In this document: positions 1 through 64,000 of the stretch, in pieces
Position numbering within the stretch: position 1 is the stretch's first letter
Layout of the letters: every line of letters begins with the position of its first letter
Assembly: GCA_963812015.1 (NCBI GenBank)
Contig: CAWETI010000003.1
Location: 608,001-672,000, forward strand
Origin: an uncultured delta proteobacterium
GTDB taxonomy: Bacteria > Desulfobacterota > Desulfobaccia > Desulfobaccales > 0-14-0-80-60-11
Reading direction: 5' to 3'
DNA length: 64,000 nt
Translations under genes and position numbers: made by a program
Notes under the pieces: generated by a model
What the model saw: the letters and a program-made list of their open reading frames with translations, nothing else
Databases searched by the model: none
What the model was told of the DNA's origin: nothing

Positions 1-786
1 AACGGCAAGCGCCGGCTCATTTGCCGCCTCCTGGGGCGCTTTACCGATCTGAGTATCGCGGTCTCCCAAGGGGTGCGGGACTATCTTCTCAAGGAATGTG
101 GGCTGGACCCGGCCAGGGTGAGGGTGGTGCATAATGGGGTGGATATCGCCGCCATCGACGCGGCCCGCCCCGGTTCGGAGGTGCGCCGGGCCTTGGGGCT
201 GCCCGATGAGGCGCCGGTGATCGGGTTGGTGGGCCGCCTGGATCACTGGGGCAAGGGGCACAGAGAATTGTTTGAAGCCATGGCGCGCCTCAAGGACCGG
301 CATCCCTGTCAGGCCCTCATCGTGGGGGGCGGCAGGCGAGAGGATGAGGTGCGGGCTTTGGCGGCCAGCCTGGGTCTCGCCGATGCCGTCCACTTTCTCG
401 GCCAGCGCCAGGATGTCCCCGATCTCCTCAACGCCATGGATATTTTTGTCCTCCCCAGCTACAGCGAAGGGGTGTCCCTGGCCCTGCTGGAGGCCATGGC
501 GGCGGGCCTGCCGGTGATCGCCACCGCGGTGGGCGGGCTCCCCGAGGTGGTGGAACATGAGTCCACCGGGCTGCTCATCCCGCCCCGGGATGCGGCGGCC
601 CTGGCCCGGTCCCTGGAGCGACTCTTGGCGGACCCCGCCTGGGCGCGGCAACTGGGAGCCAACGCCCGGGCCCATGTCAGGGAACACTTCTCCCTGGACC
701 GCCTGGGCCGGGAGATCAATGAGATATATGGGGAGCTGATAGAGAAGAAATTTGGGTTGACAAAGACCTTGACTATATCTCAATAA
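1..786 (+). CDS. Glycosyltransferase family 4 (GT-B), 5' end truncated by the window edge
   Basis: Motifs VHNGVD, FVLPSYSEGVSLALLEAMAAGLPVIATAVGG; the frame is open to position 1. Confidence 0.9.
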   Translation, partial: NGKRRLICRLLGRFTDLSIAVSQGVRDYLLKECGLDPARVRVVHNGVDIAAIDAARPGSEVRRALGLPDEAPVIGLVGRLDHWGKGHRELFEAMARLKDRHPCQALIVGGGRREDEVRALAASLGLADAVHFLGQRQDVPDLLNAMDIFVLPSYSEGVSLALLEAMAAGLPVIATAVGGLPEVVEHESTGLLIPPRDAAALARSLERLLADPAWARQLGANARAHVREHFSLDRLGREINEIYGELIEKKFGLTKTLTISQ

Positions 787-800
787 TTGGTATATTTATT

Positions 801-1091
801 ATGGCTTGGGACGTCTTGTTAGCGGCTAGCGTCCACAAAAAGCTCAAGCGGCTGCCCACTGGTATAGATGAAATCCTTCAGCTCTTGCTGGCTGAGATGA
901 GGCTCTCCGGCCCGGTTCAGGCTGCCTGGCCTAATTATGGCAAGCTCCGGAAGGACTGCCATCATTGCCACCTTCAGAGAGGCAGGCCCACCTATGTGGC
1001 GGTTTGGAGGGTCCTGGGCAAGAAAGACAGGCTGATAGAGGTTATTTATGTCGGAAGCCATGAAAAAGCGCACTACGGGCGGTTATGTTGA
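801..1091 (+). CDS. RelE/ParE-like type II toxin
   Basis: 96 aa basic protein with NYGKL...HHCHL...YVAVW...IEVIYVGSHEKA; overlaps a downstream HTH gene. Confidence 0.7.
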   Translation: MAWDVLLAASVHKKLKRLPTGIDEILQLLLAEMRLSGPVQAAWPNYGKLRKDCHHCHLQRGRPTYVAVWRVLGKKDRLIEVIYVGSHEKAHYGRLC

Positions 1092-1395
1092 GGTTAGGTT
1101 CCGGATCCCGGTAACCAAAGTGGTGGAGGCGAAGCAGGCTTTGGCCTCCTATGGAGCCATTGCCGAAGAGGCGGGGTCTGTGCCTTGGGAGGAGGTCTAT
1201 CCTGACTTTAATGGGAGTGTGGCTCTTCGGGGGGCAAGGAAAAGAGAGGCCCTGACCCAAAAGGAGTTGGCTCTCCTGGCGGGGGTCAGCCAGACCCATA
1301 TCTCGGAAATGGAGCATGGCAAGAGGCCCATCGGCAAGGACATGGCCAGGAGGCTGGCCAAGGTTCTCAAGGTCAATTATCGGGTTTTATTGTAA
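1048..1395 (+). CDS. XRE-family HTH antitoxin
   Basis: C-terminal HTH LRGARKREALTQKELA...SQTHISEMEHGKRPIG; coupled to the upstream toxin. Confidence 0.8.
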   Translation: MSEAMKKRTTGGYVEVRFRIPVTKVVEAKQALASYGAIAEEAGSVPWEEVYPDFNGSVALRGARKREALTQKELALLAGVSQTHISEMEHGKRPIGKDMARRLAKVLKVNYRVLL

Positions 1396-1455
1396 GCCAA
1401 AAAGTTTTAAAAAATCCTCGCACCAGAAGAGGCAAGGTACGAGGAGACGTCTTCC

Positions 1456-2577
1456 TCATTTCCCAAAAAACCGCGGTTCCCACCAAGTCTTGATCAAGTC
1501 CACCACGTCCGCCATCTTAATCGCCTCCATACACAAATTCTTCGGGCATTTTTTGAGCAGGCAGGGTTCCTGGGTGCAAACCTCTGACCGTTTATGGAGG
1601 GCCGCGCCCCAGTCCACTTGATACGGTCCTACCCGCCGGGGGGCGTCGGCGCCCAACAGGCCGATGGTGGGCACGCCCAGGGCCAGGCCCATGTGCAAAG
1701 GGCCGCTGTCGTTGGCCACCAGGAGGCGGCAGTGAGTCAGCAGGGCGGCCACGGTGAGCAGGGGGTAGCGGCCCCCGGTCACCAGGGTGGGGCCGGATAA
1801 TTGGGCGGCGATGGCTTCAGCCGGCACCCTGTCCCCCTCGCCGCTGATGATGAGGAGCGGCGCTTGGTAGGAGTCGTACAAGAAATTCCCCAGCTCGATG
1901 AACGACGCCGCCGGCCACCACTTGTAGGGATCGGAGCCGGTGGGGTGGAGGGCCATCAGGAGGGGAGGGACCCGGCCGAAATTTTCGGTCAGGATGGCCG
2001 CGGCCCGCTCGGTTTCTCCCGGCGGCAGGAAGAGGTCCATGCGCTTATCGGCGGTGTCGGCCCCCAGGAGCCGCACATAGTCGAGACGCCGCTCGATGGC
2101 GTGCTCATCAGGGTCGGTAAAGGCCACCGCGGCCGAATAGGTGAAGGCAAAAGGGCTGCGGGCCGAGCCGATGATGAACGGGGTCCCGGAAAGATGCGCC
2201 AGGAGGGTGGCTTCGGGGTCGTTGCCGTGGAGGATGATGACCAGGTCATAAGCCCTCCGGCGCAACTGGCGGGCCAGGCTCAAGAGGCCCCGGTTGCGGC
2301 CGGGATAGGCAAAGAGGCGGGCCACACAAGGATTATGGGCCAGGAGGACGCCGAACCCCCGGTGGGTCAACACTTCCAGTTCCCAGGCGGGATGCCGCTC
2401 TTTCAAGGCCCGGATGGCCGGGGTGGAAAATAGGGTGTCCCCCAGGGCGGTGGCACTGATCAACAGGACCCGCCGGACTTCATCGGAAACCAGGGACGGC
2501 AACGGCGCGGGAGGCCGGCGGCGGACCCGGTGGCGCAGATACTGGCGGGCCAGGGCGGTTAAGAGTTTATGCCACAT
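1456..2577 (-). CDS. Glycosyltransferase family 9 (LPS heptosyltransferase-like)
   Basis: ALGDTLFSTPAIRALK, KWWP and VANDSGPLHMGLALGVPTIGL motifs. Confidence 0.9.
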   Translation of the reverse strand: MWHKLLTALARQYLRHRVRRRPPAPLPSLVSDEVRRVLLISATALGDTLFSTPAIRALKERHPAWELEVLTHRGFGVLLAHNPCVARLFAYPGRNRGLLSLARQLRRRAYDLVIILHGNDPEATLLAHLSGTPFIIGSARSPFAFTYSAAVAFTDPDEHAIERRLDYVRLLGADTADKRMDLFLPPGETERAAAILTENFGRVPPLLMALHPTGSDPYKWWPAASFIELGNFLYDSYQAPLLIISGEGDRVPAEAIAAQLSGPTLVTGGRYPLLTVAALLTHCRLLVANDSGPLHMGLALGVPTIGLLGADAPRRVGPYQVDWGAALHKRSEVCTQEPCLLKKCPKNLCMEAIKMADVVDLIKTWWEPRFFGK

Positions 2578-2745
2578 AATTTAACGTCGGTCAGGCGCGG
2601 GAGGCGTCATCTTACCTCTGCAGGCCTTAATGCCCTCTCCGAAGGCGGGTGTCCAAATGGATGGCCGGTGGATTTTTGCTCCAAAAATGGGGTATATTGA
2701 CCAAAGCTGGCCCATTGCCGATCATCTTAAATGAGGATAAGGCTT

Positions 2746-2976
2746 ATGATACCACACGGTCACCCCCATGGGCACGAAAGAGACAAAGCGAAACACTCCC
2801 ACCCCACCGAGCGCTGGCGAGGTCTCCACAAAGACTGGCGCACCTGGGCGGTTATCGGCTTGATGTTGGCGGCTATCGGCACCTATGTGCTGACCCTGGA
2901 CGAGTCGGTCCAGCCGGGCAGTGCGGCCCGGGACGGACTCCCGGCCTCGGCGGCGCCGGGAAGCACTCCGAAATAA
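2746..2976 (+). CDS. Small His-rich single-pass membrane protein of unknown function
   Basis: His-rich N-terminus, HKDWRTW, one hydrophobic helix; GAGG upstream of ATG 2746. Confidence 0.55.
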   Translation: MIPHGHPHGHERDKAKHSHPTERWRGLHKDWRTWAVIGLMLAAIGTYVLTLDESVQPGSAARDGLPASAAPGSTPK

Positions 2977-3002
2977 GGTTGGGTAAGGCCAGCCGGGGAA
3001 AA

Positions 3003-4202
3003 CTAATCCCTGATCCCTAAACCCATGACCTCATCATAGAACTGCTCCAGTCGCCGGGCGATCTTTTCCCACGTGAAGTTGGCGCTCACCCACTCCCGGC
3101 CCTGTTGGCCCAACTGTTGCCTCCGGGGCGCATCATTCAAGAGCCCGATGATCTTGGCCGCCAGTTCGGCGTCGTCGTCCGGTTGCCGTAGCAGCAGGCC
3201 GTTAAAGCCATCCCGGACCACCTCGGGAATGCCGCCCCTGGCGGTGGCGATGATGGGCAACCCCGCGGCCGAAGCCTCCAGGAAGACCAGCCCCAACCCC
3301 TCTTCGATCTGAGACGGGCCCACGAAGACATCGCCCAGGAGATAGGCCCGGGGCATCTCGGTCGGGGGCATGAACCCGGTGAGCACCACGCGGCCGGGGG
3401 CCCGGTCCAGGTCCCGGCGCAATTGGCCTAAAAACGGGGTCTCCCGCATGGTGCGGCCCTTGCCGTATTCGGTGCCGCCCACCAGCACCAGCACCGTCTC
3501 GGGCGCGATTTCCCAGACCCGGGTCATGGCCCGGAGCAGGATATGGACCCCCTTGCTCTCCCTGAGCTTGCCGGCAAAGAGGACGGTGGGTTCGTCCTCA
3601 ATGCCGTACCGGCGGCGCACCTCCCGGACCCCGGCCGCCGGGTCCCAGAGGGAGGCAAAGGCGTCGGTGGAAACCCCGTTATAGATGACCCGAAAGAGGG
3701 CCGCCCCCCGCCCCAGCCGGGACTTCTCCCGGTCCAGCACGAAGTTGCTGCAGGCGGCAAAGCCCGCCACCGGCATGGAGGCGCCGGGCCGGGGCCGCTC
3801 CCGTTTCCCCAGGGACTCAGAGAGGTTGTGCATGTGGAGGATGATAGGGGTCCCGGGGGGCAGGCGGCGCTTCAGGGACAGGGCCAGGAGGGGCCGGTTG
3901 TGGACGTGTACCAGGTCCGGCCGGACCCGTTGGATGATCCGGGCCACCTCCCGGTCATAGAGAGGACAAAACCGGCGATAGCGGCAATAGAGCCATTTGC
4001 GCCAGCCTTCCAGGGGGACGCGGTAATATTCCGCCTGACCCCGGGTTTCCCGGCGGGGCAACTCGGGGTCGGATACCCCGATGACCACCGGCCGCCAGGA
4101 GGTGAGGCTACCGGCCACCTTCTCGATGAACAATTCGGCCGCCCCGCCCCGAATGGGGGGGATGGGGTAGAGTTCGGGTCCGATCAGGGCCACGGTGGGC
4201 AT
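3003..4202 (-). CDS. Glycosyltransferase family 4
   Basis: PIPPIRGGAAE, VHVHNRP, EEGLGLVFLEASAAGLPIIATARGGIPEVV; start placed at MPTVALIG. Confidence 0.9.
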   Translation of the reverse strand: MPTVALIGPELYPIPPIRGGAAELFIEKVAGSLTSWRPVVIGVSDPELPRRETRGQAEYYRVPLEGWRKWLYCRYRRFCPLYDREVARIIQRVRPDLVHVHNRPLLALSLKRRLPPGTPIILHMHNLSESLGKRERPRPGASMPVAGFAACSNFVLDREKSRLGRGAALFRVIYNGVSTDAFASLWDPAAGVREVRRRYGIEDEPTVLFAGKLRESKGVHILLRAMTRVWEIAPETVLVLVGGTEYGKGRTMRETPFLGQLRRDLDRAPGRVVLTGFMPPTEMPRAYLLGDVFVGPSQIEEGLGLVFLEASAAGLPIIATARGGIPEVVRDGFNGLLLRQPDDDAELAAKIIGLLNDAPRRQQLGQQGREWVSANFTWEKIARRLEQFYDEVMGLGIRD

Positions 4203-4390
4203 TTTTGGGGATTTTCGGCTTAAGGTTTTCAGTTTTCGGCCAATCCAGCCAAATTTTGTGCCGGTTCTCAGCCCTGAGGCGAAAAATCCATCAAGGCGCT
4301 CGCCTTGAGCCTGCCAGGCCTCAACCACTTAATAAGTTAGCATAAAATTATATCAAAAAATCAGATCATTAACCAAAAACCAAAAATTTC

Positions 4391-4418
4391 TTGACACCTG
4401 AGACAGACTTTGTAATAT
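4391..4418 (+). promoter_or_regulatory. Putative sigma70 promoter of the CoA ligase gene
   Basis: TTGACA-16 nt-TAATAT in an AT-rich intergenic region. Confidence 0.45.
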
Positions 4419-4494
4419 GCTTCACATGGTTGTGTTCTAGGGTATAGACCGAAAGACCATTAGAATTACCAATATCTGAAGGAGGTAGCAGTTC

Positions 4495-6180
4495 ATGGGT
4501 AAAATTCCGGCTGATTATTTGCCACCTAAAGAACTCTGGGCGGGATATACGGCGCCCGAGGAGTTCAAAAAGTTTACCTCAGGACAGTGGAATATTGCAG
4601 AAGAATTTCTTGACAGGCACGTGAAGGAAGGTCGGGGAGACACCGTCGCCATCCTCTTCGGGGACCAGAAGATCACTTTTAAAGAACTGCTGGCCATGTC
4701 CAACAAGTTCGCCAACGTCCTCACCAAGCTGGGCATCGGGGCCCAGGACCGGGTGGGCCTTCGCCTGACCAACATGCCGGAAGCCGTTGCCATCAATTTC
4801 GGTATCCAGAAGTGCGGCGCCATCCCGGTGCCCATTTCCCCCCTGTGGGCCAAGGAAGAAGTGGCCTTTGTCTGTAATAACGCCGAATTCGCGGCCTTTG
4901 CGGTGAGTGCCCCCTTGATGGCCGCGGTGGAAGAAGCCAAGCACGAATTCGAGTTCCCCACCAAGATCATCGTGGTGGGCGGCAAGCCCGAAGACGCGGA
5001 GGCCAAAGGCCACGTTTCCTTCGGCAAAGAGATGGCGAGTGCGTCGGACCAGTTCACCAACGCCAAACTGAACGCCGACGACATCGGGGTCATCCTGTTC
5101 ACCTCCGGCACCACCGGCCAGCCCAAGGGCTGCGTCCACTTCGTCAAAGAAGTGCTGGTGGAGTCCAACCTGGTCAACAAGTATGTCTACAAGTTGAAAC
5201 CCGGCGACGTGCTGGGCGGCTCGGCCCCGGTGTCCTTCGCGGCGGGCTACGGCACCTTCTGTATGATCCCGTTTGCGGGGGGCTCCGCCATTTCGCTCCT
5301 GCCCAAGTTCACCCCGGACGATATGATGAGCACCATCGTCAAGCACAAGATCACGGTGATCACCGGTCTGCCCACCGCCTACCGGAAGCTGCTGGAAATG
5401 CCCAACTTCAAGGACTACGACGTCAGCAGCATCCGCATGTACACCACCGGCGGCGACGCCTTGACCGGCAAAACCCTGGCCATGTGGCAGGCCAAGACCG
5501 GCATGCCCATCTGGGAAGGTTTGGGCGGCACCGAGATGATGCACTTGGTGACCAGTAACACCATGAGCGACATCCCCATGCCCGACTCCATCGGCAAGGC
5601 CCTGCCCGGCTTCGAGATTAAGGTCGTGCGGGAAGACGGCACCACCGCCGGCCCCGGCGAAGTGGGCAGCATGCTGATCAAGGGCCCCACCGCCACCCTG
5701 TACTGGAAGCCCTACATCCAGGACAACAAGCTCCTGAAGACCATGAAAAAGGGCATCAAGGACGGCTACAACATGATGGGCGACGCCGTCATGATGGACA
5801 AAGACGGCTTTATCTTCTTCCAGGCCCGGGAAGACGACATGATCAAGTCCTCCGGCTTCCGGCTGGCCCCTTCGGAAATCGAAGACGCCATCCTCCGGCA
5901 TCCGGCGGTGCGGGATGACGCGGTAGTGGGCATCCCCGACGAGGTCTTGGGCCAGAAAGTCGTGGCCATGGTGGAACTGGAACCCGGTCACACCGGCTCC
6001 CAGGAGTTGGCCAGCGACATCATCAAATCCTGCCTGGACGTGCTGGGCATGTACAAGCTGCCCCGGGAAGTGGTGTTCATGGATTCCATCCCCCGGACGC
6101 CCACCGGCAAGATCCTCAAGAAGGTGCTGCGGAAGGACTATCCGGAGTACCCCACTAGGTATGTACCCAAGGTAAAGTAG
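4495..6180 (+). CDS. AMP-forming acyl/aryl-CoA ligase (benzoate/2-aminobenzoate-CoA ligase-like)
   Basis: FTSGTTGQPKG, EGLGGTE, MGD, REDDMIKSSG, PRTPTGK; strong AAGGAGG RBS. Confidence 0.85.
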   Translation: MGKIPADYLPPKELWAGYTAPEEFKKFTSGQWNIAEEFLDRHVKEGRGDTVAILFGDQKITFKELLAMSNKFANVLTKLGIGAQDRVGLRLTNMPEAVAINFGIQKCGAIPVPISPLWAKEEVAFVCNNAEFAAFAVSAPLMAAVEEAKHEFEFPTKIIVVGGKPEDAEAKGHVSFGKEMASASDQFTNAKLNADDIGVILFTSGTTGQPKGCVHFVKEVLVESNLVNKYVYKLKPGDVLGGSAPVSFAAGYGTFCMIPFAGGSAISLLPKFTPDDMMSTIVKHKITVITGLPTAYRKLLEMPNFKDYDVSSIRMYTTGGDALTGKTLAMWQAKTGMPIWEGLGGTEMMHLVTSNTMSDIPMPDSIGKALPGFEIKVVREDGTTAGPGEVGSMLIKGPTATLYWKPYIQDNKLLKTMKKGIKDGYNMMGDAVMMDKDGFIFFQAREDDMIKSSGFRLAPSEIEDAILRHPAVRDDAVVGIPDEVLGQKVVAMVELEPGHTGSQELASDIIKSCLDVLGMYKLPREVVFMDSIPRTPTGKILKKVLRKDYPEYPTRYVPKVK

Positions 6181-6241
6181 GTCACACCTGATAAAAAATC
6201 TCCGGGGGCGGTAGCCGTCCCCGGAGCCTCTTCGGAGGACG

Positions 6242-6273
6242 ATGCCTTGCTTCGGCAAGGCATTTTTCTTTTT
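6242..6273 (+). terminator. Rho-independent terminator
   Basis: ATGCCTTGC-TTCG-GCAAGGCAT followed by a T-tract. Confidence 0.8.
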
Positions 6274-6297
6274 GATTTTGGTTATCCTTGTGATTAA

Positions 6298-7623
<1,326 letters not shown>

Positions 7624-7844
7624 GGCGGACCTTCAGGCGGCCCCGCCGCGATGTTCAACCCAGCAAGTCACTCAGGGCCGGTCAGCACGAATAAGCCGGC
7701 CCCTCTCTTTTTCCGGCGCCTTTACAGGCTGTAAAGATCTCTGACGCTTCCCTGAAAAAACTGCAAGGCCGTGACCGGCGCGTCCGAAGGCAAGGCGCCA
7801 TAATCCCGCTGTTATATTAACGTGCAGTCAAAGGACAATTAACG

Positions 7845-7962
7845 GCACGTTGCAATAATAAAATCCAGAATTGTAGGGGCGCACCCTCGGGTGCGCCCTC
7901 AACCAAGGGCGGACACATGGGTCCGCCCCTACAAAAATTGCCGTTTGTTGGCGATTTTGTAT
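7845..7962. repeat. About 120 bp element with a GTAG-REP doublet core; inverted copy of 46006-46127
   Basis: GTAGGGGCGCACCC..GGGTGCGCCCT...AGGGCGGACACATGGGTCCGCCCCTAC; flanks match the reverse complement of 46006-46127. Confidence 0.8.
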
Positions 7963-7988
7963 TAAGCGGTTGCGCCGGGCCCGGGGTT

Positions 7989-8004
7989 TGGCATGTTCGA
8001 TGCT
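7989..8004 (+). promoter_or_regulatory. Possible sigma54 -24/-12 promoter for the por operon
   Basis: TGGCATG-TTCG-ATGCT has the correct GG/GC spacing. Confidence 0.4.
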
Positions 8005-8264
8005 ATAGTTTTTGGTCATGGGGACCGAAGGGTAAGGTAAGAAAAATTCTGACAAAGGAATCGAAAATTACCCGACTTTCCCAATGAGGCCGCCGATGCT
8101 ATCATACATCAAGGATGATAAGGTGGCCTTTGCCTGGCCTGAAGCCGGCAGGCGGACCCTGACCAGGCCGCACAGTGCAAGAGCTTCGGCCCGGCAAGGG
8201 GCAAGCAAGAGCCCGTTCTTCTTAAATCAGGATAAAAAACTTCTCCACGACATAGGAAAACACC

Positions 8265-8822
8265 ATGATTGAAATCCGCTTTCATGGCCGCGGCGGCCAG
8301 GGCGCGGTGACTTCGGTGGAACTGCTGGCTCTGGCGGCCATTGAGGAAGGGAAGTTCGCCCAGGGTTTTCCCAGTTTCGGTCCGGAGCGCCGGGGCGCCC
8401 CGGTGCTGGCCTTCTCCCGGGTGGACGACAAGCCCATCAAGCTGCGCTGCAAGATCGTCAAACCCGACGTGGTGGTGGTGCTGGACGCCTCTCTGCTGCC
8501 GATTCAAAACCCTGCGGGTGACTTGAAGGAAAACGGCATCATCGTTCTCAACACCAACAAGACCGCAGCGGAGATCCGCCAGGAATACGGCTTTAAGCAC
8601 ACTCTGGCCCTGGTGGACGCCAACAAGGTGGCCCGGGAGGTGCTGGGGGTGCCCATCGTCAACACCACCATGATCGGGGCCCTGTTGCGGGCCACGGGCG
8701 TCGTCAAGGTGGAGACCATGGAAGCTCCCCTGAAGGATCGCTTCGGCCCCCTGGCGGTCAAGAATTTCAACGCCCTGAAAGTGGCTTTTGAGCAGACCAC
8801 TATTGAGGAGCGACGGTCGTGA
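8265..8822 (+). CDS. porC: Pyruvate/2-oxoacid:ferredoxin oxidoreductase gamma subunit
   Basis: [21 protein letters not shown]. Confidence 0.93.
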
Positions 8823-9109
8823 GCAAAGCATGGGATCAGGTAACCTGGCAGGAGATTGAGATCGGCGGCGTGTTGACCGAGCCGGGCACGGCCCGGAACT
8901 ACAACACCGGGGATTGGCGCTCAAGCCACCCGGTGTGGGACAAGACCCGCTGCATCAAGTGCGGCGTATGCTGGACGGTGTGCCCCGAAGCGGGGATCAC
9001 CGAGCAACCGGACGGCTACTTCGAGATGAACACCTACTGCAAAGGCTGCGGCATCTGCGTCAAAGAATGCGTCACCGGCTGCATCAAGATGGTGCTGGAG
9101 GAATCATGA
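8819..9109 (+). CDS. porD: 2-oxoacid:ferredoxin oxidoreductase delta subunit (2x[4Fe-4S])
   Basis: TGDWR, CIKCGVCWTVCP, YCKGCGICVKEC. Confidence 0.93.
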   Translation: MSKAWDQVTWQEIEIGGVLTEPGTARNYNTGDWRSSHPVWDKTRCIKCGVCWTVCPEAGITEQPDGYFEMNTYCKGCGICVKECVTGCIKMVLEES

Positions 9110-10290
9110 TGGCCCATAAGAAGCGAGTCGGCATGGAAGTCTCCATAGCGGTGAGCCATGCGGTACAGTTGGCTCGGGCCGAAGCCATCGCGGCTTATCC
9201 CATCACCCCTCAGACCCACATCGTGGAGCACCTCTCCTCCGTCGTGGCCAACGGCGAGTTGGAGGCGGAATTCGTCACGGTGGAATCCGAGCATTCCGCC
9301 ATGAGCGCCTCCATCGGCGCCGCCGCCACGGGGGCCAGGACCTATACCGCCACCAGTTCCCAGGGGTTGGCCTTGATGAACGAAATCCTGTTCATCGCCT
9401 CGGCCATGCGCCTGCCCATTGTCATGACCGTGGCCAACCGGGCCCTGTCCGGTCCTTTGAGCATCTGGAACGACCACGGCGACATCATGGCGGCCCGGGA
9501 TATCGGCTGGATTCAGATCTTCGCGGAGAACGGCCAGGAGGCCTTTGATCTCAGCATCATGGCCTTCAAGATCGCCGAAGACCATCGGGTGCTCCTCCCC
9601 ACCATCGTCAACCTGGACGGCTTCATCCTCACCCACGTGGTGGAAGCCCATGAGATGATGGACCAGGAGACCGTGGACCGTTTCCTGCCCCCTCTGGTGC
9701 CGTATCACAAGCTGGACCCCCACAAACCGGTGACCATGGGGGCCTTTGCCATGCCGGAACTCTATACCGAGTGCAAGATGGCGCACCAGGAGGCCCTGAC
9801 CAACTCCTACGGCCCCATCCGGGAAATCTGGCAGGAATGGGGGGAGCTCACCGGGCGGCACTACAAACCCGTGGAGACCTACCGCACCGAAGGGGCCAAG
9901 ATAATTATCATGATGATGGGCTCCCTGGCGGAAGTGGCGGAGACCGCGGTGGACACCATGCGGGATAAAGGCATCCCCGTGGGGCTGGTAAAGATCCGGT
10001 TGTGGCGGCCCTTTCCCTTCGCGGATTTGCGCCAGGCCCTGGCCGGGGCGGAACTGGTGGTCGTCTGCGACCGGGCCCTATCCCTGGGAGGCGCGGCCGG
10101 GCCGGTCCTGGCGGAAGTGCGCAGCGCCATGTATCCCCTGGCTCAAAGACCTCAGATCCTGGGGTACACCGTGGGACTGGGGGGCCGGGACGTGCAGCCC
10201 GAGGCCTTTGAGGAACTGGTGCAGCTCGCCCAGGCGGAAGTCAAGCAGGGTCCCAGCGAGGAATTCCATATTTATGGGGTAAGAGGCTGA
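9106..10290 (+). CDS. porA: 2-oxoacid:ferredoxin oxidoreductase alpha subunit
   Basis: AYPITPQT, ESEHSAMS, TATSSQGL; ATGA overlap with porD. Confidence 0.93.
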   Translation: MMAHKKRVGMEVSIAVSHAVQLARAEAIAAYPITPQTHIVEHLSSVVANGELEAEFVTVESEHSAMSASIGAAATGARTYTATSSQGLALMNEILFIASAMRLPIVMTVANRALSGPLSIWNDHGDIMAARDIGWIQIFAENGQEAFDLSIMAFKIAEDHRVLLPTIVNLDGFILTHVVEAHEMMDQETVDRFLPPLVPYHKLDPHKPVTMGAFAMPELYTECKMAHQEALTNSYGPIREIWQEWGELTGRHYKPVETYRTEGAKIIIMMMGSLAEVAETAVDTMRDKGIPVGLVKIRLWRPFPFADLRQALAGAELVVVCDRALSLGGAAGPVLAEVRSAMYPLAQRPQILGYTVGLGGRDVQPEAFEELVQLAQAEVKQGPSEEFHIYGVRG

Positions 10291-11279
10291 TGGAAAAGTT
10301 TGGATTTGCGGAAAGCACGAAATTCGATACGTACGCCTCTCGGATGATGCCCCGGGATGAGTTTTTCACCTCGGGGCACCGGTCCTGCCAGGGGTGCGGC
10401 GAGGCCCTGGCGGTTCGGTGGGCCTGCAAGGCCATCGGTAAAGACGCCATCATCGCCCACGCCACCGGCTGCATGGAGATCGTCTCCTCGGCCATGCCCC
10501 AGACCGCCTGGATGCATCCCTGGATTCACGTGGCCTTCGAAAACACCTCGGCGGTGGCGTCCGGGATCGACGCGGCCCTGAGAGTCCTGGAACGCAAGGG
10601 CAAACTCAAGGGCCCCCTCCCCAAGGTGGTGGCCATGGGGGGCGACGGCGCCACCAGCGACATCGGCCTCCAGGCCCTCTCCGGGGCCCTGGAACGGAAT
10701 ACCAACTTCACCTACATCTGCTGGGACAACGAAGCCTACATGAACACCGGCATCCAGCGTTCCAGCGCCACCCCCTTCGGGGCCATGACCACCACGTCCC
10801 CTCCCGGGAAGCGGAGCTTCGGCCAGCATACCTGGAAGAAAGACATGGCGGCTATTGCTGTGGCCCACGGCATTCCCTACGTGGCCACCGCCTCCCCGGG
10901 CTATCTCTTCGACCTGTACTTTAAGGTGAAAAAGGCCGTGGAAACCCCGGGTCCGGCTTATATCAATATCCTGTCCGTCTGCCCTACGGGCTGGCGGAGC
11001 GCCACGGACCTGACGGTGCGCCTGGCCCGGCTCGCCACCGAAACTGCGGTCTTCCCGCTGTTTGAGGTGGTGGACGGCAAGTACCGGCTGACGGTGGAGC
11101 CCCCCAAGATCCGGCCTGTCCGGGATTATCTCAAACCCCAAGGGCGGTTCCGGCATCTCCGGGACCCGGAGGTGGAGTTCATCCAGAAGCAGACTACCGA
11201 CCGATATAAACTGCTCCTGGAAAAATGCCAGGCGTCCTTTGCGGAATTTGTTCCGGTCCACGTGCCTGAAGGAATCTGA
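10290..11279 (+). CDS. porB: 2-oxoacid:ferredoxin oxidoreductase beta subunit (TPP-binding)
   Basis: GHRSCQGCG, GGDGATSDIG...DNEAYMNTG, CPTGW. Confidence 0.93.
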   Translation: MEKFGFAESTKFDTYASRMMPRDEFFTSGHRSCQGCGEALAVRWACKAIGKDAIIAHATGCMEIVSSAMPQTAWMHPWIHVAFENTSAVASGIDAALRVLERKGKLKGPLPKVVAMGGDGATSDIGLQALSGALERNTNFTYICWDNEAYMNTGIQRSSATPFGAMTTTSPPGKRSFGQHTWKKDMAAIAVAHGIPYVATASPGYLFDLYFKVKKAVETPGPAYINILSVCPTGWRSATDLTVRLARLATETAVFPLFEVVDGKYRLTVEPPKIRPVRDYLKPQGRFRHLRDPEVEFIQKQTTDRYKLLLEKCQASFAEFVPVHVPEGI

Positions 11280-11740
11280 TGATGACGAACCAGCAGAAAC
11301 TCGAAACCATCATGTCCCGTTATGAGGGGATGCCCGCGGACCTGATTCCCGTGCTCCAGGATATCCAGGATGAATTTAACTACCTGCCCAAGGATGAATT
11401 GAAAATCGTGGCCGGCCGGTTGCAAATCCCCCTGACTCGGGTCTACAGCGTGGCCACCTTTTTCAAGATGTTCTCCCTGGAACCCAGGGGCAAGCATCTG
11501 GTTCGGGTGTGTTTGGGCACTGCCTGCCACTTGCGGGGCGGACAACGCCTGGTGGAAACGGTGGGCCGCCGCCTGAACGTCGAGCCGGGTCATGCCACCG
11601 ATGATCTGCAATTCTCCCTGGAGACCGTGGGCTGTCTCGGATCCTGCGCCCAGGCCCCCTTAATGATGATCGACGACAAGTATTTCGGGCGCATGGCCGT
11701 GGATAAGGTCCCGAAGATCTTGAAACCTTATAAACAATAA
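11279..11740 (+). CDS. NuoE/HydC-like [2Fe-2S] subunit
   Basis: VCLGTACH...GCLGSCAQAP; TGATG coupling to porB. Confidence 0.9.
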   Translation: MMTNQQKLETIMSRYEGMPADLIPVLQDIQDEFNYLPKDELKIVAGRLQIPLTRVYSVATFFKMFSLEPRGKHLVRVCLGTACHLRGGQRLVETVGRRLNVEPGHATDDLQFSLETVGCLGSCAQAPLMMIDDKYFGRMAVDKVPKILKPYKQ

Positions 11741-11756
11741 GAGCTGAGATAAGGAT

Positions 11757-13613
11757 ATGCCTAAGTTTGAATCTATGGACCACCTGGAGGAATACCGGGG
11801 TCGACTTCTCAGCAGCCGGAATCCGAAGGAGCCCCAGGTCCTGGTATGTGGCGGCCCCGGCTGTTTGCCCATGGGGAGCGAGGAAGTAGCGGCAGCTTTC
11901 CAGGCCGAACTGAAGCAGCGAGGACTGGCAGGGAAAGTCGTGCTCAAGGAGAGCGGCTGCCAGGGCTTGTGCGCCAAGGCGGTCAAGGTGATGTTTCGCC
12001 CCCAGGAGATCACCTACCAGCAGGTGACCGCCGAGGATGTGTCCCTCATCGTCGAAGAAACCCTGGTCAAAGGCAAAATTCTGGACCGGTTTTGTTACCA
12101 GGACCCCAAGGACGGGGCCATCAAAGCCCACAAGTCCAAGGTGCCGTTCTACCAGGGACAGCGCCCCATTGTGTTGGCCAAGATGGATGTCATCGACCCG
12201 ACGAGTCTGGACGATTACCTGGCGGCGGGCGGCTACCAGGCCCTTAAAAAGGTCTTGTCCGGGATGAGCCCGGAAGCCGTCATCGATGCGGTGGAACGTG
12301 CAGGCCTCAGGGGTCGTGGGGGCGGCGGTTTTCCCACCGGTCGTAAATGGCGGCTCTGCCGGCAGGTGCCCGGGGACATCAAGTATATTATCTGCAACGG
12401 GGACGAAGGCGACCCCGGGGCCTTCATGGACCGGGCCGTCATGGAAGGCGACCCCCACGCCGTCCTGGAAGGGATGGTCATCGGCGGCTATGCCATCGGC
12501 GCGGGCCAAGGCTATATCTATGTTCGCCATGAATATCCCCTGGCGGTCAAGCGCCTGACCCTGGCCATTGACCAGGCCCGGGAAGCGGGCCTCCTGGGAG
12601 CCAATATCCTGGGGTCCGGTTTCGCTTTTGACGTGAAGATCAGCAAGGGCGCCGGGGCCTTCGTGTGCGGCGAAGAGACCGCGCTCATCGCCTCCATGGA
12701 AGGCAATATCGGCGAGCCCCATCCCCGGCCGCCGTATCCCGCGGTGGAGGGCCTGTGGGGCAAACCCACGATCATCAACAACGTGGAAACCTGGGCCAAT
12801 ATCCCGGCGATCATGAGTAAGGGGCCGGACTGGTTTGCCGCCATCGGCACCGAGAACAGCAAGGGCACCAAGGTCTTTTCCCTGGTGGGCGCGGTGAACA
12901 ACACCGGCCTGGTGGAAGTGCCCATGGGCACCACCCTGCGGCAGATGGTCTTTGACCTGGGCGGGGGTATCCGGGGCGGCGGGGAATTTAAGGCGGTCCA
13001 GACCGGCGGACCCTCCGGCGGCTGCATCCCCAAGCAGTTTCTGGACCTGCCGGTGGATTACGACAGCCTACAGTCGGTGGGCTCCATCATGGGCTCCGGC
13101 GGCATGATCGTCATGGACCACACCAGTTGCATGGTGGACGTGGCCAGATACTTCATGTCCTTCCTTCACGACGAATCCTGCGGCAAATGCACCCCTTGCC
13201 GGGAAGGCACCAAACACCTGCTGGAGATCCTCACCGAAATTACCAAAGGGCATGGCAAAGAAGAGGACCTGGCCCTGATGGAAGAGCTGTGCGCCGCCAT
13301 GTCCTCCGCTTCCCTCTGCGGCCTGGGCCAAAGCGCGGTCAATCCCGTCAGGAGCACCTTGAAATATTTTCGGGAAGAATACGAGGCCCATATCCTCCAG
13401 AAAAAATGTCCGGCATTGGTCTGCCGGCCCCTGCTGAAGTACACCGTTGACCCCGAGACCTGCACCGGCTGCCTGGCCTGTGTCCGGGAGTGCCCGGCGG
13501 ACGCCATCCACGGGGAAGCCGCCGAACCGCAACTGATCGATCAGGAACTCTGCGTCAAATGCGGTATGTGCCATGCGATCTGTAAATTCGACGCAGTTAA
13601 GGTAGAGTCATGA
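11757..13613 (+). CDS. NuoF/HydB-like FMN/NADH-binding subunit with N-terminal [2Fe-2S] and C-terminal 2x[4Fe-4S]
   Basis: GLRGRGGGGFP, NGDEGDPGAFMDR, GEETAL, GGPSGGC, ESCGKCTPCREG and a ferredoxin tail. Confidence 0.92.
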   Translation: MPKFESMDHLEEYRGRLLSSRNPKEPQVLVCGGPGCLPMGSEEVAAAFQAELKQRGLAGKVVLKESGCQGLCAKAVKVMFRPQEITYQQVTAEDVSLIVEETLVKGKILDRFCYQDPKDGAIKAHKSKVPFYQGQRPIVLAKMDVIDPTSLDDYLAAGGYQALKKVLSGMSPEAVIDAVERAGLRGRGGGGFPTGRKWRLCRQVPGDIKYIICNGDEGDPGAFMDRAVMEGDPHAVLEGMVIGGYAIGAGQGYIYVRHEYPLAVKRLTLAIDQAREAGLLGANILGSGFAFDVKISKGAGAFVCGEETALIASMEGNIGEPHPRPPYPAVEGLWGKPTIINNVETWANIPAIMSKGPDWFAAIGTENSKGTKVFSLVGAVNNTGLVEVPMGTTLRQMVFDLGGGIRGGGEFKAVQTGGPSGGCIPKQFLDLPVDYDSLQSVGSIMGSGGMIVMDHTSCMVDVARYFMSFLHDESCGKCTPCREGTKHLLEILTEITKGHGKEEDLALMEELCAAMSSASLCGLGQSAVNPVRSTLKYFREEYEAHILQKKCPALVCRPLLKYTVDPETCTGCLACVRECPADAIHGEAAEPQLIDQELCVKCGMCHAICKFDAVKVES

Positions 13614-14332
13614 AAAACGATTTAGTGAGTCTGACCATTGACGGCATCCCGGTCCAGGCGCCGGCGGGGACTACGCTCCTGCTGGCGGCCAAGGCCAGCG
13701 GCATCGACATTCCCACCCTGTGCTACCACCCGGAACTCAAACCCGAGGGCCACTGCCGCCTGTGCGTGGTGGAAATCGGCGAGGCGCCCCGCACCCGCAT
13801 GGTGAATTCCTGCACCTATCCGGTGGAGCCCGGTCTGGTGGTGCAAACCGCGACGGAGAAAGTCCTGGCCTCCCGGCGCATGGTGCTGGAGCTCCTCCTG
13901 GCCCAGGCGCCGGCGGCGGAACACCTCAAGGAGATGGCCGCGGCCATGGGAGTGCATGAAACCCGCTTTACCAAAGGGGACCCGGCGGCCCGGTGCATCC
14001 TGTGCGGCCAGTGCGTCCGCACCTGCCGGGAGGTGGTGGGGGTGAGCGCCATTTCCATGGCCTTCCGCACCCCGAAAAAGCGAGTGGCCACCCCCTTTGC
14101 CGAGCAATCCGAGGCCTGCATCGGCTGCGGCTCCTGCGTCTTCATCTGCCCCACCAACACCATCGCCTACACCGAGAAGGACGGCGTCCGCACCGTCTGG
14201 GGCCGGAAATTCGAACTCCAGCCCTGCAGCAAATGCGGCAACTACATCGCCCCCAAGGCCCAACTGGAACACTGGGCCAAACTCACCGGCGACCCGGTGG
14301 AAAGCTTCTACACCTGTAAAGACTGCCGGTAA
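13610..14332 (+). CDS. NuoG/HydA N-terminal-like Fe-S protein with no catalytic domain
   Basis: IPTLCYH...CRLCVVE...SC; CILCGQCVRTC; CIGCGSCVFICP; only 240 aa. Confidence 0.88.
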   Translation: MKNDLVSLTIDGIPVQAPAGTTLLLAAKASGIDIPTLCYHPELKPEGHCRLCVVEIGEAPRTRMVNSCTYPVEPGLVVQTATEKVLASRRMVLELLLAQAPAAEHLKEMAAAMGVHETRFTKGDPAARCILCGQCVRTCREVVGVSAISMAFRTPKKRVATPFAEQSEACIGCGSCVFICPTNTIAYTEKDGVRTVWGRKFELQPCSKCGNYIAPKAQLEHWAKLTGDPVESFYTCKDCR

Positions 14333-14335
14333 GCA

Positions 14336-14420
14336 TTTTGAGGGAGGGCCGGGGGAATTTTTCGTAAGAGATTCCCCCGCCCTCCCCCAAACCCCCACCC
14401 GACCCCCGCATAAGATTTGT
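14336..14420. repeat. Partial copy of the G/C-run hairpin repeat family
   Basis: TTTTGAGGGAGGGC...GCCCTCCCCCAAACCCCCACCC...CATAAG. Confidence 0.65.
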
Positions 14421-14422
14421 AA

Positions 14423-14450
14423 GGGCACAGCGAGCTGTGGCCCTTTTTTT
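14423..14450 (+). terminator. Rho-independent terminator after the por-nuoEFG-like operon
   Basis: GGGCACAGC-GA-GCTGTGGCCC followed by T7. Confidence 0.65.
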
Positions 14451-14466
14451 ACTCATTTTATCACGC

Positions 14467-14495
14467 TTGACAAGTCACGGAAAACGTTATAGATT
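14467..14495 (+). promoter_or_regulatory. Sigma70 promoter of higBA, probably giving a leaderless mRNA
   Basis: TTGACA-17 nt-TAGATT; GTG start lies 6 nt after the -10 with no SD. Confidence 0.6.
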
Positions 14496-14501
14496 ATTTC
14501 T

Positions 14502-14783
14502 GTGATTAACTCCTTCCGGTGCAAAGAAACCGAAAGGCTCTTTAACCGTGAGCCGACGAAAAGATTTCCCGGTGATTTGTATCGGCCTGCTTTACGGAAG
14601 TTGTTGATATTGGATGCTGCCGAAAGCCTGGAGGATTTGCGAAGCCCACCAGGAAATCGCTTGGAACCCCTCAAGGGGGACCGGTCGGGACAGTACAGTA
14701 TCAGGATTAACGATCAGTTCCGGATTTGCTTTGTCTGGCAAGATAACCACGCATATAACGTAGAAATAGTGGATTATCATTGA
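14502..14783 (+). CDS. higB: HigB toxin (plasmid maintenance system killer family)
   Basis: MINSFRCKETERLF...PPGNRLEPLKGDRSGQYSIRINDQFRICFVW...VEIVDYH. Confidence 0.92.
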   Translation: MINSFRCKETERLFNREPTKRFPGDLYRPALRKLLILDAAESLEDLRSPPGNRLEPLKGDRSGQYSIRINDQFRICFVWQDNHAYNVEIVDYH

Positions 14784-14793
14784 GGACAAGATC

Positions 14794-15099
14794 ATGACTG
14801 GCAAAAAACTACCTCCGGTGCATCCCGGTGAAATTCTTTTAGAGGAATATCTTAAACCTCTGGGAATTAGCCAAAATAAGCTCGGCCGCGATTTAAATGT
14901 CCCGGCCCAGAGAGTCAATGAAATTGTCCGGGGCCAGAGGGCGATCACGGTGGATACCGCCTTGCGCTTGGCCAGGTATTTCCAAACCAGCCCGCAGTTT
15001 TGGCTTAACCTGCAATCCCGCTATGATCTGGAGTTGGCAGAGGAAACGCGCCTGGTGGATCGGGTTATCCGGGAAGTTAGGGAACGGCAAGCTGTTTAA
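14794..15099 (+). CDS. higA: HigA antitoxin
   Basis: PVHPGEILLEEYL...ITVDTALRLARYF...FWLNLQ. Confidence 0.92.
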   Translation: MTGKKLPPVHPGEILLEEYLKPLGISQNKLGRDLNVPAQRVNEIVRGQRAITVDTALRLARYFQTSPQFWLNLQSRYDLELAEETRLVDRVIREVRERQAV

Positions 15100-15147
15100 G
15101 GGCTAACAAGCCATAGGGGCAAGGTTACTCAGTCGCATAAACTGGCT

Positions 15148-15265
15148 GGAGAAGACGGGCTCGAGGGCCCGCCTTCCCCGGCCTTATTTTTCTCTTATAA
15201 GAGATTGGGGGAGGAAAGGGGGTAAGGGCATTTACGAAAAAGCCCTTAGCCCCCTCCCTCCAACT
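15148..15265. repeat. Hairpin repeat related to 26125-26245
   Basis: Shared GAAGACGGGCT..GCCCGCCTTCC and GATTGGGGGAGG...GGGGGTAAGGGC..TTACGAAAAA..AGCCCTTAGCCCC. Confidence 0.65.
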
Positions 15266-15266
15266 C

Positions 15267-16289
15267 TTACTCCTTCCCGCCAAACCGCCGCTTCGCCATC
15301 TCCGCGGCCATCATGATGGCGGCTTTGAGGGAATCGGGGGCGGCCTTGCCGGTGCCCGCCAAGTTGTAGGCGGTCCCGTGATCGACGCTGGTGCGGATAA
15401 TGGGGAGCCCCAAGGTCACGTTCACCCCGTCCATGAAGTGGAGGAGTTTTAAGGGAATAAGTCCCTGGTCGTGGTACATGCAGATGATGGCGGCGAACTC
15501 CCCCTGATTATGGCGCCAGAACAGGGTGTCGGCCGGGAAGGGGCCCTCCACGGCCAGGCCCGCAGCTTGAGCCTCTTTGACCGCGGGGATGATGATCGCC
15601 TCTTCTTCGTGACCGAACATGCCCGCTTCGCTGGCGTGAGGGTTGAGGGCCGCCACTCCCAGGGGCACGCCCGCCAGCCCGAAGTCCCGGTCCAGGGCCT
15701 TGGCGGTGAGGTGGAAAAGCCGAACCAGGCCTTCCTGGGTGAGCTTTTTCGGCACCTCGGCCAGGGCGCAGTGGATGGTGGCCAGCACCACCCGGAAGTT
15801 GCCCCCGGCCAGCATCATGGCAAACTCAGGGGTCTTGGTCCGCTCCGCCAGAAGTTCGGTGTGGCCCGGGAAGGCGTAGCCCGAAAGCTTCATAGCGATC
15901 TTACTGATGGGCGCGGTGACCAGGCCTGAGACTTTTTGCATCAGGGCCAGATCAATGGCGGCCAGGATATAGCCTACCATGGCCTCCCCGGACGCCGGAG
16001 TGGGGCGGCCGTACTCCAGGTCGCAGGAAGCCAGTTGTGACAGGGGCATGAGGTCCAGGGTCCCGGACTGGTAGCGCCCCGCCCCCGGGCGGTCCGCCAG
16101 TTGGATTTTCAAGGCTGGATCCAAGGCCAGGCGGGCTCGGTCCAGGGCCGGGAGATCGCCGATGATTAAGGGCCGGCACACCCGGTAGATCCGGGCGTCC
16201 GCCAAAGTCTTGACGATGATCTCCGGCCCCACTCCCACGGGGTCGCCCATGGTCAGGGCCAAAATGGGTCTTGAGGGTGAATCAGTCAT
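15267..16289 (-). CDS. pdxA: 4-hydroxythreonine-4-phosphate dehydrogenase
   Basis: TMGDPVGVGPE, GHTE, LNPHA, MYHDQGLIP, RTSVDHGTAY; start placed at MTDSP. Confidence 0.93.
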   Translation of the reverse strand: MTDSPSRPILALTMGDPVGVGPEIIVKTLADARIYRVCRPLIIGDLPALDRARLALDPALKIQLADRPGAGRYQSGTLDLMPLSQLASCDLEYGRPTPASGEAMVGYILAAIDLALMQKVSGLVTAPISKIAMKLSGYAFPGHTELLAERTKTPEFAMMLAGGNFRVVLATIHCALAEVPKKLTQEGLVRLFHLTAKALDRDFGLAGVPLGVAALNPHASEAGMFGHEEEAIIIPAVKEAQAAGLAVEGPFPADTLFWRHNQGEFAAIICMYHDQGLIPLKLLHFMDGVNVTLGLPIIRTSVDHGTAYNLAGTGKAAPDSLKAAIMMAAEMAKRRFGGKE

Positions 16290-17169
16290 GGCGTTGCGAA
16301 CCTCCTCCCGCCGCCAGGCGCTGCACCTCGATGTGCACCTTCCCCTCGTCGAGGGTAACCTTGAGGTAGTGGTGAAAAAAATGTGCGGGGTCGGTGCCAT
16401 ATAAGGGCGCTCCGGCCCCGGCGGTGATGGTATAGGGGACGTCGTCCCAATGGCCGGAAAAGTAGCCGTGGATATGCCCGGCAAAGATGTGGGTCACCTG
16501 GTATTGGCGGAAGAGGGCGGCCAGTTTGCGTCCCGCCGCCTCACCCAGGCAGTGATGATTCTCACCCCCCCGGGGATCAAAGAGGGGGACATGGAGGAAT
16601 ATCAGGCGGGTTTTGAAGGCCCGGGATTTGCGTAATTCTTTCTCCAGCCAGCCCCATTGCAATTCGCCGACTCCGTTGGGCTCTAGATCATTGACGATGA
16701 TAAAGTAGTTGTCCCTGACCTGAAAGGAGTAGTAATCGGGCCCGAAGATTTCCCGGTACAGCCCGGGACTATGATCTTCTTCGAGATCGTGGTTGCCTAA
16801 CACCGTGAGAAAAGGCAGGCGCAGGCCTTGGCGGACCTGCCCCAGGAAAGCCGCAAAGGTCTCCACGCTGCCGCAATCCACCAGGTCGCCCACATCAATG
16901 GCAAAGGCCAGGCCGGGATCACCATCCAGTTGCCTAATGACCTGGTTAAAGACCGCGGGATTGCTGCGGTTGTCTCCCAGGACGGCAAAGGTCAGGGGGG
17001 GACCGGCGGGCACCTTGATCCGGGCCAGGTTGCAGGGGTTCCAATCCTGGGCCGGTAACGGGCCGGGGTCGGTCCCGACCCCGGCTCCCGCCGAGACGAA
17101 GAGGCATAAGACCGTGAGGCCGATAATCAAGACGTGCAGTCTTTCGGGTCGACCCTGAAACAGTTTCAT
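16282..17169 (-). CDS. Exported calcineurin-like metallophosphoesterase
   Basis: GDNR, GDLV, GNHD, H, GHIH motifs; hydrophobic N-terminus. Confidence 0.85.
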   Translation of the reverse strand: MKLFQGRPERLHVLIIGLTVLCLFVSAGAGVGTDPGPLPAQDWNPCNLARIKVPAGPPLTFAVLGDNRSNPAVFNQVIRQLDGDPGLAFAIDVGDLVDCGSVETFAAFLGQVRQGLRLPFLTVLGNHDLEEDHSPGLYREIFGPDYYSFQVRDNYFIIVNDLEPNGVGELQWGWLEKELRKSRAFKTRLIFLHVPLFDPRGGENHHCLGEAAGRKLAALFRQYQVTHIFAGHIHGYFSGHWDDVPYTITAGAGAPLYGTDPAHFFHHYLKVTLDEGKVHIEVQRLAAGGGSQRHD

Positions 17170-17317
17170 CAGACCTCTCCCAACCTATAGTTTACCTGCG
17201 CTTGATGCTCACGGCCGGGGCCGAAGCTTTTCCCGCCACTTTTTTCATGCAATCAACCCGCCAGGTGTGCAACAATAACTATTACCTGAAATATGACGGG
17301 AGATGGAGTCCGTGTCA

Positions 17318-18145
17318 ATGACAGAACCGGGTAAAGAGCGATTGGCAGACATAAAGCTGGGTTTCATCGGCGTCGGCAACATGGGCGGGGCCATCATCAG
17401 GGGGCTGCTGGCGGGAGGCTTTGTTCTCCGGGAGAACCTGGTGTACTACGACCCGGACCCGGCCCGGCAGGCCCAGATGGATGAACTGGGGGTTTCGACC
17501 GCCCTGGATAACGCCGAGGTGATGCACGCGCCGGTGGTGGTGCTGGCCGTCAAACCTCAGGTGTTGGCCCCCGTCCTGGCCGGGGTCAAAGAATTCGCCC
17601 GACCCTGGCACCTGATTATTTCCATCGCCGCCGGGGTCTCCCTGGAGGTCCTGGAAGGGGCCTTCCCCGACTCCCGGGTGATCCGGGTCATGCCCAACGC
17701 CCCCACCCTGGTGGGGGCCGGGATGGTGGCCCTGGCCCCGGGCCGCGGCGTCTCCCCGGAAGACCTGGCCCTGGCCCTGGATCTGTTCCGGGCCGTGGGA
17801 CAGGCCGTGGTGGTGGAGGAAAGGCTCATGGATGCCGTCACCGGCCTGAGCGGCAGCGGCCCGGCCTTTGTGGCCGTGTTCATCGAGGCCCTGGCCGACG
17901 GCGGCGTGAAAATGGGGCTGCCCCGGGCCCTGGCTCACACCATGGCAGTGCAAACCGTCCTGGGCACAGCAAAACTCTGCCTGGAAGAAGATCTCCACCC
18001 CGGCAGGCTCAAAGACATGGTGACCTCCCCCGGAGGGACCACCATCGCCGGTATCCACGCCCTGGAATCGAGTGGCTTCCGGGGCGCAGTCATGGACGCC
18101 GTAACCGCCGCCGCCCGGCGGTCGGAGGAGTTGGGAAAGAAATGA
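17318..18145 (+). CDS. proC: Pyrroline-5-carboxylate reductase
   Basis: GFIGVGNMG, AVKPQ, RVMPN, GLSGSGPAF, VTSPGGTT. Confidence 0.95.
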   Translation: MTEPGKERLADIKLGFIGVGNMGGAIIRGLLAGGFVLRENLVYYDPDPARQAQMDELGVSTALDNAEVMHAPVVVLAVKPQVLAPVLAGVKEFARPWHLIISIAAGVSLEVLEGAFPDSRVIRVMPNAPTLVGAGMVALAPGRGVSPEDLALALDLFRAVGQAVVVEERLMDAVTGLSGSGPAFVAVFIEALADGGVKMGLPRALAHTMAVQTVLGTAKLCLEEDLHPGRLKDMVTSPGGTTIAGIHALESSGFRGAVMDAVTAAARRSEELGKK

Positions 18146-18161
18146 GGGGCGGATTTTAGGA

Positions 18162-18310
18162 GAATTTGGGGGAAGGGGCTAGGGGCGAACGGCCCCTACC
18201 CCTTCCCCCAAACCCCCATCCCCAACCCCTTACAGGGGGTTGGGAGGAGAGTCCAAGGGGAGGGCGGAGGAAATGACTTATGAAAAAACCGCCGGCCCTC
18301 CCCTCAAATT
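18162..18310. repeat. Full copy of the three-hairpin G/C-run repeat
   Basis: TTTGGGGGAAGGGG-C-TAGGGGC..GCCCCTA-CCCCTTCCCCCAAA / CCCAACCCC-TTACAG-GGGGTTGGG / GGGGAGGGC...GCCCTCCCCTCAAA. Confidence 0.85.
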
Positions 18311-18311
18311 C

Positions 18312-19172
18312 CTATCCTAAATTCCACGTCCTCACCAGCCGCAGGTGGATATCAACGGCCGGGGCGCTATGGGTCAGGGCGCCCATGGAGATGAAGTTGA
18401 CTCCGGTGGCCGCCACCTTCGGCAGGCGTTCTTTGGTCATGCCGCCGGAGGCTTCCAAGAGGGCCCGGCCCCGGGTCAGGTCCACGGCTTTTTTCAGGGC
18501 GGCGTCGTCCATGTTGTCCAGGAGGATGCGGTCGGCGCCGGCGTTCAGGGCCTCTTCCAGCCCCTTCAAATCCGTCACTTCCACTTCGACCTTGAGCAGG
18601 GGGTGGGCCTTGGCTTTGGCCTGCCGCACGGCCTGGCTGATGGACCCCACTGCGGTCAGGTGATTGTTCTTGATGAGCACCGCGTCATAGAGCCCCAGGC
18701 GGTGGTTGCGGCCGCCGCCCAGGCGCACGGCGTATTTCTCCAGGACGCGCCAGCCGGGGGCGGTTTTACGGGTGTCCACCAGGCAGGTTGTGGAGCCGGC
18801 CACCTGGGCCACCATGCTGCGGGTGAAGGTGGCAATGCCCGAGAGGCGCTGGAGAAAATTGAGGGCCACCCGTTCGCCGGTAAGGATCGAGGCCGCGGGG
18901 CCGGTGAGGCGGGCCAGGACCGTGCCTTTGGCCACCTCCTGGCCGTCATCCACCTGGGGAGTGAAGGTCACGGCCGGGTCAAGCCGGACAAAAACCCGGG
19001 CCGCCACCGGCAGCCCCGCCACCACCAGGGTCTGTTTGGCCCGGATATGGGCTTCCCCCTGCAACTCCGGGGGGATTAAGACCTGGGTGGTGACATCTCC
19101 CGGTCCCAAATCCTCTTCCAGGGCCAGGTCGATGAGGCGGTCAATGTGGGGTGAGATGAGCATTTTATCCAT
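18312..19172 (-). CDS. nadC: Nicotinate-nucleotide diphosphorylase (carboxylating)
   Basis: EDLGPGDVT, ERVALNFLQRLSGIAT, DTRKT, NHRLGL, ILLDNM, EASGG. Confidence 0.96.
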   Translation of the reverse strand: MDKMLISPHIDRLIDLALEEDLGPGDVTTQVLIPPELQGEAHIRAKQTLVVAGLPVAARVFVRLDPAVTFTPQVDDGQEVAKGTVLARLTGPAASILTGERVALNFLQRLSGIATFTRSMVAQVAGSTTCLVDTRKTAPGWRVLEKYAVRLGGGRNHRLGLYDAVLIKNNHLTAVGSISQAVRQAKAKAHPLLKVEVEVTDLKGLEEALNAGADRILLDNMDDAALKKAVDLTRGRALLEASGGMTKERLPKVAATGVNFISMGALTHSAPAVDIHLRLVRTWNLG

Positions 19173-19183
19173 GAATAAATCCC

Positions 19184-19264
19184 GGTGGGGCGGGCCTCCG
19201 CGCCCGCCTGCTTAACGTCGGATATGTGCGGCAATTATGGGCAGGCACGGAGGCCTGCCCCACC
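19184..19264. repeat. Inverted REP pair (REPIN-like)
   Basis: GGTGGGGCGGGCCTCCGCGCCCGCC and the reverse complement of GGTGGGGCAGGCCTCCGTGCCTGCC. Confidence 0.7.
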
Positions 19265-19273
19265 GATGCCGAT

Positions 19274-19471
19274 TTAATCATAATCCTCTTCAAAAGAAAT
19301 GACGCAAGGAGTCTCCAGGTCGGGTTTGGAGGTGGCATCGATGGGGTCACAAGTCTCGTAGCAATCGCCGGCGCATCCTTCTTGTTCTTCATCCCAGAAA
19401 TTGCAGCGTTCCCGGACGCACTGGCCCAGGCCGGGAAGCGGGCAGATGGGGGTGGTGTAGTCTCGCAGCAT
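19274..19471 (-). CDS. Small acidic Cys-rich protein of unknown function
   Basis: 65 aa with 7 Cys; co-oriented between valS and nadC; no clear SD. Confidence 0.5.
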   Translation of the reverse strand: MLRDYTTPICPLPGLGQCVRERCNFWDEEQEGCAGDCYETCDPIDATSKPDLETPCVISFEEDYD

Positions 19472-19485
19472 ATTTTGGGGATAAA

Positions 19486-19610
19486 GGCGGGCAGTGCCCG
19501 CCCTACGTTATCGGCACAGGGGAGACGCCTGTGCCATCATCTTATGCGGGTTGGGTGGGGGGTGTGGGAGGAGGGCAGGGACGAAGTTCCTGGCCCTCCC
19601 CCCACATCTT
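19486..19610. repeat. Cluster of two REP types plus a partial G/C-run repeat
   Basis: GGCGGGCAGTGCCCGCCCTAC; GGCACAGGGGAGACGCCTGTGCCATC, which resembles the RAYT-flanking REP; GGGAGGAGGGC...GCCCTCCCCC. Confidence 0.7.
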
Positions 19611-19611
19611 C

Positions 19612-22269
<2,658 letters not shown>

Positions 22270-22288
22270 GGTGATCCTTGTAGAAGAT

Positions 22289-22370
22289 ATTTGGGGAAGG
22301 GGGCCAGGTGCCGACGGCCCCTGCCCCCTTCCCCAAACCCCATCCCCCAACCCCCATAAAGGTTGGAGGA
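22289..22370. repeat. Partial three-hairpin G/C-run repeat
   Basis: TTTGGGGAAGGGGGCCAGG...CCTGCCCCCTTCCCCAAACCCCATCCCCCAACCCCCATAAAGGTTGG. Confidence 0.8.
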
Positions 22371-22464
22371 GGAGGTATATTGTGACTAACTATTTAATAT
22401 CATTGCTAACTAACATGTAGGGGGGGAGTTGTCAAGGGAATTGGGGACCAGACTTGGGAAAGGC

Positions 22465-22505
22465 TTGACAGTGGACCGGTAAATTTGGTATGACCATCTG
22501 GTCAT
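22465..22505 (+). promoter_or_regulatory. Promoter and putative TetR autoregulatory operator
   Basis: TTGACA-18 nt-TATGAC; palindrome ATGACCA-TC-TGGTCAT (22490-22505) overlaps the -10 and the start codon. Confidence 0.6.
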
Positions 22506-23154
22506 GAGTGAAGAACCGGTCCTTTCAACCTTTCGGCACCTGCCTGCGGACAAACAGGAAAGGGTGCTGACTGCCGCCCTGGCGGAGTTTGCCGAACAGG
22601 GTTATCAGCAGGCTTCCCTGAACCGCATGGTGGCCCAGGCGGGGATCGCCAAGGGGTCGCTCTACCAGTATTTTCCCAACAAAGAGGGGATGTTTCATTA
22701 CATCTTCCAGTACGCCCTCAAGATGGTGCGGCGGACCCTCACCGCGGTTAAGGAAGAGACCCGGGAAGAGAATTTTTTTGTCCGGCTGGAAAAATCCCTC
22801 CTGGCGGGGGTGGCCTTCTCCCGGGAGCACCCCCGGATTTTCAGCCTGTATCTGAAGATCCAGTTCGATAAAAATGTGCCGTTCCGGGGAGAGTTTCTGG
22901 CCGCGGTGCGGCGCCACGCCACGGAATATTTCGCCTCCCTGGTGCGCCGGGCCCAGAGCCGGGGGGAACTGCGGCCCGGAGTCCCCAAAGACGCGGTGCT
23001 GTTTCTCCTGGATGCGTTGTTCGACCGGTTTCTCCAGGCCGTGGCGGTCCCGGCCCTGGACGTCACCCTGGGCCTAAACCAGGCCACGGATGCGACCATT
23101 CATAAACACGTCCGGGAACTCATCGGCCTCCTCCAGGATGGCCTGATGGCTTGA
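22504..23154 (+). CDS. TetR/AcrR family transcriptional regulator
   Basis: EFAEQGYQQASLNRMVAQAGIAKGSLYQYFPNKE HTH. Confidence 0.93.
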   Translation: MSEEPVLSTFRHLPADKQERVLTAALAEFAEQGYQQASLNRMVAQAGIAKGSLYQYFPNKEGMFHYIFQYALKMVRRTLTAVKEETREENFFVRLEKSLLAGVAFSREHPRIFSLYLKIQFDKNVPFRGEFLAAVRRHATEYFASLVRRAQSRGELRPGVPKDAVLFLLDALFDRFLQAVAVPALDVTLGLNQATDATIHKHVRELIGLLQDGLMA

Positions 23155-23284
23155 GATGGCGATCGGTTTTTTCCACTATTTTAACCGATAAGAACGGCAT
23201 AGGGAGGGAGGAGCAGAAAGCAGACAATCGCCCGAGCCGGTTCCCCAAGAAGTAAACCTGCGGCTGTTGGACAACTGGAGACAG

Positions 23285-23782
23285 ATGGCAATTAATTTCA
23301 AACAACAATCATCACTGCTCGAACTGCTCTGTATCATAGTGCTGGCAATTCTTGGCGTGGCTATTTCATATTATTATGATTTTATTGAGGAAATGTATAT
23401 ATGGTCCGTACTTCATAAATCACACCTTATTGACGAGTTAGTCGTACTCCTTATCGTCCTGACCTTTGGTCTGGCTATTTTTTCCTTTCGGCGATGGCGG
23501 GAACAGATTAGAAAACACTCTGAATTGAAACGATTAATGTCGGAAAAAGAAAGGATGATCGTAGAACTTCACGAGGCCACCGAAAAAATCAAAATTTTAA
23601 AGGGCTTCTTGCCTATTTGCTCCCATTGTAAAAAAATTCGTAACGATGAGGGTTATTGGCAGCAATTGGAGAAATATATCAGTGAACACTCTGAGGCCCA
23701 ATTCAGTCATGGGATTTGTCCAACCTGTGCGGAGAAACATTATTCTGAGTTATTACCGGGAAAGGATAGTTCGTTGAAATGA
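23285..23782 (+). CDS. Two-TM membrane protein with coiled coil and C-terminal LPICxxCKKIR...SHGICPxC domain
   Basis: Two hydrophobic helices; Cys/His tail of the type found on many deltaproteobacterial signalling proteins; AT-richer than its neighbours. Confidence 0.7.
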   Translation: MAINFKQQSSLLELLCIIVLAILGVAISYYYDFIEEMYIWSVLHKSHLIDELVVLLIVLTFGLAIFSFRRWREQIRKHSELKRLMSEKERMIVELHEATEKIKILKGFLPICSHCKKIRNDEGYWQQLEKYISEHSEAQFSHGICPTCAEKHYSELLPGKDSSLK

Positions 23783-23901
23783 TGCAGTGTGCACCGGATA
23801 ATTCTTGGCCTGATTTTGCAGGAACAACCCGGAAGATGCCGGGCGAGTGGGATCTATTTTTTTGGGGAAAGCGTGACCAGTTGGTCATTTAAGGAGAGGG
23901 C

Positions 23902-25008
23902 ATGGCAGGTATCCAGGGTTTCACTGATAAACGACTTTATCCCATCTATGACAAAGTGGCATCTCAAGAGCGTCTCTCCCGGGAAGACGGTTGCGCCCTG
24001 TTCGAGAGCCCCGATCTTTTGGGGGTGGGGCGTCTGGCCCAGATAGTGCGGGAGCGCCTCCATGGCCGCCGGGCTTTCTATATCTATAATCAGCATATCA
24101 ACTACTCCAATATCTGTATCAATGGCTGCAAGTTTTGCGCGTTCGGGCGCAAGGCGGGAGAACCGGGGGCCTATGAGATGAGCCTCCCGGAGATTTTTGA
24201 CAAGGTGGAGGCAAGGGCGCATGAGCCGATCACTGAAATTCATATCGTGGGCGGCTGTCATCCCGATCTGCCATTCGCTTACTATGTGGATATGCTCCGG
24301 GGCATCAAGGCCCGGCGTCCGGAGGTCCATCTCCAGGCCTTCACCGCCGTGGAGGTGGCCCACCTGGCCCAGAAGGCCGAAATGAGCGTGGCCGATACCC
24401 TGTCGGCCCTGAAAGAGGCGGGCCTGGGGTCCCTCCCCGGCGGCGGGGCCGAAGTCTTCAGTCCCCGGGTGCGTTCCAGCCTCTGCCCGGAAAAGCTCTC
24501 CCCCGAGGGCTGGGTGGAAGTGGCTCAGGCGGCGCATCGGCTGGATCTCAGCACCAACGCCACCATGCTCTATGGCCACATGGAGAGCGTGGCGGAGCGG
24601 GTGGACCATCTGGTTAGACTGCGCGAAGCCCAGGACGAGACCGGGGGATTTTTGGCCTTCATTCCCCTGGCCTTTCACCCCGCCAACACCGGTCTCAGCG
24701 ATCTTACCGGCCCCAGCGCCATCGACGATCTCAAGACCCTGGCCGTTTCTCGGCTGATGCTGGACAATTTCCCCCACATCAAGGCGTTCTGGGTGATGTT
24801 GGGGCCGAAGCTGTCCCAAATCTCCCTGTGTTTCGGGGTGGATGACGTGGACGGCACGGTGATGGAGGAGCGGATCACCCACATGGCCGGGGCCCAGACG
24901 CCCCAGGGCCTGACCCGCTCCCAACTGCGAGCCCTGATTCGGGAGGCGGGCTGCGTGCCGGTGGAACGGGACACCTTGTACGGGGTGATTGCCGATGAGT
25001 GGCGTTGA
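23902..25008 (+). CDS. mqnE: Aminofutalosine synthase (radical SAM, CofH/MqnE type)
   Basis: NYSNICINGCKFCAF, EIHIVGG, PGGGAE, NATMLYGH, HIKAFW, DGTVMEERI. Confidence 0.9.
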   Translation: MAGIQGFTDKRLYPIYDKVASQERLSREDGCALFESPDLLGVGRLAQIVRERLHGRRAFYIYNQHINYSNICINGCKFCAFGRKAGEPGAYEMSLPEIFDKVEARAHEPITEIHIVGGCHPDLPFAYYVDMLRGIKARRPEVHLQAFTAVEVAHLAQKAEMSVADTLSALKEAGLGSLPGGGAEVFSPRVRSSLCPEKLSPEGWVEVAQAAHRLDLSTNATMLYGHMESVAERVDHLVRLREAQDETGGFLAFIPLAFHPANTGLSDLTGPSAIDDLKTLAVSRLMLDNFPHIKAFWVMLGPKLSQISLCFGVDDVDGTVMEERITHMAGAQTPQGLTRSQLRALIREAGCVPVERDTLYGVIADEWR

Positions 25009-26050
25009 GCACGGCTTGCAGGCCAAGTTGGCGGCCGGGGCGCGGCTGGATTTTCAAGAGGCCTGCCGGCTATGGGACCTGGAACTCCTGACCCTGGGAA
25101 ATTGGGCGGACCGGGTGCGCCGGCGTCTCAACCCCGAGCCCCGGGTTACCTTTGTCATTGATCGGAATATCAACTACACCAACATCTGTGTTTCGGGCTG
25201 CCGTTTCTGCGCCTTTTACCGGCCTCCCGGGTCCGCCGACGGCTACGTCCTGGCGTGGGACACCCTGGCGGCGAAGCTCACGGAACTCAAAACCCACGGC
25301 GGCAGCGGGGTTCTGCTCCAGGGCGGCCTCAACCCCGAGTTGCCCCTGGACTACTACCTGGAACTGGTCGATTTTATCCGGGGCTCCGGCCTGGCGGTGC
25401 ACGGCTTTTCTCCCCCGGAAATTTTTTATCTCGCCGAAAAAAACGCTCTTAGCCTGGAAGAACTGATTCAGCGCCTGATGGACGCAGGGTTGAGCTCCAT
25501 CCCCGGGGGCGGGGCCGAGATCCTGGTGGATCGGGTGCGGCGCCAGATCTCGCCGCAGAAATGCTCCAGCTCCCAGTGGCTGGAGGTCATGGCCGCGGCG
25601 CACCGGCTGGGCTTATCGACCAGCGCCACCATGATGTTCGGACACCTGGAGACCCGGGCGGAGCGGATCGAACACCTCTTCAGGATTCGGGAACTCCAGG
25701 ACGACACCGGCGGCTTCACCGCATTCATCCCCTGGACCTACCAGCCCGGGGGCACAAACCTGACGGGCGAGACCCTGGGCGCGGTGGAATACCTAAAAAT
25801 GCTGGCCATCTCCCGGCTGGTGCTGGACAACGTGCCCCATCTCCAGGTCTCCTGGGTGACCCAGGGGCCCAAGGTGGCCCAGGTGGCCCTGAAATTCGGA
25901 GCCGACGACTTCGGCTCCACCATGCTGGAAGAAAACGTGGTGGCCGCCGCCGGGGTGGGCTTCCGCCTGACGCGGCCCGAAATCGAAACGCTGATCCGCC
26001 AGTCCGGTTACGAGCCGCAGGTGCGGGATCACCGATACAATGTCGAGTGA
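24995..26050 (+). CDS. mqnC: Cyclic dehypoxanthinyl futalosine synthase (radical SAM)
   Basis: DRNINYTNICVSGCRFCAF, LLQGG, ATMMFGH, SWVTQG, DFGSTMLEENVV. Confidence 0.92.
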   Translation: MSGVEHGLQAKLAAGARLDFQEACRLWDLELLTLGNWADRVRRRLNPEPRVTFVIDRNINYTNICVSGCRFCAFYRPPGSADGYVLAWDTLAAKLTELKTHGGSGVLLQGGLNPELPLDYYLELVDFIRGSGLAVHGFSPPEIFYLAEKNALSLEELIQRLMDAGLSSIPGGGAEILVDRVRRQISPQKCSSSQWLEVMAAAHRLGLSTSATMMFGHLETRAERIEHLFRIRELQDDTGGFTAFIPWTYQPGGTNLTGETLGAVEYLKMLAISRLVLDNVPHLQVSWVTQGPKVAQVALKFGADDFGSTMLEENVVAAAGVGFRLTRPEIETLIRQSGYEPQVRDHRYNVE

Positions 26051-26051
26051 A

Positions 26052-26245
26052 TTTCTGGGGGGAGGGCCAGGGCCAACGGCCCTGCCCTCCCCCCAGACCC
26101 CCCTCCCAACCCGTATAAGGGGTTGAGGAAGACGGGCTGAAAGCCCGCCTTCCTCAATTTGAAGAATAAAAATTAAGGGATTGGGGGAGGGGGTAAGGGC
26201 CCCTTACGAAAAAACGGAAAAGCCCTTAGCCCCCTTCCCCCAAAC
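26052..26245. repeat. Composite G/C-run hairpin repeats
   Basis: TCTGGGGGGAGGG-C-CAGGGC..GCCCTG-CCCTCCCCCCAGA, a central hairpin, then a segment shared with 15148-15265. Confidence 0.8.
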
Positions 26246-26258
26246 AACCATAACAACC

Positions 26259-27125
26259 ATGAAACCGAAAATTGCGGTCATAGCCCGGGTGGGGGCGCAT
26301 AAGGCCTTGGAGGTGGCGGGGTTGAGGCCGCGCCGCACCGAGGTTTATGCCACGCCCTATGGCGACAGTCGGCCGGTGCATTGGTTCCGCCAGGGGGGGA
26401 TCGATTTTGTGGTCCTGTCCCGGCACGGGGAGGCGGGTTACGAGATTTCGGCCCCGTTCATCAATGCCCGGGCCAATCTCTATGCCTTGAAGGCGTTGGG
26501 GGTGGCCAAAATTCTGGCCTGGGTGGCCCCGGGCTCGCTCAGGGAGGAGATGGCCCCGGGGGACCTGGTGGCGCCCCACGATGTCTTGGATGAAGGCCGG
26601 GGCGGCCCCCACACCTTTTATCCCGGGGTGGGGTGGGGTTTTATAAGGCACAACCCCCTGTTCTGCCCGGAGTTGAGGGCAGCGATGTTGGGAGCGCTGG
26701 TAGATGTTCCCTTTGTGGTGCATGGCCGGGCGGTCTATGTGGCCACTACCGGGCCGCGCCTGGAGACCGCGGCGGAAATCCGCAAGTTCGGTTGCCTGGG
26801 AGGCGATCTGGTGGGCCAGACCCTGGTCCCCGAGGTCTTTCTGGCCCGGGAACTGGAGTTGTGCTACGCGGCCCTGACCTATGTGGTGAATTATGCCGAA
26901 GGCCTGGTGGATCGGCCCTATCAGCCGGGGGTGCTGTTTGAAGGGCTGGCCACCCCGGAGGAAGCGGCAAGGGTGCGGGCGGTGGAAGCGGCCTTTCCGG
27001 ATCTGGTCCTGAGGCTGCTGCCGGCGATGGCCGGCACGGCGCGGCAATGCCCCTGCCCCCGGCTCATGGAACGCTACCGCCTCCGGGGCGATATCAGTGA
27101 CGACTGGCGCACCTGGGTAAGATAA
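26259..27125 (+). CDS. MTAP/MTIP-family purine nucleoside phosphorylase homolog within the mqn cluster
   Basis: TPYG, SRHG, RANLYALK, GPRLETAAE, VGQTLVPEVFLARELELCY, VVNYA. Confidence 0.85.
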   Translation: MKPKIAVIARVGAHKALEVAGLRPRRTEVYATPYGDSRPVHWFRQGGIDFVVLSRHGEAGYEISAPFINARANLYALKALGVAKILAWVAPGSLREEMAPGDLVAPHDVLDEGRGGPHTFYPGVGWGFIRHNPLFCPELRAAMLGALVDVPFVVHGRAVYVATTGPRLETAAEIRKFGCLGGDLVGQTLVPEVFLARELELCYAALTYVVNYAEGLVDRPYQPGVLFEGLATPEEAARVRAVEAAFPDLVLRLLPAMAGTARQCPCPRLMERYRLRGDISDDWRTWVR

Positions 27126-27149
27126 GTTGAGGCTAATAAAAATATCAGC

Positions 27150-27281
27150 TGAGGGAGGGGGCCAGGGGCACCCGCCCCTGCCCCCTCCCTCAGGCTCCCT
27201 CCCCCAACCCCTTACAGAGGGATGGGAGGGGTGTTTGAGGGGAGGGCGGGGGACTTTCCGTCCCCCGGTCCTCCCCTCAAA
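27150..27281. repeat. Full three-hairpin G/C-run repeat
   Basis: TGAGGGAGGGGG-C-CAGGGGC..GCCCCTG-CCCCCTCCCTCA / CCCCTTACAGAGGG / TTTGAGGGGAGG...CCTCCCCTCAAA. Confidence 0.85.
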
Positions 27282-27289
27282 GAGAAAAT

Positions 27290-28489
27290 ATGATCGCGCA
27301 CGTAAGTAAATGGGTTTTGCCAGTAGATCAGCCTCCCATCCGGGACGGGGCGGTGGTGGTGGCCGGGGACCGGATCGCCGCGGTGGGGCCCGCGGATGAA
27401 GTTTTGTCCGGGTTCACGGGGTTGATCTGCGAACACGGTCATGGCGCCATCCTGCCCGGGGTGGTGAACTGCCACGTCCATCTGGAGTTTTCCGCTCTGG
27501 CCGGGCGGGTGGCCCCCCGGGCGCGCTGGGAGGACTGGCTGGACGCCACCCTGGCGGCCTACGGGGCCCTGGCTCCGGAAGAGGTGGAGGCCGGTATCGG
27601 CCGGGGCATTGACGCCTTGTGGCGGAGCGGCGCGGTATTGGTGGGGGAGGTCACCAACACCGGGGCTTCCTGGCCGCACCTGGCGCGGGGTCCCTTGTCA
27701 TACCACCTGTTCTATGAGTGCCTGGGGTTCAACCTGCTGGAACGGTTTGATCTTCCGGAGTTATTTCCCTTTTTCGGCCGGCCCGAGGTCGCGGCCGCGG
27801 CCTGGGTTTCGGCCGCGGCCCATGCCCCTTATTCCGTGTCCGCCGCTTTATTCCGGGCCGTAGATCAGTGGAACGCCGTCCGACAGGGCCTCCAGATGGT
27901 GCACCTGGCGGAATCCCGGGCGGAATTGGACTTTCTGGCCAAGGGCAACGGGTTTTGCGAGGGCTTGCTGAAACGCCGGGGCCGCTGGGCGCCGGATTTT
28001 CAGCCTCCCGGGGTGAGCCCCCCGGCTTACCTCAACAGTCTGGAATTCCTGGGCTCCCGGACCCTAGCGGTCCATGGGGCCTGGCTCAATTCTGAGGATT
28101 GCGAGCTTTTAGCCGGCACCGGGACCTGGCTGGTGCTGTGCCCCCGGGCCAACCGGTACACCGGGGCCGGGATGCCGCCGGTGCCGGAGTTGCTCCAGGC
28201 GGGGGTGAACCTGTCCCTGGGCACCGACTCCCTGGCGGGCAACCGGGACCTGAATCTGTTCGGGGAAATGCTCTGGCTCCAGCAAAATTATCCCGCCTAC
28301 CCCGGGGATCTCTGGCTGCGCCTGGGGACCCTGAACGGCGCCCGGGCCCTGGGACGGGACCGGGACTTCGGCAGTCTGGAACCCGGGAAACACGCGGCCC
28401 TGGGATTCATTCCCCTGATGGAGAGCGGGGAATTTTGGGGCGAGCTGTTTAGGGCCGGGGCGGCGGGGAAGTGGCGCTGGCTGGGATGA
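27290..28489 (+). CDS. Amidohydrolase, probable aminodeoxyfutalosine deaminase
   Basis: NCHVHLE, HAPYS, HLAES, VHG, LGTDS motifs; located in the mqn cluster. Confidence 0.8.
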   Translation: MIAHVSKWVLPVDQPPIRDGAVVVAGDRIAAVGPADEVLSGFTGLICEHGHGAILPGVVNCHVHLEFSALAGRVAPRARWEDWLDATLAAYGALAPEEVEAGIGRGIDALWRSGAVLVGEVTNTGASWPHLARGPLSYHLFYECLGFNLLERFDLPELFPFFGRPEVAAAAWVSAAAHAPYSVSAALFRAVDQWNAVRQGLQMVHLAESRAELDFLAKGNGFCEGLLKRRGRWAPDFQPPGVSPPAYLNSLEFLGSRTLAVHGAWLNSEDCELLAGTGTWLVLCPRANRYTGAGMPPVPELLQAGVNLSLGTDSLAGNRDLNLFGEMLWLQQNYPAYPGDLWLRLGTLNGARALGRDRDFGSLEPGKHAALGFIPLMESGEFWGELFRAGAAGKWRWLG

Positions 28490-28509
28490 ACTGATAATGA
28501 GGCGGAAGG

Positions 28510-28538
28510 GTAGGGGCGGGTTTTAAACCCGCCCCTAC
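28510..28538. repeat. GTAG-type REP palindrome
   Basis: GTAGGGGCGGGTTTTAAACCCGCCCCTAC; degenerate copy at 43547-43575. Confidence 0.8.
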
Positions 28539-28610
28539 AGAACCACGGATCGATTATTTTAAGGCTACAACAATATTGACAGAGCGAACCATGGATAAAG
28601 GGAGACACCC

Positions 28611-29444
28611 ATGATGGCCAAGGCCCGATTGGGGCGCATTGCGTATCTCAACGTGCTGCCCATCTATTTCGCCCTGGAAAACCTCTTCGGCGAAAACGGC
28701 TTCCACCTGGTGCGGGGCACCCCGGCGGAGCTCAACGCCTTGATGCGCCGGGGCGAGGTGGACCTGGGCTCCATCTCCGCCATGGAATATGGCCGCGCCT
28801 GGCGGGATTATTTCCTGCTCCCCGACCTGTCCATCAGTTCCAAGGGGGCGGTGGGCAGCGTGCTCCTGTTCAGCCGGGTGCCGTTTTCCCGACTGGACGG
28901 GCGGACCATCCGGGTGAGCGCTGCTTCGGCCAGCGGCGCGGCGCTGGTCAAGGTCCTGATGGCCAAACTTTTTGAGGTGCAGCCCCGCTACGAACAGGGC
29001 CAACTGGCCGATGCTTCCCTTGCGGATGCTGCCGCAGTCATGGCCATCGGGGACGAGGCCTTGCGCCTGAAAGCCGCGGGGGCCATGCCCTTTGAATTGG
29101 ACCTGGGGAAGGCCTGGCAGGAACTCACCGGCCTGCCGTTCGTGTTCGGGGTCTGGGCCGTGCGCCGGGACTTTACCGCAGCTCACCCCGCGGACACCGC
29201 TATCCTGCACCGCCTGCTGCTCCGCTCCCGGGATTGGGGCCTGGGGTCGTTGGCGGAGTTGAGCCGGATCGCCGCGGCCCCCTTCGGCATGGCCCCGGCC
29301 CAAATTCTGGCGTATTTCCATCAGCTCAATTTCTTCCTGGGCCCGGAACACGAAGAAGGTCTGGCCACCTTCTTCCATTATCTGTATAACCTGGGGGAAT
29401 TGGACGAGGCGCCGCGGCTGGAGTATTTTGGGGGAGGGGGCTAA
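28611..29444 (+). CDS. mqnA: Chorismate dehydratase
   Basis: GRIAYLNVLPIY, GAVGSVLL, IGDEAL, DLGKAWQELTGLPFVFGVW. Confidence 0.9.
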   Translation: MMAKARLGRIAYLNVLPIYFALENLFGENGFHLVRGTPAELNALMRRGEVDLGSISAMEYGRAWRDYFLLPDLSISSKGAVGSVLLFSRVPFSRLDGRTIRVSAASASGAALVKVLMAKLFEVQPRYEQGQLADASLADAAAVMAIGDEALRLKAAGAMPFELDLGKAWQELTGLPFVFGVWAVRRDFTAAHPADTAILHRLLLRSRDWGLGSLAELSRIAAAPFGMAPAQILAYFHQLNFFLGPEHEEGLATFFHYLYNLGELDEAPRLEYFGGGG

Positions 29445-29560
29445 GGGCACCCGCCCTTACCCCCTCCCCCAATCCCCCTCCCCCAATCCCTTAAAGGGGG
29501 ATGGGAGGGGAGTTTGAGGGGAGGGTGGGGGACGCGAGTCCCCCACCCTCCCCTCAAAAA
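29427..29560. repeat. Full three-hairpin G/C-run repeat containing the mqnA stop codon
   Basis: TTGGGGGAGGGGG-C-TAAGGGC..GCCCTTA-CCCCCTCCCCCAA / CCCTTAAAGGG / TTTGAGGGGAGGGTGGGGGAC..GTCCCCCACCCTCCCCTCAAAA. Confidence 0.85.
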
Positions 29561-29576
29561 CACCAAGGAAAACCAC

Positions 29577-31022
29577 ATGGGCTATCGAAACTTACAAGAT
29601 TTTATCGCCCGGCTGGAAAAGACCGGGGAGTTGGTGCGCATCAAGGAGCCGGTGAGCCCGTATCTTACCATCACCGAGATCACCGACCGGGTGTGCAAGG
29701 CCGGGGGGCCGGCCTTGTTGTTCGAGGAGGTGCCGGGCTACGACATGCCGGTGTTGATGAACGCCTTCGGGTCCATGCGGCGCATGTGTCTGGCGTTGGA
29801 GGTGGAGTCCCTGGACGACATCGCCACGGACCTCCTGAGCTTCATGGAGGCGGAAGCCAACACCCTGATGAAGAAGCTCAAACTCATTCCCAAACTGGCC
29901 CGCCTGGGCCGGATGTTCCCCAAAGAGGTGGGGAAAGCCCCGTGCCAGGAGGTTATCCTCACAGGCGAGGACGCGGATCTGGGCAAGGTGCCGGTCCTGA
30001 CCTGCTGGCCCGATGACGGCGGCCCCTTCATCACCCTGCCGGTGGTGTTCACCCATCATCCTGAGACCGGGCGGCGCAACGTGGGCATGTACCGCCTCCA
30101 GGTCTATGACGCCCGGACCACGGGCATGCACTGGCATGCCCATAAGGGCGGGGCCCAGCACTATCGGGTGGCGGAATCCCGGGGGGAGGCCCTGCCGGTG
30201 GCGGTGGCCATCGGGCCCGACCCCGCGGTGACCTATGCGGCCACTGCGCCCCTGCCGGAGGATATTGATGAGATCCTGTTCGCCGGGTTTCTCAGGGGAG
30301 AGCCGGTGGAGATGGCGCCCTGCGTCACCCAGCCCTTGAGCGTGCCGGCGGCATCCCAGATCGTTTTAGAGGGTTACGTTGAGCCGGGGGAGAGGCGGAC
30401 AGAAGGCCCCTTCGGCGACCACACCGGCTACTACTCCCTGGCGGATGACTACCCGGTGTTCCACCTCACCGCCATCACCCGGCGGCGGCACCCCGTTTAC
30501 CCCGCCACCATCGTGGGGCGCCCCCCCATGGAAGACTGCTTCATGGCCAAGGCCACGGAGCGTATCTTCTTCCCCCTGATGAAAAAGACGCTGCCGGAGA
30601 TGGTGGACCTCAACCTGCCGGTGGAAGGGGTCTTCCACAACCTGGCCTTTATCTCCATCGACAAGCGCTATCCCGGCCATGCCCGCAAGGTGATGCACGC
30701 CATCTGGGGGATGGGACAGATGATGTTCACCAAGATCATCATCATCTATGACCGGGACGTGGACGTGCAGGACCTGTCTCAGGTGCTGTGGCGGTTAGGG
30801 AACAACGTGGACCCGCGGCGGGACGTGGTGTTCGCCGACGGGCCGGTGGACGCCCTGGATCACGCCTCGCCCCTGCCCCGCTACGGCTCCAAGATGGGGA
30901 TCGACGCCACCCGGAAATGGCCTGAGGAAGGGTTCACCCGCCCCTGGCCCGAGGTGATTGTCATGGACCCGGAAATCAAACGCAAGGTGGATGAACTGTG
31001 GCCGCGCCTGGGGCTGGCATGA
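29577..31022 (+). CDS. ubiD: UbiD-family menaquinone biosynthesis decarboxylase (MqnL-like)
   Basis: RNVGMYR, EGPFGDHTGYY, VGRPPMED, KMGIDAT. Confidence 0.92.
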   Translation: MGYRNLQDFIARLEKTGELVRIKEPVSPYLTITEITDRVCKAGGPALLFEEVPGYDMPVLMNAFGSMRRMCLALEVESLDDIATDLLSFMEAEANTLMKKLKLIPKLARLGRMFPKEVGKAPCQEVILTGEDADLGKVPVLTCWPDDGGPFITLPVVFTHHPETGRRNVGMYRLQVYDARTTGMHWHAHKGGAQHYRVAESRGEALPVAVAIGPDPAVTYAATAPLPEDIDEILFAGFLRGEPVEMAPCVTQPLSVPAASQIVLEGYVEPGERRTEGPFGDHTGYYSLADDYPVFHLTAITRRRHPVYPATIVGRPPMEDCFMAKATERIFFPLMKKTLPEMVDLNLPVEGVFHNLAFISIDKRYPGHARKVMHAIWGMGQMMFTKIIIIYDRDVDVQDLSQVLWRLGNNVDPRRDVVFADGPVDALDHASPLPRYGSKMGIDATRKWPEEGFTRPWPEVIVMDPEIKRKVDELWPRLGLA

Positions 31023-31624
31023 ACCGCTATGTGGTGGCCCTCACCGGGGCTTCGGGCATGATCTATGCCCGGGAGCTGTTGAGTTATTTTGCCGGCCGTC
31101 CGGACCTGGAATTGCACGCGGTGATCTCCGGGGCCGGGGAACAGGTGTTGGACCTGGAGTTGGGGCTCAAGCCGGCGGAGTTGGCCCCCGGGGCCATCTG
31201 GCACCGGGTGGATGACTTCACCTCAGGCCTGGCCAGCGGCTCTTTCCGGGCCCGGGCCATGGTGGTGGCGCCGTGCTCCATGGGCTCCCTGGGGGCCATC
31301 GCCCAGGGGGTGGGCCGCAACCTGATCCACCGGGCCGGTGAGGTCTTTCTCAAGGAGCGGCGGCCCCTAATTCTGGTGGTAAGAGAAACTCCTTTGAGCC
31401 TCATCCATCTGCGCAACCTGGTCCAGGCCTCGGAGGCGGGGGCCACCATCTTTCCGGCCTGTCCCGGTTTCTATCACCGGCCCCAAGATCTTACCGAACT
31501 GGCCCGCCAGTTTGCCGGGCGCATCCTGGATCACCTGGGGCTGGAGCACCGGTTGACCCGGCGCTGGGGGGAGGAGGAGAAAGCAGGGGTCAGGGGTCAG
31601 GGGTCAGGGGTCAGGGAAAAATAG
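31019..31624 (+). CDS. ubiX: Flavin prenyltransferase
   Basis: ALTGASG, ASGS, APCSMGSL, LKERRPLILVVRETP, PGFY. Confidence 0.93.
   Translation: MNRYVVALTGASGMIYARELLSYFAGRPDLELHAVISGAGEQVLDLELGLKPAELAPGAIWHRVDDFTSGLASGSFRARAMVVAPCSMGSLGAIAQGVGRNLIHRAGEVFLKERRPLILVVRETPLSLIHLRNLVQASEAGATIFPACPGFYHRPQDLTELARQFAGRILDHLGLEHRLTRRWGEEEKAGVRGQGSGVREK
31584..31616 (+). repeat. Heptamer tandem repeat (CAGGGGT) x4 plus a partial unit
   Basis: Seen directly at the 3' end of ubiX. Confidence 0.85.
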
Positions 31625-31638
31625 AGTTTTTTGTAGCT

Positions 31639-32499
31639 ATGGGACGATTATTCCGCACTATCATTGAACTGTTGGAGATGATCAAGGTCGGCCACAGCGT
31701 CCTGGCCCTGCCCTTCGCCTTCATGGGGGCCGTGATGGCGGCTCGGGGTTTGCCGGACGGCCGGACCCTGTTCACCATCATGGTGGCCATGGTGGGGGCC
31801 CGGAGCGCCGCGATGGCCTTCAATCGCTTGGCGGACGCCCGCATTGACGCGGCCAATCCCCGTACCGCCGACCGGGCCCTGCCCGCGGGCAAGATCAGTC
31901 GGCGGGCCACCATTCTGTTCATCGGGGCGAGCGCCGTCCTCTTCATGGCGGCGGCGGCCCAACTCAACCGGGTCTGCTTCGCCCTGTCTCCCCTGGCCCT
32001 CATGGTGATCCTGGGGTATTCCCTCACCAAGCGGTTTACCAGTGCCTCCCACCTCATTCTGGGGTTGAGCCTGGGACTGGCCCCGGTGGGGGGGTGGCTG
32101 GCGGTCCGGGGCGACCTGAGTCTGGAGGTCCTGGTCCTGGCCGGGGCGGTGCTCTTTTGGGTAGCGGGTTTCGATGTCCTCTATGCCCTGCAGGACGAGG
32201 AGTTCGACCGGCGGGCGGGGCTTTTTTCCCTGCCGGCCCGGGTCGGGCCGACCTGGGCCCGACGGTTGGCGGCTCTCTGCCACCTGGCGGCAGCCCTGGG
32301 TTTTGCCGTCACCGGCCGGCTGGCCGAGTTGGGCCCTCTCTATGCCGGGGCCGTAATAGCAAGTTCTTTGATCCTGCTCGTGCAACACCTGATGTTAGCC
32401 GCCCGGGAGCCGCGAAGCCTGCCTCCCGCCTTCTTTACCCTCAACGGCCTGGTGGGCCTTGGCCTGGGCCTGGCCACCTGGATCAGTCTGGCGGTCTGA
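31639..32499 (+). CDS. ubiA: UbiA-family prenyltransferase (MqnP-like)
   Basis: HSVLALPFA, RSAAMAFNRLADARIDAANPRT, YSLTKRFT, FDVLYALQD. Confidence 0.9.
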   Translation: MGRLFRTIIELLEMIKVGHSVLALPFAFMGAVMAARGLPDGRTLFTIMVAMVGARSAAMAFNRLADARIDAANPRTADRALPAGKISRRATILFIGASAVLFMAAAAQLNRVCFALSPLALMVILGYSLTKRFTSASHLILGLSLGLAPVGGWLAVRGDLSLEVLVLAGAVLFWVAGFDVLYALQDEEFDRRAGLFSLPARVGPTWARRLAALCHLAAALGFAVTGRLAELGPLYAGAVIASSLILLVQHLMLAAREPRSLPPAFFTLNGLVGLGLGLATWISLAV

Positions 32500-32536
32500 A
32501 CTTGGATTTTTTTTCAGCATCTTCAAGATTTTATCC

Positions 32537-32566
32537 TTGACAAAGATTTTTCTTGCAACTTATAAT
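32537..32566 (+). promoter_or_regulatory. Consensus sigma70 promoter for the OMP pair
   Basis: TTGACA-18 nt-TATAAT. Confidence 0.75.
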
Positions 32567-32694
32567 GGAGTCGCCCTCAATGGGGTGAAGAGGAAAGGTC
32601 TTGAATAGTGAGGAAGCAGGGGAATAGGTAAAAGAAACTTCGTCCGAATTCAAGATCACAAAATGTGTTTAAAAAATTAAGGGGGGGACCAAAC

Positions 32695-33426
32695 ATGAAG
32701 AAAAAGACGTACTTATTGGGGATGGCGGTGTTGGTGGCTGGCCTGCTGGCTCTGTCAGGGGTGGCCCAGTCCGCCATGTGGGCCGGCGTTGAACTTGGGG
32801 GTAATTTTGTGCCGAGTACAAAATTGTCAGTCGCCGGGATTGATGTCAACAACACTAGTTTTCATCCGGCAGTGATCGGCGGGGGCACCCTCGGTTACGA
32901 TTTCGTCAATGCCGGCTTTGGGGGTTATGCCTGGCCTGACTGGATGAAATATTTCAGTGTGGCCACGGATTTTACCTACAACCGCCTCAACATGTCGTCT
33001 CTCGGCAATATTGCTGGGGGGTCCAGGGAAAATGGCTATGTAGCGGCATGGACTTTCCTGCTCATGGCCCATTATGGCTTCCTGCCTGACTCCGAGGTTC
33101 CCAGTGGCCGGATCAATCCTTACATCGGGGTGGGGCCGGCCATCGTGTTTTCCGGCATAAATTTCTCGTTACCTGTCCCTTATAGCGCGCTTCCCCAGGC
33201 CAAGTACCTCGGCGTCGGCATTAACTCAAGGTTTGGCACTTCTGCCACGAACGTGGCCCTGGTCGTCGAGCCCGGCATCCGGTGGGTGTGCCTGAAGAAC
33301 GTCTCCATCGACACCGCCTTCCGGTGGCGCTATTGCGTACCTGCATACGACTTCGACAACGCGACGGTGAAGGTTAATCCGCTGAACCAGCTCAGCTTCC
33401 TGGTGCGGGCTAACTACCACTTCTAA
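32695..33426 (+). CDS. Outer-membrane beta-barrel protein, paralog 1
   Basis: Signal peptide, amphipathic strands, PYIGVGP, C-terminal ANYHF. Confidence 0.82.
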   Translation: MKKKTYLLGMAVLVAGLLALSGVAQSAMWAGVELGGNFVPSTKLSVAGIDVNNTSFHPAVIGGGTLGYDFVNAGFGGYAWPDWMKYFSVATDFTYNRLNMSSLGNIAGGSRENGYVAAWTFLLMAHYGFLPDSEVPSGRINPYIGVGPAIVFSGINFSLPVPYSALPQAKYLGVGINSRFGTSATNVALVVEPGIRWVCLKNVSIDTAFRWRYCVPAYDFDNATVKVNPLNQLSFLVRANYHF

Positions 33427-33532
33427 CCCCGGGGAGTCTTACTTTCACTGGGGAACAAGAGGGGTCTTGAATAGGCACGTTGACTTATCCAAGACCCTTC
33501 TTGCTATTTAGGATAAAAAGGGGGGGCAACCA

Positions 33533-34255
33533 TTGAAGAAAAAGACATGTTTGTTGGGTATGGCAGTGCTGCTGGCCGCCTTGCTGGCGTTGCCCGGGGT
33601 GGGCCAGTCTGCCATGTGGGTCGGCGCTGAACTCGGGGGTACTTTCCAGCCGAATACAAACTTTACGGTCAACGGAGTAAACTCGGGTGCCGGCCAGGTA
33701 ATGCCGTCGGTGATTGGTGGCATGACCCTGGGCTACGATTTCGTCAATGCCGGCTTTGGGGCTTATGCCTGGCCTGACTGGATGAAATATTTCAGTGTGG
33801 CCACGGACGTAACCTACAACCGGCTGATGGTTCAGGACGGTGGCCCTGGAATCGGGGCAATATTGCCTCCTAACGCCAGAATGAATGGTTATGAAGTGGC
33901 CTGGACTTTCCTGTTCATGGCCCATTATGGCTTCCTGCCTGACAACGAAGTGCCGTCGGGCCGGATTAATCCGTATATCGGCGTCGGACCTGCCATAGTG
34001 TGGAGCGGCGCCGACTTCGCGCTCCCGGTCAACTCGGTTACTAAGAATACCAACTCCAGGTTTAACGGTTCTTCCACGAACGTCGCCCTGGTCGTGGAGC
34101 CCGGCATCCGGTGGGTGGCCTTGAAGAACGTTTCCATCGATACCGCCTTGCGGTGGCGCTATTCCGAGCCTTCTTGGAATGCCGACGGCGTGACGATCAA
34201 GGCTGATCCGCTGAGCCAGTGGGCCGTCTTGATCCGGGCCAACTACCACTTCTAA
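33533..34255 (+). CDS. Outer-membrane beta-barrel protein, paralog 2
   Basis: Clear paralog of the upstream gene; TTG start; C-terminal ANYHF. Confidence 0.82.
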   Translation: MKKKTCLLGMAVLLAALLALPGVGQSAMWVGAELGGTFQPNTNFTVNGVNSGAGQVMPSVIGGMTLGYDFVNAGFGAYAWPDWMKYFSVATDVTYNRLMVQDGGPGIGAILPPNARMNGYEVAWTFLFMAHYGFLPDNEVPSGRINPYIGVGPAIVWSGADFALPVNSVTKNTNSRFNGSSTNVALVVEPGIRWVALKNVSIDTALRWRYSEPSWNADGVTIKADPLSQWAVLIRANYHF

Positions 34256-34280
34256 GTCTTCACCCCTTGAATACAAAACC

Positions 34281-34306
34281 GGCGGCCTTCGGGCCGCCTT
34301 TTTTTT
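34281..34306 (+). terminator. Rho-independent terminator
   Basis: GGCGGCC-TTCG-GGCCGCC followed by T8. Confidence 0.88.
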
Positions 34307-34450
34307 GTTTTATCCGGCCAGTTCTCCCGGAGCCATCCCGGTAAGTTAACAACAGCCTTGTCGAGCCCGGTCCAAAGATGATATGGTGAGGCGGGCTGCC
34401 TTGCGGTGCAGCTCCAGATCGTGGCCAACAAGGATTTTTCCTTCATCCTG

Positions 34451-35314
34451 ATGTTTTTCCAGCAATTAATCAACGGCCTGACCACCGGTAGCGTTTATGC
34501 CCTCATCGCCCTGGGCTACACCATGATCTATGGTATTTTGGGGCTGATCAATTTTGCCCAGGGAGAAATCTACATGTGCGGCGCCTTTGTGGCGGTGCTG
34601 CTCCTGGCCACCGGGGAAGTCAATTTCTTCCTGGCCTTTGCCCTGGGGATGGCGGGGGCCGCCCTCCTGGGCATGATCTTGGAGAGGGTGGCCTTCCGGC
34701 CCTTGCGGGGTTTCCATCCCCTGGTGCCCCTGATTAGCGCCATCGGCGCCTCCATCTTTCTCCAGAGCCTGGCCCTGCTTTGGTTCGGTCCCAACGACCG
34801 GCCCTTCCCCATCCAATTCACCTTCAGCACCATCAAGATCGCCGGCCTGCCGGTGTCCACCCTGCAGATAGCCATCCTGGCCACGGCTTTGGGATTCATG
34901 GGCTTGCTGGTGATCTTCGTGCGCTACACCACCTACGGCAAGGCCATCGTGGCCTGCGCCCTGGACCGGGATACGGCCCGGCTCATGGGCATTAACGTGG
35001 ACCGGATGGTCTCCCTGACGTTCCTGTTGGGTTCCGCCCTGAGCGGCGCCGCCGGCATCATGATGGCCATCTATTACAACGCCACCTACCCCCGGATGGG
35101 GCTGCTACCGGGCCTCAAGGCCTTCAGCGCCGCCATCCTGGGCGGGGTGGGCAACATTCCGGGTGCCATCCTGGGGGGCCTCCTCCTGGGAGTGGCAGAG
35201 AGTCTGGGGGCGGCCTACATCTCCTCCGGGTTCAAGGATGCCATCGCCTTTGCCATCCTCATCCTGGTGCTTCTCATCCGGCCCCAGGGCATCTTGAGAG
35301 GGCGGGGGGACTGA
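34451..35314 (+). CDS. livH: HAAT-family ABC transporter permease
   Basis: QQLINGLTTGSVYALIALGYTMIYG, LKAFSAAILGG. Confidence 0.9.
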   Translation: MFFQQLINGLTTGSVYALIALGYTMIYGILGLINFAQGEIYMCGAFVAVLLLATGEVNFFLAFALGMAGAALLGMILERVAFRPLRGFHPLVPLISAIGASIFLQSLALLWFGPNDRPFPIQFTFSTIKIAGLPVSTLQIAILATALGFMGLLVIFVRYTTYGKAIVACALDRDTARLMGINVDRMVSLTFLLGSALSGAAGIMMAIYYNATYPRMGLLPGLKAFSAAILGGVGNIPGAILGGLLLGVAESLGAAYISSGFKDAIAFAILILVLLIRPQGILRGRGD

Positions 35315-35315
35315 G

Positions 35316-36188
35316 ATGGCCGCCTATGTATTGCATCTGGGCATCCTGGCCGGCATCTACATCATCCTGGCCCTCAGCCTCAACCTGATCATCGGCTATG
35401 CCGGGCAGGTTTCCCTGGGCCATGCCGCCTTCTACGGCATCGGGGCGTACGCCTCGGCCCTGGTGTCGTTACACTGGCACTTCCCATTTCCCGGTGCAGC
35501 CCTGGCGGCCATGCTAGTGGCCGGTTTATGCGGCTTCGCCCTGGGGCTGCCGACCCTGAGGCTCAAAGAGGATTACCTGGCCATCGTCACCCTGGGCTTC
35601 GGGGTGATCGTGGACCTGGTCTTCCTCAACCTGGAAATTACCGGGGGACCTGACGGCCTACCGGGCATCCCGTCTCCCAGCTTTTTGGGGATAAACTTCC
35701 GGGAGCCCTGGCACTACCTGATTCTGGTCATGGTTGCCATCATCCTGGTCCTGGGGGCCACTTACCGCCTGGTGGACTCCTACCATGGCCGGGCGCTCCG
35801 GGCCATCCGGGACCACGAGATCACCGCCCAGGTCATGGGGATCAACACTCCGGCGTATAAAATCGTCATTTTCACCCTGGCCGCGGCCCTGGCCGGCCTG
35901 GCCGGGTCCCTCTACGCCCACTACATCACTTTTATCAATCCTGAGACGTTTGGCCTCCATACCTCCATCCTCATCCTGGCCATGGTGGTGCTGGGGGGGA
36001 TGGGGTCCATTGGGGGCTCGGTGCTGGGGGCGGTGATCCTGACGATCCTCCCTGAGCTGCTGCGGCAGACCCACGGTTATCAGGACCTGATCTACGGCGG
36101 GCTCCTGGTGGGCCTGCTCATCCTGCGGCCTGAGGGGATCCTGGGCCGGGGCAAATTGAGCTTGAAGTTCTTGAAGCGGGAGAGCTAA
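35316..36188 (+). CDS. livM: HAAT-family ABC transporter permease
   Basis: GQVSLGHAAFYGIGAY, LRLKEDYLAIVTLGF, TGGPDG. Confidence 0.9.
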   Translation: MAAYVLHLGILAGIYIILALSLNLIIGYAGQVSLGHAAFYGIGAYASALVSLHWHFPFPGAALAAMLVAGLCGFALGLPTLRLKEDYLAIVTLGFGVIVDLVFLNLEITGGPDGLPGIPSPSFLGINFREPWHYLILVMVAIILVLGATYRLVDSYHGRALRAIRDHEITAQVMGINTPAYKIVIFTLAAALAGLAGSLYAHYITFINPETFGLHTSILILAMVVLGGMGSIGGSVLGAVILTILPELLRQTHGYQDLIYGGLLVGLLILRPEGILGRGKLSLKFLKRES

Positions 36189-36192
36189 AAAT

Positions 36193-36352
36193 GGTTTTCG
36201 GTTTTCGGTTTTCTGTTGAAATGCCAAAAGCGGAAAGATGTTTTCTACCCAGAAAATACGGGATAGTTAATGATTCATAGGGAATTTGCAATAGTGCAAA
36301 TCATTCTGATGGCATCAAATCACCGAAAACAGAAAACCGAAAACAGAAAACC
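36193..36352. repeat. Inverted heptamer arrays (GGTTTTC)n ... (GAAAACC/A)n around an AT-rich spacer
   Basis: Seen directly between livM and livF. Confidence 0.8.
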
Positions 36353-36361
36353 TTCTTCACC

Positions 36362-37087
36362 ATGCTGACTTTAAAAAGCGTTCAGGCCGGGTATGGCCGA
36401 CTGCCGGTGCTCAAGGGCATCTCTCTGCACGTGCGGGTCGGAGAGGTGGTGACCCTCATCGGCGGCAACGGCGCCGGCAAAACCACCACCCTGCGCGCCA
36501 TTTCCGGGTTGCTGCCGCCCCGGAAGGGGGCCATTGAGTTCGCCGGCCAGGACCTCACCCGGATGCCGCCGGAGCGCATCGTCACCCTGGGCCTGGCCCT
36601 GGTGCCGGAAGGCCGCCGGGTCTTCCGTACCTTGAGCGTCACCGCCAATCTGGAACTGGGGGCCTTTCACCGCCGGGACAAGGGCGAGGTGCGCCGGGAC
36701 CTGGAGGAAATTCGCGAGCGTTTTCCCATCCTCAAGGAGCGGGCCCACCAGGCCGCGGGGACCTTGAGCGGCGGCGAGCAGCAGATCCTGGCCATCGGCC
36801 GGGCCCTGATGGCCCGCCCCCGGCTCTTGATGCTGGACGAGCCTTCCATGGGACTGGCCCCCCGGATGGTCACCCAGGTCTATGCTATCCTGGCGGAACT
36901 TAAGGCGGCGGGCACCACCCTCCTCCTGGTGGAACAGAACGCCCGGGCGGCCTTAAAGGTGGCCGACCGGGGCTACGTGCTGGAGACCGGCCGCATCATT
37001 CTGGACGGCTCCGCCGCGGATTTGCGCGACGACCCGGAAGTTCAACGGGCTTATTTAGGCAAGGGTTATCAAGAAGTATGGGAATAA
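36362..37087 (+). CDS. livF: HAAT-family ABC ATPase
   Basis: GGNGAGKTT, VPEGRRVF, LSGGEQQ, LDEPSMGLAP. Confidence 0.92.
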   Translation: MLTLKSVQAGYGRLPVLKGISLHVRVGEVVTLIGGNGAGKTTTLRAISGLLPPRKGAIEFAGQDLTRMPPERIVTLGLALVPEGRRVFRTLSVTANLELGAFHRRDKGEVRRDLEEIRERFPILKERAHQAAGTLSGGEQQILAIGRALMARPRLLMLDEPSMGLAPRMVTQVYAILAELKAAGTTLLLVEQNARAALKVADRGYVLETGRIILDGSAADLRDDPEVQRAYLGKGYQEVWE

Positions 37088-37093
37088 AAGCAA

Positions 37094-37260
37094 GGGAAAA
37101 AGGGGAAAAGGCGAAAAGGGGAAAAGGGGTAAGAACATTGGTGCGTCTTTCCCCTGGCCCCCAAGCCAAGCTTGGGGACGAGAACAAAGGTGGAAATATG
37201 GTTGCACTGATTCTTTATCTCTTACCTTTTCGCCTTTTACCCTTTTCCCCTTTTCACCCC
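37094..37260. repeat. Inverted octamer arrays (GGGGAAAA)n ... (TTTTCCCC)n with an internal CCCCAAGC-CAA-GCTTGGGG palindrome
   Basis: Seen directly between livF and livG. Confidence 0.8.
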
Positions 37261-37271
37261 AGGTTTTGACC

Positions 37272-38030
37272 ATGCTTGATGTCGACGGCTTGAGTAAATC
37301 CTTCGGGGGCGTCCAGGCCCTGACCGACGTTTCCTTTACGGTGGCCGCGGGGGAGATCGTCGCTTTGATCGGCCCCAACGGCGCCGGCAAGACCACCTGC
37401 TTCAACCTCATTAGCGGGCTGTTGCCTCCCAGCGCCGGGGGGGTCAGCCTGGCCGGCCAGGATATGGCGGGCCTGCCCCCTTACCGCCGGGCCCGCCTGG
37501 GTCTGGCACGCACCTTCCAGAACATCCAGCTTTTCGGGGGCATGACGGTACTGGAAAACGTGCTTACGGGTTTTCATCTCCATCAGCAAGTGGGGACGCT
37601 CTCGGCCCTCCTGCCCCTGCCGGCGGTGAGACGAGCTAAGGCCGATAACCGCAGCCGGGCCCTGGAGCTCCTGGAACTGGTGAGGTTGGGGGGCAAGGCG
37701 GACGAGCCCGCCGAGGCCCTGGCCTACGGCGACCAGCGGCGCCTGGAAATCGCCCGGGCCCTGGCCCAACAACCGCAGCTCCTGCTCATGGACGAGCCCG
37801 CCGCCGGCCTCAACCCCCGGGAGACCGAGGAACTCATGGCCTTGATGGAGAAACTCCAGTCTTTGGGCATTACCCTGCTGGTCATCGAACACGACATGAC
37901 CCTGGTCATGGGCCTGTGCCACCGGATCGTGGTCCTGGACCACGGCCAGGTCATCGCCGCGGGCGCCCCCCGGGAAATCCGCCGGGACCCCCGGGTCATC
38001 GAGGCTTATTTAGGCCGGGAAGAAGAATAG
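37272..38030 (+). CDS. livG: HAAT-family ABC ATPase
   Basis: GPNGAGKTT, ARTFQN, LAYGDQRRLEIARAL, DEPAAGLN, EHDM. Confidence 0.92.
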   Translation: MLDVDGLSKSFGGVQALTDVSFTVAAGEIVALIGPNGAGKTTCFNLISGLLPPSAGGVSLAGQDMAGLPPYRRARLGLARTFQNIQLFGGMTVLENVLTGFHLHQQVGTLSALLPLPAVRRAKADNRSRALELLELVRLGGKADEPAEALAYGDQRRLEIARALAQQPQLLLMDEPAAGLNPRETEELMALMEKLQSLGITLLVIEHDMTLVMGLCHRIVVLDHGQVIAAGAPREIRRDPRVIEAYLGREEE

Positions 38031-38032
38031 GA

Positions 38033-38172
38033 ATTTTGGGGGAGAGGGCAAAGGGCGTGGGCCCTTTCCCCCTCCCCCAAACCCCCATCCCCAATCCCTT
38101 ACAGGGGGGGTGGGAGGGGAGCTGTAGGGGCGGTTCGCGAACCGCCCCTACGTTCCGGTCCTCCCCTTAAAA
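38033..38172. repeat. Three-hairpin G/C-run repeat with a nested GTAG REP (38124-38151)
   Basis: AAAGGGC..GCCCTTT stem; CCCTTACAGGG; GTAGGGGCGGTTCGCGAACCGCCCCTAC interrupts hairpin 3. Confidence 0.85.
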
Positions 38173-38190
38173 AAGCCCAAGGAGAAGGCA

Positions 38191-39504
38191 ATGGGAATCT
38201 TCGACCAAGATGCGGAGCAGATGGGACGGGAGGAGTTGGCCCAGATGCAGTTGGAGCGGCTCCAGGCCACCCTCACCCGGGTCTACAAGAACGTCAAATT
38301 CTACAAAAAGAAGTTCGACGAGATCGGCTTCCTTCACGAAGACTGCCAATCCCTGGAAGACCTGGGGCGCCTGCCCTTCACCACCCGGCACGACCTGGCC
38401 CAGGCCTACCCTTACGAGATGTTTGCGGTGCCGCTCCGGGAGGTGGTGCGCATCCACTCCTCCACCGGCAGCCCCGGCAACCCCATCGTCATGGGCTACA
38501 CCAGCCGGGACCTGCGCCATTGGGCCAAGTTGAGTGCCCGCATCCTCACCGCCGCCGGGGTGGACCGGGACGACGTCGTCCAGGTGACCTTGAGCTACAG
38601 CCTCTTAACCAGCGCCTTCGGCATCCACTACGGGGTGGAACTTCTGGGGGCCTCGGTGATCCCCAGCGGCCCCGGTTTCACCAATCGCCAGATCCAGGTG
38701 ATGCGGGACTACCGCACCACCGTCCTGGTCTCCACCCCGTCCTACGCCCTGGTGCTGGCCGACGAGATGGAGGCCCAGGGAGTGGACCCCAAGAACCTCC
38801 ACCTCAAGCTGGCGCTTTTGGCCGGGGAGCCCTGGACCGAGGCGATGCGGACCGAAATTCAGAACCGTCTTTATACCACCGCCCTGGATCACTACGCCCT
38901 GTCGGAAGCCATGGGGCCGGGGGTGGCGGGGGAGTGCGCGGCGCTGCCCGGGGTGGGGATGCACGTCAGTGAGGACCACTTTCTGCCCCAGGTCATCGAC
39001 CCGGCCACGGGGAAGCTCCTCCCCCCGGGAAAACTGGGGGAGTTGGTCATCACCACCCTGACTCGGGAGGCCACCCCGTTGGTGCGTTTCCGCACCGGGG
39101 ACCTGGTGCGCCTCTCCTATGAGCCCTGCCCCTGCGGTCGGACCCTGGCCCGGATGAGCCGCATCGAAGGCCGGTGCGATGAGGTGGTCATCGTCAAGGG
39201 CACCAACATCTTTCCCAACCGGGTGGGGCAGGTATTGGCCGCCATCCAGGGGGAGGAGCCGGCTTATCAATTAGTGGTGGGCCGGGAGGGGCATCTGGAC
39301 TACCTGGAGGTGAGGATCGAGGTCAGGGAGGAGTTGTTCTTCGACAAGATGACCAGGCAAAGGGAGATGTTGCAGGAGATCGCCCACAAGCTGGCCCAGG
39401 GCATCGGCGTCCAGCCGCGGGTAAAACTGGTGGAACCGGGGTCCCTCAACCGGGAGGCCGAGACCTCGCCCTTGGTGATTGATTTACGCCAGGGAGTTTG
39501 TTAG
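38191..39504 (+). CDS. paaK: Phenylacetate--CoA ligase family protein
   Basis: RIHSSTG, STPSYAL, GEPWTE, YALSEAMGPGVA, RFRTGD. Confidence 0.85.
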   Translation: MGIFDQDAEQMGREELAQMQLERLQATLTRVYKNVKFYKKKFDEIGFLHEDCQSLEDLGRLPFTTRHDLAQAYPYEMFAVPLREVVRIHSSTGSPGNPIVMGYTSRDLRHWAKLSARILTAAGVDRDDVVQVTLSYSLLTSAFGIHYGVELLGASVIPSGPGFTNRQIQVMRDYRTTVLVSTPSYALVLADEMEAQGVDPKNLHLKLALLAGEPWTEAMRTEIQNRLYTTALDHYALSEAMGPGVAGECAALPGVGMHVSEDHFLPQVIDPATGKLLPPGKLGELVITTLTREATPLVRFRTGDLVRLSYEPCPCGRTLARMSRIEGRCDEVVIVKGTNIFPNRVGQVLAAIQGEEPAYQLVVGREGHLDYLEVRIEVREELFFDKMTRQREMLQEIAHKLAQGIGVQPRVKLVEPGSLNREAETSPLVIDLRQGVC

Positions 39505-39561
39505 CATGTGATACTGGTCATTATTTCCGAACTATCAATAACCTCAGGAGGAGGAAGGGAT

Positions 39562-41016
39562 ATGGCTCCGGGACCAAATGACATCCGTTACGTCTGTCTC
39601 TCGGATATGCATCTGGGGGCTGAAGGCAGCCTGTTGACCAACATGCCTCCGGGAGGTACACAGGCTGATCCCCTGAATGCGAGTCCGGTCTTGCAAGATT
39701 TGGTGTATTGCCTGAGAGACTTGATTTTGCGCAACGATCCTCAGGCCCCCAAGCCCACCTTGATCCTGCTGGGAGATATTCTGGAGCTGGCCCTGGCTAA
39801 TGACAACGTGGCGGCCATGGTCTTTGAACGTTTTCTGGAAAAAGCCATGGAGCCGGGCTACGAACTTTTTGGTAAGATTATCTATATACCCGGCAACCAC
39901 GACCACCACCTGTGGGAGAGCGCCCGGGAGACCCAGTATGTCTTGAATTACCTGGCAAAAACCAATCCGGGACAACTTCTCGACATTCCTTGGCACTCCA
40001 CCAATATTTTCATGGAGAGTGATCCCAATCCGGTGCCTTCCTTTTTCTTGAACGGGCTGTTGCATCGCTATGACCATCTAGAACAATTTAATATTAATAC
40101 TGCTTACCCTAATTTTGGCCTGATGAAAGGCACTCGGTGTGTTCTTTTCCATCACGGACACTTCATCGAGTCCATCTATCAGCTTATGATCATTCTAAAA
40201 AACTTGATATTTCCCAAGCTGGAAGAGGTGCATCGCAAGGTTTGGGACATGGAGTCGGAAAACTTCGCCTGGATCGATTTCTTCTGGTCCACTCTGGGGC
40301 GTTCAGGTGAAGTGGGTAAAGATGTAGAGATCATCTATGATAAGATGCAGGACGAGGACCAATTCCGGAAGTTGCTCAACACGTTGGCCGACAGCCTCGC
40401 GGAGAAGTACAATATCACGGGCTTGGGCGACTGGATGGCCTCTCAGGTATCCAGGTTAATCATCAATGCCCTGGTGGACAAGCTGGTCAATCCCGAACGG
40501 ACCCAGGCAGGGGAGACCGATCAGCCCTTGAGCCCGGACGCCGATCAGGGTCTGCAGGACTATGTAAACTGGCCCCTCAAAACCCAACTTGAGGCGGAAT
40601 GCATCGATCGACACGGGTATACTCCCCGGGAGGTCACCTTCGTGTTCGGCCATACCCATAAGCCCTTCGAGGAGGTCCGAAACTTTGGTGCTTACCTGGG
40701 GGATGGCGTGCCGGTCTATAATACCGGGGGCTGGGTGGTGGAGACGGAGGACCCGGCTTCCCTGCATGGCGGCGCCGCGGTGCTGCTCAATGATAACCTT
40801 GATGTCGTCTCCCTGCGTCTGTACAACGAGGCCCACGGTCCGGTCAATGTCGAGGTCCATGAAGTTCTTCCCCCTGGCCAGGGCCATAGCGATTTCTTCA
40901 ATCACTTAGACGGGCTGGTTCAATCCGACCAGCCTCCCTGGAGCAAGTTTTCCCAGACGGTGGCCGAGGAAGTGGGCATCCGGGAAGAGAATCTCAAGGC
41001 CAAGATTGCCTCTTAG
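39562..41016 (+). CDS. Large metallophosphoesterase-family protein
   Basis: SDMHLG, LGD, GNHD, HGH, GHTH, NTG motifs; GGAGG upstream. Confidence 0.8.
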   Translation: MAPGPNDIRYVCLSDMHLGAEGSLLTNMPPGGTQADPLNASPVLQDLVYCLRDLILRNDPQAPKPTLILLGDILELALANDNVAAMVFERFLEKAMEPGYELFGKIIYIPGNHDHHLWESARETQYVLNYLAKTNPGQLLDIPWHSTNIFMESDPNPVPSFFLNGLLHRYDHLEQFNINTAYPNFGLMKGTRCVLFHHGHFIESIYQLMIILKNLIFPKLEEVHRKVWDMESENFAWIDFFWSTLGRSGEVGKDVEIIYDKMQDEDQFRKLLNTLADSLAEKYNITGLGDWMASQVSRLIINALVDKLVNPERTQAGETDQPLSPDADQGLQDYVNWPLKTQLEAECIDRHGYTPREVTFVFGHTHKPFEEVRNFGAYLGDGVPVYNTGGWVVETEDPASLHGGAAVLLNDNLDVVSLRLYNEAHGPVNVEVHEVLPPGQGHSDFFNHLDGLVQSDQPPWSKFSQTVAEEVGIREENLKAKIAS

Positions 41017-41068
41017 GGTTTCATGGGAATCTATTGGTAACCAATAGATTTGTTGCCTGGGATAGATA

Positions 41069-41998
41069 ATGCAGCCAATTAAGATGCTCGCAATCGGTGG
41101 TTTGCTGCTCCTGTTGGCAGCGGGCTGTGCCCGGGTGCCGGCGGCGTCGGCCAGCCTGGAACCGTCGTTGGGGGCGCAGCAGACCTTTGACTATCACGGC
41201 GTCAAGATCAACTATTACGAGGCCGGGCAGGGGCCGCCGGTCATTCTGCTGCACGGGTTCGGAGGCTGTTCCTATTCCTGGCGCTTTCTGGCCCCGGCGC
41301 TGGCCACGGATCACCGGGTTTTTACGATCGATCTCAAAGGCTACGGCCTGTCGGACAAGCCCGAGGACGGCAACTACGCGGTGAGCGACCAGGCCGACCT
41401 GGTGGCGGCCTTCATCCGCACCCAGGACTTGCACGACCTGGTCATTATGGGCCATTCCATGGGCGGCGGGGTGACCCTGATGACCTATTTAAAGGTGCGG
41501 GAGGACAAACCTGCAAGGATCAAGAGCCTGGTGCTCATCGACAGCGCTGGGTATCCTCAAAAGATGCCCTGGTTCATCTGGCTCGCCAAGGCGCCCGTGC
41601 TCGGTTCGGTGGGAGGCAAGCTGATCTCGCCCCGGTTCGCGGCCGCCCAGGTGCTGAGAAAATGTTATTATTATAGAGATAAGATTACCGAAGAGCAGAT
41701 CGACACCTATGCCTATTACGGCAGCCTGCCGGGGGCCCGGGAGGCGGTGGTGCAGACCGCCAAGCAGATCGTGCCGGATGACATCGACGCCCTCATCGCC
41801 CAGTATAGGAGAGTCAGCGTGCCGGTCCTGATTATCTGGGGGGAGGAGGATGAGGTGGTGCCGCTGGATGTTGGCAAAAAATTTAAGCAAGATATCCCGA
41901 ACTCGGAGTTGGTCATCCTGCCCAAGTGCGGCCACATGCCGCCGGAAGAGGAGCCGGGGGCGACGACGCGACTGATTACAACTTTCCTGAAGAGGTGA
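41069..41998 (+). CDS. Alpha/beta hydrolase lipoprotein
   Basis: Lipobox LAAGC, LHGFG, GHSMGG, WGEED, GH. Confidence 0.88.
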   Translation: MQPIKMLAIGGLLLLLAAGCARVPAASASLEPSLGAQQTFDYHGVKINYYEAGQGPPVILLHGFGGCSYSWRFLAPALATDHRVFTIDLKGYGLSDKPEDGNYAVSDQADLVAAFIRTQDLHDLVIMGHSMGGGVTLMTYLKVREDKPARIKSLVLIDSAGYPQKMPWFIWLAKAPVLGSVGGKLISPRFAAAQVLRKCYYYRDKITEEQIDTYAYYGSLPGAREAVVQTAKQIVPDDIDALIAQYRRVSVPVLIIWGEEDEVVPLDVGKKFKQDIPNSELVILPKCGHMPPEEEPGATTRLITTFLKR

Positions 41999-42057
41999 TC
42001 ACTTAGAAGAACTTAGGGTGCGTCTTGGTAGCCAAGGAAGGTTTCTTTTTGCAAGAG

Positions 42058-42564
42058 ATGGATGATACAAAAAAAGGTGGCACAGGCGTCTCGCCTGTGC
42101 AGTCTTTTAAAATTACCCGAAGAACTCTACCACATTGGCAGGAGCCTGGAAGAGTATATTTCATTACCTGGCGCTGTAAAACGGGTGAAGTGCTTGCTTC
42201 CGAAGAACGCACCATTGCCCTGGAGGCGTTGAATTATTGGGATAGCCGCAAATGGACCCTTTACGCAGCGGTAATCATGCCCGACCATGTGCATGCCTTA
42301 GTGCAGCCGCTGGCTTTGCCTCAAAGTGCCGGGGTCTTTGATTTGGCGGAGATTATTCATAGCGTCAAGAGCTTCAGCGCTCACCAAATTAACCGCCTGA
42401 GAGGCAGCAGGGGGCCTCTTTGGCAAGACGAGCGCTATGATCGCATTGTCCGGGATGAAGCTGAATTTTTGGAGAAATGGCAGTATATTATTCACAATCC
42501 CTTAAAGAATGAATTGGCCCAAAGGTGGGAGGATTACCCCTGGCTCTATATAAAAAATGATTAA
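42058..42564 (+). CDS. REP-associated tyrosine transposase (RAYT, Y1 HUH family)
   Basis: RRTLPHW, YFITW, IMPDHVH, WQDERYDRIVRD, YIIHNP; start may be ATG 42058 or GTG 42097. Confidence 0.88.
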   Translation: MDDTKKGGTGVSPVQSFKITRRTLPHWQEPGRVYFITWRCKTGEVLASEERTIALEALNYWDSRKWTLYAAVIMPDHVHALVQPLALPQSAGVFDLAEIIHSVKSFSAHQINRLRGSRGPLWQDERYDRIVRDEAEFLEKWQYIIHNPLKNELAQRWEDYPWLYIKND

Positions 42565-42595
42565 AAAGATGCACAGGCGAGACGCCTGTGCCACC
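42076..42595. mobile_element. RAYT bounded by inverted REPs
   Basis: GGTGGCACAGGCGTCTCGCCTGTGC (42076-42100) and its exact reverse complement (42571-42595). Confidence 0.85.
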
Positions 42596-42636
42596 AAAAA
42601 ATATTTTTCAGATTTTATTTTAACAGGAGGATTAAC

Positions 42637-42921
42637 ATGGCAAGAAGGTCTGCAAAAAGTGTTAAAATTGACACGAACGTTAGGTGTAATAGGGTTTATC
42701 CTGTTGAAGAAACCAATAAAAATGTGAGAGAACTTAAAACTGTGGGTATGAAGCTATCAAGAGATCAAGCAATCCATCTTGCAAGAGTTTTATTAGCAGT
42801 TAGCCAAGAATGGGAAGAAATTGATATCACTGTATTTAGGCTAAAAAAAAGAAGGGCTGATGGAACTTATCAGATTACCGTTACAAGTCATCAACCTCAA
42901 GAATCTGAATCGGTAACTTAA
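42637..42921 (+). CDS. AT-rich hypothetical protein (94 aa)
   Basis: Strong AGGAGG SD; no family recognised. Confidence 0.7.
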   Translation: MARRSAKSVKIDTNVRCNRVYPVEETNKNVRELKTVGMKLSRDQAIHLARVLLAVSQEWEEIDITVFRLKKRRADGTYQITVTSHQPQESESVT

Positions 42922-42926
42922 AACAT

Positions 42927-43529
42927 ATGCGACCTTCATGGGATGAATACTTTATGCTCATCGCCAAGCTGGTGAGCACGCGGAGCACGTGCAACTCGCG
43001 GCCCACAGGGGCGGTGCTGGTGAAGGACAAGCAGATCCTGGCCACGGGCTACAACGGCTCCATGCCGGGGGCGCCGCACTGCTCCGACCAGGTCATGCCC
43101 GACGGCAGCCCCTATTGCCACCGCCGGGCCTTGAGAATCGCCGACGTGGACAAGTACAACTACTGCCGGGCATCTCATGCCGAGGCCAACGCCATCGCCC
43201 AGGCGGCCCGCTACGGCGTGGCCATCAAGGGGGCGACGCTCTACGTCACCTTGCAGCCCTGTTTCGTGTGCATCAAGCTTTTGGCCACGGCCCAGATCAA
43301 GCGGATTTACTTCGAGCTGGCCTATGGCTCCAAAGACACGGCCCGGGACGAGTTCTGGAAGGACGCGGTCGCCGCGGCAGGCTTCGAGGTCTTTGAGCCC
43401 CTGGCCATCACCCCGGGGGCCCTGGAATTTATCCTGCCGAGCCTGACGGGGATCACCTCCCGGCGGCGGCTGGCGGCCACCGCGGCGGCGGAGGAGCCGA
43501 ACTTCGTCGGCGCGGTGGAATCGGAGTAG
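42927..43529 (+). CDS. dCMP deaminase / ComEB-like zinc deaminase
   Basis: RPSWDEYFM, RSTC, TGYNG, HAEANAI, PCFVC. Confidence 0.9.
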   Translation: MRPSWDEYFMLIAKLVSTRSTCNSRPTGAVLVKDKQILATGYNGSMPGAPHCSDQVMPDGSPYCHRRALRIADVDKYNYCRASHAEANAIAQAARYGVAIKGATLYVTLQPCFVCIKLLATAQIKRIYFELAYGSKDTARDEFWKDAVAAAGFEVFEPLAITPGALEFILPSLTGITSRRRLAATAAAEEPNFVGAVESE

Positions 43530-43690
43530 GGTGTCGATACGGCGCGGTAGGGGCGGGTTTAAAAGCCGCTCCTAGGGTCTCAAATCCGATCAGAATCAAG
43601 AAATTTATTGCAATTTATTGAAAATTCAGGCATTAATGGGTAAGATGCTGGAATTAATAGATTTACTAATCGATTCTGGGTCAGAGCGCT

Positions 43691-45961
43691 ATGGCCAAAA
43701 GCGAAACGCCGAAAAATAAAAAGAAGAACAACTCCCGGAAGCCCAAGGCCGCGCCGGCGCTTCGGCCCGAGGCCGCGCCCGAGGTCACCTGGCAGCGGCG
43801 TTTGGGCCAGGAGATGGCGGCCGTGCTGCTGCTGGGGCTGGCCGGATTTTTCCTGCTGGCCCTTTGGAGCCATTCCCTGGCTGACCCCCAGGGGATGGTG
43901 GCGGTCTTTAAGGCTGCCGGGGTCCACAACGCCGCGGGCAAGGCCGGGGCCCTGATGGCGGCGTACTGCATCTGGAGCCTGGGTCTGGCTTCCTTCTGGA
44001 TTCCCCTGATGTTTTTAGGCCTGGCCTGGCAGTCTCACCACGAGGGGCTGGAGGACCTGGGCTGGGTGCAAACGGTGTCGGCCCTGGGAGTGTTGCTGGC
44101 GTCGGCGGGGCTATTGTCCCTGGGGTGGCCCGCGGTCAGTTGGGGCGGCGATTTACTGTATGGCGGCGGGGGGTTGGGAAACCTCATCGCCGGGACTCTG
44201 CGTTCCGGTCTCAATCCCGCCGGGGCGGCCCTGGGGTTGGGGCTGATCCTGCTCATCAGTATCATGGGGGCCACCCGCCTGTCGTACGTGGGGCTCATGG
44301 CCCTCCTGGGCCAGGGGCTTAGGTCCGCCTGGGGTAAGGTGAGGCGGCGAGAAGAGGAACTGCCGGAGGCGCCCCCTTACACCCCCCGGCGGCCGACCAT
44401 CGGACGCCAGGTCATCACCCAGGCCAGGGATCAGGCGGAAGCGCCGGTGCTGATGCCGTCGGTTTCGCTGCCGCCCACTCCGGCGCCGGAGGCTACCGGC
44501 CCTAAATCCCGGAAAGCCGCGCCCACCCCGGGGACCTATACCTTACCGAGCCTGGACCTCCTGGACCCGTCGCCGCCCTGGAACCACCAGGTGCAGGAAA
44601 ACGCCATGCTGGCCCAGGCCGAAAAGCTGGAGAACACCCTGCGCCATTTCGGGGTGGAGGGCCGGGTGACCGCCATCATGACCGGGCCGGTGGTGAGCCG
44701 TTTCGAATACGAGCCGGCCCTGGGCGTCAAGATCAGCAAGATCACCGGGTTGGCCGACGACCTGGCCCTGGCCCTGAAAGCCTTGTCCATCCGCATCGTG
44801 GCGCCGGTGCCGGGCAAGGGGGTGTTGGGGATCGAGGTGCCCAACCCCAAGCGCCAGGTGGTGGCCTTACGAGAGATCCTGGCGGAATCAGCCTATCAGA
44901 AGTCCGCCTCCCGCCTGACCCTGGCCCTGGGCAAAGACATCATGGGGGCCCCGGTGGTCACCGACCTGGCCAAGATGCCCCACCTCCTCATCGCCGGGGC
45001 CACCGGCAGCGGCAAGAGCGTGGGCCTCAACGCCATGATCCTGAGCATCCTCTTCAAGGCCACCCCGGAGGAGGTGCGCTTCCTGCTGGTGGACCCCAAG
45101 CGCATCGAGCTGTCCATGTACGAGGATATCCCCCACCTGCTCCACCCGGTGGTGTTCAATCCCAAGGAGGCCACTACCGCGCTCCATTGGGCCGTGGGGG
45201 AGATGGAGCGCCGCTATGCCCTGCTGAGCGATTTGAGCGTGCGCAACATCGAAGGCTACAACCAGAAGGCCAAGGTCAAGAAGGCGGACCCCCGGATCGA
45301 GGAAGGGATAATGCCCCGGGGTCTGCCCTACCTGGTCATCGTCATCGATGAGCTGGCGGACCTGATGATGGTGTCTTCCCGGGACACGGAAGAGTACCTG
45401 ATCAGGCTGGCCCAGAAGGCCCGGGCCTCGGGCATCCACCTGATCGTGGCCACCCAGCGGCCCTCGGTGGACGTCATCACCGGGCTCATCAAGGCCAACT
45501 TTCCCACCCGCATCTCCTACCAGGTGTCGGCCCGGACGGACTCCCGGGTCATCCTGGACGCCATGGGGGCCGAGCGACTCCTGGGCATGGGGGACCTCTT
45601 GTTCATGCCGCCGGGCACCTCCCGCCTGAAGCGCATCCACGGCCCCTACGTCACGGACGAGGAAGTCACCCGGGTGACGGAGTACCTGAAGGCCCAGGCG
45701 GCGCCGGAGTATGAGGCCGGGATTACGGAGATGCGGGAGGCGGAAGAGGAGGTCGCCGAAAACGGCGAGAAGGACGAGAAGTACGCCGACGCGGTGGAAC
45801 TGGTGGCCGAGACCCGGAACGCCTCCATCTCCATGCTGCAGCGCCGGCTCCGGGTGGGCTACAACCGGGCGGCCCGGATCATCGAAACCATGGAAAAAGA
45901 GGGCCTCATCGGCCCCTCGGACGGCATCAAGCCCCGGGAGGTTTACGTCTCGAGGCGGTGA
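43691..45961 (+). CDS. ftsK: DNA translocase FtsK
   Basis: N-terminal TM domain, PHLLIAGATGSGKS, IDELADLM, ATQRPS, gamma domain LQRRLRVGYNRAAR. Confidence 0.96.
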   Translation: MAKSETPKNKKKNNSRKPKAAPALRPEAAPEVTWQRRLGQEMAAVLLLGLAGFFLLALWSHSLADPQGMVAVFKAAGVHNAAGKAGALMAAYCIWSLGLASFWIPLMFLGLAWQSHHEGLEDLGWVQTVSALGVLLASAGLLSLGWPAVSWGGDLLYGGGGLGNLIAGTLRSGLNPAGAALGLGLILLISIMGATRLSYVGLMALLGQGLRSAWGKVRRREEELPEAPPYTPRRPTIGRQVITQARDQAEAPVLMPSVSLPPTPAPEATGPKSRKAAPTPGTYTLPSLDLLDPSPPWNHQVQENAMLAQAEKLENTLRHFGVEGRVTAIMTGPVVSRFEYEPALGVKISKITGLADDLALALKALSIRIVAPVPGKGVLGIEVPNPKRQVVALREILAESAYQKSASRLTLALGKDIMGAPVVTDLAKMPHLLIAGATGSGKSVGLNAMILSILFKATPEEVRFLLVDPKRIELSMYEDIPHLLHPVVFNPKEATTALHWAVGEMERRYALLSDLSVRNIEGYNQKAKVKKADPRIEEGIMPRGLPYLVIVIDELADLMMVSSRDTEEYLIRLAQKARASGIHLIVATQRPSVDVITGLIKANFPTRISYQVSARTDSRVILDAMGAERLLGMGDLLFMPPGTSRLKRIHGPYVTDEEVTRVTEYLKAQAAPEYEAGITEMREAEEEVAENGEKDEKYADAVELVAETRNASISMLQRRLRVGYNRAARIIETMEKEGLIGPSDGIKPREVYVSRR

Positions 45962-46005
45962 CGGGATATGAAAGTGCTGCGGTAAAGTTGATTTCCAGTG
46001 CTCTC

Positions 46006-46127
46006 ATACCGAGTTGCCAACAAACGACAATTTTTTGTAGGGGCGGACCCATGTGTCCGCCCTGGCTTGAGGGCGCACGCGCGGGTGCGCCCCTACAATG
46101 CCGCATTTTTTGATTGCAACTCGGTAT
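46006..46127. repeat. MITE/REPIN-like element with 12 bp outer inverted repeats and a GTAG-REP doublet
   Basis: ATACCGAGTTGC ... GCAACTCGGTAT enclosing GTAGGGGCGGACCC...GCGCCCCTAC. Confidence 0.82.
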
Positions 46128-46153
46128 CAGGGCGCCACCGATTACATTGAGCT

Positions 46154-47578
46154 TTAACCGGCCCTGCCGGCGCTAACCGGAATAATAAAGGCTATCCGAG
46201 TTCCTTTGCCTTCTTCACTCTCGATCTCCAGAGAGCCTCCCATCATGCGCGCCCGTTCTTGCATGGCCATCAAGCCAAGGCCGCGACGGGTTGGATCGCC
46301 TAAAACTTCATTCACTCTAAAGCCTTTGCCGTTGTCCGCCACCATAAAGGCAACCTGACCATCTTCTCGCTGCATGGCGATGGTGAGCCGGGAGGCCTGG
46401 GCGTATTTGCCGATGTTGGTCAAAGACTCCTGGAAGAGCCGGTAGATGTTGATCTGCGCTTCCCGGGGGAAGAGTTCGTCCAGGCCCTTTATCGGGTGGA
46501 TATCGGCCTGAATATCATAGCTTCGGGAAAATTCTTCAATGAGGCGCTTCAAAGCCGAGGATAACCCCAAGTCCCTCACCATCGTGGGGCTCAAGTCCCG
46601 GGCCAGGCGCCGGACCTCATCCACCAACCGGTCCATTTGCCGAATCATCTCCTGGAATTTTATCCTGATGGCGGGCTGGTTCTCCCCCAGCTTCTTGGCA
46701 ATGCGGTTGGCCTGGAGTTTCAAGACCAGCAACGACTGCCCCAGCTCATCGTGCAATTCCCGGGAGATCCGCTCCCGCTCGCGCTCCTGGGCGTTCAAGA
46801 GCTGGGACGCCATGTAACGCAGGTTTAACTCCGCCTGTTTGCGCTCGGTAATGTCAATGCCCAGGGTTAAGACCAGCAGAGCATCATCGGTGCAGAACGG
46901 ATAATTGTAGAGCTCATAGGTGCGGGCATCAAGGGGGGAGGCCCACTCAAATTTTTGCGGAACCTTGGTCTTCAGAACCTCGAAGGCCCGACAATCCTCA
47001 CACGGTTCGCTTCTGCCCCGAATGACCTCGTAGCAGGGTTTATCCCCCGGTTCACCAAAGATCTCGATGAACCGACGGTTGGCAAATCGGATCAGGTGAT
47101 CCGCCGACTTCAGGTGAACAAAAGCGGGCAGGCTATTCAGCAAGGAATAGAGCTTTTTCCGTTCCACCTCCAAGGCTGTCTCAGCCTTTTTGCGCTCGGT
47201 GGCATAGCGAATGGTGCGCAGCAGCAGCGTGGAGTCGGCTTCACCTTTAAAAAGATAATCCTGGGCTCCCTGCCGGACCGCGGTGAGGGCCAGGGTTTTA
47301 TCGGCCAAGCCGGTCAAGACCACGAAGGGCACTCGCGGGGCCTGCGAGTGCGCCTTGATGAAGGTGTCCAACCCCTGGCTGTCCGGCAAATCCAAATCCA
47401 GTAACACCAGGTCGATATCTCTCTGGCCCAAGCGTTCCAGCCCCTCGGCAAGCCTGGACAAGCACTCTATGGCAAAACCTTGCCCCCCGGTGTCGGCCAA
47501 CATCTCCCTGATAAGGCGGGCGTCGCCCGGATTATCTTCTATCAGCAGGATTTTCATGGGTGTATCTGCCATCTTCAT
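46154..47578 (-). CDS. Hybrid REC-PAS-HisKA_3 histidine kinase
   Basis: LLIEDNPGD, LLDLDLPD, ERERISRELHDELGQ, QESLTN, DNGKGF, GLGL. Confidence 0.9.
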   Translation of the reverse strand: MKMADTPMKILLIEDNPGDARLIREMLADTGGQGFAIECLSRLAEGLERLGQRDIDLVLLDLDLPDSQGLDTFIKAHSQAPRVPFVVLTGLADKTLALTAVRQGAQDYLFKGEADSTLLLRTIRYATERKKAETALEVERKKLYSLLNSLPAFVHLKSADHLIRFANRRFIEIFGEPGDKPCYEVIRGRSEPCEDCRAFEVLKTKVPQKFEWASPLDARTYELYNYPFCTDDALLVLTLGIDITERKQAELNLRYMASQLLNAQERERERISRELHDELGQSLLVLKLQANRIAKKLGENQPAIRIKFQEMIRQMDRLVDEVRRLARDLSPTMVRDLGLSSALKRLIEEFSRSYDIQADIHPIKGLDELFPREAQINIYRLFQESLTNIGKYAQASRLTIAMQREDGQVAFMVADNGKGFRVNEVLGDPTRRGLGLMAMQERARMMGGSLEIESEEGKGTRIAFIIPVSAGRAG

Positions 47579-48030
47579 TACCTTGGCGGCAGCATGACCA
47601 CGGTCAACCAGAAGTTTTCGATGGACTTCACCACTTCGAGAAACTGGTCGAGGTCCACCGGTTTGGTGATATAGCAGTTGGCGTGCAGGTTATAGCTCTT
47701 GACAATGTCCTGTTCGGCCTGGGAGACCGTCAGGATTACCACGGGGATGCGTCTGAGGTCGGGGTCTTCTTTAATCTCTGCCAAGACCTCCCGGCCGTTT
47801 TTCTTGGGTAGGTTCAGGTCCAGGAGGACCAGGTCCGGGCGGGCAGCCTCGGCATAACGCCCTTCCCGCCGGAGGAACGCCATGGCCTCCACCCCGTCCG
47901 CCACGGTGTGGAAGTTGTTCCGGACCTTGCCCTCCTTGAGGGCTTCCACCGTCAGGCGGACGTCGCCGGGATTGTCTTCCACCATCAAAATCTCGATGGG
48001 CCGACAGGCCTCCTTGCTAATTCCCTTCAT
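47578..48030 (-). CDS. Single-domain response regulator (Rcp1-like)
   Basis: [38 protein letters not shown]. Confidence 0.92.
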
Positions 48031-49162
48031 GGCTGTCCTCTCCAGGGATGCTGAAATAAAAGGTAGAACCTTGACCCGGCTGCGACTCTACCCAGATGCG
48101 GCCCCCATGGCGTTCGACAATTTTTTTGCACAGGGCCAAACCGATGCCGGTGCCGGGATACTCGGAGCGATGATGCAAACGCTGAAAGATCGAAAAGATG
48201 CGCTCCTGGTGCTCCGGTGCGATGCCAATCCCGTTATCCTTGATGGCGAAAACCCATTCAGGTCCGCTATTCTGCGCGGAGACCTGAATCCGGGGGGACT
48301 CTGGGCCGCGAAACTTGATGGCGTTGGCGATCAGGTTTTGGAATAACTGGAGGAGTTGCACTTCATCACCCAGCACCGTGGGTAAGGGCTCATGGGTGAT
48401 GACCGCGCCGCTCTCTTCTATGACTTTCATCAGGTTGTCCAGGGCCTCTTTGAAGATGGCCTGGCAATCCGCGGGTTTAAAAGGTTTGCCCCGGGTCCCC
48501 ACCCGGGAGTAAGCGAGTAAATCGTTGATGAGCCGCTGCATGCGGGTGGCGCCATCCACCGCGTAGCCGATAAACTCGTCGGCGTCCTGGTCGAGTTTAC
48601 CCCGGTAGCGTTTTCCCAGGAGTTGCGTAAAGCTCGACACCATCCGCAGCGGTTCCTGTAGATCATGGGAGGCCACGTTGGCAAACTGCTCCAATTCCGC
48701 ATTGGAGCGCGCCAGTTCCCCGGCGTATCGGGCCAACTGCTGTTCCGCCCGCCGACGCTCATCCAGTTCCACGGACAGGCGGATGTTGGCATCTTGCAGT
48801 TCCTCGGTGCGCTGCCGCACCTGGATCTCCAGGTCATCCCGGGACCGGCGCAGCACTTCGGCGGCCTGTTGGATGGTGTGAAATAAGCTGGGTATCGTTA
48901 ATACCCCGGCCAGCATGAGGGCTGAAATGGTCACCGCGGTTACATCATCCCCAAGATGCGGGGGGGGTGGGCTGCCGGCCAGCAATCTCCAGAGGGAGAT
49001 CGACCGCCGGATGGCCATGATACAAAAGGCGCTGGAAATCAGGATCCAGGAGACCCGCCCACCGGTGACTCGGATCAACCGCAAAGCAAATAACGCCGCC
49101 GTAAGCTGGAGCAGCACTGCCGTAGTCTGGAGCAGCGCGGATGCAGCGTATGTCACGTCCAT
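48017..49162 (-). CDS. Membrane sensor histidine kinase (Cph1-like HisKA/HATPase)
   Basis: Three TM helices, [43 protein letters not shown]. Confidence 0.9.
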
Positions 49163-49312
49163 ATATTTGTTTGTACTCGGAAACGTCACCGAAGTCCATC
49201 ACAAAGAGACAATCCCCAAGGGCCCGATTTATGGGGGCGGCTCAGCGTCAGACCTGACTGAGATAGGGGGAAATTCTCTTCAAACTCGCTTGAATCATAG
49301 AGAGATTAAGCG

Positions 49313-49346
49313 ATTGTCAACCTAGATTAATTAATTGGTTGACAAT
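49313..49346. promoter_or_regulatory. BirA biotin operator
   Basis: Perfect ATTGTCAACC-N14-GGTTGACAAT immediately upstream of bioB, matching the BirA box TGTxAAC-N14/16-GTTxACA. Confidence 0.85.
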
Positions 49347-49374
49347 GGGATGGGCTTAGGTGATGCTTTTTTGG

Positions 49375-50371
49375 ATGCGATATTCTGATTGGGAAGAGAT
49401 TTTCCGTCTTACGTGGTCGGAGTTGTGGTCCTGGTTGGCAGAGGCCAGCCGGGTCCGGGAGCAGCATTGCGGGCGGCGGGTCAGCTTCTGCGTCATCATC
49501 AATGCCAAGTCCGGCATGTGCTCCGAGGACTGCGCCTTTTGCTCCCAGTCGGCCAAGGCCACCAGCCAGGCGGCCCACTATCCCCTGCTGTCCCGAGGAG
49601 AACTGGTGGCCGCGGCGGAACAGGCGGCCGCGGCGGGGGCCTCGCGCTTCTCCCTGGTGACCGCGGGCCGGGGAGTCGTATCGCCCCGGGACCAGAAGGC
49701 GATTCTCAGCCGCGGTGGCCGCCATCAAAGAGGCCGTGCCCATCCGCATCTGCGCCTCCCTGGGGATTGTGGACCGAGGCTTCCTTACGGAGTTGAAGGC
49801 GGCGGGGCTGTACCGTTTCCACCACAACCTGGAGAGCGCGGGCTCATTTTTCCCCCAAATTTGCACGACCCACAGCTTTGCCGAGCGGGTGGCCACCATT
49901 GAGGCGGCCCAAGCAGCCGGCTTGTCCGTGTGCGCCGGGGGGATTTTCGGGTTGGGGGAAACTTTAGCCCAGCGGTGGGAGATGGCCCAGACGCTCAAAA
50001 CCCTGGGCGTGGATGCCATTCCCCTCAATTTTCTCCACCCCTTGGCCGGCACCCCCCTGGCCCAGCGCCCGTTGCTGGCCCCCTTGGAGGCCCTGAAGAT
50101 CGTTTTGGCCTTTCGTTTCCTGTTCCCGGAGCGCTCGGTCATCATCTGCGGCGGCCGCCAGGTCACCCTGCGCTCCCTTTCTCCCCTGCTGTTCGCGGCG
50201 GGGGCCGATGCCCTGATGACCGGGGATTACCTCACCACCCGGGGCCGGATGCCGGATGAGGACCGGCAGATGCTGGCGGATTTGGGATTGGAGCTGGTGC
50301 AAGAGAACCATGAGCCGGAAACGAGGCGGGATGTAAAGAGCATGGAGCACCGCCGCTCTCGGCGAGGTTAG
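49375..50371 (+). pseudogene. bioB: Biotin synthase split by a +1 frameshift near 49708 (pseudogene or sequencing error)
   Basis: INAKSGMCSEDCAFCSQS in one frame; ICASLG, HHNLE, VCAGGIFGLGE, PLNFL, GDYLTT in the other. Confidence 0.8.
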
Positions 50372-50473
50372 GCCGGCAGGGGCGCCGGCGCTACATTTTG
50401 CCGCCTCTTGCATGGAATTTGCTGCACTGGGTTTTAAAACAATTTTTTTAGAGGTTTTGAGAAGGAAAGGCGT

Positions 50474-51244
50474 GTGAACCTGGAATTGCCACCGCTTCCC
50501 CCCCTCCGGGGGGTCTTTATCACCGGCACGAATACGGATGTGGGCAAGACTTGGGTGGCCGCGGGGCTGACCGCGGCGCTCAGGCAACAGGGGGTGAAGG
50601 CGGTTTATTTCAAACCGATGCAGAGCGGCTGCCCCCTGGCGGGCGGGCGCCTGATCCCCACCGATGCCCGGTTTGCCCGCAGGCTGACCGGCTTGGATGA
50701 GCCCCTGGAAGTCCTCACCCCCATCGCCCTGGGACTGCCCCTGGCCCCCGGAGTGGCCGCAGCCCAAGCGGGGGTGGAGGTGGATCTGGGGCGTATTGCC
50801 GCGGGTATAGAGGACCTGGCGGGGCGGTATGAAATTCTGGTGGTGGAAGGCGCCGGGGGGTTGTATGTCCCCTTGATCGGCACCCACTTTCTGGTCCTGG
50901 ACCTGATCCGGTGGCTGGGCTTACCCCTGGCGGTGGTGGCCAAATCCGGCTTGGGGACCATCAACCACACGGTTCTCACTGTCAAGGCGGCGCTGGCGGC
51001 CGGCATCCGGGTGGCGGGGGTCATCCTCAACCGCTATCCCGAGCATCCGGGGCTGGCGGAGGCGACCAATCCCGGGGTGATCGAGGCCCTCACCGGGGTG
51101 CCCATCTTGGGAAGGCTGCCGGAAGTGGCGGATATTACTTCCGCCGAGGGCCGGGAGGTCTTTCTGGCGGCGCTGGCGGCGGTGGCCGATAAGCTGGCGG
51201 GCTTTTCAGGGAGGGGGCTGGGGGCTTTTTCGTATTTTTCGTAA
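50474..51244 (+). CDS. bioD: Dethiobiotin synthase
   Basis: FITGTNTDVGKT, KPMQSG, VEGAGG, LGTINHT. Confidence 0.94.
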   Translation: MNLELPPLPPLRGVFITGTNTDVGKTWVAAGLTAALRQQGVKAVYFKPMQSGCPLAGGRLIPTDARFARRLTGLDEPLEVLTPIALGLPLAPGVAAAQAGVEVDLGRIAAGIEDLAGRYEILVVEGAGGLYVPLIGTHFLVLDLIRWLGLPLAVVAKSGLGTINHTVLTVKAALAAGIRVAGVILNRYPEHPGLAEATNPGVIEALTGVPILGRLPEVADITSAEGREVFLAALAAVADKLAGFSGRGLGAFSYFS

Positions 51245-51355
51245 GTGGCCACTTACAATCCCTCCCTGAAACCCTTCCCCAACCCCCATACAGAAGGCAG
51301 GGCGAGGAGTTTGGGGGAGGGAGGGTAAATAGCTTTTCCGTGTCCTGTCCTCAAA
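51205..51355. repeat. Diverged three-hairpin G/C-run repeat overlapping the bioD 3' end
   Basis: TTTCAGGGAGGG...CCCTCCCTGAAA, CCCCAACCCCCATACAG, GAGTTTGGGGGAGG...CCTCAAAA. Confidence 0.7.
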
Positions 51356-51408
51356 AAAGATTGATTGCCCGATGACCCGATGAATATCTATCCCAGGCTC
51401 GAATCAGC

Positions 51409-52581
51409 ATGGAAGAGTTAACCCAGGAACTGGCGGCATTGGAGGCACGGTCCCTCAGGCGGCGCCTCAGGGTGGTGGAGGAGGTGCTGCCCGGGGGCAA
51501 AGTCAGGTTGGCCGGGCAGGTCCTCCTGAATTTATCCTCCAACGATTACCTGGGCCTGGCCCAGGACCCCCGGATTATCACAGCGGCCCAGGCGGCGGCG
51601 GCCCGTTGGGGCGCGGGGGCCGGGGCCTCCCGCCTGGTGGTGGGGCACCTGGCCTTGCACGAGGCGGTGGAAGCCAAACTGGCCGATTTTAAAGGCACCG
51701 AGGCCGCGGTGATCTTTCCCACCGGTTACATGGCCAACGTGGGGACGATCTCCGCCCTCATGGGGCCGGGAGATGTGATTTTCAGCGACCGGCTCAACCA
51801 CGCCAGTATTTATGACGGCATCAAGCTGTCCGGGGCCGGCTTGCAGCGCTTTCCCCACCGGGACCTGAACCGGTTGGAGCAGCTGCTGCGTAAGGCCGGC
51901 AGCGCCCGGCGGCGCCTGATCGTCACCGATTCGGTGTTCTCCGTGGACGGCGACCTAGCCCCGCTCATGGACCTGGTGGCCTTAAAGGAGCGTTACGGGG
52001 CCTGGCTGATGTGTGACGAGGCCCACGCCACCGGGGTTCTGGGGGCCAAGGGGGCGGGACTGGCCGAAGCCCTGGGCCTGACCGGGAGGGTGGATATTCA
52101 CATGGGCACGTTTTCCAAGGCCCTGGGCTCCCAGGGGGGCTATGTGGCCGGGGACCGGCGCCTGGTGGATTACCTCCACAACCGGGCCCGGTCGTTCATT
52201 TATTCCACCGCCCTGGCGCCGCCGGTGCTGGGGGCGATTGACCGGGCTTTGGAGATTGTGGCCCAGGAACCGGAGCGCCGGCTTTTCCTGAGGCGGGAGT
52301 CCGAGGAGTTTCGCCAGGGTTTACAGGCGGCGGGGCTGGATATCCTCGGAAGTGAAACCCAGATCATTCCGGTGCTGGTGGGGGAAAACGACCGCACCCT
52401 GGAGTTTGCCGCCCTTCTCATGGGCCAGGGGCTCATGGCGGTGGCCTTGCGTCCTCCCACGGTGCCGCCGGGCCGGGCCCGGGTGCGATTTTCCCTGTCC
52501 GCGGCCCAGGCCCGGGAGGATCTGCACCGCGCCCGGGAGGCCATCGTGGCCACGGCCCGATCCATGGGGCTGGGGTCATGA
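51409..52581 (+). CDS. bioF: 8-amino-7-oxononanoate synthase
   Basis: SSNDYLGL, GASRLV, GYMAN, NHASI, DEAH, TFSKALG, RPPTVP. Confidence 0.95.
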   Translation: MEELTQELAALEARSLRRRLRVVEEVLPGGKVRLAGQVLLNLSSNDYLGLAQDPRIITAAQAAAARWGAGAGASRLVVGHLALHEAVEAKLADFKGTEAAVIFPTGYMANVGTISALMGPGDVIFSDRLNHASIYDGIKLSGAGLQRFPHRDLNRLEQLLRKAGSARRRLIVTDSVFSVDGDLAPLMDLVALKERYGAWLMCDEAHATGVLGAKGAGLAEALGLTGRVDIHMGTFSKALGSQGGYVAGDRRLVDYLHNRARSFIYSTALAPPVLGAIDRALEIVAQEPERRLFLRRESEEFRQGLQAAGLDILGSETQIIPVLVGENDRTLEFAALLMGQGLMAVALRPPTVPPGRARVRFSLSAAQAREDLHRAREAIVATARSMGLGS

Positions 52582-53282
52582 CCAGCCTGGTGTTTTTCCA
52601 TGGCTGGGGAGCCTCGGGCCGGGTCTGGGAGCGGCAGAGGGAGTATTTCCAAGATCGGCTGACGATTTTGACGCCCAGCATCCCGGTCTGGGAAGTGGGC
52701 TGGTTTGCCGACTACCTGCGAGCTTTGCCGCTAGGGGAATGCGTGCTGGTGGGGTGGTCCCTGGGGGGCATGTTTCTCCTGGAAGCCCTGAGCCGCCTCC
52801 CGGCCCCGGCGCCCGGCGGGCTGGTCTTGGTGGGGGTGGCCCCGGTCTTTACCCGGCGTCCGGATTACCCCTTGGGGCAGTCTCCCGCCGTGGTCCGGGC
52901 CATGCGCCGGGGACTTCAGAAAAACCGGCAGCAGGTGCTGGATGAGTTTCTTGACCGGTGCCTGGCCCCGGGGGAAGGCGCCCTAACCTCCCCGGCCCGG
53001 GTGGCGTTTGCCTCAGCGGCTACCGCCGGCAACCTGGCGGCAGGCCTCGATTATTTGCTGGCGCACGACCTCCGGCCCCTGCTCCCTCGCCTGCCCGGAG
53101 GGGCAGTGATCATTCAGGGACAGGAGGACCGGGTCGTGCCTCCGGATCAGGGAAAGTTCCTTGCGGCCCAGCTGGCCGGGGCCAGGTTGAATCTTTTGCC
53201 GGGGGCCGGGCATCTGCCTTTTTTCACCCAGGCCGCGGCCTTTAACGGGATAGTAGAAGAATGCTTAACCACGGCGAGCTAA
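52578..53282 (+). CDS. bioH: Pimeloyl-ACP methyl ester carboxylesterase (BioH-like)
   Basis: HGWG, GWSLGG, D, GHLPF; lies between bioF and bioC. Confidence 0.78.
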   Translation: MTSLVFFHGWGASGRVWERQREYFQDRLTILTPSIPVWEVGWFADYLRALPLGECVLVGWSLGGMFLLEALSRLPAPAPGGLVLVGVAPVFTRRPDYPLGQSPAVVRAMRRGLQKNRQQVLDEFLDRCLAPGEGALTSPARVAFASAATAGNLAAGLDYLLAHDLRPLLPRLPGGAVIIQGQEDRVVPPDQGKFLAAQLAGARLNLLPGAGHLPFFTQAAAFNGIVEECLTTAS

Positions 53283-54121
53283 AGATACCCCCCGAGTTAG
53301 GGCCGGCACCCTACCCGGGAGACGGTAGGGAAGTCAAGCAAGGGATCAGACGCAATTTTGCCCGGCGGGCCAACTCCTATGACCGGCATGCCTGTATCCA
53401 ACGCCTCATGGCCCAAGGATTGATGGCGAGGGTGGAGGACTGGCCGGCCCGGGCCCAACGCATCCTGGAGATCGGCTGCGGCACCGGCTATCTCACCCGA
53501 CTCCTCCGGCAGGCCAACGGGGCGGCTCGACTGGTGGCTCTCGACCTGGATGCCGCCCTGGTGGAGACGGCTCGCCGCCGCCTGGGGCCGGATGCGCGGG
53601 TTTCATGGCTGGTGGCGGACGGAGAGACTCCGATCCGGGGCGAGTATGACCTGATCATGGCCAACGCCACCTTCCAGTGGTTCACCCGCCCCGGGGAAAC
53701 TCTGGCTGCTTACTACCAAAACCTCGCTCCCGGGGGAGTCCTGGCTTTTTCCACCCTGGGGCCCCGGACTTTTCGCGAGCTGGCCGGCGCCCTGGCCCAG
53801 GCCGCCCGGAGTCTCGAACTGCCGTCGGCTCCACCGATCCCCGCCCAGGGGTTTGGCGACCGGGAGACCTGGTCCAACCGCCTGTATCGGGCCGGATTCC
53901 GCCAGGCCCGGCTGACCCGGGAAATGCTCACCACCACCTGCCCGTCGGTGCCGGAGTTTCTCAAAGCCCTCCAGGCCACGGGCGCCACCAATCCCCGGCC
54001 CGGCCCCTTTTCCCGGCGCCTTTTGACTGGGCTCATCACAGCCTACCAGAACGGCTACGGGATAAACGGCGCCATTCCGGTAAGCTATGAAATAATCTGG
54101 GCCGTGGCCGAAAAATCCTGA
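53261..54121 (+). CDS. bioC: Malonyl-ACP O-methyltransferase
   Basis: FARRANSYDRHA, LEIGCGTG, NATFQW, FSTLGP. Confidence 0.88.
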   Translation: MLNHGELKIPPELGPAPYPGDGREVKQGIRRNFARRANSYDRHACIQRLMAQGLMARVEDWPARAQRILEIGCGTGYLTRLLRQANGAARLVALDLDAALVETARRRLGPDARVSWLVADGETPIRGEYDLIMANATFQWFTRPGETLAAYYQNLAPGGVLAFSTLGPRTFRELAGALAQAARSLELPSAPPIPAQGFGDRETWSNRLYRAGFRQARLTREMLTTTCPSVPEFLKALQATGATNPRPGPFSRRLLTGLITAYQNGYGINGAIPVSYEIIWAVAEKS

Positions 54122-54128
54122 AAGCAGA

Positions 54129-54282
54129 TTTTGAGGGGAGGACCGGGGAAATAGTTTATAAGGGATTCATCCGCCCTCCCCTCAGGCTCCCCTCCCATCA
54201 CCCGGTATGGGGTTGGGGGTGGGAGTCTGAGGGAGTTTTTTATAAGCGCAGGGGCTTGCGCCCCTGGCTCCCTTCCTCAACA
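54129..54282. repeat. Three-hairpin G/C-run repeat in reverse orientation
   Basis: TTTTGAGGGGAGG...CCTCCCCTCA, GTATGGGGTTGGGGG, CAGGGGC-TTGC-GCCCCTG. Confidence 0.75.
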
Positions 54283-54286
54283 ATTC

Positions 54287-54817
54287 TTACAGCGGCTGGA
54301 CCCAGATGGCCTGGGGGCCCTGGTCCCCGGCCTCCTGGGTGAATTTCACCGGCGTGCCCGGCGTCAGGTGGCTGAACTTGCCTTTCTTGACCGCGTGGGC
54401 GTGGAAGTAGACCTCCAGGCCCTCGTCGCTTTCGATAAAGCCGTAGTCGTCATCCAGGAAAAGACGCACCACCCTCCCCCGTTGGGCAACTTCTTCGTGG
54501 GTTTTGATTTGCTGTTGGGCAACCTGTAAGTGCTCGGCCAAGCGGCGGTCCAGGACGTCAAAAGCCTCCACCACCAGGGACATGACCATTTCGCCCTGCC
54601 GCATTATGGTGATGGTGTCTCCGGGGATGGAGATCACCAGGTGGGCCTCGAAGGCCCCGAGCCGGTGGTGGGCCGTGCCGATGATTTCCACCCGGGCGTG
54701 GAGGATGGGATCGTGATAGTGCTTCTGCATGCGGGCCAGTTCTTCCTCAATCTTCTCCCGCCACTCGGGCAGGATTTCCAGATTACGGCCTTCAATATGA
54801 ACATCCTGGGGCAGCAT
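54287..54817 (-). CDS. HPF/RaiA-family protein fused to a cold-shock domain
   Basis: N-terminal S30AE-like domain; C-terminal YGFIES..EVYFH..V...G.QGPQA. Confidence 0.85.
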   Translation of the reverse strand: MLPQDVHIEGRNLEILPEWREKIEEELARMQKHYHDPILHARVEIIGTAHHRLGAFEAHLVISIPGDTITIMRQGEMVMSLVVEAFDVLDRRLAEHLQVAQQQIKTHEEVAQRGRVVRLFLDDDYGFIESDEGLEVYFHAHAVKKGKFSHLTPGTPVKFTQEAGDQGPQAIWVQPL

Positions 54818-54948
54818 CGAGCACCTCCTGGGGAATACACAACTCATTAACTATTAAGAGTTGCAACTGTGCTTGTCAATCGACGTCCGCTTATCAGGAC
54901 GGGTGGCGGGGTCAGGGTGTCGAGGGGGTGGAGGGGAGATGTCTGGGG

Positions 54949-55824
54949 TTACTGGGTGCCGATGAAGAACGGACGGAAGGCGGACTCGTCCCGGGCCAGG
55001 GCCCGGCGCAATGCCTCGAGCATGGCGTTCCGGTCCTCGGGCAAATGGCCGGTGACCTCGAGGTAGTTGGTGTAATGGTCGCTGGCCACCAGGGTGGGGG
55101 CGGTGATTTGCTCCAGGATGGCCAGGGTTTCCGTGAGCACCTGATGGGGGCTGAGCATCTTAAACCGCCCGGCCTCCACGTCCGCCAGCAACGGGGTTCC
55201 GACCTTGGGGACAAAGGTCCTGAGGCGCACCACGGTCGGCTCCATCTCGCTGATGACCCGGGCGGTCTGACGGGCGTGCGCCTCGGAGCGGTCCTGGCCG
55301 CCGATGCCCAGGATGACGTAAGCGTTGATTTCAATCCCCGCGGCCCGGGCCAGTCGTCCTGCATTGATGTGGTCCCGGGCGGTGGCGCCCTTTTTGATCC
55401 GGGTCAGGATGACGTCATCCCCGCTTTCCACCCCCGCATGAATCCGCCCCAACCCGGCCTGGGCCAGGTCTTTTAGCTGGTCCGGACCTTTGCGGTGGAT
55501 ATAGTGGGACGAACCGTAGACGGTGATCCTCTCAAGGCAGGGAAAGCGGGCGTAGCCGTAACGGCAAATCTCGGCCAAGGCCGCGGTTGGCATGGCGATG
55601 GTGTTGCCCGCCGGGAAAAACAGGGTCCGCACCCGGGAGCCATAAGCTGCCGCAGCCTCATCCAGGTCGGCCTTAATCTCCGCCACCGGCCTCACCTTGA
55701 ACCTGATGCCGCTCTTGTAGACCATGCAGAAGGTGCAGAGGTTGTGGGGGCAGCCCACGGTGGCCTGGACGAGGAGACTGTCGGCTTCACTGGGGGGCCG
55801 GTAAATGGGGCCGTCGTATCGCAT
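54949..55824 (-). CDS. Radical SAM protein of unknown function
   Basis: YRPPSEA, GCPHNLCTFCMVYK, GVESG, ASDH. Confidence 0.88.
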   Translation of the reverse strand: MRYDGPIYRPPSEADSLLVQATVGCPHNLCTFCMVYKSGIRFKVRPVAEIKADLDEAAAAYGSRVRTLFFPAGNTIAMPTAALAEICRYGYARFPCLERITVYGSSHYIHRKGPDQLKDLAQAGLGRIHAGVESGDDVILTRIKKGATARDHINAGRLARAAGIEINAYVILGIGGQDRSEAHARQTARVISEMEPTVVRLRTFVPKVGTPLLADVEAGRFKMLSPHQVLTETLAILEQITAPTLVASDHYTNYLEVTGHLPEDRNAMLEALRRALARDESAFRPFFIGTQ

Positions 55825-55999
55825 GGGGTGTGCCGATGAGAGGCATAAAAAGTTATTAGCATTTATTATAACACATCCGGGACCTGCGGCTTACCCCCGG
55901 CCAGGCGCGGGTATGGCCCGGCCCTGATTATGTGCTGGGCAGCCCCGGGGATTAATGGTAATATGTCGATGTCTAAACCAACTTAGGTGTAAGCAATCC

Positions 56000-57283
56000 G
56001 TGGGAGTCAGGCACGAATCCATCATCTGTCCCGGCTGCGGTTGTCTCTGCGATGACCTGGATGTCACTCTATCGGGGGATAAGATCGTTGAGGTCACCAA
56101 CGTCTGCCTCTGGGGCGTAAGCCGCTTTTTCCACGCCAAGAAATTTCATCCCAAAAAAGAGCGTCATCGGCTGCTGACGCCCCTGGTGCGTCATCAAGGG
56201 CGGCGGGAGACGGTGCCGTACGAAACGGCTTTGGCTGCGGCGGCCCAACTGTTGAGCCGGGCCCGCCGGCCGCTCGTCTATGGGCTGACGAATTCCGGCT
56301 GCTTCGCCCAGGCGGCGGCCCTGAAGCTGGCCCGGAGCTTACGGGCCCGGCTGGAACCGGCGGACCTGGCCTTCAAGGCCCCCTATTACCAGAGCGTGCA
56401 ACAACATGGCCTCGCCTGGGCTCCCCTGGAGGTCATCCGGGATGAGGCCGACGCGGTGCTGTTCTGGGGCGCCAATCCCATTCACTCCGCCCCCCGGCAG
56501 GTGGTGCGCTATGCCGTCTTTGCCCGGGGCCGGTACACCGAACGGGGGATAGAAGACCGGCAGGTGGCGGCCGTGGACATCTATAAGACTGAGCTGGCCA
56601 AATTCTGCCCCCTATTCATCAAGGTCCAGCCCGGGCAGGAACTTGACCTGCTTCTGGGAGCCGCCACCATCCTGGCCGGAGAGCCGCCGCCCGAACCCCG
56701 GGTCCGGGGAACCGTGCGGCTGGCCCAATTCCTGGCCAAAGCCACCTGGGGGGTCATCTTTTGCGGCCGGGGGGTCAGTTACGGCCCGGCCCTGGAACTG
56801 TTTGACCGGCTGGCCCGCCTGGTGGGATTCCTGAATCGAGACAAGCCGTTTTTCCTGTTTCCCCTGTCCGGGGACTTCAACTCCAGCGGGCTATACCACC
56901 TGCTGCTCAATGAACTGGGCCAGGCCGGGGCGCCGGATTTCGGGGCGGCGGAGGTGGCGACCCACTACACCCCGGTGGATTTCCGGGAGGTGGACGCGGT
57001 GCTGGTGGCCGGGGCGGATCTCTTGTGGTTCTTGCCGGAGGAGGTGGCGGCGGACCTGAAGCGCCGCCGGGTGCCCATCGTGGCCTTGAGTCCGTTCGCC
57101 AACCGGACCACGGGCCAGGCGGCGGTCATTTTCCCCACGGCCCTGACCGGCATCGAGGCCGAAGAGGTGGCCTACCGGATGGATGGCTTACCCCTGGTCC
57201 TAAAACAGCTGATGCCTTCGGCGCTGCCTCCGGACCATCAGGTGCTGACGGATTTGCACCGGTTGATTGGGGTGCAGGATTGA
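56000..57283 (+). CDS. Formylmethanofuran dehydrogenase subunit B-like protein, apparently lacking the Mo/W ligand
   Basis: CPGCGCLCDD...C cluster motif, ADAVLFWGANP, YRMDGLP; the CHGP motif position reads FKAP. Confidence 0.8.
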   Translation: MGVRHESIICPGCGCLCDDLDVTLSGDKIVEVTNVCLWGVSRFFHAKKFHPKKERHRLLTPLVRHQGRRETVPYETALAAAAQLLSRARRPLVYGLTNSGCFAQAAALKLARSLRARLEPADLAFKAPYYQSVQQHGLAWAPLEVIRDEADAVLFWGANPIHSAPRQVVRYAVFARGRYTERGIEDRQVAAVDIYKTELAKFCPLFIKVQPGQELDLLLGAATILAGEPPPEPRVRGTVRLAQFLAKATWGVIFCGRGVSYGPALELFDRLARLVGFLNRDKPFFLFPLSGDFNSSGLYHLLLNELGQAGAPDFGAAEVATHYTPVDFREVDAVLVAGADLLWFLPEEVAADLKRRRVPIVALSPFANRTTGQAAVIFPTALTGIEAEEVAYRMDGLPLVLKQLMPSALPPDHQVLTDLHRLIGVQD

Positions 57284-57306
57284 GGCTGACGGGGGTTACT
57301 TATAAG

Positions 57307-57429
57307 CTATTTCAAAACCGGTTTATTGTGTCACCCTGGGCGGCAGCGAATGGCCTAGGTTATTGGAAAGGATGGATTCTTCGCTTCGCTCAGCATGACA
57401 AACTGGTGTAAAAAGAGGTTTTGAAATAG
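57307..57429. repeat. Palindromic element with 13 bp outer inverted repeats
   Basis: CTATTTCAAAACC ... GGTTTTGAAATAG enclosing GTCACCCTGGGCGGCAGCGAA...TTCTTCGCTTCGCTCAGCATGAC. Confidence 0.75.
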
Positions 57430-57538
57430 GTTCTAGTGATCAGAGGACGTGCCGGCAGGCCTGAAATGGCGGTCACGGGCCGCCCCAGGGGTTGTCCATC
57501 AATTACTTGTCCCACACTGGCAGGTTGGAGCGTGCGCC

Positions 57539-58912
57539 ATGCGCCTGAAGATTGCCGGAGGTCGCCTTTATGATCCATCCTGTGGCTGGGACGGGGAGAC
57601 CGGCGACCTCTACATCCGGGACGGGTATATGGTGGCGCCGCTCTCCGAGGTGGACCGGGAGATCGAGGCCCGGGGTCAGGTGGTGGCCCCGGCGGGGATC
57701 GAGCTCCGGGGTCAGGTGGCCACCTATGGCCTGGACTTCCTGCGCCTGACCCTGGGGGCGCCCTCTCTTCAGGAATTGGGGGAGAGCTATGCCCTCCTGG
57801 GCTACACTCATGTGCACGAGCCGTTTTTGACGGCCTGGACCGCGGGCTACGTCCAGCGCCAGTTGGTGGGCCTGCCCGTGGTGGACACCTCCGCCTCCCT
57901 GGTGATCAACCTGAGGGATTTTGACCAGTGGCTGCGGTCCCCGGAGCACCTTCAGGAGGTGGGGCAAACCCTGTTGTATCTGCTGGACGAGACCCGCGCC
58001 CTCAATTTCCGGGTGGTGGAGCCTTTTGTGCGCTACCGGCAGGATTTTTACGCCCACCGCACCATCGAACCGGAGCAGGCCCTGGAAATATTGGCCGACC
58101 TGGCCCGGAGGACCGGGTTGCCCCTGTCCCTGGAAGCCTCCCCCGAGGTGCTGCGGGCCCGCCTGCCGGAGCCCGCCGCCTTCCATCTGGCCGCTCTGGG
58201 CCCGGCGCTCACGGACGATGCCCTGGTGGAGGCCGCCCTGGCCCACCTGGAGGCGGGGGCCACGGGAGACCTGGGGCTTATGCGCCCCGGACCTCAGACC
58301 GGACAAACCCACCCCCCGGTCCGGATAGACCTGGGGTGGTTTCGCCCCCTGGACCTCAACCCGCCGGTGGATGAGGCCGCGGCCCGGCGGGCGTTGGCCC
58401 TGGCCCTGTGCTGCCAGGGCTCCCAGGTGGCTTTTTCCGGGGCCGGTCCGGCCCTGGCGCCGGTGACCGAATACCCCCGGCTGTTCTCCTGGCTGTGGGA
58501 CCACGCGGCCCGCCGGCAGGATTGGCAGGATGACCTGGGGGCGCGGCACTATTCGCTGTCGGAGTGGGTCTGGGCCACCCGCACCCTGCCCGCCCGGCTG
58601 CTGGGCCTTGAGGATCGGGGGCGGTTGAGCATAGGCGCCCGGGCCGATGTGGCCATCTATGACATGCCGACGTATGCCCCTCCCGGTCAGTGGCGCCAAT
58701 ACCTGGGCCGCTGCCGTACCCTGCTCAAGGCGGGGGAAGTCGTGGTGGACAACTTTCGGTTGGTGAACCCGGAGGTTTCCCGGGCGATCTATTATCGCCG
58801 CACCGGCGCCGAGTCCACCCCGATGCTGGCGGAAATCTGCCAGTTCCAGAGTTTCCGCTGGGAAAACCTCTGGGTCCCGGAAGCCCTGGGCGGACCCTGG
58901 GTGGGGATTTAG
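57539..58912 (+). CDS. Formylmethanofuran dehydrogenase subunit A-like amidohydrolase-fold protein lacking metal ligands
   Basis: GRLYDP..GWDGE, YALLGYT, YPRLFSWL, TRTLPARLLGL..RGRLSIGARADVAIYD; the DxHxH position reads ELRGQ. Confidence 0.8.
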   Translation: MRLKIAGGRLYDPSCGWDGETGDLYIRDGYMVAPLSEVDREIEARGQVVAPAGIELRGQVATYGLDFLRLTLGAPSLQELGESYALLGYTHVHEPFLTAWTAGYVQRQLVGLPVVDTSASLVINLRDFDQWLRSPEHLQEVGQTLLYLLDETRALNFRVVEPFVRYRQDFYAHRTIEPEQALEILADLARRTGLPLSLEASPEVLRARLPEPAAFHLAALGPALTDDALVEAALAHLEAGATGDLGLMRPGPQTGQTHPPVRIDLGWFRPLDLNPPVDEAAARRALALALCCQGSQVAFSGAGPALAPVTEYPRLFSWLWDHAARRQDWQDDLGARHYSLSEWVWATRTLPARLLGLEDRGRLSIGARADVAIYDMPTYAPPGQWRQYLGRCRTLLKAGEVVVDNFRLVNPEVSRAIYYRRTGAESTPMLAEICQFQSFRWENLWVPEALGGPWVGI

Positions 58913-59067
58913 GTAATGGCCCCTGAACTGAATGCTCAATATTATGGCCCGGTTTTATGAAAGCGGGTTTACAGTCCCCCTTTGAAAAGGGGGGTTAAAG
59001 CCGTTCGGTCGATGGGTCTTTCCCTTAGAGAGAAAGTCTTATAATTTTCGGAATGTAACCAGAGAGT

Positions 59068-59517
59068 ATGGCCACCGCGGAAGAGATTTTGGAATTTTTG
59101 CCCGGCACCGATTGCCGGCAGTGCGGCTTGAGCTGCGCCGAGTTTGCCGGATTTCTCCTGGCCCGGGAACTGCCGCCGGAGGATTGCCCGGTCCTCCACG
59201 AGCCTGATTATGCCGGGTTCATCGAGGCCCTGCACGAACTCCTGGGGCCGGTGGTTGCGGCCCCGGGGATGCGTATCGACCTGGAAAAGTGCAACGGCTG
59301 CGGTATCTGCGTGGCCATGTGCGAATTCCATCTGGGGAACTGCGACGCGGCCCGTCTGGGCAAGGGCCCCCGGCCCCAGGACCGGGTGGTCTTTCACATG
59401 ATCAATGGCACTGCGGTGGTGGTCCACCAGGAATTTTGCACCCGGATGGTCCAGGCGGCGGAGAAGTGCAGCAAGTGTGCGGAGTATTGCCCCACCGAGG
59501 CCATTGAGTTGTTTTGA
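59068..59517 (+). CDS. Ferredoxin: N-terminal RnfB-type FeS domain fused to an FwdG-like 2x[4Fe-4S] domain
   Basis: LPGTDCRQCGLSC...CP; CNGCGICVAMC...GKGP...CSKCAEYCPTEAI. Confidence 0.8.
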   Translation: MATAEEILEFLPGTDCRQCGLSCAEFAGFLLARELPPEDCPVLHEPDYAGFIEALHELLGPVVAAPGMRIDLEKCNGCGICVAMCEFHLGNCDAARLGKGPRPQDRVVFHMINGTAVVVHQEFCTRMVQAAEKCSKCAEYCPTEAIELF

Positions 59518-59852
59518 TCAGCAGTCAGCGGTTAGCAGTTAGTAATCTTATTGAACTGATAAAATTATCGGCATGAATATTTCTCATAATTTTCTTTTAA
59601 TGGCTAATAAATAGTAGCCAATGTAGCGTTTCATAATTAGATGCACATAAATGCAGGCTGGGAGCACCGGACTTGGCAGGTTAAGTCCCCCTTTGAAAAA
59701 GGTGGATTTAAGGGGATTTCAAGCTCTTATAAAAATCCCCCCTGCCCCCCCTTTAGTAAAGGGGGGTAAAAAAAACAGGTTTTCCCGTGTCACCTTAATT
59801 ATGAAACACACCACTATTAGCTAGTGGATATTAGCTAACTGCTAACTGCTGA
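59518..59852. repeat. Nested palindromic elements: heptamer IR enclosing a 12 bp IR enclosing a CCCCCTTT..AAAGGGGG doublet
   Basis: TCAGCAGTCAGCGGTTAGCAGTTAG ... GTTTCATAATTA ... TAATTATGAAAC ... GCTAACTGCTAACTGCTGA. Confidence 0.75.
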
Positions 59853-59861
59853 AGGCCTTTT

Positions 59862-60329
59862 ATGACCGACACCGTAAACCTTCAGGAACTGGACCCCCAG
59901 TTTAAAGACGAAGTGGCCGCCGAGCCCGGATGTCAGCATCTTTTGCGGTGCTTTGCCTGCGGGGTTTGCACCGCCACCTGCCCGGTGAGCGAACTTACCC
60001 CCGGCTTCAGCCCCAGCCAGATCATTCGCCAGATTCTCTACGGTCAACGGGCGGCCCTGCTGGGTTCTCCGGCCCTGTGGCACTGCGCCCGCTGCGCCCG
60101 GTGCTCCTTTCAGTGCCCCCAGGATGTGCGTTTTCTGGATATCATCCAGGGTTTGAGGAATCTGGCCCTGCGGGACGACTTCATCACCCCGGCCCGGGTG
60201 GCCCGATTGGAGCGGGGAGAGCGGCTGATCCAGGAACTCCGGCGACGCCTCATCGGTGAGATCCTGTCCGGCCCCGAAGAGCAGGAGGTCAACGACGCCC
60301 TGGCCCGGCTGGCCGATAAACTGGATTAA
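59862..60329 (+). CDS. hdrC: Heterodisulfide reductase subunit C-like protein
   Basis: CFACGVCTATCP...LWHCARCARCSFQCPQDV. Confidence 0.85.
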   Translation: MTDTVNLQELDPQFKDEVAAEPGCQHLLRCFACGVCTATCPVSELTPGFSPSQIIRQILYGQRAALLGSPALWHCARCARCSFQCPQDVRFLDIIQGLRNLALRDDFITPARVARLERGERLIQELRRRLIGEILSGPEEQEVNDALARLADKLD

Positions 60330-60530
60330 GGAAGTCTCATTACTCAGAGCAAAAAACAAGTTACCTTAACCCCCACCCCAGCCCTCCCCCCTCAAGGGAA
60401 GGGGGCAAGAGGAAGGAACTTCTGTTAATGCCCTGATGGATTGCTTTGGGGGCCCGAAGGCTGAGGCCGGGGCAGGGGCGTCCCGCCGGGTCGCCTCTAC
60501 TCTGCGATTTGTCCAAAGGAGCGCGTGCGT

Positions 60531-63500
60531 GTGATGGCCTCTATCCGGCCATTGGATCGGGTGGCCCACCCCCGGGTACTGGTGGTGGGCGGCGGCATTG
60601 CCGGCATCCAGGCCGCCCTGGAGGTGGCGGCCGCGGGGCTGCCGGTGATCCTGGCGGAAGCGGGCTTGTCCATCGGCGGCCAGATGGCCCAATTGGACAA
60701 GACCTTCCCCACCAACGACTGCGCCATGTGCATCCTGAGCCCCCGGATGCTGGAGATCTCCCGCCACCCCCTGATCACCATCCAGACGTCCACCCAGGTC
60801 TTGCAGGTCCGGGGCCAGGCCGGGGATTTTCAGGTCCTCCTAAGCCGGAGGCCCCGGTGGGTGGACGTGAGCAGATGCACCGGCTGCGGCGAGTGTGTCC
60901 GGGTGTGCCCCCAGAGTCTCCCGGACCCCTATAATCTCGGGTTCAGCCGGACCAAAGCCATTCACGTGCCCTTTCCCCAGGCCATCCCCCAGGCCGCCTC
61001 CATCACCCCGGAGGCCTGCCGGATTTTCCAGGGGAAGAGTTGCGAGGCCTGCGTCCAGGTCTGCCCGGCCGGGGCCATAAATCTTCAGGAGGGGACGGTG
61101 GAATGGACGGAGTCCGTGGGGGCCGTCATTGTCGCCGTGGGTGCGACCCCGGCGCCGGCCGGTGATTTCCCCGGCTATGGTCATCCCGACGTGGTGACCA
61201 GTCTGGAGTTCGAGCGGCTGCTGAGCGCCACCGGTCCCCAGGGCGGCAAGCTGCTGCGGCCGTCGGACCACACCGCACCCGCCCGCCTGGCCTTCATCCA
61301 GTGCGTGGGGTCCAGGGACCCCCAGGCCGGGGCGGCGTATTGTTCGGCCCTGTGCTGCATGTCCAGCCTCAAGGAAGCCCTGGTGGCCCGGGAAATCAGT
61401 CCCCCGGGGGTGGAATCCACCATTTTTTACATGGATTTAAGGGCCCAGGGCAAGGGGTACGAGGGTTATCTGGAGCAAGCCCGGAGTCGCGGCGTCAGCC
61501 TGGTCCGCTCCCGGGTGACTGCGGTAACTCCCCGGACCGAGGGCGGGGTGCTGGTGCGCTCCACCGACCCGCGGGGGCGCCCCCAGGAGCAGCCCTTTGA
61601 TATGGCGGTGCTGGCCGTGGGGCTCCGGGCCGGGGGCAAGCTGCCGGGGTTAGCCAGGTGCCTGGGACTGGAACTCAATGAACACGGGTTCATCAAGACC
61701 TCGGCGTTGCTGCCGGTTTCCACCACCCGGGAGGGAGTGCTGGTCTGCGGCACCGCCCGGGAGCCCATGGACATCCCCGAATCGGTGACCACCGCCTCCG
61801 CGGCGGCGGCGCTGGCCTCCCGGCTGCTCACGACCGCCAGCCGCACCTGGGCTCCCAAGGTTGCGCCGCCTCCCAGCCGGGGCGCGGATTTTCCGCCCCG
61901 AATCGGGGTTTTTCTCTGTCACTGCGGCACCAATATCGCCAAGACCATCGACCTGGCGCACCTGGCGACCAAGGTGGCGAAGCTCCCCGGGGTGGCCCAC
62001 GTGGAAGACAACCTGTTTTCCTGCGCGGTGGAATCCACTACCCGGATGCGGGAAACCATCCAGACCCTGGGGCTCAACCGGGTGGTGGTGGCCGCCTGCA
62101 GTCCCCGGACCCACGAAGGGGTGTTCCGGGAGGTCCTGGCCGCGGCCGGCCTGAACCCGGGCTACTTCGCCTTTGCCAACATCCGGGAACAGTGCGCCTG
62201 GGTCCATCAGACGGAGCCGGAGGCCGCCGGGGAAAAAGCCCTGGACCTCATCGCTATGGCGGTCTCCCGGGCGGCGGTGTTGTCCCCGATCAGGCCCCGG
62301 AGCTTTCCGGTGATTCCCCGGGCCCTGGTGCTGGGGGGCGGGGTGGCAGGCCTGAGCGCAGCGTTGACCCTGGCGGACCAGGGCTTTCACACCTACCTGG
62401 TGGAACGGGAAAGCACCCTGGGGGGACTGGCTCGGGAGCTGTTTTTTACCCTGGAAGGGCCGGACCCCCAGGACTTTCTCCACGCCCTCCAGGCCGCGGT
62501 CTACAGCCACCCCAATATTGAAGTCCATATCCAGACCGAACTGATCCGGGTCAAGGGGCATGTGGGGCAGTTTCAGAGCACCGTGCGCCGCCTCACCATG
62601 AACGGCTTCCAGGAGCGGGAACTTACCCACGGCGTCATCGTGGTGGCCACCGGGGGGCGGGAGTTTCAACCCCAGGGCCGCTATCTCTATGGGGAGGACC
62701 CCCGGGTGCTCACCCAGCGGGAGCTGGAGGGAAAGATCAATTTTAGCGACCTGGATTTGCCCAAAGTCCGGCAGGTGGTGATGATCCAGTGCGTCGGGTC
62801 CCGGGAGCCGGACCACCCCTATTGCAGCCGCCTGTGCTGCTCCCAGGCCCTCAAGAACGCCCTGTTGCTCAAGGAACGCTATCCCCTGATGGAGATTACC
62901 ATCCTCTATCGGGACATGCGGGCCTATGGGTTTCGGGAAAGTTACTATGTCAGGGCCAAGGACAAAGGGGTGGCATTTATTCCCTATGAAGCGGAGCGGC
63001 CTCCCCGCCTGAGCGCGGCCCGGCGGCGGCCCCTGACGGTTTGGGTCCAGGATGAGCTTTTGGGCCAGGAAGTGGCCCTGGCCGCGGACCTGGTGGTCTT
63101 GAGCACCGGGATCGAGCCGGCGGCGGGGAGCGATCAAGTAGCCCAACAGCTGAGGGTGTCCCAGACCCTGGACGGGTGGTTCCAGGAGGCCCATCAGAAA
63201 CTGCGGCCGGTGGATTCGGCCACCGAAGGGGTGTTTTTCTGCGGCATGGCCCACTATCCCAAGAGTTTAGGGGAAACCGCGGCCCAGGCCCAGGCCGCGG
63301 CCAGCCGGGCCGCGGGGATTCTCTTCCAGACGGAGCTGCTGGCGGGGGAGATGGTGGCCATGATCACCCCGGAGGCCTGCCGCCGCTGCCTGTCCTGTGT
63401 GGAGAACTGCCCCTTCGGGGCGGTGCAGGTGGTGGATACCAGACCGAAGGTGCGCCCGGAGCTCTGCCGGGGCTGCGGGGTCTGTGCGGCGGAATGTCCG

Positions 63501-63578
63501 GAGGGGGCCATCCACATGAGCCGGGGCAGCGATGCGGAGTTTGCCGTCCAGATTGAGGCGGCGATGGGGGGGAGTTGA
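60531..63578 (+). CDS. hdrA: Large heterodisulfide reductase subunit A-like protein (two FAD modules)
   Basis: VGGGIAG, LDKTFPTNDCAMC, QCVGSRD..YCS..CC, VFLCHCG, AACSPRTHE, second GGGVAG and QCVGSRE, C-terminal ferredoxin. Confidence 0.92.
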   Translation: MMASIRPLDRVAHPRVLVVGGGIAGIQAALEVAAAGLPVILAEAGLSIGGQMAQLDKTFPTNDCAMCILSPRMLEISRHPLITIQTSTQVLQVRGQAGDFQVLLSRRPRWVDVSRCTGCGECVRVCPQSLPDPYNLGFSRTKAIHVPFPQAIPQAASITPEACRIFQGKSCEACVQVCPAGAINLQEGTVEWTESVGAVIVAVGATPAPAGDFPGYGHPDVVTSLEFERLLSATGPQGGKLLRPSDHTAPARLAFIQCVGSRDPQAGAAYCSALCCMSSLKEALVAREISPPGVESTIFYMDLRAQGKGYEGYLEQARSRGVSLVRSRVTAVTPRTEGGVLVRSTDPRGRPQEQPFDMAVLAVGLRAGGKLPGLARCLGLELNEHGFIKTSALLPVSTTREGVLVCGTAREPMDIPESVTTASAAAALASRLLTTASRTWAPKVAPPPSRGADFPPRIGVFLCHCGTNIAKTIDLAHLATKVAKLPGVAHVEDNLFSCAVESTTRMRETIQTLGLNRVVVAACSPRTHEGVFREVLAAAGLNPGYFAFANIREQCAWVHQTEPEAAGEKALDLIAMAVSRAAVLSPIRPRSFPVIPRALVLGGGVAGLSAALTLADQGFHTYLVERESTLGGLARELFFTLEGPDPQDFLHALQAAVYSHPNIEVHIQTELIRVKGHVGQFQSTVRRLTMNGFQERELTHGVIVVATGGREFQPQGRYLYGEDPRVLTQRELEGKINFSDLDLPKVRQVVMIQCVGSREPDHPYCSRLCCSQALKNALLLKERYPLMEITILYRDMRAYGFRESYYVRAKDKGVAFIPYEAERPPRLSAARRRPLTVWVQDELLGQEVALAADLVVLSTGIEPAAGSDQVAQQLRVSQTLDGWFQEAHQKLRPVDSATEGVFFCGMAHYPKSLGETAAQAQAAASRAAGILFQTELLAGEMVAMITPEACRRCLSCVENCPFGAVQVVDTRPKVRPELCRGCGVCAAECPEGAIHMSRGSDAEFAVQIEAAMGGS

Positions 63579-63905
63579 GGACCGGCGGTGAATAATGGTC
63601 GGCAAAAGGTTGAAGCATAGTACAATATTTTCTAGAGGGCGAGATCAACAATAATTCAGGGGAGCATCCGATTGATAGAGAAAAGGCCGCTCTTGTGGGG
63701 GCGGGGCGCGAATCGCCCCTACGGAATGCTCCGATTGATAATTATGCAATGCAGGGGCGCACTGAGAGGGGCGAGATACAGGTTCCCCCTTACAAAAAAT
63801 TACAAAAAACTTGAACGTAATGGGTAGAAGTCCCGGCCGGGGCCGGTGACACTGCCCCTGGATTATCAAAGCTACCGGCTGCAGGCTTTTTACAGGAGAA
63901 CGGCC

Positions 63906-64000
63906 ATGAGAGAGAGTTATTGCGGTCTGTGTGACGATTGCCAGTTGGGCAACCCAGGCTTTATGGAGACGGTCTCCCGGCTGAAGGACTACCTAGGCCG
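63906..64000 (+). CDS. Start of a Cys-rich protein (DUF3795-like), truncated by the window edge
   Basis: AGGAG SD, then MRESYCGLCDDCQLG... Confidence 0.5.
   Translation, partial: MRESYCGLCDDCQLGNPGFMETVSRLKDYLG

Follow-up and report, generated by a model that had tools for sequence, protein, structure and literature searches.

The locus described here raises the question of why a bacterium would keep, beside genes for an HdrA module, full-length homologues of FwdB and FwdA that appear to have lost their metal ligands. The window, i.e., the whole 64,000-nucleotide stretch that was analyzed, carries five co-oriented, intact open reading frames from 56000 to 63578; these had been listed in an earlier note on this DNA and are borne out by coordinates and frames. 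The cluster continues past the window end on the same contig (G000:C3):

56000..57283, + strand: fwdB homologue, 427 aa, GTG start; FwdB fold lacking the W/Mo-ligating Cys as well as the catalytic His, Arg, and His
57539..58912, + strand: fwdA homologue, 457 aa; short FwdA-fold amidohydrolase with all six binuclear-site ligands substituted
59068..59517, + strand: fwdG-like gene; its product carries 2x[4Fe-4S] and, at the N terminus, a PF04060 FeS domain
59862..60329, + strand: hdrC, by family match; hdrB does not adjoin
60534..63578, + strand: tandem HdrA; two FAD domains, a complementary N-terminal FeS domain, and inserted and C-terminal ferredoxins
63906..64000, + strand: DUF3795 gene, running past the window end (full gene, 671906-672322 on G000:C3)
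672473-673315 on G000:C3, beyond the window: FwdF-like polyferredoxin
673336-675738 on G000:C3, beyond the window: HdrA-MvhD fusion (PF02662 at E 8e-49)
676087-677703 on G000:C3, beyond the window: further HdrA

The best family and PDB matches of the five frames are FwdB, FwdA, FwdG, HdrC, and tandem HdrA, with every one of these family matches scoring under the curated equivalog cutoff; the FwdG-like protein has two PDB matches, both FwdG-type chains. No fwdC, fwdD, ftr, or hdrB lies within the cluster, as had been noted earlier. The reported lack of mvhD was a window-edge artifact, because the cluster extends beyond base 64000 and includes the HdrA with fused MvhD. The five-gene module is therefore real but larger than first described, and the FwdF-like, HdrA-MvhD, and further HdrA genes also belong to it. 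A promoter and terminator scan of the locus gave signal no higher than that of shuffled sequence. Contigs from four wetland RNA runs cover 30/30 bins at 85% likeness; they represent relatives, carry no strand, level, or silent control stretch, and are not counted here as support for expression.

The B homologue has lost its metal site and kept its cluster. In the alignment, the Cys118/His119 columns hold F125/K126 and the Arg288/His290 columns hold S290/D292, so the Cys/Sec118, His119, Arg288, and His290 that mark Fwd/Fmd are all missing. The N-terminal [4Fe-4S] motif is present (C10, C13, C17, and C36). This pattern, which the earlier note had proposed for this one protein, recurs among 39 class orthologues, none of which has Cys at the ligand column (0/39) or Arg at column 290 (0/39) and all of which retain the four cysteines (39/39). 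The predicted structure (pLDDT 91.8) is far closer to FwdB (TM 0.93 to 5t5m_B) than to FhcB (TM 0.67), and a W156-N159-P160-H162-R166 motif and D193 are retained. We rejected selenocysteine at the ligand site, as the frame contains no internal TGA. We conclude that this protein is unable to hold W/Mo-bisPGD in the manner of FwdB.

A pterin bound without any protein ligand is another matter. AioA provides no amino acid ligand to its metal (PMC10100899), and a protein with a FwdB-like fold, a proximal cluster, and part of the pterin-side motifs might do the same, borrowing domain IV in trans to act as an oxidoreductase on some other substrate. We regard this as quite improbable, given that Cys, His, Arg, and His have all been lost with no replacement common across families. 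Domain IV is also critical for cofactor capping, according to PMC6926001, and no free domain IV gene (FwdD) was found in the genome, where 9/9 PF01568 matches fall within frames of at least 544 aa.

The A homologue is likewise disarmed. FwdA has a binuclear site of four His, a carboxy-Lys, and an Asp (PMC11656701); based on sequence alignments and barrel topology, the six corresponding columns hold R57, Q59, R158, E199, A219, and A302, none of which is the original ligand. H216 had been suggested by one MAFFT run as a surviving His231, but this was rejected because His231 falls at E199 once the rows of family f47, the archaea, and canonical FwdA are aligned; with those rows, the His271 column is A219. 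Among 138 class sequences, His occurs at 57 in 1, at 59 in 1, and at 219 in 0, Lys at 158 in 0, and Asp at 302 in 1. R57, R158, E161, E199, H91, H93, and E94 are nearly invariant. The protein is shorter than FwdA (about 550-570 aa), is confidently predicted (pLDDT 91.4; TM 0.84 to 5t5i_A), and drew only amidohydrolase and Fhc names from the ESM Atlas. It thus has no binuclear site, in agreement with the initial description of a full-length FwdA without metal ligands. That description fits this locus and the class, but not family f47 and Alkanophaga, which retain 6/6 ligands.

Are these genes simply decaying? Repeated loss of catalytic residues and absence of the cluster from 14/15 genomes of genus g8, as well as from several near-complete genomes, could suggest pseudogenes hitchhiking in an hdr operon. 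This idea is very hard to sustain and is largely refuted by the selection data: median pairwise dN/dS is 0.195 for the B homologue (17 pairs), 0.229 for the A homologue (15 pairs), and a similar 0.255 for tandem HdrA (7 pairs), indicating purifying selection rather than the neutral evolution that the earlier note had named as a refutation. Class orthologues carry the same substitutions (39 B and 138 A sequences), frames stay full length even where identity drops to 47-62% (class) or about 30% (outside it), and predicted folds are confident and native-like. Loci L018, L023, and L026 are frameshifted, but their hdr genes are broken as well, which points to assembly error.

The rest of the genome (G000; 99.86% complete) offers no Fwd pathway for these proteins to serve. 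No match to FwdC, Ftr, Mch, a second FwdA or FwdB, or an RFAP synthase/MfnB-like protein was found in it, so FwdC and FwdD, Ftr and Mch, and C1-carrier synthesis are all absent, and the possibility of a second canonical fwd operon was rejected. Elsewhere, FwdC occurs in 2/83 genomes of the class, each of which has a canonical cluster and no B homologue, and Ftr occurs in 2/401 phylum genomes, both carrying canonical fwd. Neither hdrB nor fdhB is among the cluster genes. An orphan CCG gene near nagZ-like genes, which we take to be LutA-like, was considered as an hdrB candidate acting in trans and was set aside, having matched neither the hdrB genes of the genome (E 1e-5) nor other fetched loci.

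The B homologue is encoded in 56 of the 83 genomes of the class (Desulfobaccia), and its occurrence tracks that of the polyferredoxin (both, 54; neither, 23; B alone, 2; polyferredoxin alone, 4), even where the two halves of the cluster sit apart. Every class locus with sufficient sequence links the B/A/G trio to hdr genes. The A and B homologues are thus conserved and coinherited with FwdG, the FwdF-like polyferredoxin, HdrC, tandem HdrA, and the HdrA-MvhD/HdrA pair. The trio also occurs in four further families of the phylum and is Hdr linked in two of them. Outside the class, the linkage that the earlier note had made a test of its proposal weakens to 9/15 loci (9/9 in f47 and f81), with no hdrA beside the trio in f16 (0/4 loci) or f46 (0/2 loci); the A homologue is present in 15/15.

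These unlinked loci suggest that the trio could be a unit of its own, docking on CO dehydrogenase/acetyl-CoA synthase or another partner, with the hdr genes as merely coregulated neighbors. CdhA lies directly downstream in 2/6 f47 loci and CdhC upstream in 1/2 f46 loci, and a separate FwdB-like clade also adjoins CdhA (L121 and L122). We consider this explanation improbable, based on the consistent Hdr linkage in the class and in f47 and f81 and on coretention with the polyferredoxin-HdrA-MvhD half when unlinked. ACS also occurs where the cluster is absent: it is present in 12/15 g8 genomes, 14 of these 15 being without the cluster, and a tie to ACS presence was therefore rejected. The CODH/ACS genes of G000 are not linked to the cluster.

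We somewhat favor the interpretation that the locus encodes a soluble multiflavin electron-transfer complex, an archaeal-type Hdr-Fwd supercomplex with a disarmed CO2-reducing end, in which a noncatalytic A-B frame holds a FwdG/FwdF wire on a four-flavin HdrA module that exchanges low-potential electrons with ferredoxin or CODH. FwdA, B, F, and G folds are all present, and the modeled A-B pair scores 0.92 (best of three controls, 0.00; at least 96% of contacts shared between runs; partner pLDDT 91), a mark reached by 116/157 solved complexes and 2/215 mismatched pairs; as the FwdAB structure is already solved, this score shows likeness rather than binding. The flavin domains and FeS motifs of HdrA are also in place. 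The bifurcation-linked Glu356/Lys409 pair, with its columns inferred through the 8rvu alignment and PMC12054007, is conserved in tandem HdrA (28/28 and 28/28; 24/28 and 25/28), and an apparent loss of the Lys in domain 1 was rejected once the proper columns were found to be conserved.

In such a complex, the A and B homologues would still pair as a dimer that keeps FwdG, and via FwdG the polyferredoxin, in position, with the [4Fe-4S] cluster of B probably a structural dead end. The points of entry or exit for electrons would be MvhD, HdrC, the polyferredoxin, and the added FeS domain of FwdG, with bifurcation or confurcation taking place at the HdrA flavins. Low-potential electrons of ferredoxin or CO dehydrogenase might in this way be coupled to a higher-potential pool, and HdrB or another terminal subunit might conceivably be provided in trans; the cluster itself encodes no donor, acceptor, or HdrB. 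The CdhA/CdhC neighbors in f47 and f46, the co-occurrence of B and polyferredoxin, dN/dS, and the ligand censuses count in favor of this model. The noncatalytic scaffold or wire of the earlier note is thus retained, whereas its "ligand sensor" found no direct support.

A wire leaves the need for a whole A subunit unexplained, and the barrel mouth, where Arg, Glu, and His residues are nearly invariant, might have become a rebuilt site. Also counting against it are the six-ligand A homologue of f47, the f16 and f46 trios without adjoining hdrA, the presence of ACS in g8 genomes, and the unlinked CODH/ACS genes of G000. It is possible, though rather doubtful, that the enclosed cavity separating the two old active sites accommodates a small anion or nucleotide, or that the A homologue performs a metal-free or one-metal reaction, and that the pair acts as a gate or sensor for the Hdr module. 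The near invariance of these residues in 138 class sequences, the derived strand-2 His (H91, invariant in 14/14 deep sequences), the motif and D193 kept in B, and the retention of A in all non-class loci would fit such a role. However, replacements at the six ligand columns differ by family (RQREAA, GPREHL, AHYPRR, and YVLWGA), as is expected of a filled, unused site.

Compared with methanogen Hdr-Fwd/Fmd supercomplexes (M. hungatei Fdh-Hdr-Fmd and M. marburgensis Mvh-Hdr-Fmd), as described in PMC13580544, the locus likewise unites FwdA, B, F, G, HdrA, HdrC, and MvhD homologues in one gene set, and its best PDB matches are these chains. It differs in having no FwdC, FwdD, HdrB, hydrogenase, Fdh, W/Mo or Zn ligands, or methanofuran/H4MPT pathway and in arranging its four HdrA flavin domains as complementary pairs. 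For the disarmed subunit there are two precedents: FhcB, and the dead Molybdop found in type II HdrA clusters of archaea. FhcB of Methylorubrum extorquens is a FwdB descendant without Cys118, His119, Arg288, or FwdD and with a scaffold role, and in these losses it resembles our protein; it has also lost the [4Fe-4S] domain and works with active FhcA, FhcC, FhcD, and methylofuran (PMC6926001), whereas here the cluster and wire subunits are kept, A is disarmed, and C and Ftr are absent. The hdrA-mvhD-fdhB type II clusters of ANME-2/3 and Methanolobus, according to PMC12054007, combine a Cys118-less, proposed structural Molybdop with two-flavin HdrA and MvhD. That Molybdop is an FdhA homologue always accompanied by FdhB and HdrBC, with F420H2 as proposed donor; the B homologue, in contrast, is bacterial, lacks an evident donor, occurs with FwdG, FwdF, and a disarmed FwdA, and falls with FwdB in family assignment, structure, and phylogeny (B and Molybdop were not in one tree). 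A cofactorless molybdopterin-fold subunit in an HdrA cluster therefore has published precedent, which qualifies the earlier remark that the system was not one recognized as described; the doubly disarmed Fwd-Hdr system itself was not found in the literature searched.

Trees place A and B in a separate paralogous lineage, with divergent FwdA/FwdB of ANME-1 and "Candidatus Alkanophaga" as sisters in both; for these archaeal proteins, known from database entries, no functional description was found. The archaeal A is short and shares the strand-2 and C-terminal signature, and the archaeal B falls on the same side of a 100/100 branch. Unlike the bacterial proteins, this B has Cys-His in 39/39 sequences (Arg288 is Lys in 38/39) and the A keeps most ligands, standing alone in the loci seen. 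FwdA ligands have been lost repeatedly and in bacteria are retained only in f47, beside a Cys-less B. A bolder scenario, to which we give little credence, is that a second, undescribed FwdAB lineage, active-looking in ANME-1/Alkanophaga, passed to Desulfobacterota, first gave rise in f47 to a B free of pterin beside a short, still live hydrolase, and ended as a double pseudoenzyme whose sealed, metabolite-binding cavity regulates a four-flavin bifurcating complex.

In this group of anaerobic bacteria, selection has preserved both catalytic subunits despite the lost metal sites, probably as a frame for an FeS electron wire on a large flavin complex. Methanogen Hdr-Fwd architecture would thus be reused in bacteria with both catalytic centers lost and the wire retained, which is the reverse of Fhc. 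The Cys-keeping archaeal B, the live-looking A of f47, and the disarmed Desulfobaccia pair offer a graded natural series for the origin of pseudoenzymes in large redox complexes. The findings indicate a previously unrecognized route of electron transfer, which most Desulfobaccia have conserved (the class includes a cultured member), and draw attention to a FwdAB paralogue of ANME-1 that has yet to be studied. The annotation of many of these proteins is "formylmethanofuran dehydrogenase subunit A/B," so they would be miscounted in metagenomes as methanogenesis or CO2 fixation genes; with the metal sites gone and a frame role probable, the name FwdA or FwdB at this locus does not imply that CO2 is fixed.

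The cluster is real and conserved, is apparently undescribed, and probably belongs to the concept of a pseudoenzyme scaffold in an Hdr complex. Its part inside the window comprises five intact frames, all in the same orientation:

56000-57283 (+), FwdB-fold protein of 427 aa (B*)
57539-58912 (+), FwdA-fold protein of 457 aa (A*)
59068-59517 (+), FwdG-like protein of 149 aa (G)
59862-60329 (+), HdrC
60534-63578 (+), tandem HdrA

The best NCBIfam matches were FwdB for B* (279.5 bits versus a cut-off of 327.8), FwdA for A* (112.6 bits versus 392.75), and HdrC and HdrA for the remaining named frames. Both folds were predicted confidently, A* as FwdA-like (pLDDT 91.4, TM 0.84 to 5t5i_A) and B* as FwdB-like (pLDDT 91.8, TM 0.93 to 5t5m_B; 0.67 to FhcB). 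In G, a PF04060 FeS domain precedes two ferredoxin motifs; the protein has just two PDB matches, both FwdG-type chains. Past the window, the cluster in this genome (G000) extends through DUF3795, a polyferredoxin of 280 aa, an HdrA fused to MvhD, and one further HdrA, followed by what we take, from their sequences, to be cobalamin genes. The best four PDB matches of the polyferredoxin are all FwdF/FmdF-type chains. Another DUF3795 gene, a paralogue of 56% identity standing by itself, lies on the same contig (G000:C3:826960-827358). Three spacers in the window (57284-57538, 59518-59861, and 60330-60524) are 200 to 340 bp long with palindromic REP-like stretches, and spacers between the genes of relatives are short or missing; many unrelated RNA contigs match the spacer stretch 59683-59719. 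A radical SAM gene divergent from fwdB* (54949-55824, -) is present in genus-level relatives and absent in more distant genera.

Using a ligand mapping that rests on sequence alignment and barrel topology, with residue roles after PMC6926001 and PMC11656701, we found that B* aligned to 5t5i_B has F125/K126 in place of Cys118/His119 and S290/D292 in place of Arg288/His290, and that its four N-terminal cysteines are retained. The six ligand columns of A* hold R57, Q59, R158, E199, A219, and A302, and the protein lacks six blocks of canonical FwdA (68 columns in all). Ligand loss is common to the orthologues of both proteins in the class Desulfobaccia.

B lies directly upstream of A in 12/12 loci from named GTDB records (titled Desulfobaccales, Desulfobacca, unclassified deltaproteobacteria, and one Actinomycetota), the order G-hdrC-tandem hdrA continues in all 11 having downstream sequence, and polyferredoxin and HdrA-MvhD also occur in 8 of the 9 long enough. 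The Actinomycetota record, in which the cluster starts abruptly inside B, is probably misbinned; frameshifts run throughout three loci, hdr genes included. All 17 further class loci contain G, at least 16 contain HdrC, tandem HdrA, and DUF3795 (one contig ends), and at least 10 contain the polyferredoxin. Where the latter is missing, a polyferredoxin-HdrA/MvhD-HdrA unit lies elsewhere in the genome (seven class regions examined). B* was detected in 56/83 class genomes (E < 1e-100), that is, in 55/68 outside one genus, g8, versus 1/15 within it. Across the 83 genomes, which include nonindependent relatives, B* and polyferredoxin were both present in 54, both absent in 23 (14 from one genus), and found singly in 2 (B*) and 4 (polyferredoxin). 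The seven genes gave pairwise Nei-Gojobori dN/dS values of 0.15 to 0.26 against G000, those of A* and B* lying within the range of the redox subunits; pairs were restricted to ≥76% identity and are not independent, some loci coming from the same genome. In several genera, a cyclophilin-type peptidyl-prolyl isomerase gene lies between fwdB* and fwdA* (L066, L067, and L071-L074).

Searches of the G000 genome (99.86% complete, 5.72% contamination) for a second fwdA or fwdB and for fwdC, ftr, and mch found none; the same searches on methanogens, run as controls, were positive. RFAP synthase, MptN, and presumed Mtd-like and MfnB-like queries from relatives' canonical clusters had no match in G000, and its nine domain-IV matches all fall within frames of at least 544 aa. 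Many further hdrA and CCG-domain genes occur in separate clusters of their own. Two g8 genomes carry a canonical fwd set in place of B*. Ftr was detected in 2/401 sampled phylum genomes, both with canonical fwd, and FwdC was below the cut-off in 5/5 genomes tested from families f47, f81, and f16. Complete canonical clusters with intact ligands occur in a few Desulfobacterota genomes (L059, G038:C1:3250000-3269999; L060, G042:C4; L119; and L120), that of G038 being accompanied by ftr, mch, fwdC, MptA, RFAP synthase, and MptN. Within the class they are restricted to g8, a genus in which most genomes are without the disarmed cluster.

The tandem HdrA shares the complementary domain layout of the fused ANME HdrA in PMC9012536: the first flavin domain carries an inserted ferredoxin and a cysteine motif completing its partner's cluster, and the second carries an N-terminal FeS domain and a C-terminal ferredoxin. 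The HdrA-MvhD/HdrA pair is complementary in the same way. Glu and Lys residues tied to bifurcation in PMC12054007 are retained in 4/4 flavin domains, with positions inferred through an 8rvu alignment. According to PMC13580544, electrons in methanogens pass from HdrA through FmdF to the CO2-reducing site; compared with that route, the wire is present in the cluster and the sink is missing. An A*-B* dimer was predicted (0.92 versus 0.00 for the control), which may reflect memory of solved FwdAB. Because the wire is retained without its sink and this dimer is predicted, we read A*B* as a putative frame, and we lean slightly toward a scheme in which electrons would leave through the extra FeS domain of G or through the polyferredoxin, most likely to ferredoxin or CODH. 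A frame leaves the need for A* unexplained, so a ligand-binding role for A*B* stays alive, although we consider it rather improbable.

Feature tests set the cluster apart from Fwd, Fhc, and complete HdrABC; conceptually it comes nearest to FhcB and to the noncatalytic Molybdop of type II HdrA clusters. Clusters like the present one may appear in a 2011 survey of sulfate reducers' energy metabolism. Neither the cluster nor the short FwdA family was found in a literature search that included the available text of PMC13385816, PMC10322722, and PMC7325909; gene tables in the supplements of the papers covered could list such genes. The accessible part of PMC10100899 mentions Cys-less members within FwdB data sets and does not describe the present group. 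By analogy with an Hdr-Fwd supercomplex, we read the cluster as one that would act like its wiring half.

Beyond the class, the B* profile matched 48/401 sampled phylum genomes (E ≤ 1e-30). Among 20 fetched regions, B*, A*, and G occur together in 14 and B* and A* at a contig end in one (families f47, f16, f81, and f46); the others are two canonical clusters, two regions of another FwdB clade (with G, no A), and one archaeal-looking contig. B* of all four families has lost the ligand Cys and retained the cluster cysteines. HdrA genes adjoin the trio in 6/6 f47 loci and 3/3 f81 loci, and no adjoining hdrA was found in f16 (0/4) or f46 (0/2). CdhA lies downstream of A in 2/6 f47 loci, and CdhC upstream of the trio in one f46 locus. 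In several f47 loci (L107-L110, L125, and L126), a Cys-less FwdB stands next to a short FwdA that retains the complete set of six metal ligands, with no FwdC/Ftr; judging from sequence, this FwdA is a candidate live hydrolase for an undefined N-formyl substrate. The f47 genomes also contain another, unrelated clade of FwdB-like proteins (L121:7158-8761 and L122:8544-11127), with FwdG-like and FwdD-like neighbors, no FwdA, and CdhA nearby; the ligand Cys is gone in one copy and present in the other.

A profile of deep A* sequences matched short FwdA-like proteins named Methanophagales, ANME-1, and "Ca. Alkanophaga"; in 20 non-f47 metagenome loci, many on short contigs, no fwdB adjoined the short FwdA-like gene. 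In a quick tree of 64 rows, a long branch (support, 100) separates the short family from the 17 canonical proteins. Among the rows of the short family, f47, Alkanophaga, and a few proteins lacking a name have the full set of six FwdA ligands. ANME-1 rows mostly carry Arg in place of His231, and in Desulfobaccia, f81, f16, and f46 the site is erased, with differing residues. Contig G358:C11 encodes an FwdB with the same sequence as an entry labeled "Ca. Alkanophaga" FwdB. Cys-His is retained in the 39 proteins most closely related to this FwdB, several of which are labeled ANME-1/Methanophagales, and 38 of them have Lys in place of Arg288. This 6-kb archaeal-looking contig (L115), part of a bacterial genome assembly, is likely contamination. 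In a careful FwdB tree of 38 rows, hand-picked from quick trees of 90 and 81 rows, a 100/100 branch separates 18 canonical rows from the archaeal Cys-keeping and the Cys-less proteins together, and a 99/99 branch sets the Cys-less rows apart from all others. Among these rows, four labeled "bacterial" and three labeled "archaeal" are without a named source, and pL123 is a long branch. These relationships suggest that A* and B* belong to a paralogous FwdAB lineage also present in ANME-1/Alkanophagales, in which a single loss of the pterin ligand and several losses of the Zn ligands may have occurred. PMC10100899 argues for an archaeal origin of FwdB. ANME-1/Alkanophaga entries include divergent FwdB (P0385-P0423) and short FwdA (P0298-P0335), some misnamed as allantoinase or nitrate reductase.
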